Below, piece by piece: positions 1-64,000 of a stretch of DNA of 64,000 nt. Source of the stretch: a virus. The stretch lies in the IMG/VR virus record IMGVR_UViG_3300037628_000643, positions 1-64,000 of that record. One strand, given 5' to 3'. A program made the position numbers and the translations under genes. The notes under the pieces were generated by a model that was not told the DNA's origin, searched no databases, and saw only the letters and a list, made by a program, of their open reading frames with translations. Numbering within the stretch: position 1 is the stretch's first letter; the number at the start of each line of letters is the position of its first letter.

Positions 1-170
1 ATATATTATTCATGCTTCCCCCGACACTCTTTTCCACAACTCTTTATCCGCCCTTCCTTAAACTTATCTATCCTGCCTTCGAACTCATTCCCACAGTCGC
101 AGAGAAAAAGCCATATTGTCCTATGTTGCTTTCCGACTCTGTCTGTTCGGAGTTTTTTTAGTGGTTTCAT
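1..170 (-). CDS. Partial homing-endonuclease-type protein with Cys-rich repeat; runs off the window
   Basis: Manual translation from ATG at 170: MKPLKKLRTDRVGKQHRTIWLFLCDCGNEFEGRIDKFKEGRIKSCG…; same W-x-x-x-C-D-C-G…KSCG repeat as in 28909 and 34204. Confidence 0.65.
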
Positions 171-247
171 TTATTTTTCACCTTCATGTATATATCAATC
201 GCCAATAATATTGCGATACCAAGTCCTATCCATTGTTCTGGTGTCAT
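167..247 (-). CDS. 26-aa single-TM peptide
   Basis: MTPEQWIGLGIAILLAIDIYMKVKNK; ATGA overlaps with both neighbours. Confidence 0.55.
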   Translation of the reverse strand: MTPEQWIGLGIAILLAIDIYMKVKNK

Positions 248-1816
248 ATTTTCTCCAATGATTCTTTCCAGTCACCGAAGTCTTCTACATGCGCTATCTC
301 TTCATAGCTACCTTCATGAGCAACTACCCACTGATTACCTTCTTCTATCGGCTTATCAGCATAAGCGTTCAGAGCTCCATCCATATCAATCGCAATCCAG
401 AAAGAACCGTATTGGACACCGAATTCACACCCCTTATAGGTGATTACTTTTTTATTACTGGTATGTGATATTATTTTCATTTATACCTCAATCGTCTTTT
501 GCTCATAAAGCTTCTTCTCCTTCAACACAGTAATAGCGTACTCTGAAGACATCAACATCTCATATGAAAATGCTAAGTCATTAATCAATCCTTTCGCATC
601 TTCTGTATCCGTCATAGAATTCGACTCTTGCATGATGTCACTGATATTTCCTAGGTATATTTTAATGCTATCTTCTAGAATCTTTATTGCACCATTGTAT
701 TTGTCTGGGTTGTTCATGATTATTTCTCCTATTTTCACCTAAAACATTTCATCTACCGTATAGCCCCATTCTTCAGCGATCCTAGCTTGAGCCTCATTTA
801 ACTCAGATAACTTATCACTTAGTTCTCTTTTTAGCTCAAATATCTCATCTGGAAGATAGTTAACAGTATTCCAATCGTCACCTTCCATATTCTCTGTTCC
901 AGTTAACTCTTCTCCATGCACTGCACAAAGTATTGCGTCATAACCATCATCTCTTAATTCATTTATTGTTTCACCTTTACTTTCAAATAACACTGAGCCA
1001 CAATCCGAACAAAAGCCTCTGTCGTTCATAGTTACTCATCCCAATCCTCATTATCTTCATATTCAAACCAAGTACCCATGTACGGCTTCGGAGTTACCAT
1101 TTCTTCTTTTTTAATAAAATTTGCATCAACGAACTTCTTTGCCTTAACCAACTCTATTTCAATCAGCTCGTTCATGCTATCTGGAGTTAGGTCATGATTG
1201 AAAACACGCTCATAAAAATTGCATATAGCAATAATGTATTCACCTACTTCATCACACATCTCTTCAGCTTTATTGCTGAGTTCAACTGTATCAATGTTCA
1301 TTTCACCTCCTTCTTATTTTTCTGTTTTGATTTATTAGTACACTTTTGCAAATAATGATAAGTATTCTTAGTGAAGTGCTCACCATTGGTTAGCGGGTTT
1401 CCTCTTATGCATCCTAGGCAAGTCATTATTTCTCCTACATATCTATTGCCAACAACATATCAATAGAAGCCCAATATATGACGCCACTATCCTCATTGAT
1501 AAAAAGTGCATACAGAGTTCCGTTAACTTCAACATACCCATCAATGTATCCTGTATCTCCAGTGTCACAGCCATCAACTCCGTAGCCAATCACTTTCACT
1601 CTTGTCTTGCTGGATGGTATTTTCATTCTTTCTCTCTCCTACTTAGGATCATATTCAATTTGATAACCTATTTCTAATAAGTCTTCATCACTGAACGACA
1701 TTTTGTATCCTGGCAGCATCCATAGTCCAGTATCGCTCTCAGCTACAATCCATAGCCATTCGTCTTTGGTTTTCACCCAATAATACCCATCTTTTCGTAT
1801 AGTCATTTATTTCTCC

Positions 1817-2602
1817 TTAGTTATTCGCCTTCTCCCACTCATAAATATAATCCTCATGCCTTCCTGTTATACGGAATGCTATGATGTCTTTCTGATGATG
1901 ACAAAGACGCCAATAACCATGTTGTGGCTTTCCAGTATCACCATTCCTATACCTTGCCTCAACTATAAATCCTTCTGGAAGCGGACAATCTCCTCCTGAC
2001 CATGAATGCCAGTGATCCATACGAGGCTGACAATATGTAGTGCCATGAAGGTTAGTTGGCCTAAATACCAAGCCATCATCACTAATGGAAACAAGCTTGT
2101 CTATTTTGATGTTCTTTGAACCAAGATTCCAAAACTCACAATCGATAGAATTAATCAACACTGACAAATCAATGACTTTCTTTTTCTTCTTTAGCCAACC
2201 AAACTTAATTAACTGATCAACTTCCCAGCCAGTATCAATGAAGTCCCAATATAAATGACCGCTATCTTTAAATTGATCTGTGACTTCTAAATGATCTGGA
2301 ATAATACATGTCTCTTTTTTAGCCACGAACTTTAGCTGTTCGTTTTCATCTTTTAACTTCAAATTTTCTTCCGTCAATATATCGCTTCGATTTGACAGGT
2401 TATCAATCCTTACATTTAAGCTTTTGATGGTTTTTTCTGTTTCGCCATTCAAAGCCTCAAGAATCAACTTCACATCACTTTGCATAATATCTTTATTAGC
2501 TGAACATACCCTAATCGCATTCTCATGTACTTCACGGTGAATATAACCGATATGCACACCATGCTTATTGTATTTCTCTTTGCCTTTTTCGTAAGTATTC
2601 AT
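1817..2602 (-). CDS. Hypothetical with coiled coil and C-terminal W-x-x-W-x-GG-x-CP phage domain
   Basis: WHSWSGGDCPLPEGFIVEARYRNG…DIIAFRI. Confidence 0.6.
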   Translation of the reverse strand: MNTYEKGKEKYNKHGVHIGYIHREVHENAIRVCSANKDIMQSDVKLILEALNGETEKTIKSLNVRIDNLSNRSDILTEENLKLKDENEQLKFVAKKETCIIPDHLEVTDQFKDSGHLYWDFIDTGWEVDQLIKFGWLKKKKKVIDLSVLINSIDCEFWNLGSKNIKIDKLVSISDDGLVFRPTNLHGTTYCQPRMDHWHSWSGGDCPLPEGFIVEARYRNGDTGKPQHGYWRLCHHQKDIIAFRITGRHEDYIYEWEKANN

Positions 2603-5255
2603 ACTTTCTCCTCCCCTATAATAACTCTTCGAATAACAAAAGCTGGAACCTCTACAAAGCCTTTTTGTGCTGCAGTTTGGTATGCAACATTTCTTCTGTC
2701 AATTTTATTAAATACAGTAGCCTCACTAAGATTCATTGTCTCGTTAATATCATTATGCGATCTATCGTGATCAAATCCACTCTTACTGCAATAAGATACA
2801 GCAAAGTGCCCCATTGGGGATATTAGTACAAATGTGTCTGCCATACTTTTTCTCCTTAATTAATTATAATTGACCAGACGGTAGCGGCTTAACACTGCTT
2901 TTGTCTAGCCAAGTATCACCCGCCCTAACCTTAGTAGGAAGGACATCCGTCAACTTCACGATAGAACCCCTAAATATTACTCGCTGACCAATTAGAAAAT
3001 CGTCTTTCGCATCTTCTTTTTCTACTATTTCGCCATTCAATAAATCAATAACCTTATCCTGAAACTCATTAGCCTCTTTCTTAGATTCAGCGAACAATAA
3101 AACCTTTCCTGTCCAGCCGTGCGTGTCTATCTGAGCTGTGAACATGTCATCTTCTTCGCCAATGAAAACTCTTCCTTTCTTATATTCTTTAGTGCAATTG
3201 TTACTCATAAAATTTCTCGCCCCTTATTATTAAATACAAACTTAACTCTCTGCCAAAATGACATGCTCTTGAATTCTGATATTTGTTTTTCTTTTTCTCT
3301 AATCTGACATCTATTATCTTCTACCTTTCTTTGAAGAATATCAGCGGATTCCTTATAAAACGCAACCGAATTATTTATGCCATCAACCGTTAGCCCTAAT
3401 ACATCTTCAACCATAGGATGCATTGCAACCTGAACATATTTTGCTGGGAATTCTAGCCTACCTGTGTTATTGTTATATTCTCGTTTTTTACTTGTATCTG
3501 GATAACAATACTCTCTTGTATTAAACCTCTTATACTCTACTGTAAGATCTTCTCTCGTCACTGCAGAGGAAACACGAACCGATGGAGGCCTATACATCTC
3601 GACTCGACATAACTGATCTCTGTCCATTTCTACATAATTGATGTCTGTTATGACTGTTATTTTGCTGCTCATATCTTCTCCTTCAACTTCGCTACTAGCT
3701 CATTAGCGCGATTAATCAGCTTTTGACTAGCGGTTATTGCTAGATGCTCTAGCTCACCAATCACAGCCTGAACTTGCTCATTCCATGCTATATTAGCCTC
3801 TTCTTCGACAGTAAAGACAAATAGCTGATTTCCGCACCTCCTTCGATATCCAGTATTATCCACTGGAGAAATAACTCTCTTAGTAGTCTCGCCTTTTGCA
3901 TTCAGCGGGGCAAAGTACATCTTAGAGTAATACACTCGCTTATCTGTTTCATCGATTGATCTAATGATGCATTTAGTTGGAGGTACACTTCGTAGTGCTT
4001 TCTTGTTTAAATCCGGTTGATTATAGTGAGTAACCCACACTATTTCACCTTCATGCTTTCCATCTTGAATTTCTTGTGTTTCAATTTCCATAAAATATTC
4101 ATCCTGTTATGTGTATTCTTTTAATGATTTTCTTGTAAAGCCATCCGTCTCTAACAATCTCACGGGTAACCAATCCGTCTTTATGTAGTTTTCGATATTT
4201 CTTTCTTAATTTCATGTGAGAATATTTATATCTATGTACGAATATCATTTATTTTTACCCAAAAATATTGGCATCCAATTGAAACACATTAATACCAAAA
4301 ACGCAAAGTCAATCAAGAAATTATCTGTAATAATTAACTTAAATGCTATATTGATAGCGACAATACCTAATCCTGAAAGTAGAATCAACATCAATGTAGA
4401 GAATAACCTTATACCCTGTAACATTTGATTATGCCAAGGTGTACCATCGTGGATCTTGATGTTGAAGTTTATGTTGAATGTTTTCATTGTTTCTCTAACT
4501 CCTCTATACGTACAGTCAACTCTTCAACAACAGAAAGCAATTCAAGGACATACTCCTCAACAGATTTACTCGCGTGATACTGACGTCCACACTCAGGACA
4601 CAAAGGCCCATCTTCACTCAAATCCTCTTCTGGTGTAGGAGTATCAAGTCCGTACCCACAACTACAATATGCAAATGCCATTATTTTTCTCCTCGCTGTT
4701 TATTTTCATCATAACAATCACCCATGAATTCTTCTATTTCCTCTTCAGTCCATCCCTGCTTTCTCATCTGCCAGTGAGTGGTTTCGTCAAGTTCAATGCT
4801 ACTTATTGGGTCACATTTATATCCAATGCTAGATATTACTAACACAAAAAATAAGAAAACAAATATTCCGATAATGATCACAACTGCCCACTCGGTAATG
4901 GCTTAAGATTATGTTCCGCTGCACAGTGAGCGTAACCTCTCTCTGGATTAAATATCCAAATCCAATCGTCTCTCGTAGAGTCATTGTTTTCTGGTTTGCA
5001 TACTGTGCAAATAGTGTTCGAGTATATGACTCTTTGTCCGATCATAAAACCATTCATAATCTCTTCTCCATCTTCAGCTTCCCACATAACGTTATCTCAA
5101 TTGCCACAATACAGTTCCCGATAACAGATGGCATTGTAACAATATACTCCTTGTTGTCTTGAGTAATTACATACTCTGTTTTTGAAAGCTTGTTTATTTG
5201 TGAAAATAAAATATAAATAAGAACAACCATGCAAAATGCGAATATTTTTAACTTT

Positions 5256-5726
5256 TTACTTAAACTCATATTTATCCACCTCACAACCCGTATGCCTATC
5301 ATACTTGGAAGCCACTTGAATTGCAACCTCTCCGTCTCCGCATATTTCAAATGCACCGTGAGCATATTGACTACCTGATCCTGCAGTGATAAACGTGTCA
5401 CAGATAATCCTTTTGTGTAGATCCCACTTATACCAGAATAATGTTTTTTCTGACTTATACACAAAGATTTCTAATCCGTCAGTGTGGTTTTTGACAAGAA
5501 GCACTGTTGATTCAGAAGAGTTTGGACGTTTAATTTTGCCTTCTTCATAGCTGTTATAAAACGATAATATATCATTTCTATCGCCTGAACCTACAATAAT
5601 GCTGTCCTTATACGTCAGTATCTTTGGATAGATATCCTCCATAACTTCCACGCCATTAATGCATTTCGTTCCGCGCTTATCGGCATAAACAATTTTCTTT
5701 TTGCAATCGATTAGGATTGTTGTCAT
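5256..5726 (-). CDS. HslV/proteasome-beta-like Ntn-hydrolase (threonine protease)
   Basis: N-terminal MTT nucleophile, ADKRG, PKI, two GSG motifs (AGSGSQYAHGA), C-terminal D-x-x-TG. Confidence 0.75.
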   Translation of the reverse strand: MTTILIDCKKKIVYADKRGTKCINGVEVMEDIYPKILTYKDSIIVGSGDRNDILSFYNSYEEGKIKRPNSSESTVLLVKNHTDGLEIFVYKSEKTLFWYKWDLHKRIICDTFITAGSGSQYAHGAFEICGDGEVAIQVASKYDRHTGCEVDKYEFK

Positions 5727-6589
5727 GAACTCTCCTCAACTTCAAAACGTTGAGCAGTAACACGCATTTCATACCCAGTTGAATGGTTACGACCTGTCCA
5801 CAACTCCTGTCTTTTAGGCTTGTCACCATCATGATAATTCCATTCATTGAAGATGAAGAACACCTCCGAAGCATCTAAACTAGAACATACAACTGCACTA
5901 TGTTTATCCAGCAACTCTGCTAACTCAATAAGAAAATTTGCTCTATTATCCATAATTACCTCCGAATAGTTACTAGCTTATATTTTTGACAAGACTCACC
6001 ATTATGTCTGTCATGCGTATGTTTTCCACAAGGACATAATTTGAAGCGAGGGAACTCGCACATAACTATCCTTTCTTCACACATATGACAGAAGCACCCT
6101 GAATTTGGTGGGCTTGCTCCACTAGTGCCACATTTAGGACATACATACCTGCTATACTCTTCTCTACTCATACCTACCTTCCATGGTGTTGCTATACTGG
6201 ACTGGTAGCTTCATTCCCCAAACTCCCGTTTGTCTTCTGGTACGGGGCGAATGAATCTATAGGCACAGTCATCTTCTGCCTTATATGGATAGTTATCATC
6301 GTCATTAATGTGGCCCAAAAGAAAAACAAACGAGTGAGAAAAATCCTCATTATCACTAAGCTCATAAAGCTTCCCAACCTCTGGCTTATAAGCAGCCTTT
6401 ATGATTGTTCCTGCGTTCTCGATTACAGATATTTTATCTGCCACCCAATCTCGACCTTCCGAGTGAATTTTGAAAGGATATAATTGATTGACGCTAAGTC
6501 CGACTAATCTGCACTTCATGCCTTCTGAGTCAAGATATAATTTTCCTATTTCGTATATGTAGCCGTTTACTTCGATTGTTTTGTTCATA

Positions 6590-7270
6590 TTATTTATTTC
6601 CTCTATGCCTAAATGATTGTTTCAAATCGAATCCAGCAGATAATATCTTGTTCTCATTTGGAATGCAACCTATTTCTTCATATTTTGCGAGAGTTGATTC
6701 AAGGTACATTTCGATTTCTTGATGAATCTCCGTGGCATTCATTATTGTTGAGAAGTTAATATCCTTCAGTACGGGGTATTTTGTAATATATGTATTTATA
6801 CGCCTAACCTCTACAAGCAATACTGCTGCATCATAACGCTTAAACAGACTGTGATCTGTAATATTTATTTTTTTATCGTACTGTTTTACAGATTTTGCCT
6901 TTCTCCTCGCCAAGCTTCTTTTTAGATACCTTGGATTGGAATGTACAGACTGGCGCTCATATTCATCAAAAACATCATTAAATAGAACCTTGTCATTATT
7001 AAATCCGCAATACAACCATGCATCCTCTTTTATCGTAGGGACAGCTCTATACCATTCTCCACAAACACCTACAAAGTATGAGACGTCTTTTTCAGTGAAC
7101 ATACTCTTGTTGTTGCTAGCATAATTTCCTACAAGGAAAAAAGTGTCAGATGATGTGTCGAGTATAAATTGCTCTTCTTTTCGAGTAAATACCTTCTTCG
7201 GATCAAACCCGTAAGCGTGAAACGCATAATCATAATAATCACGCTCTTTTGATATTAGTCTGTATGTCAT
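6590..7270 (-). CDS. Phage hypothetical protein
   Basis: RLISKERDYYD start and KILSAGFDLKQSFRH end. Confidence 0.6.
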   Translation of the reverse strand: MTYRLISKERDYYDYAFHAYGFDPKKVFTRKEEQFILDTSSDTFFLVGNYASNNKSMFTEKDVSYFVGVCGEWYRAVPTIKEDAWLYCGFNNDKVLFNDVFDEYERQSVHSNPRYLKRSLARRKAKSVKQYDKKINITDHSLFKRYDAAVLLVEVRRINTYITKYPVLKDINFSTIMNATEIHQEIEMYLESTLAKYEEIGCIPNENKILSAGFDLKQSFRHRGNK

Positions 7271-8552
7271 GAATTATTCCTTCCAGTTTATTACTGTACA
7301 TGACTCAGTTGGTAACGGTACACTAAACCCATATTGCTCCAACCATGAAATGATTTCTTTTCTTACAGAGTCATTTATCACAATGACAGCGAAAAAGTCA
7401 CCGTCATCCACCGCTTGTTTAATAGAATGCTCTACTCGATTTTTTTCAATCGAGAAAATATCATTGGATAGCTTACTTTGGACTCTCGCCTCTTGTGCAT
7501 TAATCATAACTTTTCCTCGCAATCATCAGGCCACGTTATTTTAATGGCGTACCCTTCGTCTTGGTGGTGCATATAACTAAAGCACCTATTGCCAAACTCA
7601 CTAACTGAAACTCCGTACCCGTTCTTGACAAGCTCATCCGTGACCCGCTTGATAACCCATGAGATAGATTTTCTTGAGATAACTCTAGAAGGCTCAGCCC
7701 ATCCACGATACAAAGAATCATAAGTAAGAAATCTCACCTCAGCTATATTACCGCCATCTTTGATTTCTTTATTGATCTTATTGTATGCCTTGTCGATATA
7801 CTCCTTGCATTGCTCCCTTGTTAACTCCCAATCACTTCTAACCTTACACATAGACTTGTTAGCTTCAATCGCAGTTGGTTTTACTGGTAATGATATGATT
7901 GGGATTATTAGCTTCTTTTCTTCTTGCTGGATATTATTCTTATTGTCCTTTCTAAAAAGAAAATACAACCATACTACAGCAAAGGTATATCCCATAATGA
8001 AAGATAGCGTTTCCATAACTCCTCCTAATTTATTAGTTTATTTATCAAATTCCATCAAGCCAATCGAAAACCACTCAGACCAATTCATAAAAACTACCCT
8101 GCCTGATCTAAATTGAATCAAGATTTCCGTACCGCTTGTTTCAAGCTCAACATCAGTACAAGTCATCACAGTGTCATTTTTTGGAATCCAAACATTTTTA
8201 ATACCAACGATATTAAGGTTAGTTTCTAGCCATTGCTTAATGCTATCGTCCTTTTTGTTAAATTTCTTTGAAATTGTCATAAATCTTCCTCCTACCAACT
8301 AACACTATGAATGCATGATAAGTCCATTATTCTATATCCCAATCCCTCTAGCCAATCTCTAATCTCGTACTCTACTATGTTGCCTGATTCAATCTCAATC
8401 GAACCTCTGCCTACAGAGATTGCCTCAGCGATTAAGTTCTCTATACGCTTCTTTTCAAGAATGAAAACTGAAGCCTTTAGCTTGTTTGTATTTTCTCTCG
8501 CCTCTTTTGCGTTAATCATGCTATTTTTCTCCGTTTTTGATTGATTTTAGTG

Positions 8553-8581
8553 ATTATTGCAAAAGCACCCTGAGATGTCAA
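8553..8581 (-). promoter_or_regulatory. Sigma70-type promoter
   Basis: TTGACA-17 nt-AATAAT upstream of ORF 8292..8519. Confidence 0.7.
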
Positions 8582-11500
8582 GCGTAAATGTTTTATTTTG
8601 AGCGTAGAATGCGTTTTTTTAATAGTAGGTGTGCGTTTTTAGCACTTTCCTTGTGCTAATACGAACTAATTACTCAAATATAAACACGTATTAAAAAATG
8701 CATTCTATCTGTAGTAGTGTTTTTGAGAGCTAACCTATGTCTTTTACATCTATTTTTTCAATATTTTCCCAATAATTACCATGAACATCAATATATCCTG
8801 TATAAATTGTTTTGGGCTTACCTGCGAAAGCCAACATAGCTCCATCTTCTTTGGCATTGTCATAAAACCAATAATATTTCCCAACCTCAGGCTCCCAAAT
8901 GTCTTCGATGGTTCCAAGCTCTCTTGGGCCCACTATGTATAGCTCGTTAGTATTAAGGAATCGAAATCCTCCATCTCCTGTGTAAGAACAATCTAGTGCT
9001 ACCTTGTGATCTGGACAAGCGATTATCTCCATACCATGTAAAAAAAGTATAACCCCTTCTTTGTTTTGATACAGCTTCCCAACTTCATATCGCTTGCCTT
9101 TGAAATCAATAGTATTATTCATTTGTTTTTTCTCCATCTCTAAATTTTACATAAACATTATATTCTTCTCGAAATCCATTCATATCATTAATTTTATTGA
9201 GCTCAATTAAATCAATAGAAATACTTTCGACCAGCGGGAGTAACTTACTTCTGAATTCTTCTTCAACCTGTTTCATATGATCGCTAACAATATCTTCCGT
9301 CAACTGTGCCTTTACTTTTTGTTCAAGACCATACTTCATAAGCTCCATTGCATTTATATTATTAGTTAGTGCCATATTTATTCCTCCTCATGCTTTTTCA
9401 AACAAGTAAACCCACGATCACCTACACACTTACCCTCATGATTTACATAAACAGGGCCACATCCTTCGCACAAAACTTCAACTATATAATCCTCCTGACA
9501 AAGACCCTTTAAATCGCCCATATCGGAATCGAAGTTCTCTATTGAGCATTGTTTGCAGAAATCTGCCATATCTATTCCTCCTCTGCAAAGAATACCATGC
9601 TCTTGTGCCAATCTTCAATCGTCATTGATCGCATATCTTCTTCAACATGTTCGTACACAATCCTCTCTCCGTTATCGATAACCATAACTACAGGACAAAG
9701 CCATAAGTCTTTATTGTCTGCCCAGATCTGCCCTTTTTCGACAATTAGTAAATTTGAGGTCTCTTTTTCGACATCTTCCATACAATCTATCCCTGTTCCA
9801 TTACAATTTGGACAAATCATTTTTCCTCCTTCAACATCTTCTCAACCTCATAAATAGCTTTCGACAACCTATACTCCGCTGGACAAGCATAATCATATTC
9901 ATGAAAATCAGATTCCTTATGGTGCAAATTTTCACACTCACAATGTTTTGTAGCTGCTTCCAAAACTAATTTTATATAATGCGCTTTTTGTTTATGGTTC
10001 ATTGGTGCCCCATCATTTGATATCCTCCATTTTCTTGTAAAACTCGACATACTTCACATATATCCACATCGATACAGGAATCACATAGGACATAGTAATC
10101 ATGAATCTTACCCAATTAGGGAAAATGAAGTCATCTAGCCAAATAGTGATAGGAAGAAAAAACAAACCTCCAGCTATGAGATATGAAAGTAACATAATGA
10201 ATAGCAGCATCTGACCAATGAAAATAAAAAATTCTTTTAGATTGATCAGGACAAATTTACCAAAATACTTCATCATTCAACCACCTCTTCCATCAAATAC
10301 CAAACGCCACCAAGCTGATAACATCGCTCTTCTGTGAATTTTTTCCACGGAAGACCATAAAGGCTAACTCGCTGTCCAGTTGTTGCATCAATACCATAAC
10401 TCACAATCTTGTCGCCTCGCCTATTCATTATCTTGTGAGGATAATCACTGTCAAAGTCATCGTGTTCGAATGTATGGCTGAATAGTTCAATCATTAGATT
10501 TCTCAACAACATCAATAAACTCAACCAGATAGTAATCATTAGCAGATAGCATCACTTGCAATACGATAACATCACAGTCGCTTTTAAAATATCCAGAATG
10601 GTCAAAATATCCTCTGCAAGGAGAGTCTTCATTAAAAAACGTCCCTGCATCACTAGAGTCTGCGTGAAATCTTGCAAATTTACTCTTCTCAGTTGATTTA
10701 ATTAATGTTCCTGAGATAGAGTTGAATGAAATATCGACTTTATTACCTGCGTGATTTATTGTATTGAACATATATTTCTCCTATTGTTTACTTACAACTA
10801 CTCCAACCATCTCCACAGTACAGCTTTGATCTCTTGGGAGTGATTGTTGGCACAGCATTTTTGCCTTGTAATATCTATCATGAATACCATCATCTCTTTC
10901 AACAAGACCTGCTATGATAAAAAATGTAATAACAACTCCTGCTGCAAAGCTTTTGATATAATTTTTCATCACATATCCTCGCTTTTCAATACAACAACCA
11001 AAACTTCACTAACGACACACTTCTGACTTCTAGGAATGTTTATCTCACAATTTTCGATGGCTTCTTTTGCCATAACGACTTCTGGCTGTGACTTCCATAC
11101 CGCTCCAGTCATTATTACTCCGAACATCATCCCGAAAACAACCATTACTACATCACTCATAAATTCCTCCTCAAATCCTTCATTGCTTTCATCGCTTTCA
11201 TTCGATCAGACAACTTCTTACGATTTTCTTCTGAAATTTGTTTTGGCTTCTTTGCGCCCAATATTAATGCAATACTAACTGCCTTGTCAATAGTCGTTTG
11301 ATAAATAGTTTCTCCATCGATGGGTGTGTTTAATAATATTGAGAGCTTCTTACACTTATTTGTCGTCAATGGTTTATTAACGCCATGTACTGCAACGCAA
11401 ATATGCGTATCAGATATTGGAGATATGGTTCCGTGCGGACAATCGATAGAGGTCATGCCCTCAGCCTCCATATCGAAAAAAAACCTTTGAGCAACGCCTT

Positions 11501-13720
11501 TGCCCTTGTGTATTAGTAATTGTTTCATAGATCTTTAATCCATCGGTGAGAGAGTTTCCAGTTTATGTTGTCGATATTTCGTTCGTGTGGAACACATACA
11601 TGATCTCCGACAGGATCTTCAATAGATGAAATCCACTCGAACAAGTCAATAATTATTTTCGACTCACTATTGTATACAAAAATATCGCCGCATTCATCTA
11701 TCGCCACTTGATTATATTTGTCATCAAATTTCTTTACGCCAATTGAGCGATAATAATCGTCTAAAGATTCTGTATCCGTACTCGCTGCGTTACTTGTATT
11801 GTTTATTTCATTCGTAACAACATTATTCGTAACTGTTGTCTTAAACAATTCACTAAACTCATCCACCGTGCATTCGATTGTTACTTTCATAAAATTATCC
11901 TCTCTACAAGTCTTTAATCCACATATGTGTTTCTGTCCAATCAACATTACTCATATCTTTTTTTGTATCAAGATAACGGTAGTTGCCATCTGTCAGCATC
12001 CATTCCTCATCGTCAAAGTATATTTCTTTGTTGTCACTTGTAAATATATTCACTGTACCATTTGGATCTATCGCCACTTGACCATGAGTGTCTTTGTGAT
12101 CCAGAACCCCTATCGAACGATAATAGTCAGCTAGGCTATCTTTGTCAAAATGATTTTCAAAAGCATCAGCTATATCCTTCCCCGTTAAAGTCACTCCACT
12201 AGAGATATTAATTGTATTTTTATGCAAATAACTTAGCATCATAGCAATCTCAAGCGGCTCACCTTCGAGCGTGAGATCTTTTGTTATGTATTTCATGAGT
12301 TAATCTCTCTATTGATTTCTGTTAATGAATCTTCCCAGTGCATTGCTTTTGTTGTTGTTTTACCAATACAAAAACCACCCGTAGTCGTATTTCGCCATGT
12401 ATACACCCTGCGAGTTACGTCACCATTCACAAACAAAACTACGTCGTTATCCTCATTAAATGCAGCATACTTGTACTTTTCGCTAATATAGCTTATATCT
12501 ATACCGAAAACTTCTGTGGTCGCAATACTATATGCACATGTACCTCCTTGCTTAAATATAGCTATCCACTTCTGAACTTCTGAGATATCGGGCTCAATAG
12601 TTATCTTCATTTAAAATACTCCTCTCTTGTGGCTGACTTAACTAACCTTGGGAGTATCGCAAACCCAAACAAGTTAAATGACTTAAGTGTAACAACATGA
12701 GTGTACTCATCGTACTCTTGAGCCAGACTAACTGGGTACAACGGAGCCCACTCATTATCGATAAAATTTGCAGCTACATCCTCTTCTATAAATCTCGGAA
12801 AGAAAGTCCAGAATAGCCATTTTATAAAATCAATCATTTATTTTCTCCTTAGTTCTTCCAATCAATTCTTGTTAGTGTTCTTGCATGGTTCTTACAGAGC
12901 ATGCTAGTCGATCCAATGTAATTACGATAATCGTCACAATTTCTTGAAAACCATTTCTTGTATCCTGCTCTTGGCTCAACTTGCCACAAATGTACACTTC
13001 CATCTTGATCTGCTGTAGCCCACTTATATCTTCGGTCTTCATTGCTGATATCAATTTCAAATACTTTTGTTTTTCGGACGATTTTTTCAGCTGATCTTCT
13101 CCATTGTGGCTCTCTATGTGGTAGCGTGTCTGATAGACACCTTTTCTTTCCAAAACACCAAAAAGCAGAATCGTTGCAGCTGTCAGGGACTGGCTGATGC
13201 GTGTATACCACAACAACTCCATCAGCGTTAGTTGCAACCCATGTATATTCCATCGGTATTAAATCAAAATCAAACCCGCTGTAGTCAAACTCTTTTGAGT
13301 ACTTCTGCATATCAGCATTACGGATAGCGTCAGCCACTATTCGCCTGCATGTAGCTTCGCCTCCTACAGGTATCTCTGGATAAAACCTCTTAGAATTTAC
13401 TTTTCGACGCTTGGCTGAATTAGTGTCCATTTTTATGCCAGAGTAAACCCGATGCCCTCTCGTGCCGTCATCGACATAAAGACACAAATTAACAATACAA
13501 GCACCTTCAACAGTAAACGGAACATTAACAACACAAGCCACTCCTTCGAAATTAAAAATCTGATACTCATTAACCAAAGACGGTTTATTTAAATTATCAA
13601 ACGCCTCTTCTATTTTCTGGACAATCACTTCCTTACTTAAATCACACCCATTGATATTGATTGTTACGTTATTCATTGTTGTCATAATATTTCCGTCTCC
13701 ACATTCATTTAAAAAAAGAG

Positions 13721-13749
13721 ACTATACACGCTTAAACCAGTGTTTGCAA
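13721..13749 (-). promoter_or_regulatory. Sigma70-type early promoter
   Basis: TTGCAA-17 nt-TATAGT; same hexamers as 28747-28775. Confidence 0.75.
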
Positions 13750-13768
13750 GGGCTACAAAGGATATTTT

Positions 13769-14156
13769 AATAAAAAAGAATAAAAAGGAATTAATTTAAT
13801 TTTAATTAAACGCTTGAAACCCGCATGCTAGAGCCTCAAAACACACAAAAATTAATAAAAAGAATAAAAAGAATAAAAAGTAGCCTAGGAGAGTATAGGG
13901 GGATATGGGGTAGGAAAACTATAGAGACAAGAAAAGACCGGAGAAAGTATCCTTTTTTTCTTTTTATTAGAAAGAGAGAGAAGAAGAAGAGAAGAGAGAG
14001 GAGGGAGGAAGGTAGAGAGAGATGCTCTGTAGGGTAGAGACTGTATACTATATACTACTATTATTACTATTACTATTACTATTATTACTATTACTTCTTC
14101 TACTGTCTAACACTGTTCGATAAAAAGTACAACTTATACTTTTTATTCTTTTTATT
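13769..14156. repeat. Non-coding repeat region, putative replication origin
   Basis: AATAAAAAG 9-mers in both orientations, polypurine tract 13969-14022, TAC/TAT repeats 14045-14094. Confidence 0.55.
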
Positions 14157-14308
14157 AACCATTTTGTATAAAAAACAACCAATTTAGCTAAAAAGCAGAT
14201 ATGTGCAAATATGTCAGATAAGCAACAATAAAACCCCTTAGTTAGATATGATATACTGTAAGCACACTTAGTTATTTTAAAGCACACCTTTATATATGAG
14301 AGATATTT

Positions 14309-15202
14309 ATGATATTTGACACGCAAAAGCAAGCAAACTCTTTTGTTAAAGATCAACTTCACTATTTTGATTCAAAAGAAGATGTTATCAATGAGTACAA
14401 CTTACACTCTTTTGTTTCTAATATCAACCTGTCAGATACAAATATAGAGTACCGACATTGTCATTTTGTGATAGATTTACTGGTGTCAAATCATGGCGTA
14501 GTTAAAGACCGTGACGGAAGTCCCATTATGCCGTTCACTAATGACGGATGCCAGTGGATTAAACTCAAAGATGATAATGGTACGTGGAAAAAAAGAAAAG
14601 TGTCAACATTAATGGTCGGGGCATTCTCCAGCGGAGAGGCGAAGAGATCATCGTATAGATCACCATATAAGGTGAATACTTTATCAAATATCAACTATAG
14701 TTTGACCTTCTCACCCAATACGGTGATAAAAAGATTCGAATTTGAAAGCCAAGATGAGCTTGATGGGCTTTTATTCTCACACGATATTGCAAGCATAGCT
14801 GATGTTATGGAACACTTCAAAATATCCTTTGACGGGTATAAAGCCATGACTGGGCATTATTCGTGCAAAACAGGAGGTAGCGACACAAGTATTGTAACAG
14901 CTGAACATTTATTTAATGGTGTTAGATATAAAGTAAACAATTATGGGCTCATAAAGCAGTATGTTGGTGGAAAATGGATTAAAATAAGAAAACCATTTAT
15001 TAAAAAGGGAAGGCTGATCTTTAGGGTCTTAACAGATAATAGTGTGCGTGAGGTCGGTGTTGCAGCATTAATAGCCAGAGCATTTGGATGTAAACATGGT
15101 CGAATTATAGCGACTTGTATCGACGGAAACCCCTATAACGTGTGTCTTCGTAATTTATATTGGAAAGGATGTGGACACAAGCGATATTTTGACGTAAAAT
15201 AA
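14309..15202 (+). CDS. Degenerate tandem HNH-like protein
   Basis: VAALIARAF…ATCIDGNPYNVCLRNLYW resembles HNH_3 without the catalytic His; a weaker copy at KVSTLMVGAF. Confidence 0.55.
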   Translation: MIFDTQKQANSFVKDQLHYFDSKEDVINEYNLHSFVSNINLSDTNIEYRHCHFVIDLLVSNHGVVKDRDGSPIMPFTNDGCQWIKLKDDNGTWKKRKVSTLMVGAFSSGEAKRSSYRSPYKVNTLSNINYSLTFSPNTVIKRFEFESQDELDGLLFSHDIASIADVMEHFKISFDGYKAMTGHYSCKTGGSDTSIVTAEHLFNGVRYKVNNYGLIKQYVGGKWIKIRKPFIKKGRLIFRVLTDNSVREVGVAALIARAFGCKHGRIIATCIDGNPYNVCLRNLYWKGCGHKRYFDVK

Positions 15203-15224
15203 AAGTTTCCAATGGAGAAATAAT

Positions 15225-15569
15225 ATGATTGAAATTACAGAAGAGCACAATAAAGCATTTGAGAGCATGCTTAGATATACCTACTTGGCTTTAGGTCTCA
15301 AAGAGTGTAATCTTGAAAAGAATTATAAAGAGCATATAATTGGGCCTATTTTTGAAGAAATGAGCCATGTAGAAAAAAGAGCTAAAAATTTCGATGGCGA
15401 TATTATCTTGGAAACAATAACCCGTCTATGCGATTCTATAGCTGATGACCATACGAAGCGGAATGAACAATTTTCAAGGTTTGAGGTCGCAGCATCAATG
15501 ATAACAACCTATAATGGCGACAAGATGAAGGGGATTATATGGGGTGCAACAATATTTATTTCACAATAA
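15225..15569 (+). CDS. Hypothetical protein
   Basis: 114-aa ORF with GGAG RBS. Confidence 0.65.
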   Translation: MIEITEEHNKAFESMLRYTYLALGLKECNLEKNYKEHIIGPIFEEMSHVEKRAKNFDGDIILETITRLCDSIADDHTKRNEQFSRFEVAASMITTYNGDKMKGIIWGATIFISQ

Positions 15570-15635
15570 ACCTTGAAGTCACTGATATTTTGACGTATGA
15601 TTCATTCTCAATTCAACTAAAAAGGTAAATAAATT

Positions 15636-15851
15636 ATGTTTTCAATTAAATTCTTTAAAGATAATAACGAGAACACAGTGTCTGCGCCACATTACTCAAT
15701 CGAAAAATACGAGCATGGTGTCGGCATTACTGTGTATAAAAACTATTACGATGATGATGGTGTTGAAAGAATCGTTGGGGAGGATGATTACGATGTGTGT
15801 TTCATTGAAAATTCTGCTGGCAAGACTATAAATAGGATTAGTGCTAAGTAA
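15636..15851 (+). CDS. Small phage protein (FIEN-x-x-GKTI type)
   Basis: AAAAGGT RBS; C-terminus resembles that of ORF 58994 (YIMNESGKTI). Confidence 0.65.
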   Translation: MFSIKFFKDNNENTVSAPHYSIEKYEHGVGITVYKNYYDDDGVERIVGEDDYDVCFIENSAGKTINRISAK

Positions 15852-15873
15852 AGCTAGTTAAAGTGAAAGAAAG

Positions 15874-15908
15874 TGCTCATTAACGGCGATATATGCCGTT
15901 AATGAGCA
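15874..15908. terminator. 14-bp perfect hairpin between convergent genes
   Basis: TGCTCATTAACGGC-7 nt-GCCGTTAATGAGCA. Confidence 0.75.
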
Positions 15909-16201
15909 GAAAAGTGCACGCTATACCCACTCTTCTTTCGCGTATGTCTTTTCAATTGAGGATATACGCTCAGGTTCATCAGTAAGTAATTTGTGCCTAA
16001 AAACATTTATAACGCTTTGTGTACCGTACTCACTCATAGGCTCAAGATCCCTAAGTATATGTCCACCACTATCTATCTGTGCTCCTACCCATGAATTAAG
16101 GTTTGAATGGTGCTTAAGATTGTCTCTTTCTTTATCAGAAGTGAAAACAAGCTTGACACCGACTGACAACATCCATATGCCGAACTTTCTTTTGAGTTGT
16201 C

Positions 16202-16600
16202 TCATGACTTAAACCCATAATTCAACACCCTTGCAGTCCGATGTAAATCTTCATCTACATAAGCAATGCCACCATTGCCTCTCACCAAATCACACACCGC
16301 CTGAAGACTCTTTAGTTGTGCAGCACCGAATCCGTCAGGGATAATATGCAGGATAGTTACTTTCCCTTTAGTGTTGCTCGACTGAACAGCTTCTGCAATA
16401 GAATAGGCGCCAATCATAGCTGATGTAATGACATAAAGATGAATATTGCACTTGTTTTCTTTTTCGTTATTCTCAATTGCAATACACTTACTCGTCCAAG
16501 CATAGACAACAGGATTGAAATAATCGACCTGAATGACTTTGATTAGTTCTTCGCGCCAAGTGGTTTCACAGCAGGTTCCCCCTAAAAATATTCTGTTCAT
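16202..16600 (-). CDS. Nucleoside 2-deoxyribosyltransferase-like protein
   Basis: RIFLGGTC…WRE…YFNPVV…LYVITS…YSIAEAV. Confidence 0.7.
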   Translation of the reverse strand: MNRIFLGGTCCETTWREELIKVIQVDYFNPVVYAWTSKCIAIENNEKENKCNIHLYVITSAMIGAYSIAEAVQSSNTKGKVTILHIIPDGFGAAQLKSLQAVCDLVRGNGGIAYVDEDLHRTARVLNYGFKS

Positions 16601-19183
16601 AATTTTTCAACCCTTATCCTGTATTCTGGAGTTCCATCCGGCTTGGATATCAAAATATCTTCACCGTGTTTATTTTTAAAATGTTCTGCATGTTGAGCAA
16701 CAGCAACCAATGCTTCAATAGTTACATCTCTCTTCTTTGCTCCCCAAGTTCTCCCGTCTTTCAGTACATTTCCGCAAAATATTGCCCCAGTTAACGGGCT
16801 CATTGCTATGTGTAAATCGCTCATAGTCTTTCTCCTGTTTTATTAATCGCATTAATCATCCAAAGCATCCTCTCTGATAAATTCAATTGCAGTACTGACT
16901 CCACAATCTCCGTCCCATCCGAAGCTCCAGTTCTCTACAGTGGTAGCCATTTCGTTTATTGCTAATCTTAATTTATCGTTTTCATTTTTTAGTGATTCAT
17001 TTTGAGACTTGTTACGCAACACCTGACCAAACAAGTGGCAGTTCCACCCTTGAGATTCAGACTTTGCGAATATTTCTCTCGCTTGATCTTCGTCATTGAT
17101 AATTACATTCTCACGATCTTGATCCTCAAAGACCAAAATCCAATATCGATCTTGAGTCACTCCGTCGCTAACTGGAGCACATAGTTCGCCCTTACCAGTA
17201 TTGGCTGGATCTAAAGGCATGTCTTTCATGATATTCCCTCCGACTTTCTATATTTAGCATCATAAAATGCATCTGTTCTCTGTTCCAGCTTTTGCTTCCA
17301 TTGTTCTGCATCACCAAAGTTTCGTTCGTTTTCACTCTCAAAGAAGCCAGATGCACAATAGGCTATCTCTTCAAGTTTTTTATTTTGCTCGGTATGAAGC
17401 TCGTTAGCGACTATCAGAATAGCTTCACGGTTTTTTGCCATATTGGTAGCCTCTTCCCACGCCAAAAATGCAACCTTCTTCTTTGTGCCCCACGAGTTCT
17501 GGTCTCTGTCTAATTCAGCATACATAGGGTTTCCATAATTCACTCGCAGCCAGTATTCTTCAAAATCTTTCATAGTTTCTCCTATTAATATTCTATTTCA
17601 ACCCAAAACTTCCATATATGAAGACAATAGTGATGTCCGTCATAATAGAAATAAGCAAAGTCAAATTGAGGCTTGCCTTCCCACTGTTCAAATCCACAAG
17701 ACCATTTACCGTAACGCATTGCTCGTATAAAAAATTTCATGATCCTATTCCGTTAATTGTTGATTATTGATCTGTGTCAATTAATTCCTGTTCCTTCGAT
17801 TCAAGAATGTAGTCAACGAAGATCATTTTTAATTCAGCTATTTCCATTTTTACTTCTGCGTAGGCTTCTTTACTTATTTCCTTTTGCCCATACTGGTATT
17901 TCATATCAACTCTTTCAAGTCGATCATTAATCATCTTCATAACTAATGAAGCTTTAACTTTGTGATCCATTAAATTGCTGCTCATATTCATCTCTCCTGT
18001 AGCTCAGAATTAAGGGCTTTTTTCATCTTTTTAATCCGTTCAAGATACGGATCAAGTTCTTCAATTGATATTAATTCATCAATTGGAATCGCATCAATTT
18101 CGTCATGGTTCTTTGCGTAGTTTTTGGCATATTTTTTAGTGTAAATTTCAGCCATTAAAACCCTATTCACATACCCACAATTATCATGCGCGTAATACAT
18201 TCCATTCTTTTTTAATACATACAACATCGTTTTCTCCTATAATTAAGAAGCCCACGAAGGGCAATGCTATTGATTTTTAGGCCATATAAGCGCGTCAGCT
18301 TTTCCGGTGAATACCATCCACGCACACTTGATTCTGTGCTTAAATGAGAAGTATCCAAAAGGTCTTGCTATTACCCATTCGCCGCCTAGTCTAACTTGCG
18401 TTTCTTTAGCTGTGCTAATTAATTCACATGCTCCGAAAATGCTTGGTGCTTTTTTCATTGCTATCTGCCTCTCTGTTATTATGATATCTCATTAACCTGC
18501 TTTAACTGATCTAATGTCGCTCCACCAGAGACACAAACACATCCTTGGATATACCCAAGCCATCTATGGGCTTTTTCTCCTGATACCTCATCGGTAATGA
18601 TCTTATCTACCATATCGTACATATGATTTTTGCCGAAAGACTGGTTCATATCCGGTAAATCTGAGTTATCTATGTGTTTGACCATGTTCATTGCTGCTAT
18701 TTTGATGTTCATGTTTTCTCCCTCTCAAGCTTCCGAAACTCTTTTATCTTGTCATCTCTATCACTTTCTTTATCGAAAAGACAGGGTTCACCATTCTCTG
18801 CTACGTGGTGCCACACACCAGTAATCCCATGCCTAGCCTGTATTCCGAATTTTTGTACATATTTTTCTTTATCGAACCATTCGTGTTTTCTGAATTTCAT
18901 GATTTTCTCCTAAATTATTCATAATCACCAACTTTCCTTGCATCCATATCAACTTCAACATTGATTTCGACTTTTATATCGAACTCAAACTCTTTATCGC
19001 AGTGGTCACACTCTCGATACTCAGACTCCTTCTTATTTATAGTTGGATAGCTTAAGTATTGGCTTTCGAAGTCAATTGGATTGACCTTGCCGCAATGCGG
19101 ACATTGAATATCAAACTTAGTAGGCAAGTAAAACCGCTTTATTTCAAGTTCGAATTTACCTTTTGCTTTAATTTTTTTAACAG

Positions 19184-19477
19184 TCATTTCTCACTCCTCT
19201 TATCCCACAAATTAACAATATCTTTTCTCAAAGAATTCTCATGTGCCGCATATATCTCTTCTTCTTTAGCTCTTAAATCTGGATCGAGCCTAAAGTCATA
19301 TGCGGCATAATTACTAAATTCAGAAAACGTATCTACACGAATCTTTTTTGTAGAAGCACCACAAGAAGTGCACTCAACACTCAGATGCCTTGACCTCCAT
19401 ATGTGAGTACCGTCTGTCGTGAAATCAAACTCTTCACGAAGTACGGCTTTCGAGCTGCAGTGCGGACATTTTTTCAT
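19184..19477 (-). CDS. Lar-like Zn-ribbon protein
   Basis: KKCPHC…VECTSCGAST…WDKR. Confidence 0.5.
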   Translation of the reverse strand: MKKCPHCSSKAVLREEFDFTTDGTHIWRSRHLSVECTSCGASTKKIRVDTFSEFSNYAAYDFRLDPDLRAKEEEIYAAHENSLRKDIVNLWDKRSEK

Positions 19478-20005
19478 TTTTTCTCTCCTTGTGTTAGTTT
19501 GAATCAGTTATGTATCGACATCTTCTCCAAGGAAAACCATTGGCGCACCGTCTTTGTTGTATTCTACTGTGCACTCATTCATGATCCCGTTTTCACTTAT
19601 ATGTGTATAATTTCCATTGACAAATTCAAGTCCTTTTTCTGGGAGTAATGTATCGCCATATTCATCAATATCCTTTTCTTTAACCCTCATGATTTTTATT
19701 GTCACTTCCTTCGTTAGTCGCTCAACACCTCCTGAAGATGCAGTATACCAAGCGCAGCCTTTAACACCCTTACGACCAACTGAAATCTCATAGGCTCCAT
19801 CTCTCATGCAAACACCCAGTTGCTCCCCTTCAGCAGTCTCAAACAAAACACCGCTGAATGCCTCCTCTATAACTAGTTCGCATTTTTCGTTTGCTACGAT
19901 CTTCATCATTAATCCTCACTCAAAACAAAGCCCAGCCCAGAAGAATTCCGAGCACAAAGCAGAAAAAACAGACCAAACAAATTAGCCCGATTATAATTTT
20001 ACCCA

Positions 20006-20458
20006 TTACGTCTTTTTGCCACCGTCTTTTCTTCGGTTTTCAACCTTGTGGTCTTGTCTCTGTTTGTTGTATGCCATTTTCTCAACCAAGGCACCAGCGA
20101 CATCAAGATCATGTCCTCCACAATAATCAAAGATTCGAATTAGTGCGTCAGCCATTTCGACTTCTTCAGCTTTTCTGTGGGGTAGATGATCATCCATTGC
20201 GTTTTTTCTGACGCCCTCATACGCCTCAGATATCTCTGAGTGTATCAAAGTCATCATTTCACCCTTATTTCTATCCAATCTTTCTCCCGTATCAATATCA
20301 TGCCACCACTTAGCCTCTTCTGATGCCTTGAAACAAGTGTCTGATAATAACTGTACTGCATTTCTTACGTCTGTCATTGGTGTTTTATTGATTGGAAAGT
20401 TTTTAGCACTATCTGCTTTCTCTTTTGCGGTTCTACTGCAATCGTACATATTGATCAT
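20006..20458 (-). CDS. MazG-like NTP pyrophosphohydrolase
   Basis: LIHSEISEAYEG…EVEMADALIRIFD…KMAYNKQR. Confidence 0.85.
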   Translation of the reverse strand: MINMYDCSRTAKEKADSAKNFPINKTPMTDVRNAVQLLSDTCFKASEEAKWWHDIDTGERLDRNKGEMMTLIHSEISEAYEGVRKNAMDDHLPHRKAEEVEMADALIRIFDYCGGHDLDVAGALVEKMAYNKQRQDHKVENRRKDGGKKT

Positions 20459-22793
20459 AGTTCTATTCCTCTTTTTCCTTTACTGTTTCTGATAAATCAT
20501 GAATTGTTGAGCAATTTCTGCATGTTATGTATACTGCTGGCAATTGATAATCTCCATAATCATGCCCTTTTTCATGAATCTGAAAAAATAAGTCATCTGG
20601 CCTTTCATTAGTTGCTAAGCATCCGCAGTTGCCACAAATTACATGTAGTCTTGCGTTAACCATTATTACCTCGCGCATCGTATCCATGTGTAAAAATTAA
20701 GAAGTACTCGCGTATGCTAATGTAGTCATACATTAGATTGTTATCCGAAAGAACTTCATCTTCAGCCATGCTAAACCATTCATCTATAAATGCTTGTGCA
20801 GCCTCAGTAGATGCGTCTGAGTTACTTATCCATGGGAAAGATATCTCTCGGATATCATCTTTAGTCAGGATTGAACCATCTTTTGCTATTACAGCTTCTA
20901 TCATTATTCGCTATCCTTCGGTTTAGATTCTCGTAGAAGCGGCCCTAAGCCTATAGCACCCTCATCCCAGTATTCTGAACAGTAGACCATATGATTATAG
21001 TGCATGATCGTTTCACCGTCGTCATCAAGCAGCCCTTGATCGCCATACAAACCCTTAATTGTCCATTCGCAATCCTCTGCTTCATCTCCAAGGATTTCTT
21101 CGTCTTGTTTTTCAGAAAGACAAATTCCTGCGAATTCTGCTAGCTCAGCTATTTGTTTTGATGTTAAAATCACCTCTTGCTTTGCTTCTAGACGCTTTAT
21201 CTCTGCCTCTAGACCAGAGACCGTTCCAATAGGATGCACCTCAAAATCGTCACTCATTTCCATTTCTCCATCTCAGTTCGAACATAAATCATACCAGCAA
21301 AATTCAGAATGTCAACCCAGTCTCCTTTGTCGAGATGATCTATGAGCATTTGCTTAAGATCTTCAATGGAGCATTGATCAGGGTCGTGCCAGCCTCCGTA
21401 GCCTTCTGCTCTTTTTTGTGCCAGTTTCTGGCTCATAACCATATAAACACGATTTAGCATTTCATCATCTGCTGCTTTATCTTGATTAACGCGCTCTCCT
21501 ACGTGTTTTTCAAACATTCGTAACCAATAAGGTTTCTCATTTTTTGTCAAAATTATTCTCCTATAAATATTTGTCGATATATCCTTGATATTTATCTATC
21601 ATCACTTGAATATCATAGATTTTATCGCTAATAACTTTATTTACATCTCTTTCATACTCAAGACCAACAAGTTCAACTTCGAGCAAATCTACAAGCAATA
21701 AGAGCTCGGAACCCTCGAAAACATGTGCAATATGTACGGGATCTTTCCATAAAGATCGCATACTCACACTCCTCCAAACTCTGTTGAAAAACCCTTTAGC
21801 GCATCCAATACAGTAAAGTTATAATAACTACCAAAATATTTAGACTTCACGCCTTGAACGCTTGCGTCTTTGAGATACATCTTTGCAGTACTAATGGCTT
21901 TTTGTGCGGAATGGCAATGAATACCTAAGCAATCAATATTGTAATACTCCGAAGAATCAAAGTCAGTCACTGCGATGAAAACTTTATGTGTCATTGTCTA
22001 CTTCCTTATAGAATACTTGATTGGGATTGTAAATTGTTTGATAGCTGCCGTCTTCGAAAATAACTGAGTAAATATCGCCACCAATGAATCCTTCGGGCAT
22101 ATCCTCTAGAATAATATTAGTTACGCTACCTTTCCCAACTTCATAGACATCATAGTCTTCACCCCACATATCATTAGCTTCGCCACATTGACGCCAATTG
22201 TAATGGAGCTTTACGCATACAGATTTTGTGTTCATTGTTCGTCCTCCTCAAAAATATAGCTCTTATCCATCACCTTCTCAAATTGCTCTATTGAATAAAA
22301 TATTTCATTAGCCTCAACAACCTTAACGTCTTTATTATTGAGAATAAATCCTCCACCAGTCCCGAAGCAATGCGAATGGTATGGCGATGAATTAATCGCT
22401 TCGTAGTCGTCAGGAGCTTCGTCATATTCAGCAAATAACTTCATATGCAAGTCATGTCTAACTGACCATTCAATTAACTTGACTTTAACCTCTTCGGCTA
22501 GCTCCTTTGTTGCAAAAGGGCCAAATGTGTCGTGATCTTCATAGCTTGAGATTATTACTTTGTATGTTTTCATTAAGTGAAGCTGCATTTTGGACAAGGG
22601 CATGATATCCCATGAATACAAGCTCCTCCGCCATTAACCTTCATTCCAGATCCATGGCACTCTGGACAGGCATCATGAAGGCACTGTTCTTGTCGGTCAT
22701 TATTTAGCATGCATGGACATTTATCTGCGCCATTTTGAGACCCAATACAGAAGCATGGGTTTGCAGCCTTGGTATTATTTGATGTGTAGTGCA

Positions 22794-23168
22794 TTAACCC
22801 TCCTTAATCGTCATATCCGAAGTCTCCATAGAGAATGTTTCGCAGCGTGTAATTTTAAATCCTGCAGAACCATCCATCTTGGGCCATCCTTCCGTATCAC
22901 AATTATTGTACTTATCATCATAATCAAATGCACTAACAACACCAAATGTATTGTAGTCATTGCAATATGCGATATAAAAAGCTTCTCGTGCTAGCATTTT
23001 TAAGACTGCATTCAGAACTGAGCCCTCCTTTGTTACGCGATATTTATCATTACCCCAGAAGCTATTAATCTCGTGAAGCATTTCTCCTGTAGCGATGTCA
23101 TGATCAATTTCGATATGAATTTCAGCTTTCCAATCCCAGTCAATTTTGTATTTTTTAATGTTGCTCAT
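22794..23168 (-). CDS. DUF2528-like phage protein
   Basis: LHEINSFW…EGWPKMDGSAGFKI. Confidence 0.55.
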   Translation of the reverse strand: MSNIKKYKIDWDWKAEIHIEIDHDIATGEMLHEINSFWGNDKYRVTKEGSVLNAVLKMLAREAFYIAYCNDYNTFGVVSAFDYDDKYNNCDTEGWPKMDGSAGFKITRCETFSMETSDMTIKEG

Positions 23169-23252
23169 TTATTTTTCTCCTTGAATCAGTTAACATGCTT
23201 TATATGTCACATTAACTATGTTTTTGGCACTTAATATGCCTTATATGGCATA

Positions 23253-24308
23253 TTAACCCCACATAATCTCTTGACAATCCATTAGCACTTTTGTAGCTAG
23301 ATTGACATTTGGCTTCTTTCGAAGATCAGTCTTTTTGTATAAGACTTCACGAATGTATTTATCTTTACTTTCTGCATACTTGATTAGCTCATTATAAGTC
23401 CATGCGCCATTTCTGATGCTTAATAACTCTTCTGCATCTGGTCGCTTGACAATGACTCCATCTCCTTTAAGGATTTCTTCCCCCATTTTTAAAAGGCGAA
23501 CTAAGTGCATTCCGTGCTTGAAATCGACGCCGAACTTTTCTTCAAGCTCTGCTCGCACTGGATTTCGATTTTTCTTCCACTCCCAGTAGCCACGATGACG
23601 CTCTTTGGCAAATTTCCATTCTTCTTCGTTGTATTTGATAATAAACTGAAGCTCGCCTTTTGGCTCCTCATTCTTTAGTTGCTTTATAGAAATATTAAAA
23701 TCCCCATCAACTGTAAGCGCATTTGGATCACCGCCACTAAAGTATGCGCCGAAGATATTTCCTCCAAAATGAACCAGCCTAGTGTTTGATAGATATGACA
23801 TATTGAAGTTGCTATTGAAAGATTTCGCTCCTGTAAAGTTCTGCACAAGCTTAATGTAATTACTTCTTAGTGGAGCCTCAACTGGTTCAGGAGAATTAAT
23901 CCATTTTTTATGTCCCTTAATCCGTTTCAGTTGTGATGATGCATATCCACTAAACGTAAATGCTACCTTTGACGACAGTAAGTCTTCACGATGACTAAGA
24001 AGATAATTAAACGCCTCGTCATTCGTCTGTATCAGAGAGCTATCATCAACCCATAATGACTCAAGGATATTCGGATTGGCGCCAAGATACAAATCCATAA
24101 AATGCGTCAGCTCAAGAACCTTTCCATCCTCTTCATCTGGTAGCGTTATTTCTCGAACATTGTGCCAAGGTGTTAATGCGTACTTTTTTGGCGCACAAAA
24201 GATCCCTCGAATATCAACATCGGATGTCGGAAGGTTGGTTCCATACGCCAATGATCCAGCATAGTGTTTAACTATAATGTTGTTGTCGTTCAATTCATGA
24301 GCTTGCAT
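23253..24308 (-). CDS. Pol-beta superfamily nucleotidyltransferase (RlaP/Nuc-transf-like)
   Basis: GSLAYGTNLPTSDVDIRGIF; ANPNILESLW; KHGMHLVRLL…RPDAEELLSIRNG. Confidence 0.85.
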   Translation of the reverse strand: MQAHELNDNNIIVKHYAGSLAYGTNLPTSDVDIRGIFCAPKKYALTPWHNVREITLPDEEDGKVLELTHFMDLYLGANPNILESLWVDDSSLIQTNDEAFNYLLSHREDLLSSKVAFTFSGYASSQLKRIKGHKKWINSPEPVEAPLRSNYIKLVQNFTGAKSFNSNFNMSYLSNTRLVHFGGNIFGAYFSGGDPNALTVDGDFNISIKQLKNEEPKGELQFIIKYNEEEWKFAKERHRGYWEWKKNRNPVRAELEEKFGVDFKHGMHLVRLLKMGEEILKGDGVIVKRPDAEELLSIRNGAWTYNELIKYAESKDKYIREVLYKKTDLRKKPNVNLATKVLMDCQEIMWG

Positions 24309-24835
24309 TTTGCTACCCTCTCTGCTAGTTCGATTTCGTATTCATTAAGATCGTGAGTGAATGCCGTTCCGCAATAATCTGGATTATCTTTACTGTGCTT
24401 CGCGTGAGCGCTTCTCTCCTTAACAAAATTAAATATCTCCTCTGGAAGAATGACGCCAACATTAGTCAGTGCTCCATTTAGAGCGTCTTCAGTTTCTTTG
24501 AAGCATGCAAAGGGATATTCTCCTCCATAAACCTCAACTCTTTGAAGAAGATCTAAAGTATCATTTAGATCTGAAGAGTATCCGCCATTAACAATAATAG
24601 TAGTCTTATGATTTTTAGCCCAATCGAAAAGCATTTCTTGTTGCGGACTTCTGTTCTGTGTAATCTTATATCCCATACTCTCAATACTTTCAATAGCAAC
24701 GAAATCTGCATATGTCGGCTGGTATTTCAAAAACATTTCAACCGTCGTATGCTGGCTCTGTATCCCTGCTCCTATCCCGCTTATGTACATGTTCTGAAAA
24801 AAATATGCTCTTAATTCACTATTAGTTGAACTCAT
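24290..24835 (-). CDS. Peptidyl-tRNA hydrolase 2 (PTH2)-like protein
   Basis: AGIQSQH, WAKNHKTTIIVNGG and FKETEDALNGALTNVG match the PTH2-like fold pattern. Confidence 0.6.
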   Translation of the reverse strand: MSSTNSELRAYFFQNMYISGIGAGIQSQHTTVEMFLKYQPTYADFVAIESIESMGYKITQNRSPQQEMLFDWAKNHKTTIIVNGGYSSDLNDTLDLLQRVEVYGGEYPFACFKETEDALNGALTNVGVILPEEIFNFVKERSAHAKHSKDNPDYCGTAFTHDLNEYEIELAERVAKCKLMN

Positions 24836-26045
24836 TTTCTTTAAACCTCCTTACCTTTTTAATTCGTTCTTGGCGCAATAACTCGCCAAACAATTTGCCG
24901 GAAATCAACCTTGCACCCAAGTTATCGATTGTCTCTTCTTCATTTTCGATTGATGCTAAATACGCACCGCGTAAAAAATTCCTTTGAGGATAACTTTCAA
25001 CCCTTGGCAATCTGCCCATAGCATCACAATGGCAGCAATCAATGAAATCTTGAAGCAACGATTTGTTTGAGTATGCACCTACTCTCTGTAGTAAGTCAAC
25101 TATTTTTTTAGCGCGCATATCCATAATTGCATGCATGCGTGTGTGCTGCTCGCAAACAAGCATTGCTAGTTCACGATAGCTTTTTGGCACAGATAGTCTG
25201 TCACAGAAATCTTTTACAGCAGATAACCCCGCTTGGTCATGACCATAGAGATTTCCTCTTTCGTTGTGACAAATTGGTTTACCAGTATCATGTAGAAGGG
25301 CAGCCCACTTAACCATTGGCGATAATCCGTAATAAGAACATCTCTCCAGAACCATCAATGTATGCGTAAGAACATCTTTTTCGGCATGATGCTCTTTGGG
25401 TTGAGGAATGTTATCGCAAGCCCATAATTCTTTAAACCAAATATGCTCACCTGCTTTGTGTAAAAACTTAAAAAACAAATGAGAATAAGGCTCGCTTAAT
25501 GCCTTCTCGGTCTCTGCCCACACCCTTTCTTTAGTTAGGTATTCCCAGTCACTAGAGTCGATAATCTGACGGCATAAAGACATTGTTTCGGGCGCTACAG
25601 TCCATTCAGGGCCAAAGCGAGCCAAGAACCTTGCTACGCGCAAAACTCTAACTGGGTCTTCTAAAAATGCATCGCTAGTGTGTCTCAGTATTTTATTTTC
25701 GATATCTACCTGACCGTCAAACGGATCAATGATAGTGCCTTCAAAATCCATGGCGATACTGTTGATGGTTAAATCTCTACGCTGTAAATCTTCAATGAGA
25801 GTGACACCTTTTGTCTCTACGGAAAAGCCACCATAGCCATCTCCTGTTTTTCTCTCAACGCGAGCCAAAGCATACTCATCTCCAGTCTGCGGATGAAGGA
25901 AAACCGGAAACTCAGATCCAACCAGCTTGTAGTCCATAAACTCCATCAATTCAACTGAGGAATCTACCACAACATAATCAATGTCTTTTGGCTCGATCCC
26001 CATAATGGAGTCTCTGACATAGCCACCGACTTTGTATTCTTCCAT
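24822..26045 (-). CDS. cca: Multifunctional CCA-adding tRNA nucleotidyltransferase with HD phosphatase domain
   Basis: VGGYVRD…DIDYVV, EYALAR, EDLQRRDLTINS, EDPVRVLRVARF, LLHDTGK. Confidence 0.93.
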   Translation of the reverse strand: MEEYKVGGYVRDSIMGIEPKDIDYVVVDSSVELMEFMDYKLVGSEFPVFLHPQTGDEYALARVERKTGDGYGGFSVETKGVTLIEDLQRRDLTINSIAMDFEGTIIDPFDGQVDIENKILRHTSDAFLEDPVRVLRVARFLARFGPEWTVAPETMSLCRQIIDSSDWEYLTKERVWAETEKALSEPYSHLFFKFLHKAGEHIWFKELWACDNIPQPKEHHAEKDVLTHTLMVLERCSYYGLSPMVKWAALLHDTGKPICHNERGNLYGHDQAGLSAVKDFCDRLSVPKSYRELAMLVCEQHTRMHAIMDMRAKKIVDLLQRVGAYSNKSLLQDFIDCCHCDAMGRLPRVESYPQRNFLRGAYLASIENEEETIDNLGARLISGKLFGELLRQERIKKVRRFKENEFN

Positions 26046-26603
26046 GACTAATCCTCCTCCTTTTCAACCAAGTACGCAGGAACGCTGCAGCAAAGCACGC
26101 AAGCATGGTTGTTTGTAATGTGATTTTTAAATGTTAGCTCACAATCATCCTTGCAGTCGATACACAAATAATCTGCATTAAAAATAATCTCTGATAGTTT
26201 TTCTTGATGATTCATTCCAACACCCCTGTATCCCTAAGAAGACTTACCACACCCATCATGTTTGCTCCTAGTGTCCACCCGTTTACTGCAGCTAAAGCGC
26301 TTTTTTTATTCTGCACACAAATAACCATTAACACTCCAAATACAACGCACATAATTATTCTAAATATAAGCATCATTCACCTCCTATTTATTGATTATTT
26401 TAAATGTTATGCAATTCTATAACCCGTATGCCCACAACCTTCACAATGAATTCTCTTTTGTGGAGGGTACGACATTAATGTTTGGTCTGGATTCGTATCG
26501 AACAGCTCATTACTACAATTCGGGCATCCAAGTCCATTTGGTTTTGGGTCGCTAGGATTTTTGTACATTTTCGCTCTTTCTTCATTGTGCTCGACTAATG
26601 ATT

Positions 26604-27143
26604 TCATTGAAAATGCAACCTCTCATTGTTGTTAGTTTCACCCAAAGTACCACAATCCCTTAAGACAATCAAGCGTTTTCTTATGTCTTCGCTATAATTT
26701 AATCCTTTTTCACTTAGCCAGTCATTCCCTTCATTGTAACTAGATCTTACGAACTTCCAATTACCTTTGTGGCGCTTATACCAGTACTTAAGCTCAAGAA
26801 TAGCTAGGTGCAGAGATAGGTTGTCATTATCAACTAGTTGCTGAGCAAGCACATTCCGATTGAAAGAAGTATCTTTTCGCTCAAGCCTAGTTAAGCTGTA
26901 CTTCAAGTGGTTTTGCGCTATTCCAGCCGCTGGGTCACGGATGTTTATCTTCCATAACCCAGCGTTAGACTCCTTCCACACAATAGCTGCTAGCGTGTAA
27001 CCCATATCATGCGGCTCCCCATAATGGTAAGACCAGCGCAGAGTATCAATCTGTGCCGTGGAGAGTTTATCGACATCTTTGCATGTATATGCAGAAGAAA
27101 ATGAGCTTATTGTTATTGTTATTAGTGCAATAAAGAATTTCAA
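26604..27143 (-). CDS. Exported SLT/lysozyme-like transglycosylase
   Basis: Signal peptide; LAAIVWKESNAG with catalytic Glu; SYNEG. Confidence 0.7.
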   Translation of the reverse strand: MKFFIALITITISSFSSAYTCKDVDKLSTAQIDTLRWSYHYGEPHDMGYTLAAIVWKESNAGLWKINIRDPAAGIAQNHLKYSLTRLERKDTSFNRNVLAQQLVDNDNLSLHLAILELKYWYKRHKGNWKFVRSSYNEGNDWLSEKGLNYSEDIRKRLIVLRDCGTLGETNNNERLHFQ

Positions 27144-27146
27144 CTG

Positions 27147-28716
27147 CTACCCTCCTAACTTATTGGATATTTCTTTGATTTGTCGGTATCGACATTTTTC
27201 ATGATGACAATCTATATCAGGTGTTTTTGTGCAGCAAGTACAACTACCAGTCTGCAGCTTCAGTAGCGACCATTTAGCATTTTTAGCGCCTTCCTTCAAG
27301 GATTCGATCTCATGAATCATAGAAAGAATAAAGCTATCGCCAGTTTCATTGCGCCATAACTCTCCATGGCGTAAAACGGAAATAGTTCCTCCATCAACTT
27401 CGACTTCGTACTTTCCGTTTTCTAGAGAGATGGCGATCACTTTCCCGCACACTGCTTGAAACCAGACAAGACGTAAAGAGCAACGTTAAGATCAAGAGTA
27501 TCAACAGAAGTCTCATCAGGAGCCCATGGGAGTGATGCAGTAACTTTATAAACAACGCCACCAGAGGTTGCAACAGACTCAATGTAATAACATTCTGGTT
27601 TATGATCGCTAGCTAAGGCTGTAATTAAAAGAATACCAAGTGATGATACTACACAAAAAAATACAAATCCGATCCACTGATCTGTTTTTGCATTTACAAT
27701 TCCTTCAAAAAACTTTTTCATAATTGTTCTCCTGTATTATTGAATTCCGAACTCTTCTGCTATTTCAGAGAAGATTACTTTGTTTGACTTACCATTATCC
27801 GTTGATAGTGACTGAATTCCGCTCGGCTGAAAACAAAGGCCATCTCCCTCACCCAGAACCCATATATGCAAACCCTTCATTTCAGAAAAATCATTCACCT
27901 GTAATTCCAATAATAGTCTCCGAATAACTTCACAACCGTAAGCTGTTCCTACTCTTCGTTCTGATTTCTTATCGTATGTATCCAAGGCGATTCCGCCAAC
28001 ACCTTGACAGCCTCCATCTTCATGTTCAACATTTATCCAAAAATTCAATATTCCACGTTCCCGAATCTCAAGGGTCGCACTGCGTATTTTGGCTAGTTGT
28101 TTGTTCATAAGCTATTCCAATACACAACGCGCTCTTCAGCAAAAGTAATTGCCTCTTCTATTTTTGATTTGTCACCATCCGCAGGGAGCATTTCTAATGC
28201 CGTATTTAGAGACTCAAGCCAAACTTCTGCGCCCGCTTTCGCCGTATCGAATTCAAGCTCATTCATTTTTACATTGATCATTTGTTTCTCCTATTTAAAA
28301 TCACTGGTTATATTAAACGATTTAAAATCGTCATTGTCAAATACTAATTCAACTTCGCACTCTTGCACTTTATCAATTCGAAAGAAAGCTGGTTGCTTGC
28401 TGTATTTATTCGCCCAAGTATCAATTGCAACTGACAGCAAAGTATCGAGCATAGCCGTCTCTTCTTTGCTTATTTTAGTTAGAAAATCATTTGACAACTC
28501 GCCGAATTCTTCCCACGCTTCATCTTCTATGGAGTCAATAATGCTCTCGGCATCGATAAACTCAGATGCAAATACTTCTCCCTTGACTCCGCGATAGATG
28601 GTTAGTGTATTTCCTTTGTAGCCATTATCTATGCAATCACTAATCTCTTGCCACATATCAGCGTTGGCATGAGCAAAGCTATATTCATCATAGGAATAAA
28701 TAAAATCTTCTTCCAT
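27147..28716 (-). other. Leftward hypothetical genes at the start of the early operon
   Basis: ORFs 27147, 27437, 27737, 28291 and a short ORF ending near 28105. Confidence 0.7.
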
Positions 28717-28746
28717 ATTTTTCTCCTTTATTAATTTATGAGTGGC

Positions 28747-28775
28747 ACTATAAATTAAAATATCTTCATTTGCAA
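28747..28775 (-). promoter_or_regulatory. Sigma70-type early promoter
   Basis: TTGCAA-17 nt-TATAGT. Confidence 0.75.
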
Positions 28776-28908
28776 GTGTATTTTGATATTAATGTGCTAT
28801 TATCATTTGGTGCGCTAGGTTTAGCGGCTGAATCCTCTATAACTCCTCAGAATTAGGGTTGCGCATTCCATCTTTAATTTAACTTACATCTGAGGCTGAG
28901 GAAATACA

Positions 28909-29841
28909 ATGAAAGCAAAAGATATAAAAGTAGGCGATAGATTTAGTAAGTGGCTCGTAACATCTGGGCCAAATGTAGTGAAATCTATAGACCCTAATGG
29001 AAAAAAAAGAAATAGAACGAACTGGGATTGCTTTTGTACCTCATGTGGTACAACAAACAAGAAGGTCGTAGCCACCGACCTAGTCGCTGGAAAATCAACA
29101 AAGTGCTTGGGCTGTATGAAAAAACACAACAATATCCACGAAGGATTTGTTAGTAACGATTGGATCGTCAAAAGAAGAAGTGCTCCTCCTAAGAGCAGAT
29201 CTCATTGGCTTTGCAGATGCAAGTGCGGAAAAGAAGTTGATGTATATGCCTCTGACTTGAATAATGGCAAATCTAAAAGATGCCTAGAGTGTGGCTTTAA
29301 GTCGAACATGAAGCATCCGGCTGTAGTGGTAGGTAAAAGGTACAACAAGTGGACTGCAATAAAGAGATGTACAAGAGATAGGCAGGAAGCCTATGAGTGC
29401 GAATGCGTGTGCGGATACAGAAAAAAGATACTTGGTAGTGTACTTAGATCTGGAAAATCAAGGCAGTGCAGGCGTTGTGCGAGTATTCATATCCATGGGT
29501 TTAGACGTAGCGATTTTATATTAGCTGCAAAGCGAAAAAATATAAAAGATAAGTGCATGCTATACATAATTGAGTGCTCGTCTGGAGACGAACTATTTTA
29601 TAAGATAGGAATAACAACTAATACTATAGAAAAAAGATATCCAACACACAATACAATGCCATACAAATACACTATTAAGTACAGTTTTTTTTCGTCAGCG
29701 TCCATTATATGGGATCTAGAAAAAGAGCTTCATAAGAATCATAAGGAATCTGGATTTCATTATGTCCCTATAATTGTATTCGGAGGTATGTATGAATGCT
29801 TCTCATCTTTACTTCCCGATATCGAGAGTATGCTAAAATAG
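28909..29841 (+). CDS. Free-standing homing-endonuclease-like protein (Cys repeats + GIY-YIG/T5orf172-like domain)
   Basis: Three C-x-C…GKS-x-x-C-x-x-C repeats; LYIIEC…FYKIGITT…LEKELH…YECF. Confidence 0.75.
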   Translation: MKAKDIKVGDRFSKWLVTSGPNVVKSIDPNGKKRNRTNWDCFCTSCGTTNKKVVATDLVAGKSTKCLGCMKKHNNIHEGFVSNDWIVKRRSAPPKSRSHWLCRCKCGKEVDVYASDLNNGKSKRCLECGFKSNMKHPAVVVGKRYNKWTAIKRCTRDRQEAYECECVCGYRKKILGSVLRSGKSRQCRRCASIHIHGFRRSDFILAAKRKNIKDKCMLYIIECSSGDELFYKIGITTNTIEKRYPTHNTMPYKYTIKYSFFSSASIIWDLEKELHKNHKESGFHYVPIIVFGGMYECFSSLLPDIESMLK

Positions 29842-29858
29842 GCTCTTTAGGAGCCCCT

Positions 29859-31358
29859 ATGATTGAACAATCCCCATTACTACGTCAACTTACAATTGAA
29901 GAAATAGAAGCTCAAGAAGTTGAGTTGGCCGAAACAGTCTTCAAAGATAAAAGTGAAGCATTTCTTAAGACTAGAATGTGGATACATACGCATCCTATGG
30001 ATTCAATGAATCAGCTGAAGGTATTATCGAAAGAACACCCAAAGTTTCTTGATATTCTACACGACCCTGAGTTATGGTTGCGCAAAGATCAGATGTTTGA
30101 CTTTGAGGACGGAAAAGATATTCTTCTCTATCTTGCAGGCAGATCAATAGGTAAATCAAAAAAAGCTTCTTTCACAGTAATAAAAGAAGCAATGAGAGAG
30201 AAGCAAAGAATATCTTTGTGGAGTCCAACTTACAAAATGTGCAAGGGCATCAGCTTTGAAGGGGACTCAGGAATACTGGAGACCATGCACCCAGATCTTC
30301 TTAAAAAATGCGAATACAACAAGACATTGCTTCAACTTCGATTTCCTAATGGCAGTCTACTGGAATCGTTCTCAGCTTCTGAGTTTGATAACAGCCGTGG
30401 TAGCCAGAGTAGCCTTGGCCTAGCAGAAGAATTAGCTCAATGGCCTGAAGAAGCATGGAATGCCATGAAAATGACCATTCGTCTCGGCAAAAACCCAAGG
30501 ATCTTAGTTCTTACTACTCCAAGGCCCACAAAATTAATTAAAACTCTTGCGGCAGCGGATAATGTTAAGGTTGTTAAAGGAACTACTTATCAAAATTATT
30601 TCATTACTCCCCAATATGTAAAGCAATTAACAATAGACTTACCAGAAAGAATGATGCGCCAGGAATTACTGGCAGAAGTATTATCTGACAACGTATACGC
30701 GCTGTTCAAAATGTCAGATATTATTGCTAATGACATTAAGCTAGAAGATGTGCCATTCGAGTCAATGATCAGATTCGTCATTGGAGTTGACCCTGCGGTT
30801 TCAACTAACGAAAATTCAGACTTAACTGGTATAGTTGTTGCAGGGCAGGACAAAAACGGAGTTATGTACATTATTGATGACAAGACAATGAAGGGAACCC
30901 CTGAGCAATGGTCTGCAGAAGTAATTCGTCTTTACACCAAATATAATTCATACTCAGCTGATTGCAGGATAGTGGTGGAGAAAAACCAAGGCGGAGATCT
31001 ATTGAAGTCAGTCCTATATACTGCATCAAGATCTATGCTTGACGGCGCTATACCTTCTGTACAATTAGTCCACAGCTATAAAGGCAAAGCACTAAGAGCA
31101 GAGGCTCCAGCAGCAGCAGTGGAACGTGGTGAAGTTAAGTTTGTCTCTGAGAATCTAAAGGAGCTTATCTTCGAAATGACCGAGTGGAACCCAACAGATA
31201 CTAAGCAAGCCTCGCCGAATAGACTTGATTCCGCGATCTTCGCAACTACGGGAATGCTCAAAAGTCCAGCGACAATTATCACATCCTCATACGGTGGGAT
31301 TGATAAAAAAGAATTTGGGACAAAAGATAAAGTCAATAAATACTGCGGCTACAGATAA
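29859..31358 (+). CDS. terL: Terminase large subunit
   Basis: Walker A AGRSIGKS, Walker B LAEE, LTTPRP, nuclease IGVDPA…SDLTGIVV, VEKNQGG, SPNRLDS; AGGAG RBS before ATG 29859. Confidence 0.92.
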   Translation: MIEQSPLLRQLTIEEIEAQEVELAETVFKDKSEAFLKTRMWIHTHPMDSMNQLKVLSKEHPKFLDILHDPELWLRKDQMFDFEDGKDILLYLAGRSIGKSKKASFTVIKEAMREKQRISLWSPTYKMCKGISFEGDSGILETMHPDLLKKCEYNKTLLQLRFPNGSLLESFSASEFDNSRGSQSSLGLAEELAQWPEEAWNAMKMTIRLGKNPRILVLTTPRPTKLIKTLAAADNVKVVKGTTYQNYFITPQYVKQLTIDLPERMMRQELLAEVLSDNVYALFKMSDIIANDIKLEDVPFESMIRFVIGVDPAVSTNENSDLTGIVVAGQDKNGVMYIIDDKTMKGTPEQWSAEVIRLYTKYNSYSADCRIVVEKNQGGDLLKSVLYTASRSMLDGAIPSVQLVHSYKGKALRAEAPAAAVERGEVKFVSENLKELIFEMTEWNPTDTKQASPNRLDSAIFATTGMLKSPATIITSSYGGIDKKEFGTKDKVNKYCGYR

Positions 31359-31386
31359 GTGATATAATCCACAAAAGGAGATTATT

Positions 31387-31722
31387 ATGCTAACACTTAG
31401 AAGATTGCCTATCAGTGACGGTCATCCTATGGATTCGGCAGCTATTGATATTTTTTATAATAACGAAGAGATCACACTTGTTTTGGATCAGGTTCAAGAC
31501 AATCTATCTGTGTGGAGAGTCTTTTCTACTGATTGGGGTGACGAGAAATATTATCCCCAAACTATAGCGCTAACATTCAACCAGCCACTTAAGGTGAATA
31601 ACTGGTTAAAAATCTATGGCGCAAGATCAGCTATGAGCGGTGAGGCAGCGATTCACCTTGGCGCACCAAAAGACGCGATTATAAATCGTCGGGATAGAGC
31701 GGATAGGACAAATCGTAAATGA
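31387..31722 (+). CDS. Hypothetical protein between terL and portal
   Basis: AAGGAG RBS and extended -10 upstream. Confidence 0.65.
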   Translation: MLTLRRLPISDGHPMDSAAIDIFYNNEEITLVLDQVQDNLSVWRVFSTDWGDEKYYPQTIALTFNQPLKVNNWLKIYGARSAMSGEAAIHLGAPKDAIINRRDRADRTNRK

Positions 31723-33242
31723 CAATTAATACTGGTGGACTGAGTAAATCCATACGATCTCAATACTTTGCCAATCAATTTGAGCAGAATAGAATTATCC
31801 GTGATCTTGATGTTGGACTAGCAGCACTGCGCGGCGGTGGAGCAGACATCATGAGCTCAGGAACTGCAGACACAGCTTATTTGCCAAGGTTTGAAAACGA
31901 ACCCGATGAATTTTACTTTATACGCATCCGAAGAACATATTTAACCAATTACTTTAAGCGCGCAATCGTATCTGATAGCGGAAAGATTCTTGCTAATAAT
32001 GTCATGGTTTCTATTGATAAGAAAACAAATGACGACATACCTTCACCCTTCAGGGAATGGGTAGCGAACATGAATCTTGATGGCGACAATTTAACCATGA
32101 TGATTCAAAATCAGCTTAAGAGTGGTATGGCCAAAGGCATTTCGCTCATAATGACAGATTATGATTCTGAAGCAAAGAGACCATACACTCGTGAAATAGA
32201 TATTGACTCGGTATTATCTTTCAAGTCAAATCCAAAAACTGGTCGTTTAAAGCAGATTAAATTCTTGTTTAATGTTGTTTCAGATAGCGAAGAGGACTTT
32301 CAATTAGTTCCTTCTATCTTTGAGGTAAACCCAACAACATGGAAAATATACGATAACGACACTGACGACGTAATTGACGAAGGCGAGATAATAAGATATA
32401 GGAATAATGGCAAAGATCGTATAACTGACGAGATACCAGTTGATGTTTTTTATACCAACAAGACAGGACAAATGCTTGCTCAAAGCCCATACCAAGGCTT
32501 AGCAGAGCTAACTATTGAACACTATCAAGTCTACTCTGACATCAAAAATATGATGTTTTACGCACTAACACCGATACTAACAGCAATCAACGCGCCTACA
32601 GATTTCGAGATAACAATGCTTGCATCATATATGTTCGTTAAGATGCCTGCTACAGGCGACGTTTCACCAGAATTAAAGTGGACTCAAGTTGATACTGGCG
32701 CACTAGAGCAGGGACAGAAACAGCTTGAAGGCATTGAAAGGCGAATCTCGACATACTCAATTGATTCAAATTCTCTGCGTCCTGGCACCATTACCGCAAC
32801 ACAAGCGTCAATGGAAGGTGCAGGCACTAATGCTGCGTTAAAATCATTTGCAGTAGCATTATCAGAGCATGTCCAAAACATACTAACAACAATGGTTAGC
32901 TACACATTCGAGAACGTTAAAGAGATAAAGGGTTATATTGCCCCTGAGTTTAATTCTCTTGAAACAGACAAAGAAATGCGCGTACTACTTGAGATGCGTA
33001 GAAATGGCGACCTGTCTCCAGAGTCAATAGTTGATGCAGCTATCCAGCGTAAGTTGTTACCGCCTGATTTTGATAAGACTAAGAACACTGAAGGAATTAT
33101 GAAAGAGCTTGATGAAATGATTGAACTGGGAGAAGCAAAAGCCAAGTTCGAATCAAGAATGAATAAATCACAGCAAGCATCAGATGGATTGATGTCCAAA
33201 GATGGAAAAGAAGAAATTAGTGGTAAACCACGCGACGCATAG
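31719..33242 (+). CDS. Portal protein (DUF4055-like)
   Basis: YLPRFENE…Y…R, LAELTIEHYQ-x-x-SD, TATQA; position after terL. Confidence 0.85.
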   Translation: MTINTGGLSKSIRSQYFANQFEQNRIIRDLDVGLAALRGGGADIMSSGTADTAYLPRFENEPDEFYFIRIRRTYLTNYFKRAIVSDSGKILANNVMVSIDKKTNDDIPSPFREWVANMNLDGDNLTMMIQNQLKSGMAKGISLIMTDYDSEAKRPYTREIDIDSVLSFKSNPKTGRLKQIKFLFNVVSDSEEDFQLVPSIFEVNPTTWKIYDNDTDDVIDEGEIIRYRNNGKDRITDEIPVDVFYTNKTGQMLAQSPYQGLAELTIEHYQVYSDIKNMMFYALTPILTAINAPTDFEITMLASYMFVKMPATGDVSPELKWTQVDTGALEQGQKQLEGIERRISTYSIDSNSLRPGTITATQASMEGAGTNAALKSFAVALSEHVQNILTTMVSYTFENVKEIKGYIAPEFNSLETDKEMRVLLEMRRNGDLSPESIVDAAIQRKLLPPDFDKTKNTEGIMKELDEMIELGEAKAKFESRMNKSQQASDGLMSKDGKEEISGKPRDA

Positions 33243-33323
33243 TCTTGTGGTATAATCGCTGTTCACGGAGGTATGGAGGTTTTCTTCATGCGCTAGGCGT
33301 AAATAAGAGAAAAGGTAAATAAA

Positions 33324-34127
33324 ATGCCAGATATAGACTTAAATGACGAAGCAGTTAAAGCAGCAATTACGGCAGAAGCTACAAAGATCGCAAACCAAAC
33401 GATTGAAGATAACTATGTACCTGTAAGTGACATCGAAGGGTTAAAGAATAAAAACACTGAGCTATTAACATCTCTTGCCAAAAACAAAGAAAAGTTTGCA
33501 GGGCTTGAAGAGGGTGACGTAGTAGAGCTTTTGCGAATCAAGGAAGCGCGAGAAAAAGACAAGTTCATCGACCTGATTATGACGGGCAAGACCGAAGAAG
33601 CAAGAACCTTGGCTGCTGAAGGTGCCGTGGCACCATGGAAAGAGCAGGCGACTGATCTAAGAAGTCAGTTCGAAACCGCACAAGGAAAAATCTCTGAATT
33701 TGAGCATGAAATAAAGACACGAGATTCTCGCATTGCAGACATGCAGAAGCGTCAATATCTTCGAGAGCTAGTTGCTGGAGATGACTCATTCAAAGATGAT
33801 TACTTCGATGATTACTATACGTTAAATGCCAAGTTTATTGATATCAACTCTGAGAATGGCGATGTCAATGCCATTGATTCAGTAGGTAAGCCGATCCTTA
33901 ATACTAACGGAGAGCGTGTTTCGTTTGCTGAGCACTACGACAAGCAAAAAGCCAAGAACGGATTGTTCTGGACTCCAGGCGCTGGATCTACTGCGAAAGG
34001 CGTTTCAGGCGATGGTAGTCATTTAGGTAGTGACCCAAGTAAATGGGCACGACAGGACAAACTTGATTACATTGGCAAACATGGGCCAGCGGCTTACGGA
34101 GCGCTTCTGCAGGAAGCTAAGAAATAA
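33324..34127 (+). CDS. Capsid scaffolding protein
   Basis: GLKNKNTELL coiled coil, Gly-rich linker, C-terminal KLDYIGKHG helix. Confidence 0.8.
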   Translation: MPDIDLNDEAVKAAITAEATKIANQTIEDNYVPVSDIEGLKNKNTELLTSLAKNKEKFAGLEEGDVVELLRIKEAREKDKFIDLIMTGKTEEARTLAAEGAVAPWKEQATDLRSQFETAQGKISEFEHEIKTRDSRIADMQKRQYLRELVAGDDSFKDDYFDDYYTLNAKFIDINSENGDVNAIDSVGKPILNTNGERVSFAEHYDKQKAKNGLFWTPGAGSTAKGVSGDGSHLGSDPSKWARQDKLDYIGKHGPAAYGALLQEAKK

Positions 34128-34155
34128 AAAAGCTTTACAGATAAAAAATAATATG

Positions 34156-34182
34156 ATACCCTCTAAATGAGGGTATTTTTTT
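34156..34182 (+). terminator. Intrinsic terminator
   Basis: ATACCCTC-TAAAT-GAGGGTAT followed by T-run. Confidence 0.8.
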
Positions 34183-34203
34183 GTGTAAAATAAGGAGAAT
34201 TGA

Positions 34204-35238
34204 GTGGCAGGATATATAGTAAATGTAGGAGATGTTTTTAGCGAACTAACCGTAATAAGCGGGCCAATAAAAACACCAAAAGGAAAGCGATGGAAGGTGA
34301 GGTGTAGTTGCGATAATGAGTTTGAGGTAACTAACTCATCATTGGGCGCTGGACGTATTACTAAGTGTAGGTATTGCGCTAACGGAAAGACACCTCCAGT
34401 AAAAACAGGTGATATCTATGGTGATCTTGAAATACTTGAAAAATCTGAAAGAAATGGACGCAAGTACTTTATTGTCAAATGCCTTAGATGTAACGAGACA
34501 ACATTTGAAATTAGAGAAGATTCAATCAAAAGATCTAAGAGGCAGTCTTGTGCGCCTTGTGCAAGAACCAAAGGAGAGCCAACTAAAGTAGGCGACATAT
34601 TCGGAGTTCTTACCGTGACTGCTTTTTTGGGGCTTAGTGGGCTTGGTAAAAAGATGTGGTCTTGCGTTTGCGACTGCGGAAAAACCAAAGATTATATTGA
34701 TAATAATTTAAGGTCTAGAGCTGCTGACGCTGAGTGTAGCTGCAAAACATCACTTGGCGACCCAACAAGGGTAGGGGATGTTTACGGAAATTTAACCGTC
34801 CTTAATATATTTAATAACGAAAAAAGATGGCGCAAAGCTACATGCAAATGCACTTGCGGTAGCGTGAGCGACAGAGATCTTATAAGCCTAAGAAATGGAG
34901 CTGCAAAAAGCTGCGGATGCCTAGGCAACACCTATAGCCGAAGTGATTTTATTAAGCTTTCCTCTAAAGGTATCGCCACGCTATATACGATAAAGTGTGA
35001 GGGTAACAATGAAAAGTTTTTCAAGATAGGAATAACAACAAGAACGGTAAAGAAGAGATTCAGTGCGAAGGAATTGATGCCTTATAAGTACAAAATAGTG
35101 AAAGAAACAAAAGGAGAGGCCGGTTACATATGGGATCTAGAAAGAGAGCTTCATAAGAAGCATAGTAATCATAGCTATTCTCCTAAAATAAAGTTCAATG
35201 GCTATACTGAATGCTTTAGTGAAATCATAGACATATAA
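34204..35238 (+). CDS. Homing-endonuclease-like protein, paralog of 28909
   Basis: Four Cys repeats (GDxxG-x-L…CxC); FFKIGITT…WDLERELH…YTECF. Confidence 0.75.
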   Translation: MAGYIVNVGDVFSELTVISGPIKTPKGKRWKVRCSCDNEFEVTNSSLGAGRITKCRYCANGKTPPVKTGDIYGDLEILEKSERNGRKYFIVKCLRCNETTFEIREDSIKRSKRQSCAPCARTKGEPTKVGDIFGVLTVTAFLGLSGLGKKMWSCVCDCGKTKDYIDNNLRSRAADAECSCKTSLGDPTRVGDVYGNLTVLNIFNNEKRWRKATCKCTCGSVSDRDLISLRNGAAKSCGCLGNTYSRSDFIKLSSKGIATLYTIKCEGNNEKFFKIGITTRTVKKRFSAKELMPYKYKIVKETKGEAGYIWDLERELHKKHSNHSYSPKIKFNGYTECFSEIIDI

Positions 35239-35347
35239 AAAGAACATAAAAAACACCTTTTAAAGGATGTGTTATAATGCGTACATTAGTAGTTGCTAGG
35301 CAACTCAAAACAACGTTTTTCTAGCAATTATTTAAAAGGTAAAAATC

Positions 35348-36319
35348 ATGGCTCTCTTAGAATTATATCAAACCGAGTTCTACGCCGGATGGATTGAAGC
35401 ATTAGCCCAAGAAGTAGACTTATTTAACGAAAAATCCAACATGACTATCATGTTGGGCAGCGAAGCGTACATCGGATCTTATTTTAAGGAAGCTGGTTAC
35501 GACCGTATCGCAAACCTAATTACCCGTCGAGACGTAACAGACGATAGTGTTGTTGCTCCAGGACGTATGGCTCTGGAAGAGTTGGTTGGCGTTGATTTAG
35601 CGCAGAAAATTGGCCCTATCTTTGAGACTGACGAGAACTTCAAGCGTCGAGGTCGATCTGTAGGCGAAATGGCTACCATTATCGGTCGTCAAGCAGCTGG
35701 CGATTTCCTGAAGCGTGCTCTAGATCAAATCGTTGCATCCCTTATCGGATCTGTTGGCGTTGATACTGTTCTTGTGGACGAGACTGACAAATCATCTGCA
35801 ACAAACCATAAGCACTTAACCAAAACCATGCGTTTGTTCGGCGACAAAGGTCGTGAGATTTCAGCTTTCTTGATGAACTCTGAAGCATTTTATGACTTGG
35901 TTGACGACAAGCTAGATAACTATGTTATCGACTCGGTTGCAGGCGCAACAATTGTAACTGGCGTTATGCAGGGTGCTTTAGGTAAGCCAATTATCGTTTC
36001 TGATATTGGTGCTCTGAATTATGACGAGGGTGCTGGCGAACTTAAGAACCGTGTATTCGGTCTCATGCAGGGTGCGGCAAGCGCATTGCAGCGCGGAGCA
36101 ACAGAAATTGTTGTTGATCGTACCGTTGGTCAAGAGAACTTGGGCTTCACTTACCAAGGCGAGTATAACTACTTAATGAAGATCCTTGGTTATGCATGGA
36201 ATACAGGCTCCGGTATTAACCCTACTGAAGCTGCTCTTGCTACTCCTGCAAACTGGACTCGGATCTTTGATCCTAAGTTGTGCGCAGCTAGCATGGTTAT
36301 TTCAGACGCAGCTAACTAA
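35348..36319 (+). CDS. Major capsid protein
   Basis: 323 aa after scaffold; GYAWN…INPTEAALATPANW ending; strong RBS and downstream terminator. Confidence 0.85.
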   Translation: MALLELYQTEFYAGWIEALAQEVDLFNEKSNMTIMLGSEAYIGSYFKEAGYDRIANLITRRDVTDDSVVAPGRMALEELVGVDLAQKIGPIFETDENFKRRGRSVGEMATIIGRQAAGDFLKRALDQIVASLIGSVGVDTVLVDETDKSSATNHKHLTKTMRLFGDKGREISAFLMNSEAFYDLVDDKLDNYVIDSVAGATIVTGVMQGALGKPIIVSDIGALNYDEGAGELKNRVFGLMQGAASALQRGATEIVVDRTVGQENLGFTYQGEYNYLMKILGYAWNTGSGINPTEAALATPANWTRIFDPKLCAASMVISDAAN

Positions 36320-36341
36320 GTTAGCGTTTAAATAAAATATT

Positions 36342-36367
36342 AAAGGACGCACGTTGCGTCCTTTTTT
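36342..36367 (+). terminator. Intrinsic terminator
   Basis: AAAGGACGCA-CGT-TGCGTCCTTT plus T-run. Confidence 0.85.
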
Positions 36368-36395
36368 CTTAGAATTAGGTTAAAAGGCACTGAAT

Positions 36396-36722
36396 ATGAA
36401 AGAATATAAAGTAAGATCGGCGGATGCGACTACTGAGATCGACATTCCCGTAAGTACTAGATACAACCAATGGATGGTGAATATCACTTATTACGTTGAC
36501 AACACTTTCGCAGCAACTGCAACTCCGTCTGCAGGAACCGTGGCTGTTACTGGACGCACTGCACCACAAGAATGGATAACTACATTTAATGCTAGCGCGT
36601 TAGATGCCACTGTTCCTCTGGAGGCTGTCTCTGTAAGCGGAAAGTTAGACCAAGTGACCGTGACTCCATCTGGTATTACAGGTGCAGGTGCATTCGAAGT
36701 TACCATTATTGGTACTGACTAA
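36396..36722 (+). CDS. Small beta-rich virion protein (possible decoration protein)
   Basis: Paralog of 37452 (TPSAGT, GITGA…TI-x-GT). Confidence 0.55.
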   Translation: MKEYKVRSADATTEIDIPVSTRYNQWMVNITYYVDNTFAATATPSAGTVAVTGRTAPQEWITTFNASALDATVPLEAVSVSGKLDQVTVTPSGITGAGAFEVTIIGTD

Positions 36723-36741
36723 TCATTTTGGACAAAATATC

Positions 36742-36767
36742 AAAGGACGCACTCCGTCCTTTTTTTT
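36742..36767 (+). terminator. Intrinsic terminator, near-copy of 36342
   Basis: AAAGGACG-CACTC-CGTCCTTT plus T-run. Confidence 0.8.
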
Positions 36768-36807
36768 ATGTTAAAATGATCACTCTATGAATTAATAGGA
36801 GTTACCT

Positions 36808-37365
36808 ATGAAAATTTTATTTTTTGTACCACAAGGCAAGGTTCTTCCAAAGCACACTGATTATCAGTACGAACAAAACAAAGTGTCTAATAAGGTTATT
36901 TTTGGCAACGGCTCTTTTAATCATGGGTTCGAAGATTCCTGCGATAAAGTTGTTTTGGATTGCGATAACGATCAGATTGTCGCGTGGACTAAAAAGAACG
37001 GAATCTTGCTTGAAAGGTTCGGTGTTGACAATAAAGAGCTTAACATAAAGTCTGTAGCAGGCTATACGTTTGAAGATGAGAGCGTAGATTCTTTGGCTGC
37101 TCTACAGGTTGAGAAAGCCGAGGCTGAATCTGAAGATGAGAGCCCTTATTCTTTGGCAGTCCAGCAAGCTAAAAAAGCCGAGGCTGATATTGTTAACGAA
37201 ACTGTAAACGAAATTCCTGCTGTATCTGATATCGCAGTTGGTGATTATACCGATCCCGATGGTAATGTTTATTCGCGCAAAAAAGGCCCAAAGCTTAAGG
37301 GCGACTTAGCAGAAGCTATTAAGAAGTACGGATTCGAAAATCTAACATATTCTGCTTCAGACTAA
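36808..37365 (+). CDS. Hypothetical head-region protein with internal repeat
   Basis: EDES-x-x-SLA…KAEA occurs twice. Confidence 0.65.
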   Translation: MKILFFVPQGKVLPKHTDYQYEQNKVSNKVIFGNGSFNHGFEDSCDKVVLDCDNDQIVAWTKKNGILLERFGVDNKELNIKSVAGYTFEDESVDSLAALQVEKAEAESEDESPYSLAVQQAKKAEADIVNETVNEIPAVSDIAVGDYTDPDGNVYSRKKGPKLKGDLAEAIKKYGFENLTYSASD

Positions 37366-37383
37366 AAGTCTGTAACTAATAAG

Positions 37384-37409
37384 AACCCAGACTTAGTTCT
37401 GGGTTTTTT
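37384..37409 (+). terminator. Intrinsic terminator
   Basis: AACCCAGA…TCTGGGTT plus T-run. Confidence 0.75.
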
Positions 37410-37451
37410 GCGTTGTGTTATAATAAATGAATTAAATTTTGAGGTGTTACC

Positions 37452-37778
37452 ATGTCCCGTTCTTACATAATTCCTGGATTAGTTTCAGAGGGAAAAACTA
37501 TCATCGTTGATAGTAGATTCTACAACTGGATCGCTACAGCAACGTATTATTCTGATGAGTATATCACTCCTGTCACTCCTTCTGCTGGCACAATGGGCGT
37601 ATTAGGCACAGTTGTAGGTGCTGGAGGTGCAGGTCTCTTCGCAGACTCACCGCTAGACTGCACAGATGTAACTGACTTTGCCTCCGCTGGTTTTCCATTA
37701 GAATCAATAACTTCTGCGCCTGTTGGTATCACTGGTGCAACACATTATAGGCTTACGATTACTGGGACTGAGGGGTAA
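37452..37778 (+). CDS. Small virion protein, paralog of 36396
   Basis: Same length (108 aa) and shared motifs. Confidence 0.55.
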   Translation: MSRSYIIPGLVSEGKTIIVDSRFYNWIATATYYSDEYITPVTPSAGTMGVLGTVVGAGGAGLFADSPLDCTDVTDFASAGFPLESITSAPVGITGATHYRLTITGTEG

Positions 37779-37781
37779 TGC

Positions 37782-40706
37782 ATGAAAAACCTTCGCCCAG
37801 CATACAGCGGAGGGGTTAGTACTGCTATATTGGAGACAGTAGAACATTTTCAATATAATGCAAATAAGGAAATGCTGGTAGCAACGCGCCCTATTGAAAC
37901 AACACTTAATAGTTTTTATCTTGGTGGACAGCATAAGATAAGCTCAGGTGGCGAGAATGTATTCTTTGAAAACTTGGGCTCTGATGTTAATTGGTATCCA
38001 ATGTGGGGCGGCATCAAAGATCAGTCTGTCGCAGCCAATAAAGATTCTACCGGAATTATAGCGCCTTCTTCCAGAGTGTATTCTGATGCACTTATTGAAG
38101 TTGAGCCTGATGGTGCAGCCGATACATCTGGTGCTGTTGAATATCATACACATACCACCCTTACTGGTAATTTCTCTGTACACACAAAGGAAATAATTGT
38201 AGAGCAAGATATAGCACCTACTGACTATGTATTTTATTCAGTTCATGAAGGTGATCATACCGATGAGATGTACACCCAGACTATTACAGGGCTTACCCTA
38301 TCTGCTGGCGATACTTTTGTTTGGAATTTCAACCATCCTTTAGAAAACCATTCTGGACAAGAAATTCATGGAGTCATAGAAGTATCAACTAGCGGACGTG
38401 ATGGCCCACGAACACCATTGCAGGCTCGTAGATCTGCTTCGGCGCCTACAGAACCTTATTTTAAGTTACACCTTCGGACGTTTACTGATGAGGCAATCCA
38501 GCACTCAGGTAATAGCCCTTGGAGTAGAGTAGGAACAACTATTAGCCCCGCAAATGCTGGAGATGGTGTTGGTGTTGGTACCTCAGATATGAGTACAAGT
38601 CTAGGTAATTCTAGACTAAAGGTTAAATCTAAAGAGCCTTCGTTTAATGCCTTTGCTGTAGAGAGTAGTCTGAACCAAGACCTTTTATGGGTAAGACAAA
38701 GCACTGACGGGGATAGTTCGATCCACCTGTTTGACAAGACCGAAACGCAGACTGTGTTGTTTACTACAGATACGGCAGTTTCATATGACAATAGTGGTGG
38801 TAATTTTGGGATTGGAACTGATGACCCTATACGTAGACTAGACGTAAGATATGGACTAAAAACAATAGATGGTGTTGTTGCTACATTCGGTTCAACTGAC
38901 GGTGATCCGATAGCATTGAATATAGGAAAAACTGGAAGTGCTACTGCCGCAGAACGAGGTATGTGGATAGACGCTACTGAATCCGGTGTAAGTGACGACA
39001 GACCATTAACCCTTCAAAGATATGGCGGTGATGTTGGTATCGGGACGGACAGTCCTCAGGTGAAGTTGGATGTTTATAAGAACGATGCGTTAGTTACTCC
39101 TATGTTTAGTTTGGAGCAGGATGGCGGCGGTGATGCATCAATGAGATTTATATTAACAGGGGAGAGAGCCTTCACAATGGGGGTTGATAACTCTGATAAT
39201 AACTTTAAAATAGGTATTGATGCGAATGATGTTGGAGTTAATCCGTTTTTTACAATTGAGGATCTTACTGGTAATGTAGGGGTTGGGATAGTCCCAACCA
39301 GTAAGTTTCATGTTGAAGTTCCTTACAATACCTCAAACGACTTTAATCTTGGTGTAAAACATAGCTGGTCAGGCGGCGACAGGTATGTAACACACGGTAT
39401 ACTTGACGGTAATCTTCGTTATGGCATGTTCGGCAGGGGATCTTCCCTTGTTGACCACAGAATATGGACTATTGATACATGGAATGGAGGTGGCGGTTCA
39501 TTAGATTTAGACTTCCACCGATGGTATTGTTCAGGCGAACTTGGAATGATACTAAGGAACGGTATGGTCAAGATAGGTTCTAACTTATCAGATATGATTG
39601 GCCCTACTCATACACTAGAAGTTGTTGGTGATGGGATGATTCATGGTTATCTTAAATTAGATAGCACGTTAATAATGCCTGACAGTAATCCAATCCTTTG
39701 GGGTGATGGGTCAGTATCTATTCTGGCTAATAGTGATATAGCTGATGAGTATTGGAAAGTTCAAATTGGTGGTACAACTCGATTGCTCCTTGATAGCGGT
39801 GGGGCAGAGATTGCTGGAGATGCTATCATATCTGGAAATGTGCAAGCGAATGGTAATGGCACGGACTTCAGTAATTTTTGTGCGGGTGGTGGAGCTGGGG
39901 ATAGTTTAACAATTGGTGGAAATAACATATTAATTGGTAGAAACTCAGGTTACTTGTTAACAAATGACCAACAAAATATATTAATAGGTTCATATGCTGG
40001 ATATGATACTACAGCTATGTCTTATTCGGTGGGCATAGGACATAACGTTTTGCGGGATGCATCAGGCGCTATCAGAACAACAGCAGTAGGTTATGGAGCT
40101 GGTGAAAGCGCTGCTTGCAGAGATGGAGTATATTTAGGATACTTAGCAGGACAATATGAGACCCAGAACAATAAACTTTGGATTTCAAACGATACAAATA
40201 ATTTGATAGAAGGTGATTTTTTTAGTCAATGGGTGAAAGTACACGGTGATTTAGAAGTGACCGATAAAATTGGTATTGGAATACCTGAACCTTCTCAAAA
40301 AGTACATATTTGGGAGAACTCTGTTAATCCTGTAGGTATGGCAATTCAGAACTCTGGTACTGGAGACCCAATTCTTCAATTCAAAACTTCTACCTCTACT
40401 TATGTTATGGGTATAGATAATGATAATGGAGACATCTTTAAGATAGATGTTGGTAGCGATATAGGAGTTGTGCCTGCTTTATCAATTGACTTAAATAGGA
40501 ATGTCGGTATTGGGGTAGATCTTCCAGATGAAAAATTAGAAGTTAATGGTACAATAAAGGCTGCTCAGAATGTTTTGTGTGGCACCTACTTTTATTTAGG
40601 TGATCCCGATACTGATGGTTCAGGACGTATATTTATGAGCGGAGGGACTATGATGTTTGAGCATAGATCAGCAGGGCTTTGGGCGGCTATTGGCGGCTTT
40701 GGTTAA
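37782..40706 (+). CDS. Large fibre-like protein with G-x-x-GIG repeats (possible head fibre)
   Basis: Repeated GNFGIGT/GDVGIGT/NVGIG…P…KL motifs and NILIG-x-x-AG repeats. Confidence 0.7.
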   Translation: MKNLRPAYSGGVSTAILETVEHFQYNANKEMLVATRPIETTLNSFYLGGQHKISSGGENVFFENLGSDVNWYPMWGGIKDQSVAANKDSTGIIAPSSRVYSDALIEVEPDGAADTSGAVEYHTHTTLTGNFSVHTKEIIVEQDIAPTDYVFYSVHEGDHTDEMYTQTITGLTLSAGDTFVWNFNHPLENHSGQEIHGVIEVSTSGRDGPRTPLQARRSASAPTEPYFKLHLRTFTDEAIQHSGNSPWSRVGTTISPANAGDGVGVGTSDMSTSLGNSRLKVKSKEPSFNAFAVESSLNQDLLWVRQSTDGDSSIHLFDKTETQTVLFTTDTAVSYDNSGGNFGIGTDDPIRRLDVRYGLKTIDGVVATFGSTDGDPIALNIGKTGSATAAERGMWIDATESGVSDDRPLTLQRYGGDVGIGTDSPQVKLDVYKNDALVTPMFSLEQDGGGDASMRFILTGERAFTMGVDNSDNNFKIGIDANDVGVNPFFTIEDLTGNVGVGIVPTSKFHVEVPYNTSNDFNLGVKHSWSGGDRYVTHGILDGNLRYGMFGRGSSLVDHRIWTIDTWNGGGGSLDLDFHRWYCSGELGMILRNGMVKIGSNLSDMIGPTHTLEVVGDGMIHGYLKLDSTLIMPDSNPILWGDGSVSILANSDIADEYWKVQIGGTTRLLLDSGGAEIAGDAIISGNVQANGNGTDFSNFCAGGGAGDSLTIGGNNILIGRNSGYLLTNDQQNILIGSYAGYDTTAMSYSVGIGHNVLRDASGAIRTTAVGYGAGESAACRDGVYLGYLAGQYETQNNKLWISNDTNNLIEGDFFSQWVKVHGDLEVTDKIGIGIPEPSQKVHIWENSVNPVGMAIQNSGTGDPILQFKTSTSTYVMGIDNDNGDIFKIDVGSDIGVVPALSIDLNRNVGIGVDLPDEKLEVNGTIKAAQNVLCGTYFYLGDPDTDGSGRIFMSGGTMMFEHRSAGLWAAIGGFG

Positions 40707-40884
40707 GAAGTACAGGTATTGAATACACAATCAACAGCGGCTCGAACTGGATTAGCCTAATATAATAAATATGAAGCATTCTGTCCTGAAGGCCATATTC
40801 AGAACATTCAAATGGAATGAGCGCAAGAAATTTAATGGTATAATTACAATAATTAAAATACTCTATTAATATTAAGGGATACAC

Positions 40885-41673
40885 ATGAAAAGATTCAGGC
40901 CTGCACATACACCAATAGAAGTTGGCCCTACAGGAACGATGGGGGTTCCAACTTTCATTCAAGATCAGACGACATTTCCTCTTGACTTATGGTTTTTGGA
41001 GAGATTAAACGATGCAACAATTGCAGTTGACACTGTTCTGGGAGCAGCTTCATTCACTGCAACTGCAGGACATGGAATTGTTGATGGAAATGTGATAGAG
41101 ATAAATAACACTACTACGTTTATTCAAGCGATTGTAACGAATGTCGCTACTAATGTAATTACCATTGATCAGCCAATCAATCATGTGTACTTGGCAGCTA
41201 GCCAATTAATTGTCAGCAATAAAAATATGAATGTACTTGGCACTCAAGGGTCTCCTAGGATATTCACTATAGCTCCCGAAGTCGGACAGAAAGGAGATTT
41301 TACTCGTATCATCTCTACGCTAAGTGATGCGTCAGCTATGGATTTCACTACGTTTGGCGGACAGTCTGCTCTTGCTAATGGATGCGTCTTGAGACTTAAA
41401 CTTGCCGGAGGAGACTTTTTTAATTTATTTAACTGGAAGACTAACGGTGAGTTCATTGTACGAGCTTTTGACCATAGCTTCCAGACAAAAATAGGAGGCG
41501 GTGAGCATAGCTTCACAGCAAGAAGCACATGGGGTGGTCAAAGCAAAAGAGGCGTGGTTTTAAGGGTAGAAGGAACCCGACTGGAAGAGTTGCAAATACT
41601 AGTCCAAGATAATTTAACTGGCTTGACAGACTTTAATATGGTTGCTCAAGGCCATGCACTACAAGAAGATTAA
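40885..41673 (+). CDS. Putative virion structural protein
   Basis: Beta-rich; FGG-x-x-ALANG motif; own extended -10. Confidence 0.55.
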   Translation: MKRFRPAHTPIEVGPTGTMGVPTFIQDQTTFPLDLWFLERLNDATIAVDTVLGAASFTATAGHGIVDGNVIEINNTTTFIQAIVTNVATNVITIDQPINHVYLAASQLIVSNKNMNVLGTQGSPRIFTIAPEVGQKGDFTRIISTLSDASAMDFTTFGGQSALANGCVLRLKLAGGDFFNLFNWKTNGEFIVRAFDHSFQTKIGGGEHSFTARSTWGGQSKRGVVLRVEGTRLEELQILVQDNLTGLTDFNMVAQGHALQED

Positions 41674-41686
41674 AGGATAACAAATT

Positions 41687-42217
41687 ATGGCAGTCACGGC
41701 AGATAATGTTCCATCAGCAACTGCGAACTCATACGCCAGCTTAGTTGACACAAAAGCTATCTGGGATAATGATCCGTATAAAAATGATTATACTGCTTTC
41801 CCAGATGATGATATTAGTCGTGCATTAATTTCGGCTACATCGCAACTTGACGGTGAGTATGGTCATAGATATAAAGGACTGCTATTTGATGATACCTTTG
41901 CGTTATTTTATCCAAGAACAAATATCGTTGACTCTCGTGGCGTATCAATAACTGACTTTACTATATTCCCACCAGAGGTTGCTTTAGCGGCATCTACTCA
42001 GGCTTGGTATATACTACAGTCTGATAGGGAGGCAGAGGTAAGCGTGTCAGGAACAAAAAAGCAAAAAATGGATGGTTTAGGGGAACTCGTCTTCTTCTCT
42101 CCTTCAGAGCAACAATCTGTCAAGGTAGCATTAATTCATAGTGAAACAAGAGCAATTATTAATCCATACGTTACTGGTGGAACAAGTCAATATGTAACTT
42201 TGGTAGGTAGAGGCTGA
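41687..42217 (+). CDS. Head-tail adaptor (ANSY-type)
   Basis: ANSYASL…ALISAT-x-x-LD…YKG…ALFYPR. Confidence 0.7.
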   Translation: MAVTADNVPSATANSYASLVDTKAIWDNDPYKNDYTAFPDDDISRALISATSQLDGEYGHRYKGLLFDDTFALFYPRTNIVDSRGVSITDFTIFPPEVALAASTQAWYILQSDREAEVSVSGTKKQKMDGLGELVFFSPSEQQSVKVALIHSETRAIINPYVTGGTSQYVTLVGRG

Positions 42218-42218
42218 T

Positions 42219-42599
42219 ATGGCTGGCGCAAATGAAATCTTTAATAATCTGTTTGATACTTTTCAGGCTACAGAATTCTTCCAAGATGCCATCTACCCGT
42301 TCTCGTGGACAGAATCCGTATCTGGTGGAATAAATAGGGATACAGGTGCACAAGTAATTACAGATACAATTTATTCGTCTGATGCTTTTTTATTGAACCC
42401 ATCAAAAAGTGAACGTCCAAGCCAGTCTATATTCAAAGATATTCAAGCAGGTGACGTTGTTGCTATGGTACAGACAAATGAGCTAATAAAGAAACCACCA
42501 ATAGACACTACTGTGACATTCAATGGCGAAGATCATGTATGCAAAGAAATCGTCAGCGACCCTGTCGGTGTATCTTGGAAGTTCTTACTTAGGAGATGA
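42219..42599 (+). CDS. Head closure protein
   Basis: IQAGD…DP-x-x-x-x-W-x-x-x-LR; synteny. Confidence 0.6.
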   Translation: MAGANEIFNNLFDTFQATEFFQDAIYPFSWTESVSGGINRDTGAQVITDTIYSSDAFLLNPSKSERPSQSIFKDIQAGDVVAMVQTNELIKKPPIDTTVTFNGEDHVCKEIVSDPVGVSWKFLLRR

Positions 42600-42600
42600 T

Positions 42601-43005
42601 ATGTTCAATATTGATGCAAGAGACTTATTGAATATCCCTGATGATATAATCAAAGAAATTGATCCTGCGATTCGCAAAGGTGCTATTATGGGTTCAAAAT
42701 CAGTGGTCGCTAATAGTCCCGTATTAACAGGCTTATTCAAGGGAAACTGGAATGTTTCTCTAAACGAAACTTTTGATGGATCATTCTCAACTGAAGATCC
42801 ATCAGGAAAATCAACACTTTCAAAAATGATTCAAAAAATAAATTCTTTCTCTATAAAGAAAGACAAGATGCTTTTTATACAAAATAATGTTTTAAATTCT
42901 GAAGAGCATGAATTTTATGCAGAGACAGTGGGCTACGACTTTAGCAAAAGCACTGCACTTAATATCGTAAAAAGCGCAGTCGTATCAGTGGATGCAATTA
43001 GATGA
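42601..43005 (+). CDS. HK97 gp10-like neck/tail completion protein
   Basis: SPVLTGLFKGNWNVS; AGGAG RBS before 42601. Confidence 0.65.
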   Translation: MFNIDARDLLNIPDDIIKEIDPAIRKGAIMGSKSVVANSPVLTGLFKGNWNVSLNETFDGSFSTEDPSGKSTLSKMIQKINSFSIKKDKMLFIQNNVLNSEEHEFYAETVGYDFSKSTALNIVKSAVVSVDAIR

Positions 43006-43499
43006 ATTCATTTAAAAAAGACCTTACAGCAATTTTCGTAGAGAATTTCAGTGAAGATATAATTGCTTATTTTGCTGATGGCTATCACAACGGGCCAACC
43101 GATTTCGGTAGTAGCTTTATTGATATGTCGGACTTCACCCCAACAACTCCAAATGAACAGCCTACGGAAGGCTCGTGGATGCGCATATCGATTGATGAAG
43201 GAGTGGTCGCCAATGACGCAATTACGAATGGGGTAATAAAAGCAAAGCGAATGATTGGATTCGTTCAGTTCGACCTACTTTGGCATGAAGATGTTTCAAG
43301 CAAAGTTATTGATGAAACAATAGAACCAGCGTTAGACCTGCTGTACCTAAATACAAGCTTTCGAGGTAGTGATGGAGATTCAGAAATATTTAATCAGCAG
43401 GATGTTCCCAAAGATACCATAATAACAAGGGCCACAGGTAATAATGTCTGGAGTAAAAAGGAGCTCATATACCCATTTGTTTTGAGATATCTAGCTTGA
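43002..43499 (+). CDS. Tail terminator protein (putative)
   Basis: Synteny and size. Confidence 0.5.
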   Translation: MNSFKKDLTAIFVENFSEDIIAYFADGYHNGPTDFGSSFIDMSDFTPTTPNEQPTEGSWMRISIDEGVVANDAITNGVIKAKRMIGFVQFDLLWHEDVSSKVIDETIEPALDLLYLNTSFRGSDGDSEIFNQQDVPKDTIITRATGNNVWSKKELIYPFVLRYLA

Positions 43500-43552
43500 C
43501 ATGAAATAGCTTTGTGGCATAATTAATTATTATTTATGATTAGGAGTCATTA

Positions 43553-44641
43553 ATGCCAAAAAAACTTTCACAAGATGAAGTTATTGAAAAATTCAAGGAA
43601 GCCCATGGAGATGGTACTTATGACTACTCTCTTGTGGAATATAAATCAAGTAAACTAAAGGTAAAAATAATATGCAAAAAACACAAAGGGGTTTTTGAGC
43701 AAGCTCCAGTGGCTCATTATAATGGGCACAGGTGTGTGGTATGCTATGGGACACTGCTAAAAAACACAGAGTCATTTGTAGTTTCAGCGAGAAAAGTTCA
43801 CGGTTATGAATTTGACTACGGCGAATCGAATTACAAGGGAAGTACCGAAAAAGTCATAATTACATGCAGCAAGGGACACAGGTTCAGTCAAACAGCGGCT
43901 GTGCACCTTTCTGGTAGTGGCTGCAAGGTATGTAACTTTGCTGGTAACTCACCTCCGATGATGACTCAGGAAGAATTTATCTCAAGATCTAAAAAAATAC
44001 ACAAAGGGAAGTATAATTACTCATCGGTAGTGTATCTTGGTTCAGCGTTAAACGTGGAAATACTATGTGATTGTGGGCATACATTTCACCAATCAGCAAC
44101 CAACCATTTACAGGGGGCAGGTTGCGTCAAATGTAGAGATAAAAAAACTAGCGAAACAAGCAGGTTGACACAAAAAGAGTTCATAGATAGGTGCACCAGT
44201 GTTCATGGGGATAAATATAAATACAACAAAACGAAATATAGACTATCTACAGAAAAGGTGACAATAACTTGTCGAGAGCATGGTGATTTCCGCCAAAATG
44301 CAAAAAACCATTATTCCAGCGGGGCAGGGTGTCCATCTTGTGCCAGCCATGGTTTTGATGGAAATAAAGACGGATACTTATACTTGATTCACTCTTTATG
44401 CGGTAAATATATGAAGATAGGAATTACAAGAGATATAGGTAGCAGACAAAAATCTATTACTAGAGACACTCCATTCGGAATTGTTCTTGTGGATAGCATA
44501 AAGATGGGCGGGTACGAAGCAATGGATCTAGAGAAAACATTACACAAGCTATTTACGCCAGCGGGCTTCTCTGGATTTGACGGGTACACAGAATGGTTTA
44601 AACGAGACCTTGATGATCTCAAGGCATTATTCGTGTTATAA
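43553..44641 (+). CDS. DUF723-like repeat + GIY-YIG/T5orf172-like endonuclease
   Basis: Four repeats of HG-x-x-Y-x-Y…C-x-x-H-x-F-x-Q…H-x-x-G-x-x-C-x-x-C; KIGIT…LEK-x-LH…GYTEWF. Confidence 0.8.
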   Translation: MPKKLSQDEVIEKFKEAHGDGTYDYSLVEYKSSKLKVKIICKKHKGVFEQAPVAHYNGHRCVVCYGTLLKNTESFVVSARKVHGYEFDYGESNYKGSTEKVIITCSKGHRFSQTAAVHLSGSGCKVCNFAGNSPPMMTQEEFISRSKKIHKGKYNYSSVVYLGSALNVEILCDCGHTFHQSATNHLQGAGCVKCRDKKTSETSRLTQKEFIDRCTSVHGDKYKYNKTKYRLSTEKVTITCREHGDFRQNAKNHYSSGAGCPSCASHGFDGNKDGYLYLIHSLCGKYMKIGITRDIGSRQKSITRDTPFGIVLVDSIKMGGYEAMDLEKTLHKLFTPAGFSGFDGYTEWFKRDLDDLKALFVL

Positions 44642-44679
44642 TCACACGATACATTAATTTTTTTCAAAAGGTGACTTAA

Positions 44680-45867
44680 ATGGCAGGCTCTTCTATCCAA
44701 GGAAACTCGATTGTCCACGCTATGGTACTTCAAGCAAGTGCAGTTTCTGGGAGTCCTTTAACGCCTACGTTCGACATCCTTCCAAGGACGAGCGGTGACA
44801 TTGATATCGCCAAATCGTTCACTCAAAGTGAACTGGTAGATCCGACCAGACAGCCTTCGTTCAATGTGACCACAGGTTCTGAAATTGCAGGCTCCATCGA
44901 GAGTGAACTTGCGGTAGATACTCCCGTGCTTCAGACGATAGTGCAAGGCACCATGCAGAATACATACGTTACTGCTATATCATTCAATGGTTCGGCGACA
45001 TTTACCAACGGAACGTCAAGTATTCTTGCAATCGGAGCATTTACTAACGCAGTCGTTGGTCAGTTTATCGGCGTCTTTGGAACTGTAAGCAATGACGGGG
45101 TATTCAAAATTACTACGGTTACGGACAACGACAACGTGGTGGTGAGCGGAGCACCAACAGATGAAACAATCTCTTGTGATATAGTCTCAAAGGCAATCAG
45201 AAACTCCAATGTACAGCAAGGTTTAACGGTACAGAAACGAATTCCTACTGACTCTGGTATCATTTACAAGACTTTCGAAAACTGTCAAATAGGTACTTTA
45301 AATCTATCTATTACTACTGGCTCAATTGTTACTCTTAATTATGATCTTATCGGACTGGACAAAATCGCTGGCGATGCCATCGTCTCTGGCCAAACAGATA
45401 ATCCCCTTGATGCATCTCGTGTAGCTGGTTCTGTTAATGATGTTGTTGAGTTCTGGATTGATGGAATCGCACAAACCACTGATTCAGTTTGCTTTACAGA
45501 TTTTACGATTTCCGTCGACAATTCAGCTCAGTCAAATCCAGCGATTGGCAAGGAAGGTGCTTGTTCTATCAGTTTCTCGCAAGCAGTAGTAACCGGAACT
45601 TTAGTATCTTATGTAGACGGAACTGACACAACTACAGCAAATAGCGAAGTAGCAAAGCGTGATGCTGAAACACTCTTTAGTCTTGCAGTCGTAATGAAAG
45701 ATGTTGATGGAAACATTCTTGTTATCTCAATGCCTTCTATCCAGTACACTGAACTTACTCAGTCTGATACAGCCAACGGCGATGTGCTGAAAAACAACGG
45801 AACCTTCTCTGGAAACGGAAAAGCTTCTGGGTACGCAATCGAGTTTGACTTTATCGCTGCACCATAA
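44680..45867 (+). CDS. Major tail tube protein
   Basis: 395 aa, Thr/Ser-rich, SEL…RQ motif; lies before chaperones and tape measure. Confidence 0.8.
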   Translation: MAGSSIQGNSIVHAMVLQASAVSGSPLTPTFDILPRTSGDIDIAKSFTQSELVDPTRQPSFNVTTGSEIAGSIESELAVDTPVLQTIVQGTMQNTYVTAISFNGSATFTNGTSSILAIGAFTNAVVGQFIGVFGTVSNDGVFKITTVTDNDNVVVSGAPTDETISCDIVSKAIRNSNVQQGLTVQKRIPTDSGIIYKTFENCQIGTLNLSITTGSIVTLNYDLIGLDKIAGDAIVSGQTDNPLDASRVAGSVNDVVEFWIDGIAQTTDSVCFTDFTISVDNSAQSNPAIGKEGACSISFSQAVVTGTLVSYVDGTDTTTANSEVAKRDAETLFSLAVVMKDVDGNILVISMPSIQYTELTQSDTANGDVLKNNGTFSGNGKASGYAIEFDFIAAP

Positions 45868-45889
45868 ACATAACTGTAGTATACTGCTT

Positions 45890-45917
45890 TGGCGTACATA
45901 TGTGCGCCATTTTTTTT
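45890..45917 (+). terminator. Intrinsic terminator
   Basis: TGGCGTAC…GTGCGCCA plus T-run. Confidence 0.7.
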
Positions 45918-45938
45918 ACCAAAACTAGGAGTTATAAT

Positions 45939-46277
45939 ATGAAAATTGCCATAACATCTCATACTGGTTTTTATGATGCACAAGATGAGCATGATTTCAC
46001 TGGCGAAGGGTTTGTTATTAAACCAATCGATAATACATCAGAGGAATGGGCTGAAGGCTGCATAACTGGAGTCTCTGAGTTAATGACCATATTATCTAGC
46101 GAACTAATGTTTATTGCAATTGACGATAACGAAATCGATGACTTCGTTGGGATTTCAGAAGAACTAGCAACAACTTTAACAGGGACTGCTTTTAGTGATA
46201 TAGAAATCATTGATTGCAGGAATAAAAATGCAAAAGAAACCGTTTCAATTTTACTTGCACAGGAAAAAACACAATGA
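45939..46277 (+). CDS. Hypothetical acidic protein
   Basis: AGGAG RBS before ATG 45939. Confidence 0.6.
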   Translation: MKIAITSHTGFYDAQDEHDFTGEGFVIKPIDNTSEEWAEGCITGVSELMTILSSELMFIAIDDNEIDDFVGISEELATTLTGTAFSDIEIIDCRNKNAKETVSILLAQEKTQ

Positions 46278-46645
46278 AGAAAAAGTTAAAAATCGGCTTT
46301 AAAGATCGGAGTCCAAAAGAAGTAATAATCGATAAAGTTACTTTCATGGTCAAGCCAATGGCTCAAGAAACCATGACAGGACTGGCTCTTTATAGTCAAG
46401 GCATCAAAGACACTCTATTGTCATTAGGTATGAAAAAAGAGTTCGTAAAGACTCATATTACCGGATGGTCTGACCTTTACGATGAAGACGGAGACGAGGT
46501 TGAGTACACACAGGAGCTTGCTGTAGAATATCTAACAGACGATGATTATGACGATCTTCTTATGATGCTTTACTGGAAATCAATCGAGTCTGCAAACATT
46601 GATGCAGAGGAAAAAGAGAAAAATAAAGACAAAGCAAAAAAGTAA
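46274..46645 (+). CDS. Tail assembly chaperone (gpG-like)
   Basis: ITGWSDL-x-DEDG-x-EVEY; ends in slippery A AAA AAG. Confidence 0.85.
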   Translation: MKKKLKIGFKDRSPKEVIIDKVTFMVKPMAQETMTGLALYSQGIKDTLLSLGMKKEFVKTHITGWSDLYDEDGDEVEYTQELAVEYLTDDDYDDLLMMLYWKSIESANIDAEEKEKNKDKAKK

Positions 46646-46956
46646 TTTCCCAGCAGCTTTTTGAGGCAAATGTGAAACCGCATGAGCTTGCAATGCTAAA
46701 GTCTCGCGGAATGATAAAAGCCCCAGAAAGTAATGATGATGTTGACGAAGCTATAAGATGGTATTACTCAACAATCTCTGCCAGAGGCCACGATTATGCT
46801 GCTGGGCTTATTATGAAGCTAACATGGGATCATGTAAAATCTCTGGTTGGATATGAACCTACATTCCTGTCAACAAGAGATTTGGCTTTTTATTGCTTTG
46901 TACTTGATTCTGTATACCTAGAATTCTTGGTTGAGAACAAAGAGAAGCCTAAATGA
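46642..46956 (+). CDS. Tail chaperone -1 frameshift extension (gpT-like)
   Basis: -1 frame is open from 46642 into ORF 46672..46956. Confidence 0.8.
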   Translation, partial: VISQQLFEANVKPHELAMLKSRGMIKAPESNDDVDEAIRWYYSTISARGHDYAAGLIMKLTWDHVKSLVGYEPTFLSTRDLAFYCFVLDSVYLEFLVENKEKPK

Positions 46957-46991
46957 TATAATAGGAATACCATTAACTGTGAGCATCTATA

Positions 46992-49688
46992 ATGTCTATC
47001 GAAAGAAAAATAAAAATAACTTTAGATGCCTCATCCGCTAAAGCGAGTATTGACGAGCTCGCAAAAAAGCTAAATACACTGACAGGATCAACTGGAAACT
47101 TAACTTCTGCTCAAAGAAGGCAAGCTAGATCTCAAACTAATTTAAATAAAAAAATAGTTGACACCAATAGATCTTTAAATGCCATGAATGGCCTATTAAG
47201 GAAAGTTGCTACTGCAGCTACAATTTTTACTGGCATACGTTTAGCTGACGACTTTAACGAGTTACAAAACAGATTAAGAATCACGCTGCAAGAAGGTGAG
47301 AAATTAGTCGATGTCCAAGAATCAATCATTGATGTATCGCTGAGAACAAGATCTGCACTTGCAGAAAATGCTCTGTTATATTTGCGATTATCTAACTCTG
47401 TTGACAGAACTGTAACGTCTCAAGCAGAGTTACTTAAGATAACTGAAACAGTTAACAAAGCCGTACAATTGGGTGGATCATCTGCGCAAGAAGCAGCTGG
47501 TGCTGTTCGACAGTTTACCCAAATTATCTCAGCTGGATTTTCTAGTGGATTCTCTCAAGAAATTAACTCCATATCTGAGCAGACTCCAGGCTTATTCAAA
47601 TTAATAGAAAATGGATTAAGAGAGACATCTAAAGAATTTAGAGAGCTTGAAGAGTCTGGGCTTGGCGCTGTTAAAATATTGAAAACATTCTCGGAGGAAG
47701 GTATCGGTGACCTAGATACATTGCTTGAAGCCATCAACTCTCAATTTGAAGTAACTAATGAAGAGTTCAAAAAGATTGATGTAACAGTATCAAAAGCTTT
47801 AGGAAACCTGAAGACAGGAATAGAAGCTTACATTGGTAGAGCTGATGACGCATTAAACATAACACCAAAGCTGGCTCAAAAAATAAACGATCTAGCCATA
47901 AATTTTGACGATTTTGCATTCGAAGTAACGGTATTGACCGCAGCCATGGGAGCAGCACTTGCGGCAACAATATTAATCACTGCAGCAATGGGAGCATTTA
48001 ATGCCGTATTGCTTGTTACGAAAAGAAACCTAGTTGGCGTATCCAAGATAGGATTATTATTCGTTAAGTTTGTTCGCATACTAACGCCTATCGGTGTTGC
48101 TTTCACCGTTATATCGTTAGCTGTTGTAGCATTAATAAAAGACATTGGTGTATTTGAAGATGGACTTATAACTGTTGGTGATAAATTCACCGATATAAGT
48201 GGTTTGGCAAAAGCCATATTCAAAACAATTGGAGATAGATTCAAGAATTTTGCATCAAATATAATTGGAACACTATCAGCCGTAGCCAACAACATAAGAA
48301 TGCTATTGACTGGCTTTTATGAGCGGTGGTTTAAAAGAGATGTTGATTTAGTAATCGATGCATTCAATTTCCTTGGAAATAAAGTATCAGAGATATTCGG
48401 GTTTATATTGGACATAATTCCTTTTAAGGCTATGGCAGAAGCTGCCAGAGATAACATTAATACCGTAATAGGTTTTTTTGTATTGCTGGGACGATCAGTA
48501 AGTATCGTCTTTGAAGGATTAAAGCAAGGATTTAAAGATATATTCAACAATGGAATAAACCTAATAAAAGCATTGGGCCCAGCGCTTATTGCCGCAGGGA
48601 AGCTGAACTTTAAAGAAGCAGGAGAAATCTTGTCTACAGCATTTGCTGATAGTTTTTCTGGAAGTCTAATAGGTGATTTCGAAACGCTATTCTCCGAGGC
48701 AAAAGGTATTTTAGGTGACACTGATTTTCTTGGTGAAATAATATCTCAAAGTGAAGTGTCTGTAGAAAAGTTTAAGCAATTTGTTTCTGCGATACCAGAG
48801 GCTGTAAGAGATAGCTTTGAAAGCTCTTTAGATTTCATAACCTTCGCATGGACTGAATTTAAAGAAGATGTAGAAAAAAATATAGACTCTCTGAATAAAA
48901 AAATAACAGGGACGCCTTTAAGTTTAGAGCTTGAAATTGATCCAGAGAAAATAAATCTTTTTGAACAAATTGAACTGAGACTACAACTTCTTGGCGAAAA
49001 CCTAGCATTCCTTGGCAAGAACATAGTGAAAAATTTAGGCAGCTTATTTTCAAAAGAATCTGCTGTTACTGCATTCGGAGGTTTCGCTGACGCGATTGAA
49101 GATATATTTAGTAAGATTGGTAAGTCATTAAACCTTGAATCTATAAAAGATAATTTTGCAGAAATAAGAGATGCTATGGCAGAATCAATCATATCTTTTA
49201 CAGATCTTTTTTCCACGCTATCCAGTATCAGGCAAGACAAGCTTGATGAAGAACTAAGGACATCTGTCAATTTGTCAGACGAGGAAAGAGCTGCTAAAGA
49301 AAAGAATGCCAAGGCATCTTTTGATAACAGCAAGAGACTGACGCTAGCTGGAATAGCATTACAAACTGGCTTAGCGATAATGAATGCTTTAGCCCAGACA
49401 ACACCGAATTTTTTAATCAATCTAGCAAACGCAGCTGGTGCAGCAGCTATGGGCGCAGCTCAATATGCAAAAGCTAATGCACAGCAATATAAAGCTCCAA
49501 GTGCTCCATCGGGCGGAGGAATTAGTGCTGGATCTTCAAGCATATCCAACAACACTCAGAACGTTACTACCACAGTAAACATCACTGGCGGCGTAGGATT
49601 TTCTATAGAAGACCTGCAAAAGATTTTTGATGACGATGTTGTTATAATAAATAAAGACTCAGCGCAAGGTAGGCAGCTCCGTGGCTAA
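46992..49688 (+). CDS. Tape measure protein
   Basis: LQNRL…TR…LY…GGSSAQEAAGAVRQFTQ…EINSISEQTP; long helical region. Confidence 0.9.
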   Translation: MSIERKIKITLDASSAKASIDELAKKLNTLTGSTGNLTSAQRRQARSQTNLNKKIVDTNRSLNAMNGLLRKVATAATIFTGIRLADDFNELQNRLRITLQEGEKLVDVQESIIDVSLRTRSALAENALLYLRLSNSVDRTVTSQAELLKITETVNKAVQLGGSSAQEAAGAVRQFTQIISAGFSSGFSQEINSISEQTPGLFKLIENGLRETSKEFRELEESGLGAVKILKTFSEEGIGDLDTLLEAINSQFEVTNEEFKKIDVTVSKALGNLKTGIEAYIGRADDALNITPKLAQKINDLAINFDDFAFEVTVLTAAMGAALAATILITAAMGAFNAVLLVTKRNLVGVSKIGLLFVKFVRILTPIGVAFTVISLAVVALIKDIGVFEDGLITVGDKFTDISGLAKAIFKTIGDRFKNFASNIIGTLSAVANNIRMLLTGFYERWFKRDVDLVIDAFNFLGNKVSEIFGFILDIIPFKAMAEAARDNINTVIGFFVLLGRSVSIVFEGLKQGFKDIFNNGINLIKALGPALIAAGKLNFKEAGEILSTAFADSFSGSLIGDFETLFSEAKGILGDTDFLGEIISQSEVSVEKFKQFVSAIPEAVRDSFESSLDFITFAWTEFKEDVEKNIDSLNKKITGTPLSLELEIDPEKINLFEQIELRLQLLGENLAFLGKNIVKNLGSLFSKESAVTAFGGFADAIEDIFSKIGKSLNLESIKDNFAEIRDAMAESIISFTDLFSTLSSIRQDKLDEELRTSVNLSDEERAAKEKNAKASFDNSKRLTLAGIALQTGLAIMNALAQTTPNFLINLANAAGAAAMGAAQYAKANAQQYKAPSAPSGGGISAGSSSISNNTQNVTTTVNITGGVGFSIEDLQKIFDDDVVIINKDSAQGRQLRG

Positions 49689-50118
49689 TGCAAGAATAGA
49701 ATTTTTACCAAAAAGAAACCTTATTTCTCCAGCCCCTGACTTGGAGACCTTATATCCTATAGATGTTACACTAGCTACATATGGTCATGGAATAGACATT
49801 AATGTAAAAGAATCAAAAACCTTGAGTGGTATTGTGTCAAAGTCTCTTTACAGTATTAATGAGACAACCACTTATGAGATCATTCCTATAGCTGGAGAAG
49901 CAACTACCGAAGAAATTCAGATGTTTCTATACTCTGTTGTCGCTGGTGAGGAATTTACAGCTACAGATATTGATGATCCAGCATTTGATATTGATGATCT
50001 GGCAAACAGCCCTACACTAACATTACAACTAACAGACAGATGGTCAAGAGACAGGAGAAGTAAAGTGGAAGTTGGTCAGTTTATTTATAGCTTTAATGGT
50101 CGAGAGGTTAATGCGTAG
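49681..50118 (+). CDS. Distal tail protein (putative)
   Basis: Synteny after tape measure. Confidence 0.5.
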   Translation: MANARIEFLPKRNLISPAPDLETLYPIDVTLATYGHGIDINVKESKTLSGIVSKSLYSINETTTYEIIPIAGEATTEEIQMFLYSVVAGEEFTATDIDDPAFDIDDLANSPTLTLQLTDRWSRDRRSKVEVGQFIYSFNGREVNA

Positions 50119-53100
50119 TGAGACAGCTTTCTGATGCGTACAGACAGGCTAACACCGCTTATTCACGCGAGCCTAGGTTTTATGCAAAAATACTAAATGA
50201 CACCAAAACAATATACATTACATCGCATAGTGACATAACTATTGTTGATGTTGGTTCAGAAATATTTAGTGGTGTATTAACATCGTCTGTCGGTAATTCA
50301 CAAAAAATAACTCCTGAACGCGGATACTCTACTATTGGCGGAGCATCTTTATCACTTAAGGATCTTGGTTTTACAGAACTGTTGCGCGATCTTAAAGATA
50401 ACTTTAATGATACGCTGAACAATAACAAGGTAGAACTGTACACTGGGTTCAAGGATTTAGACACTGCAGACTATACACTGATCATTCCAATGTACGTCAC
50501 TGGCATTGACAACAATGAACTTGACTACATCTTAAAATTAAGCGACACACAAAGATTTGTAAAAAAATCAATATTCAAGAACTTAGCATTAACAAAAGTC
50601 GTAACATCTCTCGGTTATGATACAGGTTCTATAGAGGTTGTATCTTCTGATGAATTTAATCGGGTAGAGCATGACTCAGGATGGACTGATGCCCCAAGCG
50701 CTACTGTTGGCTATTTTTCTATCAGCGGAACGAATGAATACGGCGAAGACATAGAAGAGATAGCAAGATGGACTTCTGCTCCTGACTCTACACACTTTAT
50801 TGTTGACGCAAGAGGGCTTTTTGGCACAAGACCTGTTGACATAGTAGGATCTATTGATGAGGGCAGTAGTGAGTTAAAAGAGCTTGTTTACCTTGATTTA
50901 CCTGTACCTAAAATGATACTTGCTTTAATGACTGGAGACCTGCTTAATCAGGTTGGAGCTACACTACCAGATAGTTGGCATGCAGCTGTAGAGGCGTCAC
51001 TAATAAGTTTATCTTCATTTGTAAATATAGGCGATGACCTTTCGAACTTTAATCTCCAATTCATTGGTGAATCTGATCAAGAGGCAAAAGGGTTTATAGC
51101 TAACCAATGCATGGCGCCAATGAATTTGTTTACATTCATCAATCAAAACGGTGAGCTTAATTTAAAGCGTTTTTCTGCGCAATCATTAGTATCTCCAGGA
51201 AACTTAATATTAGATTACGATAAATTAACAGCCATATCTCCAATCGAAAGAGACGCTAAATCGATAAGAAACATATTTTCTATAAACTGGGAGTGGCAGT
51301 TTAGCGGAGAATATTTCGCTAGAAGAGATATTTATATTGATGGAGATAGCATAGCCAGAAACAATCAGACATCTGTTGATTATCAGCTGGACTTGCGCGG
51401 CATAAGAAATTCTGGAAGAGAAGCAAAAACATCACTAGATAGTTTGGCAGAAGGAATTCGAGCCAGATTCAGCGAGCCAAGAGTTATCCCTACTGCATCA
51501 TGCTTAATCAGGGATACTATTGAGCTTGAGGTTGGAGACGTTGTTCTTCTTGACCTTCCAAATCAACCTGACTTCGCGTCTCCAGATACGCTATTCTCTT
51601 CATTTGAAGTGCAAGGGATAACATGGGATTTTCTAGCTGGAACATCTGTATTAAGTTTATTCGGATCTAGCGGTTCTGCTACACCAATAGGCTTGACTTC
51701 TGGAGAAGACATACCACTTCTTACTCATGATGGTTCATGGACTGATATAACCGGAGTTTTGACGGGAACAGACTCTGGAGGAACATTTACCGTAACTGCA
51801 AATGGAAACCTTCCTAGTGGAAAGTATTTCTATGATGGCAATATAGTTATTAATACTGGAATAACCGTTACGTTTAATGGCTCTACATGGATAGATTGTT
51901 TGGATTTCAGTATTATCGGCACAGGGAAAATGGACGGCGCTGGTCGATCAGGTGTTCTTACGGCTGGGTTTTTTGGCGGAAATGATTCAGCACAAGAAGG
52001 CATGAAAAGAACTTTTGATGGCTCACTTTTTCCAGACTCGTACTATGTGAGACAAACACCTGGAAAAAATTCAGATAAAATAGCTGCATCTAATACAGTA
52101 GTACCGAGTGGTACTCTAGCGACAATTGACGAAGCAAATAACTTAACCGGAATAGATTTCTCGGCTGCGCTGTACGGCAATGCTGGAGGGACAGGAGGCA
52201 CGCTTGTATTCAGATCTCAAGTGCTTGATAGCGAAGATGATCATCTCGGCGGTGACAAGGTTTCTGGAGGTGCAGGTCTGGGTCTTATCTGTACAAATTT
52301 ATTCGCTACCAATAAATCAATAATAACGAATGGAAGCGACAATGACTTTACAGTAGGTAATGCAACTGCCGCTGGAGGAGGTAGCGGTGACTTCTATGCA
52401 GGAGCCGGTGGATTCGGTTGGCCTGGGGCTGTATTATGCTATCTAAAAGATAGAACCTCAGTTGTTCCGTCTATAAGAAATATCGTTGAAGCACGAACAG
52501 GCTCATGGGATGAAGCCGATGGATTCACTGTGGGATTTAGGCCGAAAACTAATGGGGCAAGAACAAGACAAAACAGATCCTCTGGCGACAAAATTGCACC
52601 TATATTCCCTAGCCAAGCTGCACTAGCTGATAATGATTTCTCATCAGATGCATCAATTGTTTATCGAATAGCAAAAGCATCTGATCATGTTCCAGTCCCA
52701 GGTACGGACATAACACCAACGGCAAAACTTCCTACATTATCGACTATAGAAGAAGTTAACTTACCAAAGACACCACTTGGAAATCAAACAACAGTAACTA
52801 TAACGGCAGTCGCAGCAATTGGAGATGATGCATATTCATATACACAATTCGCCTATAGATTAAAAGGGCAGCTACAGTGGGTTCCTATTTCTTATGGTAT
52901 CAGAAATGAGTCTACCGTAACTGTTGTCGCTGACGGTTCAACCTATGAATTTAGTGGTCAACCTGTAAATAATCAAGGGGTAGCATCCACTGGTCGATCA
53001 ATTATTGAGCATACAGTAAAATTAGTATCGAAAGATTCTGATGTCGGTGATGCTACGCCATCAATACCTCCAATACAACGCCTAGAGCTGGTTAATAGTG

Positions 53101-54746
53101 TTACAGGGCAAGGTGGTGATGGATGGGATCAATGGAAAGGCCCAGATGCTATTTTCAGATGGGCTAAATTATCTATAACAAATAGCGGAAATATTGTTAC
53201 TCCAAACGGAATACTTGATCTTCATTTGGATGGATATCGTATTAGTATTTATGATTCTAGCGATAATTTATTGCGCGAAGAAATAGTAAGGGACAGTACC
53301 TTTACTTATACTTTAGAAAAAAATAGAAGAGACACAAATTTAAATCCAGTTCGTAATCTTAAATTTCAAATTCAAGCTGTTACTGTCAGTGGCTTCGAAG
53401 GTGAAGTGTCTGAACTGATTGTTTCTAATCCAGCACCTAGTGTTCCGGCTAATGTTACTTATAATCCTGGGTTTAGCTCTATTGCCATAAATTTTGACTT
53501 TCCAAACGATCTTGATTTCGTTGGTGTCAATCTTTATATAGCTGAAAGCCCTACAGACCCACTTACTATTGATCCTATATTGCTTACTGGCAATAACACA
53601 ATTCGTGACGCGCTAGATTCTGGCACAACATACGGAATAGTGCTTGAATCGGTTGACCAATTTGGTATTGGTGCACAGACCACCCAAGCAAATATAGTTA
53701 CAGACCTAATTAATGCCCAAAACATTGGCGACCTAACCGGAACCATTACGCTAGATGAGAATGGCGGTCAGATAATAACTAATAACGATAACTTTATCTC
53801 TGTTATGGGAGCAGTTGATCGAGCTGGATTCGGTAATGGTACGCTAGTATTTCATACGTGGGATGGCAACACTGCTCCGTTTTGGGTGGACAGCGCTGGT
53901 GACGCTGCCTTTAGTGGAACTGTTACTGCCTCTACTTTTGTTGGCGGACTGGTGTCTAATGTGGAGGGAGCTTCCTTTGGAGATGACGGATATCAGCTTG
54001 GCGTGTTTGGTGGGATTCCTAAGTTTCATGTGGGTAATGGTAATAAATTTGTTCAGTTTGACGGCACTAATATTGTAACTGGAAAGGAGTCTGTTTTAAG
54101 GGGTGTTCGGTCATTCAATACAGATCAGCTTATTTGGTATGACAATATGGTTGGGGTAGACGTAATTCAAAAATCAGCTGGTGCAACATTTTCTTTCAAT
54201 CAGCAGCAGGGACTTATAATCACCGTTCCTAGTAGCGCTCTTGATGAGTGGACTCACACTGTAGTCGGTCGAACAGGAGTATCCCTTACTGGGCAAAAAA
54301 TAAACATGGAAAAGAATGGAAGACTTAAAGTTGGAATGACTGGTTCTGCAAGCACCAACGGTACTGTGTATGTATTAGCTGGCAGTAAAAATATATTAAT
54401 AGACACTACTGGGTCATTTGACAGAAATTGGGGCTTCAAGCTTGAAGGGAACGTTGCTTTTGCATACTACCAAGAGGGTAACACTAGGCGAATAGCTACA
54501 ACTGGAATTACTGTTACAACAAATAAGTCAATTTTTGAGGTTGAGTACTTTGGCCTTGAAGGGCGGTGCTTAGTTACAGTTATAGATGAGTTTGGCGTTA
54601 TTGTTGGTACATCACAAGTAATCTCAACTCCTGCCACAGGTAGCGTCTTTGAGATATGGACTCATCAGATACATAGAAGTATCGCGCAAGGAGTTGTCTC
54701 AAGATCCACTATACTGTCCGATATATTTATAGAACAAGATGCATGA
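50118..54746 (+). CDS. Tail tip / hub / central fibre protein
   Basis: 1542 aa; LEVGDVV hub motif, FnIII-like segments, VSNPAP motif. Confidence 0.8.
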   Translation: MRQLSDAYRQANTAYSREPRFYAKILNDTKTIYITSHSDITIVDVGSEIFSGVLTSSVGNSQKITPERGYSTIGGASLSLKDLGFTELLRDLKDNFNDTLNNNKVELYTGFKDLDTADYTLIIPMYVTGIDNNELDYILKLSDTQRFVKKSIFKNLALTKVVTSLGYDTGSIEVVSSDEFNRVEHDSGWTDAPSATVGYFSISGTNEYGEDIEEIARWTSAPDSTHFIVDARGLFGTRPVDIVGSIDEGSSELKELVYLDLPVPKMILALMTGDLLNQVGATLPDSWHAAVEASLISLSSFVNIGDDLSNFNLQFIGESDQEAKGFIANQCMAPMNLFTFINQNGELNLKRFSAQSLVSPGNLILDYDKLTAISPIERDAKSIRNIFSINWEWQFSGEYFARRDIYIDGDSIARNNQTSVDYQLDLRGIRNSGREAKTSLDSLAEGIRARFSEPRVIPTASCLIRDTIELEVGDVVLLDLPNQPDFASPDTLFSSFEVQGITWDFLAGTSVLSLFGSSGSATPIGLTSGEDIPLLTHDGSWTDITGVLTGTDSGGTFTVTANGNLPSGKYFYDGNIVINTGITVTFNGSTWIDCLDFSIIGTGKMDGAGRSGVLTAGFFGGNDSAQEGMKRTFDGSLFPDSYYVRQTPGKNSDKIAASNTVVPSGTLATIDEANNLTGIDFSAALYGNAGGTGGTLVFRSQVLDSEDDHLGGDKVSGGAGLGLICTNLFATNKSIITNGSDNDFTVGNATAAGGGSGDFYAGAGGFGWPGAVLCYLKDRTSVVPSIRNIVEARTGSWDEADGFTVGFRPKTNGARTRQNRSSGDKIAPIFPSQAALADNDFSSDASIVYRIAKASDHVPVPGTDITPTAKLPTLSTIEEVNLPKTPLGNQTTVTITAVAAIGDDAYSYTQFAYRLKGQLQWVPISYGIRNESTVTVVADGSTYEFSGQPVNNQGVASTGRSIIEHTVKLVSKDSDVGDATPSIPPIQRLELVNSVTGQGGDGWDQWKGPDAIFRWAKLSITNSGNIVTPNGILDLHLDGYRISIYDSSDNLLREEIVRDSTFTYTLEKNRRDTNLNPVRNLKFQIQAVTVSGFEGEVSELIVSNPAPSVPANVTYNPGFSSIAINFDFPNDLDFVGVNLYIAESPTDPLTIDPILLTGNNTIRDALDSGTTYGIVLESVDQFGIGAQTTQANIVTDLINAQNIGDLTGTITLDENGGQIITNNDNFISVMGAVDRAGFGNGTLVFHTWDGNTAPFWVDSAGDAAFSGTVTASTFVGGLVSNVEGASFGDDGYQLGVFGGIPKFHVGNGNKFVQFDGTNIVTGKESVLRGVRSFNTDQLIWYDNMVGVDVIQKSAGATFSFNQQQGLIITVPSSALDEWTHTVVGRTGVSLTGQKINMEKNGRLKVGMTGSASTNGTVYVLAGSKNILIDTTGSFDRNWGFKLEGNVAFAYYQEGNTRRIATTGITVTTNKSIFEVEYFGLEGRCLVTVIDEFGVIVGTSQVISTPATGSVFEIWTHQIHRSIAQGVVSRSTILSDIFIEQDA

Positions 54747-54808
54747 AAACATTTGACTACAATGCTTTATTATGCTAGCATTGTAGTCAGCTAATCAAGG
54801 AGAAACAT

Positions 54809-55291
54809 ATGAAATCAATCATTTTTTTAATGTTACTAAGCTTTAACTTAAATGCTGCAGAACTAAATCTAGGGTTTTATAGCTTTCACTTGTTTTCTTC
54901 TGGGCTAAATGAAAGTAACTATCTTATAGGTATATCAACCAAACACGCTGAATTCGGAACCTATCAGAACAGCTATGACGTTAGATCATATTATGTTGCA
55001 AGAAAGTTTTCCTATAATGACAAAATAAGCTTTATGGGTGGAGTGGTGTCTGGTTATAGCTCTGAATGCATTTTTGCATCTAATAAATCATCGCCAGTCC
55101 GAATTGATAAGAACAAAACACCTCCAACACTGACAGGCGTCAGCGCCCCCGAATTACCCCCTGAAATCAATACATGCAATGAATCAGATTTATCCCCTCT
55201 TATAGCCATGGACATAACCCTAACAGACAATGTACATGTAATAGTTATGGGCGATGCATTCATGCTGGTACTAAAACTACCGATAAAATAA
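54809..55291 (+). CDS. PagP-like outer-membrane beta-barrel
   Basis: Signal peptide; S-x-H…LNE-x-N…YQNSY…GVVSGY. Confidence 0.55.
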   Translation: MKSIIFLMLLSFNLNAAELNLGFYSFHLFSSGLNESNYLIGISTKHAEFGTYQNSYDVRSYYVARKFSYNDKISFMGGVVSGYSSECIFASNKSSPVRIDKNKTPPTLTGVSAPELPPEINTCNESDLSPLIAMDITLTDNVHVIVMGDAFMLVLKLPIK

Positions 55292-55335
55292 TTTGTGATA
55301 CAATAGAGAACACTTTATTTTTCTCAGGTCTCTCC

Positions 55336-56868
55336 ATGTCACAAACGAAAACGGGTTTGTCTTCCCCAACAAATGCCTCTGCTACTGTTCTTGGTAATGG
55401 AACTTTGTGGCTCACTGAAGTCTCTATAGGCGACTTCTATATAAAAGCAGGTAACGCACTACCTATTGTCTACACTGTCGGAGGCATTGTATCCGATACA
55501 GAATTGACCTTAACAGCACCATATGGCGATGCAACAGAAGTAGATATAGCATACGTCATTCATCGAGATTTTTTCCCAAATGGTAACGGACAATTATTTA
55601 GTACTGATGTAGAGACCGCTGGTATTTATAATGAGACGGCGAAGAGTGAAATTGTCCAAGGTGATCTGGGAACTGCTTCACTTGCAAGCGCAGAACGCTT
55701 ATCAAACACACCTTATTGCACAGATTCAGGTATTGCAGATGCTTACGTCCTAACGGTCGACTATACAAATGCAGCTGTTACCGCATACAATGACGGCGAC
55801 CAATTTCGGTTTATGGTAACCAATACACCAACTGGTGGATCGACTATAAAAGTTGGTTCTGGAGCTGTCGTAGCATTAGTCAAAAAAGATGGCACAGCAA
55901 TTACAGCGAGTTATTTTGCTGGTGGAGATGAACTTGAGATTCAATACGACCTTGCGAATAATCGGTTTTTTATTACAAGTGGAACATTGGCTCAACTTGA
56001 TGGACAAATAACTCCAGCTGTTTCTGGAAACACAGTTGGTGATTTAACAAAAGTTGGCGATGACATTTCAAACTTTACTGGTATTGGTCGAAAGAATTTA
56101 TTAATCAATGCAGGCTTTAGGATTAATCAGGAAGAGTATGTATCGAGTGCAACTTTAGCTGCTGGTGAATACGGTCATGATATGAACAAGGCTGGTTCAT
56201 CAGGTGGAGACTATACATTCACACAATTAGCCAGCACTACTGAAATAACTATTTTGGCCGGCAAGTCTTTAATCAATGAAATTGAGTCCAAAGAAGTAGA
56301 GGGCGGCACTTATGTTTTGTCATGGGAAGGAACCGCAAAGGCGCGAGCCGGTGTTGATTCATTAATTCCATTAGGAACATTTGTGGTTAGCCCATTAGTA
56401 ATAAATGCTCAAACAGCATCCACTGTAATGTCAGTTGAATTTGATGAAGGCACATTAAAGAAAAAGAAATTGGAAAGAGCGTCAGTACCAACAGAATATA
56501 GAGAGGTAAGTATTGGTAATGATGAGTATGAATGTTTCCGTCATTTTGAAAGGATAAGGGCTGATGCTGCTGGATATCGTTTTTCTGTAGGGTATCAGGA
56601 TACTACTATAGCTTTAAATTCAATATTATTTTACCGAGAAAAAAGAATTGATTCGGTAGTAATAAGCAGCAGTGCTGTATCTAATTTTACGATGATAACC
56701 GCTGGCGCAATTGCAAACATAACCAGTTTAACCACCTCGAACGCATCACGAAGTCGAGCAAATCTAGCAGGCGGACACAATCCGTTTGGTGTAGCCGGAA
56801 ACGGGTGTATGGTTCGAGCCATAAGCGCTAGTGCATTTATTGACATAGACGCGAGGTTAATAACATGA
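55336..56868 (+). CDS. Tail fibre / receptor-binding protein
   Basis: V-x-G-x-GT-x-W N-terminus; NLLINAGF-x-INQ; CFRHFE C-terminal module. Confidence 0.75.
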   Translation: MSQTKTGLSSPTNASATVLGNGTLWLTEVSIGDFYIKAGNALPIVYTVGGIVSDTELTLTAPYGDATEVDIAYVIHRDFFPNGNGQLFSTDVETAGIYNETAKSEIVQGDLGTASLASAERLSNTPYCTDSGIADAYVLTVDYTNAAVTAYNDGDQFRFMVTNTPTGGSTIKVGSGAVVALVKKDGTAITASYFAGGDELEIQYDLANNRFFITSGTLAQLDGQITPAVSGNTVGDLTKVGDDISNFTGIGRKNLLINAGFRINQEEYVSSATLAAGEYGHDMNKAGSSGGDYTFTQLASTTEITILAGKSLINEIESKEVEGGTYVLSWEGTAKARAGVDSLIPLGTFVVSPLVINAQTASTVMSVEFDEGTLKKKKLERASVPTEYREVSIGNDEYECFRHFERIRADAAGYRFSVGYQDTTIALNSILFYREKRIDSVVISSSAVSNFTMITAGAIANITSLTTSNASRSRANLAGGHNPFGVAGNGCMVRAISASAFIDIDARLIT

Positions 56869-57176
56869 TTATTAACAGCGTAAAAATTAGAGGTGATGAT
56901 TTCTCCGCTGTTATTTGTGGTCGAGAACACTTTGGTATAAAGAAAGGATCTAGCTTTTATCCAGAAGTAAAAGAATGGATTGAAGCAGGAAATACACCTG
57001 AACCAGAATTCACTAAAGATGAACTTGACCAGCAAGCGCAAGAGAAAGTAAATGCTGACGCAAAGAAGTATTTAGACGATACTGATTGGTATATAACCAG
57101 ACGAACAGAAGCTAGCAAGCCAATTCCTAATGATATATTAGAAAAGAGACAACAAGCAAGAGACGCAATCGTATGA
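56865..57176 (+). CDS. Tail fibre assembly chaperone-like protein
   Basis: WIEAGNTPEP; YLDDTDWY…PIP…RQQAR. Confidence 0.7.
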   Translation: MIINSVKIRGDDFSAVICGREHFGIKKGSSFYPEVKEWIEAGNTPEPEFTKDELDQQAQEKVNADAKKYLDDTDWYITRRTEASKPIPNDILEKRQQARDAIV

Positions 57177-57706
57177 CTAATTTTAGAGACAACACAATAA
57201 AAGAAATCATCCGCATAGAAGGCGGATACAGTAACGACAAAAATGACAGTGGAGGCGAAACCAAATACGGTATAGCAAAAAAATCACACCCGAACATTGA
57301 CATTAAGAATTTAACAAAGTCAGATGCAACAAAAATCTATATTGATATGTATTGGAACTCTATAAGAGGTGATGACTTAACAGCTATCTCCACCCTTATT
57401 GCTAATGAAGTTTTCGATACAGCAGTGAACCTTGGCGTCAACCGTGCATCAAAAATATTGCAAAGAAACTTAAATGTATTCAATAACAGACAAGAGTATT
57501 ATAACGATATACTTGTAGATGGAGACATCGGCAATGCGACAATAGTAACGCTACAATCTTATGCTAGAAAACGCTTCAACGATGGAGGCGAAGAAGTATT
57601 GCACAAGATGCTTAATTGCCTTCAAGGTGCGTTTTATGTCGATCTATGTGAGCGCAGAGAGAAAGACGAAAAATATATGTTCGGCTGGGCGAAGAACAGA
57701 ACATGA
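57173..57706 (+). CDS. Endolysin, glycosyl hydrolase 108 with PG-binding domain
   Basis: EGGYSND-x-x-D-x-GGETKYGI; FDTAVN-x-G; VDGDIG-x-x-T; GW-x-x-NR. Confidence 0.92.
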   Translation: MTNFRDNTIKEIIRIEGGYSNDKNDSGGETKYGIAKKSHPNIDIKNLTKSDATKIYIDMYWNSIRGDDLTAISTLIANEVFDTAVNLGVNRASKILQRNLNVFNNRQEYYNDILVDGDIGNATIVTLQSYARKRFNDGGEEVLHKMLNCLQGAFYVDLCERREKDEKYMFGWAKNRT

Positions 57707-57924
57707 GTCTTCCAACCAGAAAAAATAGAAGATTAATAGCTATTTGGACTATGGTACTAATTTCAATGGTAGTGCTTAGGACATTATTTTTACCTGATCT
57801 TCCACCACAGGCATCAGGCCTTCTTATGGTCATTGTGCCATCATTGATCACTATTATTGCTGTATTTATCTCAGGTGAGACATATAGTGATCATTCTGCT
57901 AGAAAGCATAAAGAGGATGCGTAA
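57703..57924 (+). CDS. Holin (2 TM)
   Basis: Two hydrophobic helices and charged termini; adjacent to endolysin. Confidence 0.7.
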   Translation: MSLPTRKNRRLIAIWTMVLISMVVLRTLFLPDLPPQASGLLMVIVPSLITIIAVFISGETYSDHSARKHKEDA

Positions 57925-58325
57925 TGGAAATCATACTGTCAATAACAATCATCCTCTCATTGCTTGGAAACTTTTTTCAGCATAATAAAATACAAAATGT
58001 AAAAGAAGACAACAAAATAATAACAATTGCCGCAGAAAAAAATTACAACGCATACATTATCGCTATAAAGGCAAATGAAGAATATGAATATATTATTACT
58101 GATATGGAAAGTGCTAGCGAGTCCTGCAACAAAGATCTTGAGTTCGCTATTAACAAGTTCGACAGGTGGCAAGATTCTGAACGTCTCCAAGAGAGCATTA
58201 TCAAAGATCTCGAAGAAAGACTTAGCCATATTGATTATAGCGATAGCTGTGTCGTTCCCGCTTGGGTGGATTTTGAAGCCGGAGAAGCAAGTATTAGTAG
58301 TGTCGGAACCGGAGATGATCAGTAG
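57924..58325 (+). CDS. i-spanin-like protein
   Basis: N-terminal TM, coiled coil, C-terminal C-x-VP. Confidence 0.6.
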   Translation: MEIILSITIILSLLGNFFQHNKIQNVKEDNKIITIAAEKNYNAYIIAIKANEEYEYIITDMESASESCNKDLEFAINKFDRWQDSERLQESIIKDLEERLSHIDYSDSCVVPAWVDFEAGEASISSVGTGDDQ

Positions 58326-58518
58326 GCCCGTATATGTAACTAAGATACAATATGAGATGCCACTTCTTTTGTGTCCAAAGCCAACAATTAATGGCAAAGT
58401 TGGTGGCATGACAATGGTCGAATTTCAATTATGGGGACAGAAATCATGGAACTGGATTTCAACTTGTTATAATTCTATTATCACAGAAAGTGATATAATA
58501 CGCATAAATAACTCTTAA
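58075..58518 (+). CDS. Overlapping o-spanin-like protein (atypical)
   Basis: +1 frame overlap; Pro-rich, LLLCPKP…TCYN; no lipobox seen. Confidence 0.45.
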   Translation: MKNMNILLLIWKVLASPATKILSSLLTSSTGGKILNVSKRALSKISKKDLAILIIAIAVSFPLGWILKPEKQVLVVSEPEMISRPVYVTKIQYEMPLLLCPKPTINGKVGGMTMVEFQLWGQKSWNWISTCYNSIITESDIIRINNS

Positions 58519-58535
58519 CATTCAAGGAAATAAAC

Positions 58536-58958
58536 ATGCAGTCTTTAACAGCCTTTTTTCAAGGTATTTTTCAGCATAAAGCAACTACTCCAGCCAGTAT
58601 TATTTTTGCAGTAATTGTTTATTGGTCTGGATTTCAAACCACACAAGAAACAGCAGAAACAAATGCAATTGAGGTGTCACAGCTTGTTATCCAAGTATCT
58701 AGTCTTACCGATCAGATTGGCGAAATAAGCGATCAATTGTATGAAATGAAATATGAACCCGCGTATAAAATTATTAAACTCGGTCTCGCAGGAAAAAGCC
58801 ATGACGAAGCAATTGAAAGGATCAAATTTTGGGTCGATGAAGATTGGGTTGCAAAAATAGTAAATCTAACAGAACTATGCGAAGAGCCTAGTCGAAAATA
58901 TCTAATGAAGATTGGCGGGCCACAAGGCGCTGTAGATTATTGTAGGGCACTTTCTTAA
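58536..58958 (+). CDS. Membrane-anchored hypothetical protein
   Basis: N-terminal TM; AAGGA RBS; extended -10 upstream. Confidence 0.6.
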   Translation: MQSLTAFFQGIFQHKATTPASIIFAVIVYWSGFQTTQETAETNAIEVSQLVIQVSSLTDQIGEISDQLYEMKYEPAYKIIKLGLAGKSHDEAIERIKFWVDEDWVAKIVNLTELCEEPSRKYLMKIGGPQGAVDYCRALS

Positions 58959-58992
58959 AAAATTATGCCCACTATTATGTGGGCATTTTTTT
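58957..58992. terminator. Bidirectional terminator
   Basis: A-run, ATGCCCAC…GTGGGCAT, T-run between convergent genes. Confidence 0.8.
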
Positions 58993-58993
58993 G

Positions 58994-59227
58994 TCAATAC
59001 TTAAATGTATCTATCGTTTTCCCAGACTCATTCATGATATAGACTTTTTCATCTTTGAATACAGTGTGATCTATTCTTCTCTGCATGCCTTCGCCATGAT
59101 GCTCATACTGAACTATCGCCTGAACATCATCGTGCGCACTAATATTAAGTGCTTCAGCTAGTGGCTTAAAATCAATATGACCCTTTGCGGTAATATTTAT
59201 ACCTCCGTCTTTAACCTCGTCAATCAT
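58994..59227 (-). CDS. Small phage hypothetical protein
   Basis: GAGG RBS; ends YIMNESGKTIDTFKY. Confidence 0.6.
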   Translation of the reverse strand: MIDEVKDGGINITAKGHIDFKPLAEALNISAHDDVQAIVQYEHHGEGMQRRIDHTVFKDEKVYIMNESGKTIDTFKY

Positions 59228-59327
59228 TATTCCTCTCTTTCTTTCTATCTTTATAACAAACATATCTACTTCCTTCTTCTATGTGCGTTATTGCACGGTA
59301 ATATTTAATCACAAACAAAAACACTTG

Positions 59328-60956
59328 TCAATACTCTCTTGTCAACACCTTATGCCCCATGTAATTCCCTCCGCTCGTTATCTTTACTCCAGTGTAATCA
59401 ACCGTCAAAGATGTAGCTTTCTTATACCCATGAGCTTTAAGTTCTGCTATCGCTGTCAATAACGACTTAGGGCAATGATCAATAAGATCATCCGATGATA
59501 CTTCAGCCCACCATCTGCACGCATCTGATCTTCTATGAGGATTTCCTTCAAAATGAAAGTACTCATGAATCTTCTCTATGCCACAATGATAAGTGACACG
59601 TAGAGAGTTCTTTTTGCTCACTCTTGAATGGTGATTATCAACGGTGACGTTGAGCACCTTGATATCTTTTATCGGTGATGCGCCTTCAATAATATCATCT
59701 GTTGATGCTTCAACACCGTGATTTGGCGCTATATCTCCTCCGAATTTAGTAAAGCAAAACGGACACTCGGATGCGAGGTATTTTACTAGCTTGTCACAAC
59801 ATCCACACTTCTTAAATGGCGTTCTCTTTGCTTGCTTTTGAGCCTCTTTTGTTGGAGGTGGGCCCAATTTTGTAATATCTCTGAACCTAGAAATATTTTC
59901 TCCATAATCAAGCACCATGGCGTTTATTTTTGAAAAATGAGTACGAAGAAGTCTTCCAATTATCTGAAGCCATAAAGCCGATGACTGAGTTGCGCGAAGC
60001 ACAATCCCACAGTCAATTGACTTCACATCGAAGCCAGTTGTTAAAGTATTAATACTTATCAACCATCTTAATGAAAAATCTTCGAAGCGCTCTATAAATC
60101 CAGTTCTATCATCTAGCTCCGTATCACCTGTAATTACTTCTGAAATCTCACCCCTCTCAGCAAGAGCTGCCTTAATCTTGTATGCATGCTCAACTCCACA
60201 AGCAAAAACAAGAATGCTTTTTCGGTCAGAAGCATACTTCATTGCATCATCAAGTGCAGCTTCAATGAGGTAATCATCGTCCATTACCTGCTGCATTGCT
60301 TCGTCATTAAACTCTCCATTAGCGTTCAGCTTTATAGATGACGTATTTGCAGATAAACTAACCTCTGGAGTAATTAATGGACAAAGGAAGCCTTCATCAA
60401 ATAAAGTTGTCATTGATATTTCGTAAACAATATCATCAACAAGCCAACTCCCTTCCAATGTTCCGCTTTCCATCTTCCAAGGACTAGCGCTTAAAGTTAC
60501 AATTCGAACATGAGGATTTTTTTTCTTTAAATTCTCGAAAAATATGTAATACATCGAATCTTTTTTTAAGGAAACCCTATGGGCCTCATCAACATAAACC
60601 ACTGATACATTTTCGAATAAACTTGCTTTCCTGTATACCGATTGTATGCCAGCGAAGACAATATCTCCTGTGTGGTCTTTTGATTTATATGACGCAGAAA
60701 ATACTGTAGTCTTAGCGCTTGGCCACTGTTCTAGCATAGCTAAATTGTTTTGTAAAATTAATTTGGTAATATCTGTCAAGACAATCTGCTGAAATCCAGA
60801 AGATATGTCATGTATCCTTTTTGCAAGCTCAGCTATAATTAAGCTCTTGCCACTTCCTGTCGGAGCTTTAATTAACGGGTTTTTATCCGTGGAAAATAGA
60901 TAGTCAATCGTAGCGTCAACTGCTTCTTGTTGATAATAATGTGGCTTGTATGCCAT
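59328..60956 (-). CDS. SF2 DEAH helicase (RadD/YejH-like) with Zn ribbon
   Basis: YQQEAV, PTGSGKS, VDEAH, SAS, LTTGFD, QIIGRLLR, CxxC pairs. Confidence 0.92.
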   Translation of the reverse strand: MAYKPHYYQQEAVDATIDYLFSTDKNPLIKAPTGSGKSLIIAELAKRIHDISSGFQQIVLTDITKLILQNNLAMLEQWPSAKTTVFSASYKSKDHTGDIVFAGIQSVYRKASLFENVSVVYVDEAHRVSLKKDSMYYIFFENLKKKNPHVRIVTLSASPWKMESGTLEGSWLVDDIVYEISMTTLFDEGFLCPLITPEVSLSANTSSIKLNANGEFNDEAMQQVMDDDYLIEAALDDAMKYASDRKSILVFACGVEHAYKIKAALAERGEISEVITGDTELDDRTGFIERFEDFSLRWLISINTLTTGFDVKSIDCGIVLRATQSSALWLQIIGRLLRTHFSKINAMVLDYGENISRFRDITKLGPPPTKEAQKQAKRTPFKKCGCCDKLVKYLASECPFCFTKFGGDIAPNHGVEASTDDIIEGASPIKDIKVLNVTVDNHHSRVSKKNSLRVTYHCGIEKIHEYFHFEGNPHRRSDACRWWAEVSSDDLIDHCPKSLLTAIAELKAHGYKKATSLTVDYTGVKITSGGNYMGHKVLTREY

Positions 60957-61279
60957 TATTCCTCCATTCCCTCAAGCTTATCGCCAATAACTTCAGCTAA
61001 ACTACCTCCGCCATTATAGTGATATGTGAAAAAAGAAATAGACCCATCATTATTTTTATCTACAATAGCAAAGCCGAACTCGTCTCCGTTAAATTCCTCT
61101 ATTTCAATTGTGTATGCGATACCGTTGATGACTTCGATATTATCAATCTCATCTCTCGCCCAACTAGTGTATGTCTTATGCCATGAAGGTAGTCTTGATC
61201 CCTCGAACTTCTTTTCGAAATATTCTTCCGCATCTTTGATAGGTATTAACGTGCCTTTATTTAATTCCATGTCGCTCAT
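60956..61279 (-). CDS. Hypothetical protein
   Basis: YHYNGGGSLAE C-terminus. Confidence 0.6.
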   Translation of the reverse strand: MSDMELNKGTLIPIKDAEEYFEKKFEGSRLPSWHKTYTSWARDEIDNIEVINGIAYTIEIEEFNGDEFGFAIVDKNNDGSISFFTYHYNGGGSLAEVIGDKLEGMEE

Positions 61280-61293
61280 ATATTTTTCCTAAT

Positions 61294-61746
61294 TCACTTC
61301 GACAAATAATGAAGATTTGTAAATGTGTGGAATAACCCATTACTCTTTCCTTCCCACTCTATGACAATGTCTCCGCATGATGTATATATCTCATATACTG
61401 TATTATTAATCTGACGAACTTTTTTATGTGATCCAAATTGCTCACAGCTTGATTTATTGCTGTCCCAATAAAAATATTCGTCATCGTCATCGTCATCGCT
61501 CCAATCGGCATCTCCTTCAAGGTGTTTAAAGTTAATACCAGTTATGATATTTCCATCTTCAAATACCTCACTACAGTTAAAATCTTTTACTAGAGATGTT
61601 TCGCAACAATGCTGATGATGAAAAATAATATACTCCGAACCATTCTTCATAAAAATAGCTACTCTGTCTGATCCTATGAACAGCCCATCTATTCTTTCTA
61701 TCTCTGCACCGAGGATACAGGTTAAATTGACTCTTTCTTCGCTCAT
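61294..61746 (-). CDS. Phage hypothetical protein (H-x-Q-x-CCE type)
   Basis: HHQHCCE…W-x-G-x-SNG. Confidence 0.6.
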   Translation of the reverse strand: MSEERVNLTCILGAEIERIDGLFIGSDRVAIFMKNGSEYIIFHHQHCCETSLVKDFNCSEVFEDGNIITGINFKHLEGDADWSDDDDDDEYFYWDSNKSSCEQFGSHKKVRQINNTVYEIYTSCGDIVIEWEGKSNGLFHTFTNLHYLSK

Positions 61747-62766
61747 TTATTTCTCCTGTTGATTATTCTTGAGTATAAATTCTTTTCTAAAGTCACGAGA
61801 ATCACAATTAGTAATTTCTTCTCCATTATCCTTTCTATACAATACACTACCATCTTCATTCTGGCAAATCAAGTCATAACCTACGATTAAGCTGGGATGA
61901 TATTTATGACAAGGTTTGAATCCTTGCATGTCATATGGTTTAATTTCTTTTTTGCTCAAAAAACAATGACCCATTCCTGTTTCAAGAAAAGTTATATAAC
62001 TACAATTAAAACAATCAGGCTCAGATATATCTTTACCAGTACAGAACTTGTATGCTTCACAGCTTTGATAGGATTCACTTCCCCAAATGCAAAGCGGCTT
62101 CGAAACGGCGAGTGCCCAAGATGCTTCTGGCATTTTGTCTGTAGCGATAATGTTTTTTGCTTTTTCTTGGAGTTCCTTGAATTTAACCTCATCGAACAGT
62201 GTTTCAACGACAATGGTTCTATAGTCACCTTTAGAGTTTTTCCTTTCGCGCCCTCCATGAGCTGAAGCGAATAGTATATGCTTATGAATGCCACTATAGC
62301 CCATGTAGAACTGTGATTGATTGTAATATAAAGGAGACCACTTCTCAAGTGCTGAATGCTCGTCTTTCGCAATTAACTTTTCAAGCTTGTCTCTTTTTTG
62401 CTTGTCTGTTGATTTCATTTCCCAGACGTACTTTTCACCATCCCACACAAACTCGCCGTCTGAGTGTCCGCGAGTGAAACCATCAATAAACGTAAACTGA
62501 TTACCGTCCTCATCTACTGGCTTGAAATCAAAACCAGCCGCCAAAAATCTGTCACCTATGGTTTTTTCTGTTTTATGGCCGTCAAAAAAATGACTAGCTG
62601 ACTGATAGTTAATAAATGGCGTATATGCGTGCCTAAAGGATAGCCACTGTTTGCGATCACATCCCCCGAAAGATGACATACCTAAATAAGTTCTTTGGGT
62701 ATTATCCTTATTAGCTTCCTCTTCCATAGATTTAAATAATCTATCTAATATTTTTTGATGCTTCAT
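61747..62766 (-). CDS. Cas4-like PD-(D/E)XK exonuclease
   Basis: YLGMS-x-x-G-x-C-x-R, GHSDG, EMKS, Q-x-Q-x-YM, Cys cluster. Confidence 0.85.
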   Translation of the reverse strand: MKHQKILDRLFKSMEEEANKDNTQRTYLGMSSFGGCDRKQWLSFRHAYTPFINYQSASHFFDGHKTEKTIGDRFLAAGFDFKPVDEDGNQFTFIDGFTRGHSDGEFVWDGEKYVWEMKSTDKQKRDKLEKLIAKDEHSALEKWSPLYYNQSQFYMGYSGIHKHILFASAHGGRERKNSKGDYRTIVVETLFDEVKFKELQEKAKNIIATDKMPEASWALAVSKPLCIWGSESYQSCEAYKFCTGKDISEPDCFNCSYITFLETGMGHCFLSKKEIKPYDMQGFKPCHKYHPSLIVGYDLICQNEDGSVLYRKDNGEEITNCDSRDFRKEFILKNNQQEK

Positions 62767-62776
62767 TTGTTTTTTC

Positions 62777-63073
62777 CTAAGATTTTGAAAGCCTACCCAT
62801 TAAAGCTTCAGATATATTTACAAGTATTCTTCCTTTTGCATGAATAACCTTTACTCTTTGAGTCGTTTCAATTAAGCCCATTCTAAATGCAAGAATACCA
62901 AAAAGCTCATCAGCGAAACCTGAGGACATACTCATTACGTTAGAAAAGTCTAACCCAACAGTGCTTAAATCAGATATCTGCAAATCCACCTGATCTCTGT
63001 ATTTTATGGCTAGAACTCTTGTGCATGGGTCTGTTTCTGTGATAACAATTATGTTGTGAATTGTAGGATTCAT
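62777..63073 (-). CDS. Stand-alone STAS-like (DUF4325-like) protein
   Basis: LDFSNVMSMSSGFADELFGIL; ATGA-coupled to the upstream HNH gene. Confidence 0.75.
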   Translation of the reverse strand: MNPTIHNIIVITETDPCTRVLAIKYRDQVDLQISDLSTVGLDFSNVMSMSSGFADELFGILAFRMGLIETTQRVKVIHAKGRILVNISEALMGRLSKS

Positions 63074-63507
63074 ACAGTTTCTCCATTTAGTCCTTCTCCG
63101 TTTTTGGAGTGCCACTCTATATGGTGTTTGCTACATAACCATCGCACAGAAAGTGGATCTGAATAGTCATCATGGTGGGCATTAGTTCTATGGGTATTTC
63201 CGCAAATTTCACATGGTTTTTTCTCTAACTTACCGTCTCTCACTGCATTACCCACTATTATTTGAGCATTTCTTTTTAATGGATTATTTTTAATCCATTT
63301 TTGCTTGCACTTAGCGCCAGACGCCTTTCCTTCTTTTGTCTTGCTGTATTCCTTCCTAGCAACAACCCTTTTCGGATTCATTGCCCTTGACTTGTCATAT
63401 GTACTCTGGCACTCTTTGCATTTTGGAGAAAGACCATCTGGACTAGCTGATCTCTTGCCAAACATTAATGATTCTTTTTCTTTGTTGCATGTCCTGCATA
63501 ACTTCAT
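63070..63507 (-). CDS. HNH-like Zn-binding protein
   Basis: CxxC…PCEICG…AHHDDY-x-x-PL-x-VRWLC-x-x-HH. Confidence 0.75.
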   Translation of the reverse strand: MKLCRTCNKEKESLMFGKRSASPDGLSPKCKECQSTYDKSRAMNPKRVVARKEYSKTKEGKASGAKCKQKWIKNNPLKRNAQIIVGNAVRDGKLEKKPCEICGNTHRTNAHHDDYSDPLSVRWLCSKHHIEWHSKNGEGLNGETV

Positions 63508-63520
63508 ATATTCTCCTAGA

Positions 63521-63546
63521 AAAAAAGGCCTCACTTAGAGGCCTTT
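63521..63546 (-). terminator. Intrinsic terminator after SSB gene
   Basis: Minus strand AAAGGCCTC-TAAGT-GAGGCCTTT plus T-run. Confidence 0.85.
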
Positions 63547-63607
63547 ATATTACCCATCAGAAGGGAATTTCGTCCGAATCGAAATCATCAAAATCGTTAC
63601 CAGTTAG

Positions 63608-64000
63608 CTAACTTTTATTTTGAAACGGATTAGCGCCCTGTTGAGCAGGAGAATTCCCCACCGCACCTTGAGCAGGAGCTGCAGTACCACCAATCGCCTT
63701 GGGGTTTTTAACCTCGTTTTTGTCTTCGTAGCCTTGACTCTTAACTACCTTGACCGTACCGGAGATCATTTTGCTAAGCAGATTTTTTGGGTCTAGCATC
63801 GCTTTTGGATCTGTTACGCCACATGCGTTGCATAGACGTCCATATTCTGAGCGAGCAACCTTATTCTCTGTTCCGTCTTTTTTGACAAGGTAGTAGTTCA
63901 TCCAGATCTTGCGACCATTGTATTTTTCGCCTACAACGTCGAGTACAACCTCAACATAAATAGAACTTTCATTTCCCTGCTTCGACTCAGAGCTTGCAAC
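63608..64000 (-). CDS. DUF669-like ssDNA-binding protein, 5' end outside window; possible readthrough to 63557
   Basis: YNGRKIW…LCNACG…GYEDKNEVK…Ala/Gln-rich tail; lies upstream of Cas4-like nuclease and helicase. Confidence 0.75.
   Translation of the reverse strand, partial: VASSESKQGNESSIYVEVVLDVVGEKYNGRKIWMNYYLVKKDGTENKVARSEYGRLCNACGVTDPKAMLDPKNLLSKMISGTVKVVKSQGYEDKNEVKNPKAIGGTAAPAQGAVGNSPAQQGANPFQNKS

Follow-up and report, generated by a model that had tools for sequence, protein, structure and literature searches.

Host systems that cut, extend, pyrophosphorylate or acylate tRNAs form a growing class of anti-phage immunity, and to our knowledge few phage countermeasures have been established experimentally, namely T4 Pnkp/Rnl and phage-encoded replacement tRNAs. 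Against this background, we asked what three overlapping genes for predicted tRNA-end enzymes may contribute to infection in a non-jumbo phage with a genome of 104 kb. The locus lies in a 64-kb window, by which we mean the whole stretch of DNA that was analysed. A megablast search with the region yielded no match in 50,697 phage records, which leaves no close cultured relative for comparison. The initial annotation of the window had described three co-oriented, overlapping genes at positions 23253-26045, and open reading frames are indeed present at exactly these coordinates, all on the minus strand (Table 1).

Table 1. Features of the three-gene locus and of tRNA-related genes elsewhere in the same genome
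Feature	Position	Strand	Details
Cca gene	24822-26045	minus	407 aa, P0001
PTH2-like gene	24290-24835	minus	181 aa, P0002
RlaP gene	23253-24308	minus	351 aa, P0003
Shine-Dalgarno AAGGAGG, PTH2-like gene	24846-24852	minus	within cca 3' end; sequence read
tRNA-Met(CAT) + tRNA-Arg(UCU)	100588-100747		same genome, outside window
lambda-phosphatase-like enzyme	102079-102735		1g5b, 3e-34
Rnl2-like RNA ligase	102793-103752		phrog_548, 1e-58; T4 Rnl2, 2.6e-5

The overlap between the Cca and PTH2-like genes is 14 nt, that between the PTH2-like and RlaP genes is 19 nt, and each of the three genes has its own Shine-Dalgarno (SD)-like site: AGGAGGAGG precedes the Cca start at 26045, GAGAGGG precedes the RlaP start at 24308, and AAGGAGG is located 10 nt upstream of the PTH2-like ATG. 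With these overlaps and SD sites, the trio is translationally coupled. The AAGGAGG site supports not only coupling, but also initiation of the PTH2-like gene at Met1. While the gene call in the collection (P0004, 166 aa) begins at Met16, Met1 at 24835 is favored by the strong SD together with the conserved N-terminal sequence ELRAYFFQN, which forms strand beta-1 in the structural model.

Judged by its sequence, the product of the first gene is a class II CCA-adding tRNA nucleotidyltransferase of the E. coli type that carries an HD phosphohydrolase domain at its C-terminus. It matches PF01743 (8e-19, residues 4-121), the HD family PF01966 (2.5e-8, residues 225-308, at the C-terminus), phrog_2244 (4e-129) and, over its full length, the NF008137 model "multifunctional CCA addition/repair protein" (2e-124, aligned 1-404 of 409), in agreement with the CCA-HD identity proposed initially. 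The PolyA_pol head has the GGxVRD/DxD carboxylates, RRD and the EDxxR nucleotide-selection motif, which appear in the translation as GGYVRD...DIDY, RRD (RRDLT) and EDPVR, and an LLHD motif is present as well. The protein shows about 40% identity to Salmonella Cca, extending over 99% of its length. With E. coli Cca it shares a collinear full-length match, the head-domain motifs and the HD motif, but it is phage-encoded, is coupled to two more predicted tRNA-end enzymes, and misses the equivalog cut-off of NF008137 (415.5 versus 451 bits, with pcnB scoring far lower, at 66.6 bits); it ranks as a Cca homologue with matching architecture rather than as a certified equivalog.

The product of the middle gene, P0002, matches phrog_3668 "hydrolase" (1.5e-35), and yields no match to Pfam (including PF01981 at E <= 1) or to NCBIfam. 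When the PDB was searched with P0002, A1 and A2, by sequence and by profile, only chance rows and no Pth2 were returned; a fold search and profile-profile alignment were needed to reveal the link to Pth2. When the AF2 model of P0002 (pLDDT 88.8, pTM 0.83) was compared with known structures, Foldseek ranks 1-11 were all occupied by Pth2 (1xty, E 5e-5, TM by target 0.65), and in VIA-align the best match was Pth2 from P. horikoshii (1wn2; Z 11.0, rmsd 2.6, 113/118 residues), followed by 2gax, a protein of unknown function, at Z 8.6, and by the next hit at 3.9. An Atlas structure gave a TM of 0.72 by target to a PF01981 cluster. The P0002 family could also be aligned with 33 archaeal Pth2 by hhalign (E 0.0014, in local modes only, as the global mode produced a meaningless alignment), and PF01981 was weakly matched by 41 of its 138 members (best 1.3e-4), with any other family matched by at most 2 of the 138. 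According to its model, P0002 is a divergent PTH2-fold protein, so that the PTH2-like call, originally made by eye, is confirmed at the level of fold by the AF2 model, Foldseek and VIA-align. Its family is large and virus-specific, has no Pfam model of its own, and comprises 2285 representatives (clusters at 50% identity).

Four polar residues, Q26, H29, E114 and T124, are invariant across the 138 diverse members of the P0002 family, and they align with the invariant Q26, H29, D86 and T98 of the 33 archaeal Pth2. What is shared with archaeal and eukaryotic Pth2 (PF01981; 1wn2, 1xty, 1q7s) is the fold, the helix-1 Gln-x-x-His, a Trp, the acidic residue after strand 3 (with Asp86 of Pth2 present as the invariant Glu114), the strand-4 Thr and the closing Pro, which is Pro104 in Pth2. 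P0002 exceeds Pth2 in length by 50-60 residues, has an insertion behind helix 1 and two additional helices at the C-terminus, and escapes the Pfam model; Lys22 is replaced by Gln or His in its relatives and by Gly in P0002 itself, Asp15 is changed to Asn and Arg13 to Phe, and the Thr of DAGxT (Thr90) has no counterpart in the family. We take the residues implicated in Pth2 catalysis to be the Lys of GK and the Asp and Thr of DAGxT, roles that were reportedly assigned by Fromant and co-workers in 2005. Two of these three are absent from P0002, and peptidyl-tRNA release by this protein is therefore at most putative; considering the replacements of Lys22, Arg13, Asp15 and the Thr, the substrate of the family may differ from peptidyl-tRNA. 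Our literature search found no experiment on any phage PTH2-like family member or on the trio.

The third gene product is assigned to the RlaP family of Pol-beta nucleotidyltransferases. It matches PF10127 (RlaP) well above the cut-off (6.3e-12, 46.1 bits versus 23, residues 7-130) and phrog_388 (3.5e-68 over 5-350), and its translation contains the Pol-beta hG[GS]...DxD motif "YAGSLAYGTNLPTSDVDIRG" (GSLAYG...SDVD), all of which bears out the RlaP-like identity suggested at first reading. The PDB contains no sequence that matches it, and it is 52% identical to a protein from phage KLEP7 annotated nrdC.11/Nuc-transf. The Pfam family and the Pol-beta motif are common to this protein, T4 NrdC.11 and Pseudomonas RlaP, which is encoded in RtcB-RlaP-RtcA operons (Carruthers, Fatma, Huang 2025 preprint, PMC12776372). 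RlaP enzymes, as shown for those of Pseudomonas only, add 1-2 NMP to an RNA 3'-OH and prefer damaged-tRNA mimics (PMC12776372), and by analogy the same addition would be expected of P0003. It differs from Pseudomonas RlaP in that its coupling partners are Cca and a PTH2-fold gene, with no adjoining ligase, and in that the Pfam profile covers only its N-terminal 130 residues. In another locus, L007, the RlaP gene is split; an Rfam scan detected no intron there, and what interrupts the gene is a free-standing ORF of the GIY-YIG type.

Four unrelated phage lineages, represented by Vibrio phage 496E54-1, Rheinheimera Barbavirus, Vibrio phage 11895-B1 and the IMG/VR contig G005, have the Cca, PTH2-like and RlaP genes in the same order and directly adjacent to each other. 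The three genes are found within 5 kb in Vequintavirinae (KB57, UPEC06, Kashira, Mydo, PVP-SE1 and KPP-1), and in jumbo phages all three are co-present but 31-65 kb apart, with the PTH2-like gene positioned beside phosphatase/ligase genes; one of the jumbo-phage members of the P0002 family is annotated as peptidyl-tRNA hydrolase. Carriers among the 50,697 phage records number 147 for the PTH2-like gene, 235 for the RlaP-like gene and 455 for Cca, with chance co-occurrence of the three expected in less than one record, although these counts derive from just a few lineages and carry no correction for phylogeny. A middle gene that is not PTH2-like, or a failure of the three genes to co-occur in relatives, had been named in the initial annotation as grounds against its proposal; on both points the opposite was found.

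The closest relative with respect to Cca and RlaP, Pseudaeromonas phage KLEP7, carries a different, canonical-like Pth2 of 93 aa two genes upstream of Cca-RlaP, which indicates that a Pth2-type enzyme was recruited to the Cca-RlaP neighborhood more than once. In Stenotrophomonas phage DLP_6, the PTH2-like gene occurs in the absence of RlaP, and the Cca-like hit is only sub-threshold. A pattern-based scan of viral contigs yielded six loci, four of which are in fragments only 7-30% complete, so that the absence of Cca and RlaP from these four is uninformative. No ligase of the PF09414 or RtcB type was detected in the complete trio-bearing genomes of Barba31A and 496E54-1, which indicates that the trio can act without such ligases; the trio-bearing G005 does encode a PF09414 ligase, as does the present genome.

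The initial annotation had also stated that no tRNA gene or RNA ligase is visible, and had argued that the substrate may therefore be host tRNA. The statement holds for the 64-kb window, in which ARAGORN found no tRNA and whole-genome searches for RNA ligase families other than the Rnl1 type found no RNA ligase. It does not hold for the genome, which encodes two tRNAs and an Rnl2-like ligase elsewhere, and the argument for a host substrate was thus an artefact of the window. As CCA is already encoded in both tRNA genes, we rejected maturation of the phage's own tRNAs as the function of Cca, and the fact that it is not needed for this purpose fits a function in repair. The tRNA genes are adjoined by those for the lambda-phosphatase-like enzyme and the Rnl2-like ligase, in an arrangement which resembles the T4 Pnkp / Rnl1-Rnl2 heal-and-seal system in that the ligase is preceded by a phosphoesterase of the end-healing type. 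However, the healing enzyme is lambda-phosphatase-like instead of Pnkp, no 5'-kinase was identified, and the pair is far from the trio and outside the window, the ligase being separated from the trio by 76 kb on the linear record or, should the genome be circularly permuted, by ~25 kb. In phage T4, the heal-and-seal pair undoes the damage inflicted by host anticodon nuclease. With a ligase and a phosphatase in the genome, RlaP may have a part in the repair of tRNA breaks by ligation as well, beyond the 3' ends.

From the gene identities, folds, coupling and conserved co-occurrence established here, a role of the trio in tRNA repair or counter-defence is plausible, the latter having been proposed initially with regard to effectors that act on tRNA 3' ends or stall ribosomes. 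We think it probable that the trio, in its leftward operon, keeps tRNAs usable in infection by unblocking and rebuilding damaged ends. It would operate as one translationally coupled unit of a long leftward operon of apparently early type, through a succession of steps the order of which we infer wholly from the biochemistry of the families. The PTH2-fold protein would begin by cleaving the A76 ester (aminoacyl, N-acyl-aminoacyl or peptidyl) of damaged or dropped-off tRNAs, thereby freeing the tRNA 3' end; the HD domain of Cca would strip 2',3'-cyclic or 3'-phosphates left by nucleases; RlaP would restore 1-2 nucleotides located beyond the reach of Cca, or at an anticodon-loop break; and C74-C75-A76 would finally be rebuilt by Cca. 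Internal tRNA breaks could be healed and sealed by the lambda-phosphatase-like enzyme and the Rnl2-like ligase, so that the trio would belong to a toolkit for tRNA repair that extends across the genome. The trio would most likely be carried in order to blunt host defences or toxins that target tRNA.

The evidence on the trio itself fits counter-defence and plain support of phage translation alike. If only the latter applied, the trio would add capacity for turning over tRNAs, maintaining CCA and recycling peptidyl-tRNA in a burst of phage translation at a time when host Cca and Pth are not resynthesised, and no effector would be countered. Counterparts of Cca and Pth do exist in every cell, the phage invests in tRNAs of its own, and the genes around the trio are ordinary early genes, none of them recognisable as anti-defence. 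We nevertheless consider such a purely supportive role unlikely, given the CCA encoded in the phage tRNAs, the presence of a heal-and-seal pair (phosphatase and Rnl2-like ligase) in the same genome, and the preference of RlaP, which has no known housekeeping role, for damaged RNA ends (PMC12776372). It is possible, if somewhat doubtful, that RlaP mainly serves the distant ligase and phosphatase on anticodon-loop breaks, where it would put back a nucleotide taken out by nucleases of the RloC type, with its neighbors reflecting co-regulation and not a single 3'-end pathway, since it is by association with RNA ligases that RlaP is defined, and in jumbo phages the two are distributed alike (PMC7824862; PMC12776372). 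The PF09414 ligases of the present genome and G005, and the phosphatase/ligase clusters that include the PTH2-like gene in jumbo phages, point in the same direction, while the adjacent trio kept in Barba31A and 496E54-1 with no such ligase or RtcB detected, and the 19-nt overlap of RlaP with the PTH2-like gene, as opposed to a ligase tens of kilobases away, point in the other.

The PTH2-fold protein could also have nothing to do with tRNA, acting on another ester or a non-RNA substrate or merely binding a ligand, in which case its neighborhood would be coincidental. The missing PF01981 match, the loss of the Pth2 Lys and the DAGxT Thr, and the obscure nature of 2gax as the second-best structural match would all be compatible with this, but we regard it as highly improbable: the four invariant residues occupy invariant Pth2 positions, as would be seen in an active enzyme that works through the same pocket, the gene is linked to those for Cca, RlaP, phosphatases and ligases in several phage lineages with no relation to each other, and in KLEP7 a canonical-like Pth2 occupies a similar place. 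A more speculative extension of the repair model, for which we see a rather small chance, is that the P0002 family represents a re-tooled Gln/His/Glu/Thr esterase, not a peptidyl-tRNA hydrolase, which removes a block inflicted by host defence on the tRNA acceptor end, such as the N-acetyl-aminoacyl group from GNAT toxins or another 3' adduct, and forms a ligase-independent anti-defence operon together with Cca-HD and RlaP. If true, it would constitute a pathway of "acceptor-end decontamination" against immunity that targets 3' ends.

Involvement of RlaP, the CCA-adding enzyme and PTH2 of jumbo phages in RNA repair or ribosome rescue was predicted earlier (Iyer, Anantharaman, Krishnan, Burroughs, Aravind 2021; PMC7824862). 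The present trio consists of the same RlaP nucleotidyltransferase, CCA-adding enzyme and phage PTH2, with the same predicted roles, and the P0002 family includes jumbo-phage members; the genes dispersed in jumbo phages are, however, combined here into one overlapping operon of a non-jumbo phage. The trio is therefore a clean further example of a predicted kit, the concept of which has been published for jumbo phages, and not a new system. The P0002 family is large, virus-specific and devoid of a Pfam model, and its residue map, with Q26, H29, E114 and T124 kept and the Lys and Thr of Pth2 lost, provides direct targets for mutagenesis. The compact, coupled Cca/PTH2-like/RlaP operon offers a handy three-gene unit in which the question of acceptor-end repair by phages could be addressed.

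The three overlapping, co-oriented genes reported by the initial annotation are indeed present as minus-strand ORFs within 23253-26045 of the record, an IMG/VR phage entry of 104,021 bp that is complete by the CheckV estimate and whose first 64 kb make up the window. They overlap by 14 nt (P0001, Cca, with P0002, PTH2-like) and 19 nt (P0002 with P0003, RlaP), each has a Shine-Dalgarno-like motif, and only 2 nt separate the cca start from the end of the small ORF preceding it, indicating that the trio belongs to a long operon that runs leftward from about 28.7 kb and is made up of small early-type genes. The collection's own call for the PTH2-like gene (P0004, 166 aa) begins at Met16 (window 24790-24835); we favor Met1 at 24835 as the true start, because the N-terminal ELRAYFFQN, which forms strand beta-1, is conserved and a strong Shine-Dalgarno site, AAGGAGG, is present. 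The 84-nt gap that follows the RlaP stop (23169-23252) contains two inverted repeats, one a perfect hairpin of 7 bp (ATATGCC-ATATAA-GGCATAT) and the other imperfect (GTTAATGTGACATATAAAGCATGTTAAC). The trio's transcription unit may end here at a processing site, attenuator or promoter region. A 150-aa ORF at 20006-20458 (-), for which Pfam gave no match, aligns with phrog_5658 'pyrophosphatase' (7.7e-60) over the C-terminal third of that family alone; an ORF of the right size for a mini class II synthetase-like partner is not obvious here.

Coordinates of the trio and of the tRNA and RNA-repair genes elsewhere in the genome
Feature	Position	Strand	Description
P0001	24822-26045	-	407 aa ORF, cca
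P0002	24290-24835	-	181 aa ORF, PTH2-like
P0003	23253-24308	-	351 aa ORF, RlaP
tRNA-Met(CAT)	100588-100664		ARAGORN, encoded CCA
tRNA-Arg(UCU)	100671-100747		ARAGORN, encoded CCA
Lambda-phosphatase-like protein	102079-102735		PF00149; 1g5b 3e-34; phrog_246
Rnl2-like RNA ligase	102793-103752		PF09414; phrog_548 1e-58; T4 Rnl2 2.6e-5

The sequence of P0001 identifies it as a CCA-adding/repair enzyme of the E. coli type, in line with the earlier CCA-HD assignment: its Pfam domains are PolyA_pol head (8e-19) and HD (2.5e-8); it matches phrog_2244 (4e-129) and aligns end-to-end with NCBIfam NF008137 (2e-124), although its 415.5 bits fall short of the equivalog cut-off of 451; and its translation shows the GGxVRD/DxD, RRD, EDxxR and HD motifs. 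The proposed RlaP-like identity of P0003 is borne out as well, and we assign it to the RlaP-family Pol-beta nucleotidyltransferases (PF10127, 46 bits with the cut-off at 23; phrog_388, 3.5e-68). The RlaP family, which also includes T4 NrdC.11, has Pseudomonas members that add 1 or 2 NMPs to an RNA 3'-OH, preferring mimics of cleaved tRNA (PMC12776372).

The middle gene product, P0002, has no sequence match in Pfam, NCBIfam or PDB, its sole database family match being phrog_3668 'hydrolase'. Its structural model, built from a 49-sequence alignment, is confident (pLDDT 88.8, pTM 0.83), and Foldseek ranks 1-11 are all Pth2 structures (1xty, E 5e-5). An independent VIA search retrieved P. horikoshii Pth2 (Z 11.0, rmsd 2.6, 113/118 residues) and Atu0240 (Z 8.6), with the hit after that at only 3.9. 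Among 138 diverse family members, 41 weakly match the Pth2 model PF01981 (best 1.3e-4), while any other family is matched by at most two. When aligned by hhalign to 33 archaeal Pth2 proteins, collected by scanning with archaeal 16S primers and then searching the genomes with PF01981, the family yields an E value of 0.0014, and an Atlas look-up is also consistent with Pth2; Foldseek, VIA and hhalign thus all point to the fold initially suggested. The family comprises 2285 representatives at 50% identity, and its taxonomically labelled members are essentially all viral.

Q26, H29, E114 and T124 are invariant across the 138 members, and R9, Y11, N15, Y17, G24, W72, K77, T78, N83, G85, F112 and P131 are conserved in at least 93%. 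Profile alignment to archaeal Pth2 places family residues Q26, H29, W72, E114, T124 and P131 on Q26, H29, W49, D86, T98 and P104, respectively, all of them invariant in archaea. The invariant Pth2 K22 is replaced by Gln or His in the family (Gly in P0002 alone), D15 by Asn and R13 by Phe, and nothing in this alignment corresponds to the DAGxT Thr. The Lys and the Asp and Thr of DAGxT were reportedly implicated in Pth2 catalysis by Fromant and colleagues in 2005, so the pocket appears to be retained yet re-tooled, and we therefore refer to P0002 as a PTH2-fold esterase candidate rather than a certified peptidyl-tRNA hydrolase.

A synteny survey shows that the trio does co-occur in relatives. 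The order Cca, PTH2-like, RlaP is directly adjacent in Vibrio phages 496E54-1 and 11895-B1, Rheinheimera Barbavirus and a complete 94.9-kb IMG/VR phage (G005); in Vequintavirinae (KB57, UPEC06, Mydo, PVP-SE1, KPP-1, Kashira) the genes lie inside 5 kb with small ORFs between them; and in jumbo phages all three are present 31-65 kb apart, the PTH2-like gene adjoining genes for a NinI-like phosphatase and an ATP-dependent ligase. An exception is phage DLP_6 of Stenotrophomonas, where the PTH2-like gene occurs without RlaP. Among 50,697 phage records, 147 were positive for PTH2-like, 235 for RlaP and 455 for Cca, so that co-occurrence by chance is expected in fewer than one record, with the positives coming from few lineages.

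Several of these loci show further peculiarities. The 'DNA methylase' (L170 1181-2443; PolyA_pol head domain, 82 bits) and 'DNA polymerase' (4768-5844; RlaP, 55.8 bits) of Serratia phage Kashira (ON287374.1) are likely misannotations of Cca and RlaP. In the closest trio-bearing relative (IMGVR_UViG_3300038548_000082, L007 8423-10250), a GIY-YIG-type homing endonuclease ORF of 211 aa (8941-9576) interrupts RlaP and leaves it as two ORFs, with no intron detected by Rfam. In 11895-B1, cca (L003 2744-4985) is broken by an inserted ORF of ~840 bp and annotated as a joined CDS, and a neighboring minus-strand gene carries two group I introns (RF00028, ~83 bits each; 7920-8171 and 8815-9094). A conserved ~400-aa protein without a Pfam match lies between the PTH2-like and ATP-dependent ligase genes of jumbo phages Turkey5 (L005 4417-5625) and XbC2 (L169 3485-4711), in a cluster flanked by phosphatase genes, and is a candidate further RNA-repair component.

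The relative nearest in Cca and RlaP identity, Pseudaeromonas phage KLEP7, lacks the P0002 family. Two genes upstream of its Cca-RlaP-metallophosphoesterase, it encodes a minimal, canonical-like Pth2 of 93 aa (L166 8002-8283), which retains the Pth2 Lys and D-x-G-x-T motif (QK and DLGFTE in translation). This protein belongs to a Pth2 lineage other than that of P0002 in a similar neighborhood, indicating that a Pth2-type enzyme was recruited there at least twice. In the KLEP7 annotation, cca is given as two CDS, which may reflect a frameshift.

The initial observation that no tRNA or ligase is visible holds within the window, where ARAGORN finds no tRNA, and fails genome-wide: the remainder of the genome contains two tRNAs, with lambda-phosphatase-like and Rnl2-like genes ~1.3 kb downstream. 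Three small ORFs without assigned function separate the tRNA genes from the former. The region 100588-103752 (L167 4589-7753) looks like a heal-and-seal module, in which no 5'-kinase was identified; RtcB was not found in the genome. The RNA-repair set of this phage is thus fuller than the window alone suggests. In Barba31A and 496E54-1, which carry the trio, neither a PF09414 ligase nor RtcB was detected, indicating that the trio has no strict dependence on those ligases.

RlaP, the CCA-adding enzyme and PTH2 have been listed as jumbo-phage RNA-repair or ribosome-rescue components (Iyer et al. 2021, PMC7824862), and the present locus is a compact, clean further example. A literature search found no experimental work on the phage trio enzymes. 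Our analysis contributes a comparison of the family with Pth2 residue by residue, the finding that KLEP7 has a second Pth2 type in this neighborhood, and the correction that tRNAs and a ligase are encoded elsewhere in the genome. While the evidence concerns the identity, coupling and co-occurrence of the genes, family knowledge suggests how each step might proceed: the PTH2-fold esterase candidate would free the acylated tRNA 3' end, the HD domain would heal phosphate ends, RlaP would put back nucleotides missing beyond the reach of Cca or at loop breaks, and Cca would restore CCA. A tRNA unblocking and rebuilding unit is the best-supported reading of the trio, and its likeliest purpose, which these data do not separate from a general aid to phage translation, would be counter-defence.

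Follow-up and report, generated by a model that had tools for sequence, protein, structure and literature searches.

The gene for a DUF669-type phage SSB in record IMGVR_UViG_3300037628_000643 ends at a TAG codon, behind which sixteen further in-frame codons spell a complete tip of the bacterial SSB type, and shortly after them lies a gene for an HNH endonuclease whose family is found almost always directly behind such tips. We consider it rather probable that this stranded tail is a side product of the movement of homing endonucleases at the 3' ends of ssb genes and that, if it is translated at all, this happens through background readthrough. The preliminary description of this DNA had proposed two SSB isoforms arising by readthrough or with the help of a suppressor tRNA, for which we obtained no positive support (no such tRNA and no RNA structure), and it had overlooked the tip-associated HNH gene downstream, which offers a non-translational explanation.

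The record is 104,021 nt long with 38% G+C, and the window, by which we mean the whole stretch of DNA analysed, comprises its first 64 kb (64,000 nt). A marine-sediment metagenome, probably the source of the record, was the only sequencing run containing the stretch, and no RNA runs containing it were listed. The features that the following sections refer to are these (window positions unless marked otherwise):

62777..63073, minus strand: 98-aa gene (PF14213), its ATG overlapping the HNH stop as ATGA
63070..63507, minus strand: HNH endonuclease gene, 145 aa (phrog_2340, E 4e-38)
63524..63546, minus strand: intrinsic-terminator-like hairpin and T-run, after the second stop
63549..63556, minus strand: imperfect inverted copy TGGGTAAT of the tip core ATTCCC, behind the TGA (compared by eye)
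63557..63559, minus strand: TGA, the second stop, as read in the sequence
63560..63607, minus strand: sixteen in-frame codons, LTGNDFDDFDSDEIPF, that read as an SSB tip of the bacterial type and contain no start codon
63602..63613, no strand: perfect 12-bp palindrome AGTTAGCTAACT (AGTTAG/CTAACT), centred on the boundary of stop and tail
63608..63610, minus strand: TAG stop of the SSB gene, as read in the sequence, at a position common with the relative P0003
63611..63631, minus strand: the family's own C-terminal motif N-P-F-Q-N-K-S, from family comparison
63611..64000 (genome 64105..63611), minus strand: DUF669-type phage SSB gene (P0001), from PF05037 and PHROG matches

The SSB gene and the codons behind its stop

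The SSB gene starts with an ATG at genome position 64105, outside the window, and its product is 165 aa long, or 182 aa with readthrough. Its initial assignment as a DUF669-like phage SSB held, as PF05037 (DUF669) is matched at 30.1 bits against a gathering cut-off of 21 (E 6e-7), and the PHROG matches are phrog_2300 and phrog_378 (SSB), the alignment to the latter extending to the very end of the profile once the tail is included. The PF00436 OB-fold was absent from the protein in Pfam, where only DUF669 was found. The upstream neighbour of the gene encodes a Sak4-like AAA_24 ATPase (PF13479, E 3.5e-36; phrog_124, E 5e-40).

Re-reading the minus strand directly returned the letters first reported, namely the 3' end of the SSB gene (AAT CCG TTT CAA AAT AAA AGT TAG, ...NPFQNKS and stop), sixteen in-frame codons (63607-63560: CTA ACT GGT AAC GAT TTT GAT GAT TTC GAT TCG GAC GAA ATT CCC TTC) and a TGA; the perfect 12-bp palindrome at the stop (63602-63613) and the terminator behind the second stop (a hairpin and T-run at 63546-63524) are present as well. 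E. coli SSB ends in the C-terminal tip ...DFDDDIPF-COOH, and NDFDDFDSDEIPF in the window has the same acidic run and terminal I-P-F before a stop as such bacterial SSB C-termini, but differs from them in lying behind a stop codon and on a DUF669 fold, not PF00436. This acidic run and I-P-F would be C-terminal only if the TAG were read through.

The tail is complete: it holds 13 acidic or aromatic residues, is in frame and has no internal stop. No second [DE][DE]?[ILVM]PF-stop motif occurs in any of the six frames of the genome (104 kb). We take the hidden peptide, as judged by its sequence, to be a bona fide SSB-Ct-type tip. An open in-frame extension of at least 16 codons follows 57 of the 188 ORFs, so such a length is not rare, and it is the match to an SSB tip, rather than the open extension, that constitutes the non-random feature. 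A pattern search of IMG/VR for DFDSDEIPF gave zero matches. Synthesis of the tail peptide by separate initiation was ruled out, its 16 codons containing no ATG, GTG or TTG.

The TAG codon is in regular use as a stop in this genome. It ends 26 of the 136 ORFs of at least 100 aa, and the coding density under table 11 is 86%, which agrees with the earlier statement that TAG is not globally recoded. A reassignment of TAG to an amino acid, either global or confined to late genes, as in some recoded phages, would be hinted at by one statistic, as TAG-ended ORFs of at least 50 aa have an extension of at least 16 codons in 18 of 33 cases versus 39 of 155 for those ended by TAA or TGA (p = 0.0015); this effect is gone, however, for ORFs of at least 120 aa, and several of the long extensions are the next gene, in the same frame and with its own start. 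Only two tRNAs, tRNA-Met(CAT) and tRNA-Arg(TCT), were found in the 104 kb, and none with a CUA anticodon in the whole genome, even with ARAGORN at relaxed thresholds, so the suppressor tRNA that the preliminary description had suggested looking for is not encoded. On coding density, TAG-ended long ORFs and tRNA content we rejected global recoding, and we give reassignment in either form next to no credence.

The surroundings of the stop are similarly ordinary. Its stop-CUA context had been described as leaky in some eukaryotic viruses, a rule that derives from eukaryotic release factors. A C follows 11 of the 33 TAG stops in this genome, making TAG-C a common context here. RNA structure behind the stop was not significant (fold z -1.67), with only the terminator standing out, and the region had no match among Rfam families.

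These observations bear on the possibility that leaky UAG termination is under selection and yields a 182-aa isoform beside the bulk 165-aa form, the UAG probably being read as Gln via a near-cognate tRNA-Gln. The tip of the longer form would recruit or titrate host SSB partners, and the motif at the end of the shorter one would face the phage's Sak4-like protein. Such a device is favoured by the perfect tip that the extension spells, in frame and free of stops, and by the placement of the terminator after the second stop; weaker bacterial termination has also been reported, mainly for UGA, where position +4 is a C (PMC5289835). Readthrough of UAG in bacteria is usually low, though, and below that of UGA (PMC5289835), and the phage encodes no suppressor tRNA, has no stimulatory structure that we could find, and uses TAG-C as a common stop context; we regard selected readthrough as unlikely, and return to it below.

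The C-termini of DUF669 proteins

Four relatives of the SSB were found among 5.8 billion clustered proteins. The closest, P0003, which stems from an independent data source (Logan), is 79% identical, is 165 aa long and ends in GANPFANKG at the same aligned position; other close relatives end there in NVFAK (P0004) or NPFG (P0005 and P0006). The preliminary description had suggested aligning homologs to see whether both the stop and the extension are conserved: the stop position is kept in the 79%-identical relative, which argues against a one-off error, and a far-C-terminal DFDD..IPF is present in none of these closest relatives. No 182-aa version of the SSB was found among the 5.8 billion clustered proteins. 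Protein and alignment queries of viral, metagenome and genome contig collections found no SSB relatives. In GenBank phages, blastn and tblastn searches with the region retrieved nothing closer than distant DUF669 matches of 30-32% identity.

A HMMER search of 1.84 billion representatives returned 417 relatives at E <=0.001, the best 150 of which were examined. The C-terminus of 103 of these best 150 DUF669 representatives (~69%) consists of P-x?-[WF] and 0-5 further residues, as in KRPWEK, PPWKR and NPFAKK, with basic residues often following the aromatic one, and 15 of the same 150 have bacterial-type acidic D-D-[ILV]-P-F ends. Both motifs occur within one ORF in P0015, P0044, P0140 and P0123, where the acidic tip follows the aromatic motif at a distance of 10-25 residues. 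By this comparison, the NPFQNKS of the window belongs to the majority C-terminal type of DUF669 proteins, and since ~69% of the representatives end in the proline-aromatic motif and the stop of P0003 falls on the same codon, the TAG would seem to be the family's usual stop.

The stop could instead be an artefact of sequencing or assembly, or a private nonsense mutation that arose very recently in a gene of 182 codons, an explanation that could draw on the location of the site within a palindrome and on the contig being a single metagenome assembly. We find it very improbable, given that the independently obtained P0003 agrees exactly in length and in where it ends, that no 182-aa version exists among the 5.8 billion clustered proteins, and that the end fits the family-wide C-terminal motif.

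As a separate observation, P0004, the 57% relative, carries an internal DTDDDIPFN and then 20 more residues ending in GRNVFAK; its acidic tip thus precedes the family's own end, which is the reverse of the order in the window.

The proline-aromatic motif, which differs from the acidic tip of bacterial SSBs, is a candidate docking motif specific to DUF669 proteins. The SSB of HK620 needs its six C-terminal residues to bind and stimulate Sak4 (PMC5928155), and in the 'Healer' system the C-terminal region of the DUF669 protein Gp63, for which ssDNA binding has been demonstrated, increases repair efficiency/recombination (PMC13687109). DDDIPF ends on prophage DUF669 proteins and toxicity of a full-length DUF669 SSB have been reported as well (PMC13687109). 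The HK620 Sak4-SSB pair and the Gp63 (DUF669)/Gp64 (AAA) pair of Healer (Pseudomonas phages) are the same combination of an AAA_24 Sak4-like protein and an SSB as in the window, but the window SSB has a non-acidic NPFQNKS end, for which docking to the Sak4-like protein is a weak computational hint. When the last 45 residues of the 165-aa SSB were co-folded with the Sak4-like protein, the score was 0.37, against 0.05 for the best control. In the benchmark, 51 of 78 solved complexes and 2 of 108 mismatched pairs came up to that mark, but scores <=0.60 were given to only 5 of those 78 and to all 4 passing mismatches (of 180). The runs agreed in at least 37% of contacts, with a partner pLDDT of at least 40. 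This is weak support; the NPFQNKS end probably docks the neighbouring Sak4-like ATPase, and the short SSB form may be competent. The proline-aromatic motif found on most DUF669 SSBs is a testable candidate docking site for the Sak4-type recombinases used in phage genome editing.

The HNH family and the tips upstream of it

The HNH gene starts 52 nt downstream of the stranded tail, and its family, with the invariant columns CxxC, CExCG, AHH and HH-EWH, has homologs in 531 phage records. In GenBank, the nearest two homologs (55% identity) are found immediately after the ssb genes of two unrelated Vibrio phages. Among 80 IMG/VR loci with homologs of 36-57% identity, a canonical tip was encoded upstream in 71 and a variant acidic-aromatic one in 5, and two of the remaining four loci come without upstream DNA; the tip ends a long ORF and lies a median of 63 nt (range 4-193) from the HNH start. 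Seven of the eight GenBank loci likewise have a canonical tip, the eighth (L090) having a variant acidic end. The proteins that carry these tips are of several unrelated kinds, including the PF00436 type and unclassified types, and in four IMG/VR loci the upstream protein is a DUF669 protein (clearly so in L063 and L030, weakly in L046 and L017). Because the HNH gene is almost always found directly behind it, whatever the SSB upstream, the short tip-coding sequence is the probable homing site of this family and the HNH protein probably a free-standing homing endonuclease, a homing activity that we infer from position.

The nearest HNH sampled is only 64% identical to that of the window, so a recent donor is not known. 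No HNH homolog was found on a 2576-nt contig such as that of P0003, which may end before the HNH gene, and no HNH paralog that would define the ends of a cassette was found in the genome. The 98-aa PF14213 gene that overlaps the HNH gene may travel with it; homologs of the former were found nowhere among 5.8 billion proteins.

In the 100 nt ahead of the HNH start, many HNH loci have partial second copies of the tip core behind the stop of the resident tip, 13-18 nt further on (for example EEIPF-stop-CEIPF, DIPF-stop-FDIPF, IPFN-stop-VPF and IPFR-stop-IPL-stop), often together with an inverted one (ATACCATTT TAA AATGGTAT). L011, L012 and L017 differ in their ssb genes but have the same second copy, TGATTTGACATTCCTTTT, behind them, which indicates that the copy travels with the HNH gene. 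Second copies were in frame in 18 cases and out of frame in 21 (p = 0.07), and with no significant in-frame bias they appear not to be translated in general; those that are clearly untranslated keep only the 9-12-nt core. The inverted copy behind the TGA in the window has counterparts, compared by eye, after the stop of the tip in L078, L063, L021 and L058. In a MAFFT alignment the window tail falls in register with the resident tips of the other loci and not with their second copies. The core of the window's own motif, AAT CCG TTT (AATCCGTTT, 63631-63623), is 1 base away from the tip-coding core at the HNH loci.

Many of the SSBs at L006-L085 end in IPF and one further residue (N, R, K or S), so that the Phe is not C-terminal.

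A comparable relic lies elsewhere in the same genome. At genome positions 75012-76432, a methyltransferase gene and an overlapping HNH ORF are followed by an open second methyltransferase 3' end, ending in LNRKFIGIEKFEKEFNIAEKRIKESK and a stop, which abuts the clamp gene. This untranslated gene end looks intact and has no start codon of its own. This relic and the window tail are both open, intact-looking gene ends that adjoin an HNH gene and have no start of their own; they differ in that the methyltransferase relic lies after the HNH ORF and duplicates an end still found on the active gene, whereas the window tail lies before the HNH gene and in frame.

Origin of the stranded tail

A stop before the tip was found at only 2 of the ~88 tip-plus-HNH loci examined. 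The second of these is in Vibrio phage 252E42.2 (MW824390, L005:2376-2423), where a canonical SSB tip, just upstream of an HNH gene of the same family as the window's, is split as DFDDD-RS-TAG-DIPF-TAA. At the split tip, 97 GenBank records are identical or nearly identical to 252E42.2, and Vibrio phage 1.205.O (MG592575, L086), from another continent and with a linker that is ~9% diverged, is arranged in the same way. An 8-bp palindrome, GACCGGTC, lies within the 12 nt that interrupt the 252E42.2 tip. In the window, removing the central TAGCTA of the 12-bp palindrome would leave one uninterrupted ORF with both motifs; perfect 12-bp palindromes number 24 in the 104,021 nt, or 2.3e-4 per position. 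The palindrome at the boundary of stop and tail may be a joint or repair scar, and, as a post-hoc reading, those of the window and of 252E42.2 resemble joints formed by repair where a nuclease has cut.

According to the explanation we favour, the TAG would be the real stop of the SSB, the 165-aa protein ending in ...NPFQNKS would be its abundant product, and the 48 nt behind the stop would be tip-coding DNA that belongs with the HNH gene. Duplicated, inverted or cut-off tip fragments would be left at the tip site by mobility and by the repair of breaks. The tail could have arisen in two ways: (a) a donor tip and HNH gene were joined right behind the resident stop, a route that we slightly favour, or (b) a resident far-C-terminal tip was severed by a small palindromic insertion. 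By either route the tail would not be a designed second isoform; its DNA would persist as a flank or recognition sequence of the HNH gene, or because the event is recent, and translation would occur only via background UAG readthrough.

We base this explanation on the native position of the stop, on HNH genes standing behind tips and on the untranslated extra tip copies there, on the methyltransferase relic beside another HNH gene in the same genome, and on the combination of a TAG that is a normal stop, no suppressor tRNA and no structure behind the codon. The palindromes at the boundary of stop and tail and in 252E42.2 are compatible with repair joints, and the short SSB form, as noted, may be competent. 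Several observations speak against it. The tail is complete, while the untranslated second copies elsewhere are short, and it registers with resident tips, the nearest sampled HNH being 64% identical. A neutral stretch of 48 nt would be expected to have decayed if the stop dates back to the divergence from P0003. Finally, given the ORFs in the family in which both motifs are fused, a readthrough product would have a natural architecture.

The same points can be turned in favour of selected readthrough, as the tail is intact although the stop position is common with a 79% relative, and single ORFs with both motifs do exist among DUF669 proteins. An in-frame TAG ahead of a tip's end is seen in a second lineage too, that of 252E42.2 and 1.205.O, and the toxicity reported for a full-length DUF669 SSB, together with the recombination gain from its C-terminus, would make dosing of the tip sensible (PMC13687109). 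On the other side, the stop precedes the tip at just those 2 of ~88 loci, and the HNH association provides a simpler origin. A more elaborate version, which we hold to be quite unlikely, would cast the amber stop as a dosing device: most SSB would serve the Sak4-like recombinase and a few tipped copies on the coated ssDNA would recruit or decoy host replication and repair proteins, with the HNH gene delivering the tips to unrelated SSB genes. A small tipped fraction would then avoid the toxicity of a fully tipped phage SSB, and the order of stop and tip would be an evolutionary intermediate on the way to fused SSBs with two motifs. Were it real, amber readthrough of this kind would be unusual for a dsDNA phage and would tune the recruitment of phage versus host partners.

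A phage precedent for an extended isoform is the A1 read-through protein of Qbeta, in which a UGA is read by tRNA-Trp and whose product is proven and essential. The window would likewise give a minor, C-terminally extended isoform in a bacterial virus, but its stop is a UAG and its extended isoform is putative.

For the mobility of the HNH gene, the nearest known systems are the T4-like free-standing homing endonucleases SegG and MobE, which are intergenic and sporadic and have mosaic or duplicated flanking gene ends (PMC2988022, PMC2790892), and co-conversion of the DNA flanking T4-like homing endonucleases has been described (summarised in PMC12724721). The HNH gene of the window is likewise a small nuclease gene between genes; it differs in its apparent target, a coding motif of 10-20 nt common to unrelated SSB genes, a commonality that would allow it to sit behind non-homologous genes. 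There are precedents for SSB tips on DUF669 proteins, for Sak4-SSB pairs and for homing endonucleases with mosaic flanks; the stranded in-frame tip and the tip-homing habit that we propose for this HNH family would be variants of which we found no description in the literature searched, where no paper tied the family to ssb ends. If the homing explanation is right, an HNH gene that lands on a tip-coding motif would be able to pass from one SSB gene to a non-homologous one and to remodel the ends with which their products bind partners, leaving tips duplicated, capped, split or stranded. It would also call for caution, as a perfect in-frame motif behind a stop could stem from the traffic of selfish elements and not from recoding.

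The palindrome at the stop is of the form AGT-N6-ACT, shared by 5 of the genome's 24 perfect 12-bp palindromes, at window positions 60011, 60045, 61990 and 63602 and at genome position 76835. Four of these five lie within 60.0-63.6 kb, and of the 26 AGTN6ACT words in the genome, the 5 that are perfect palindromes compare with ~0.4 expected.
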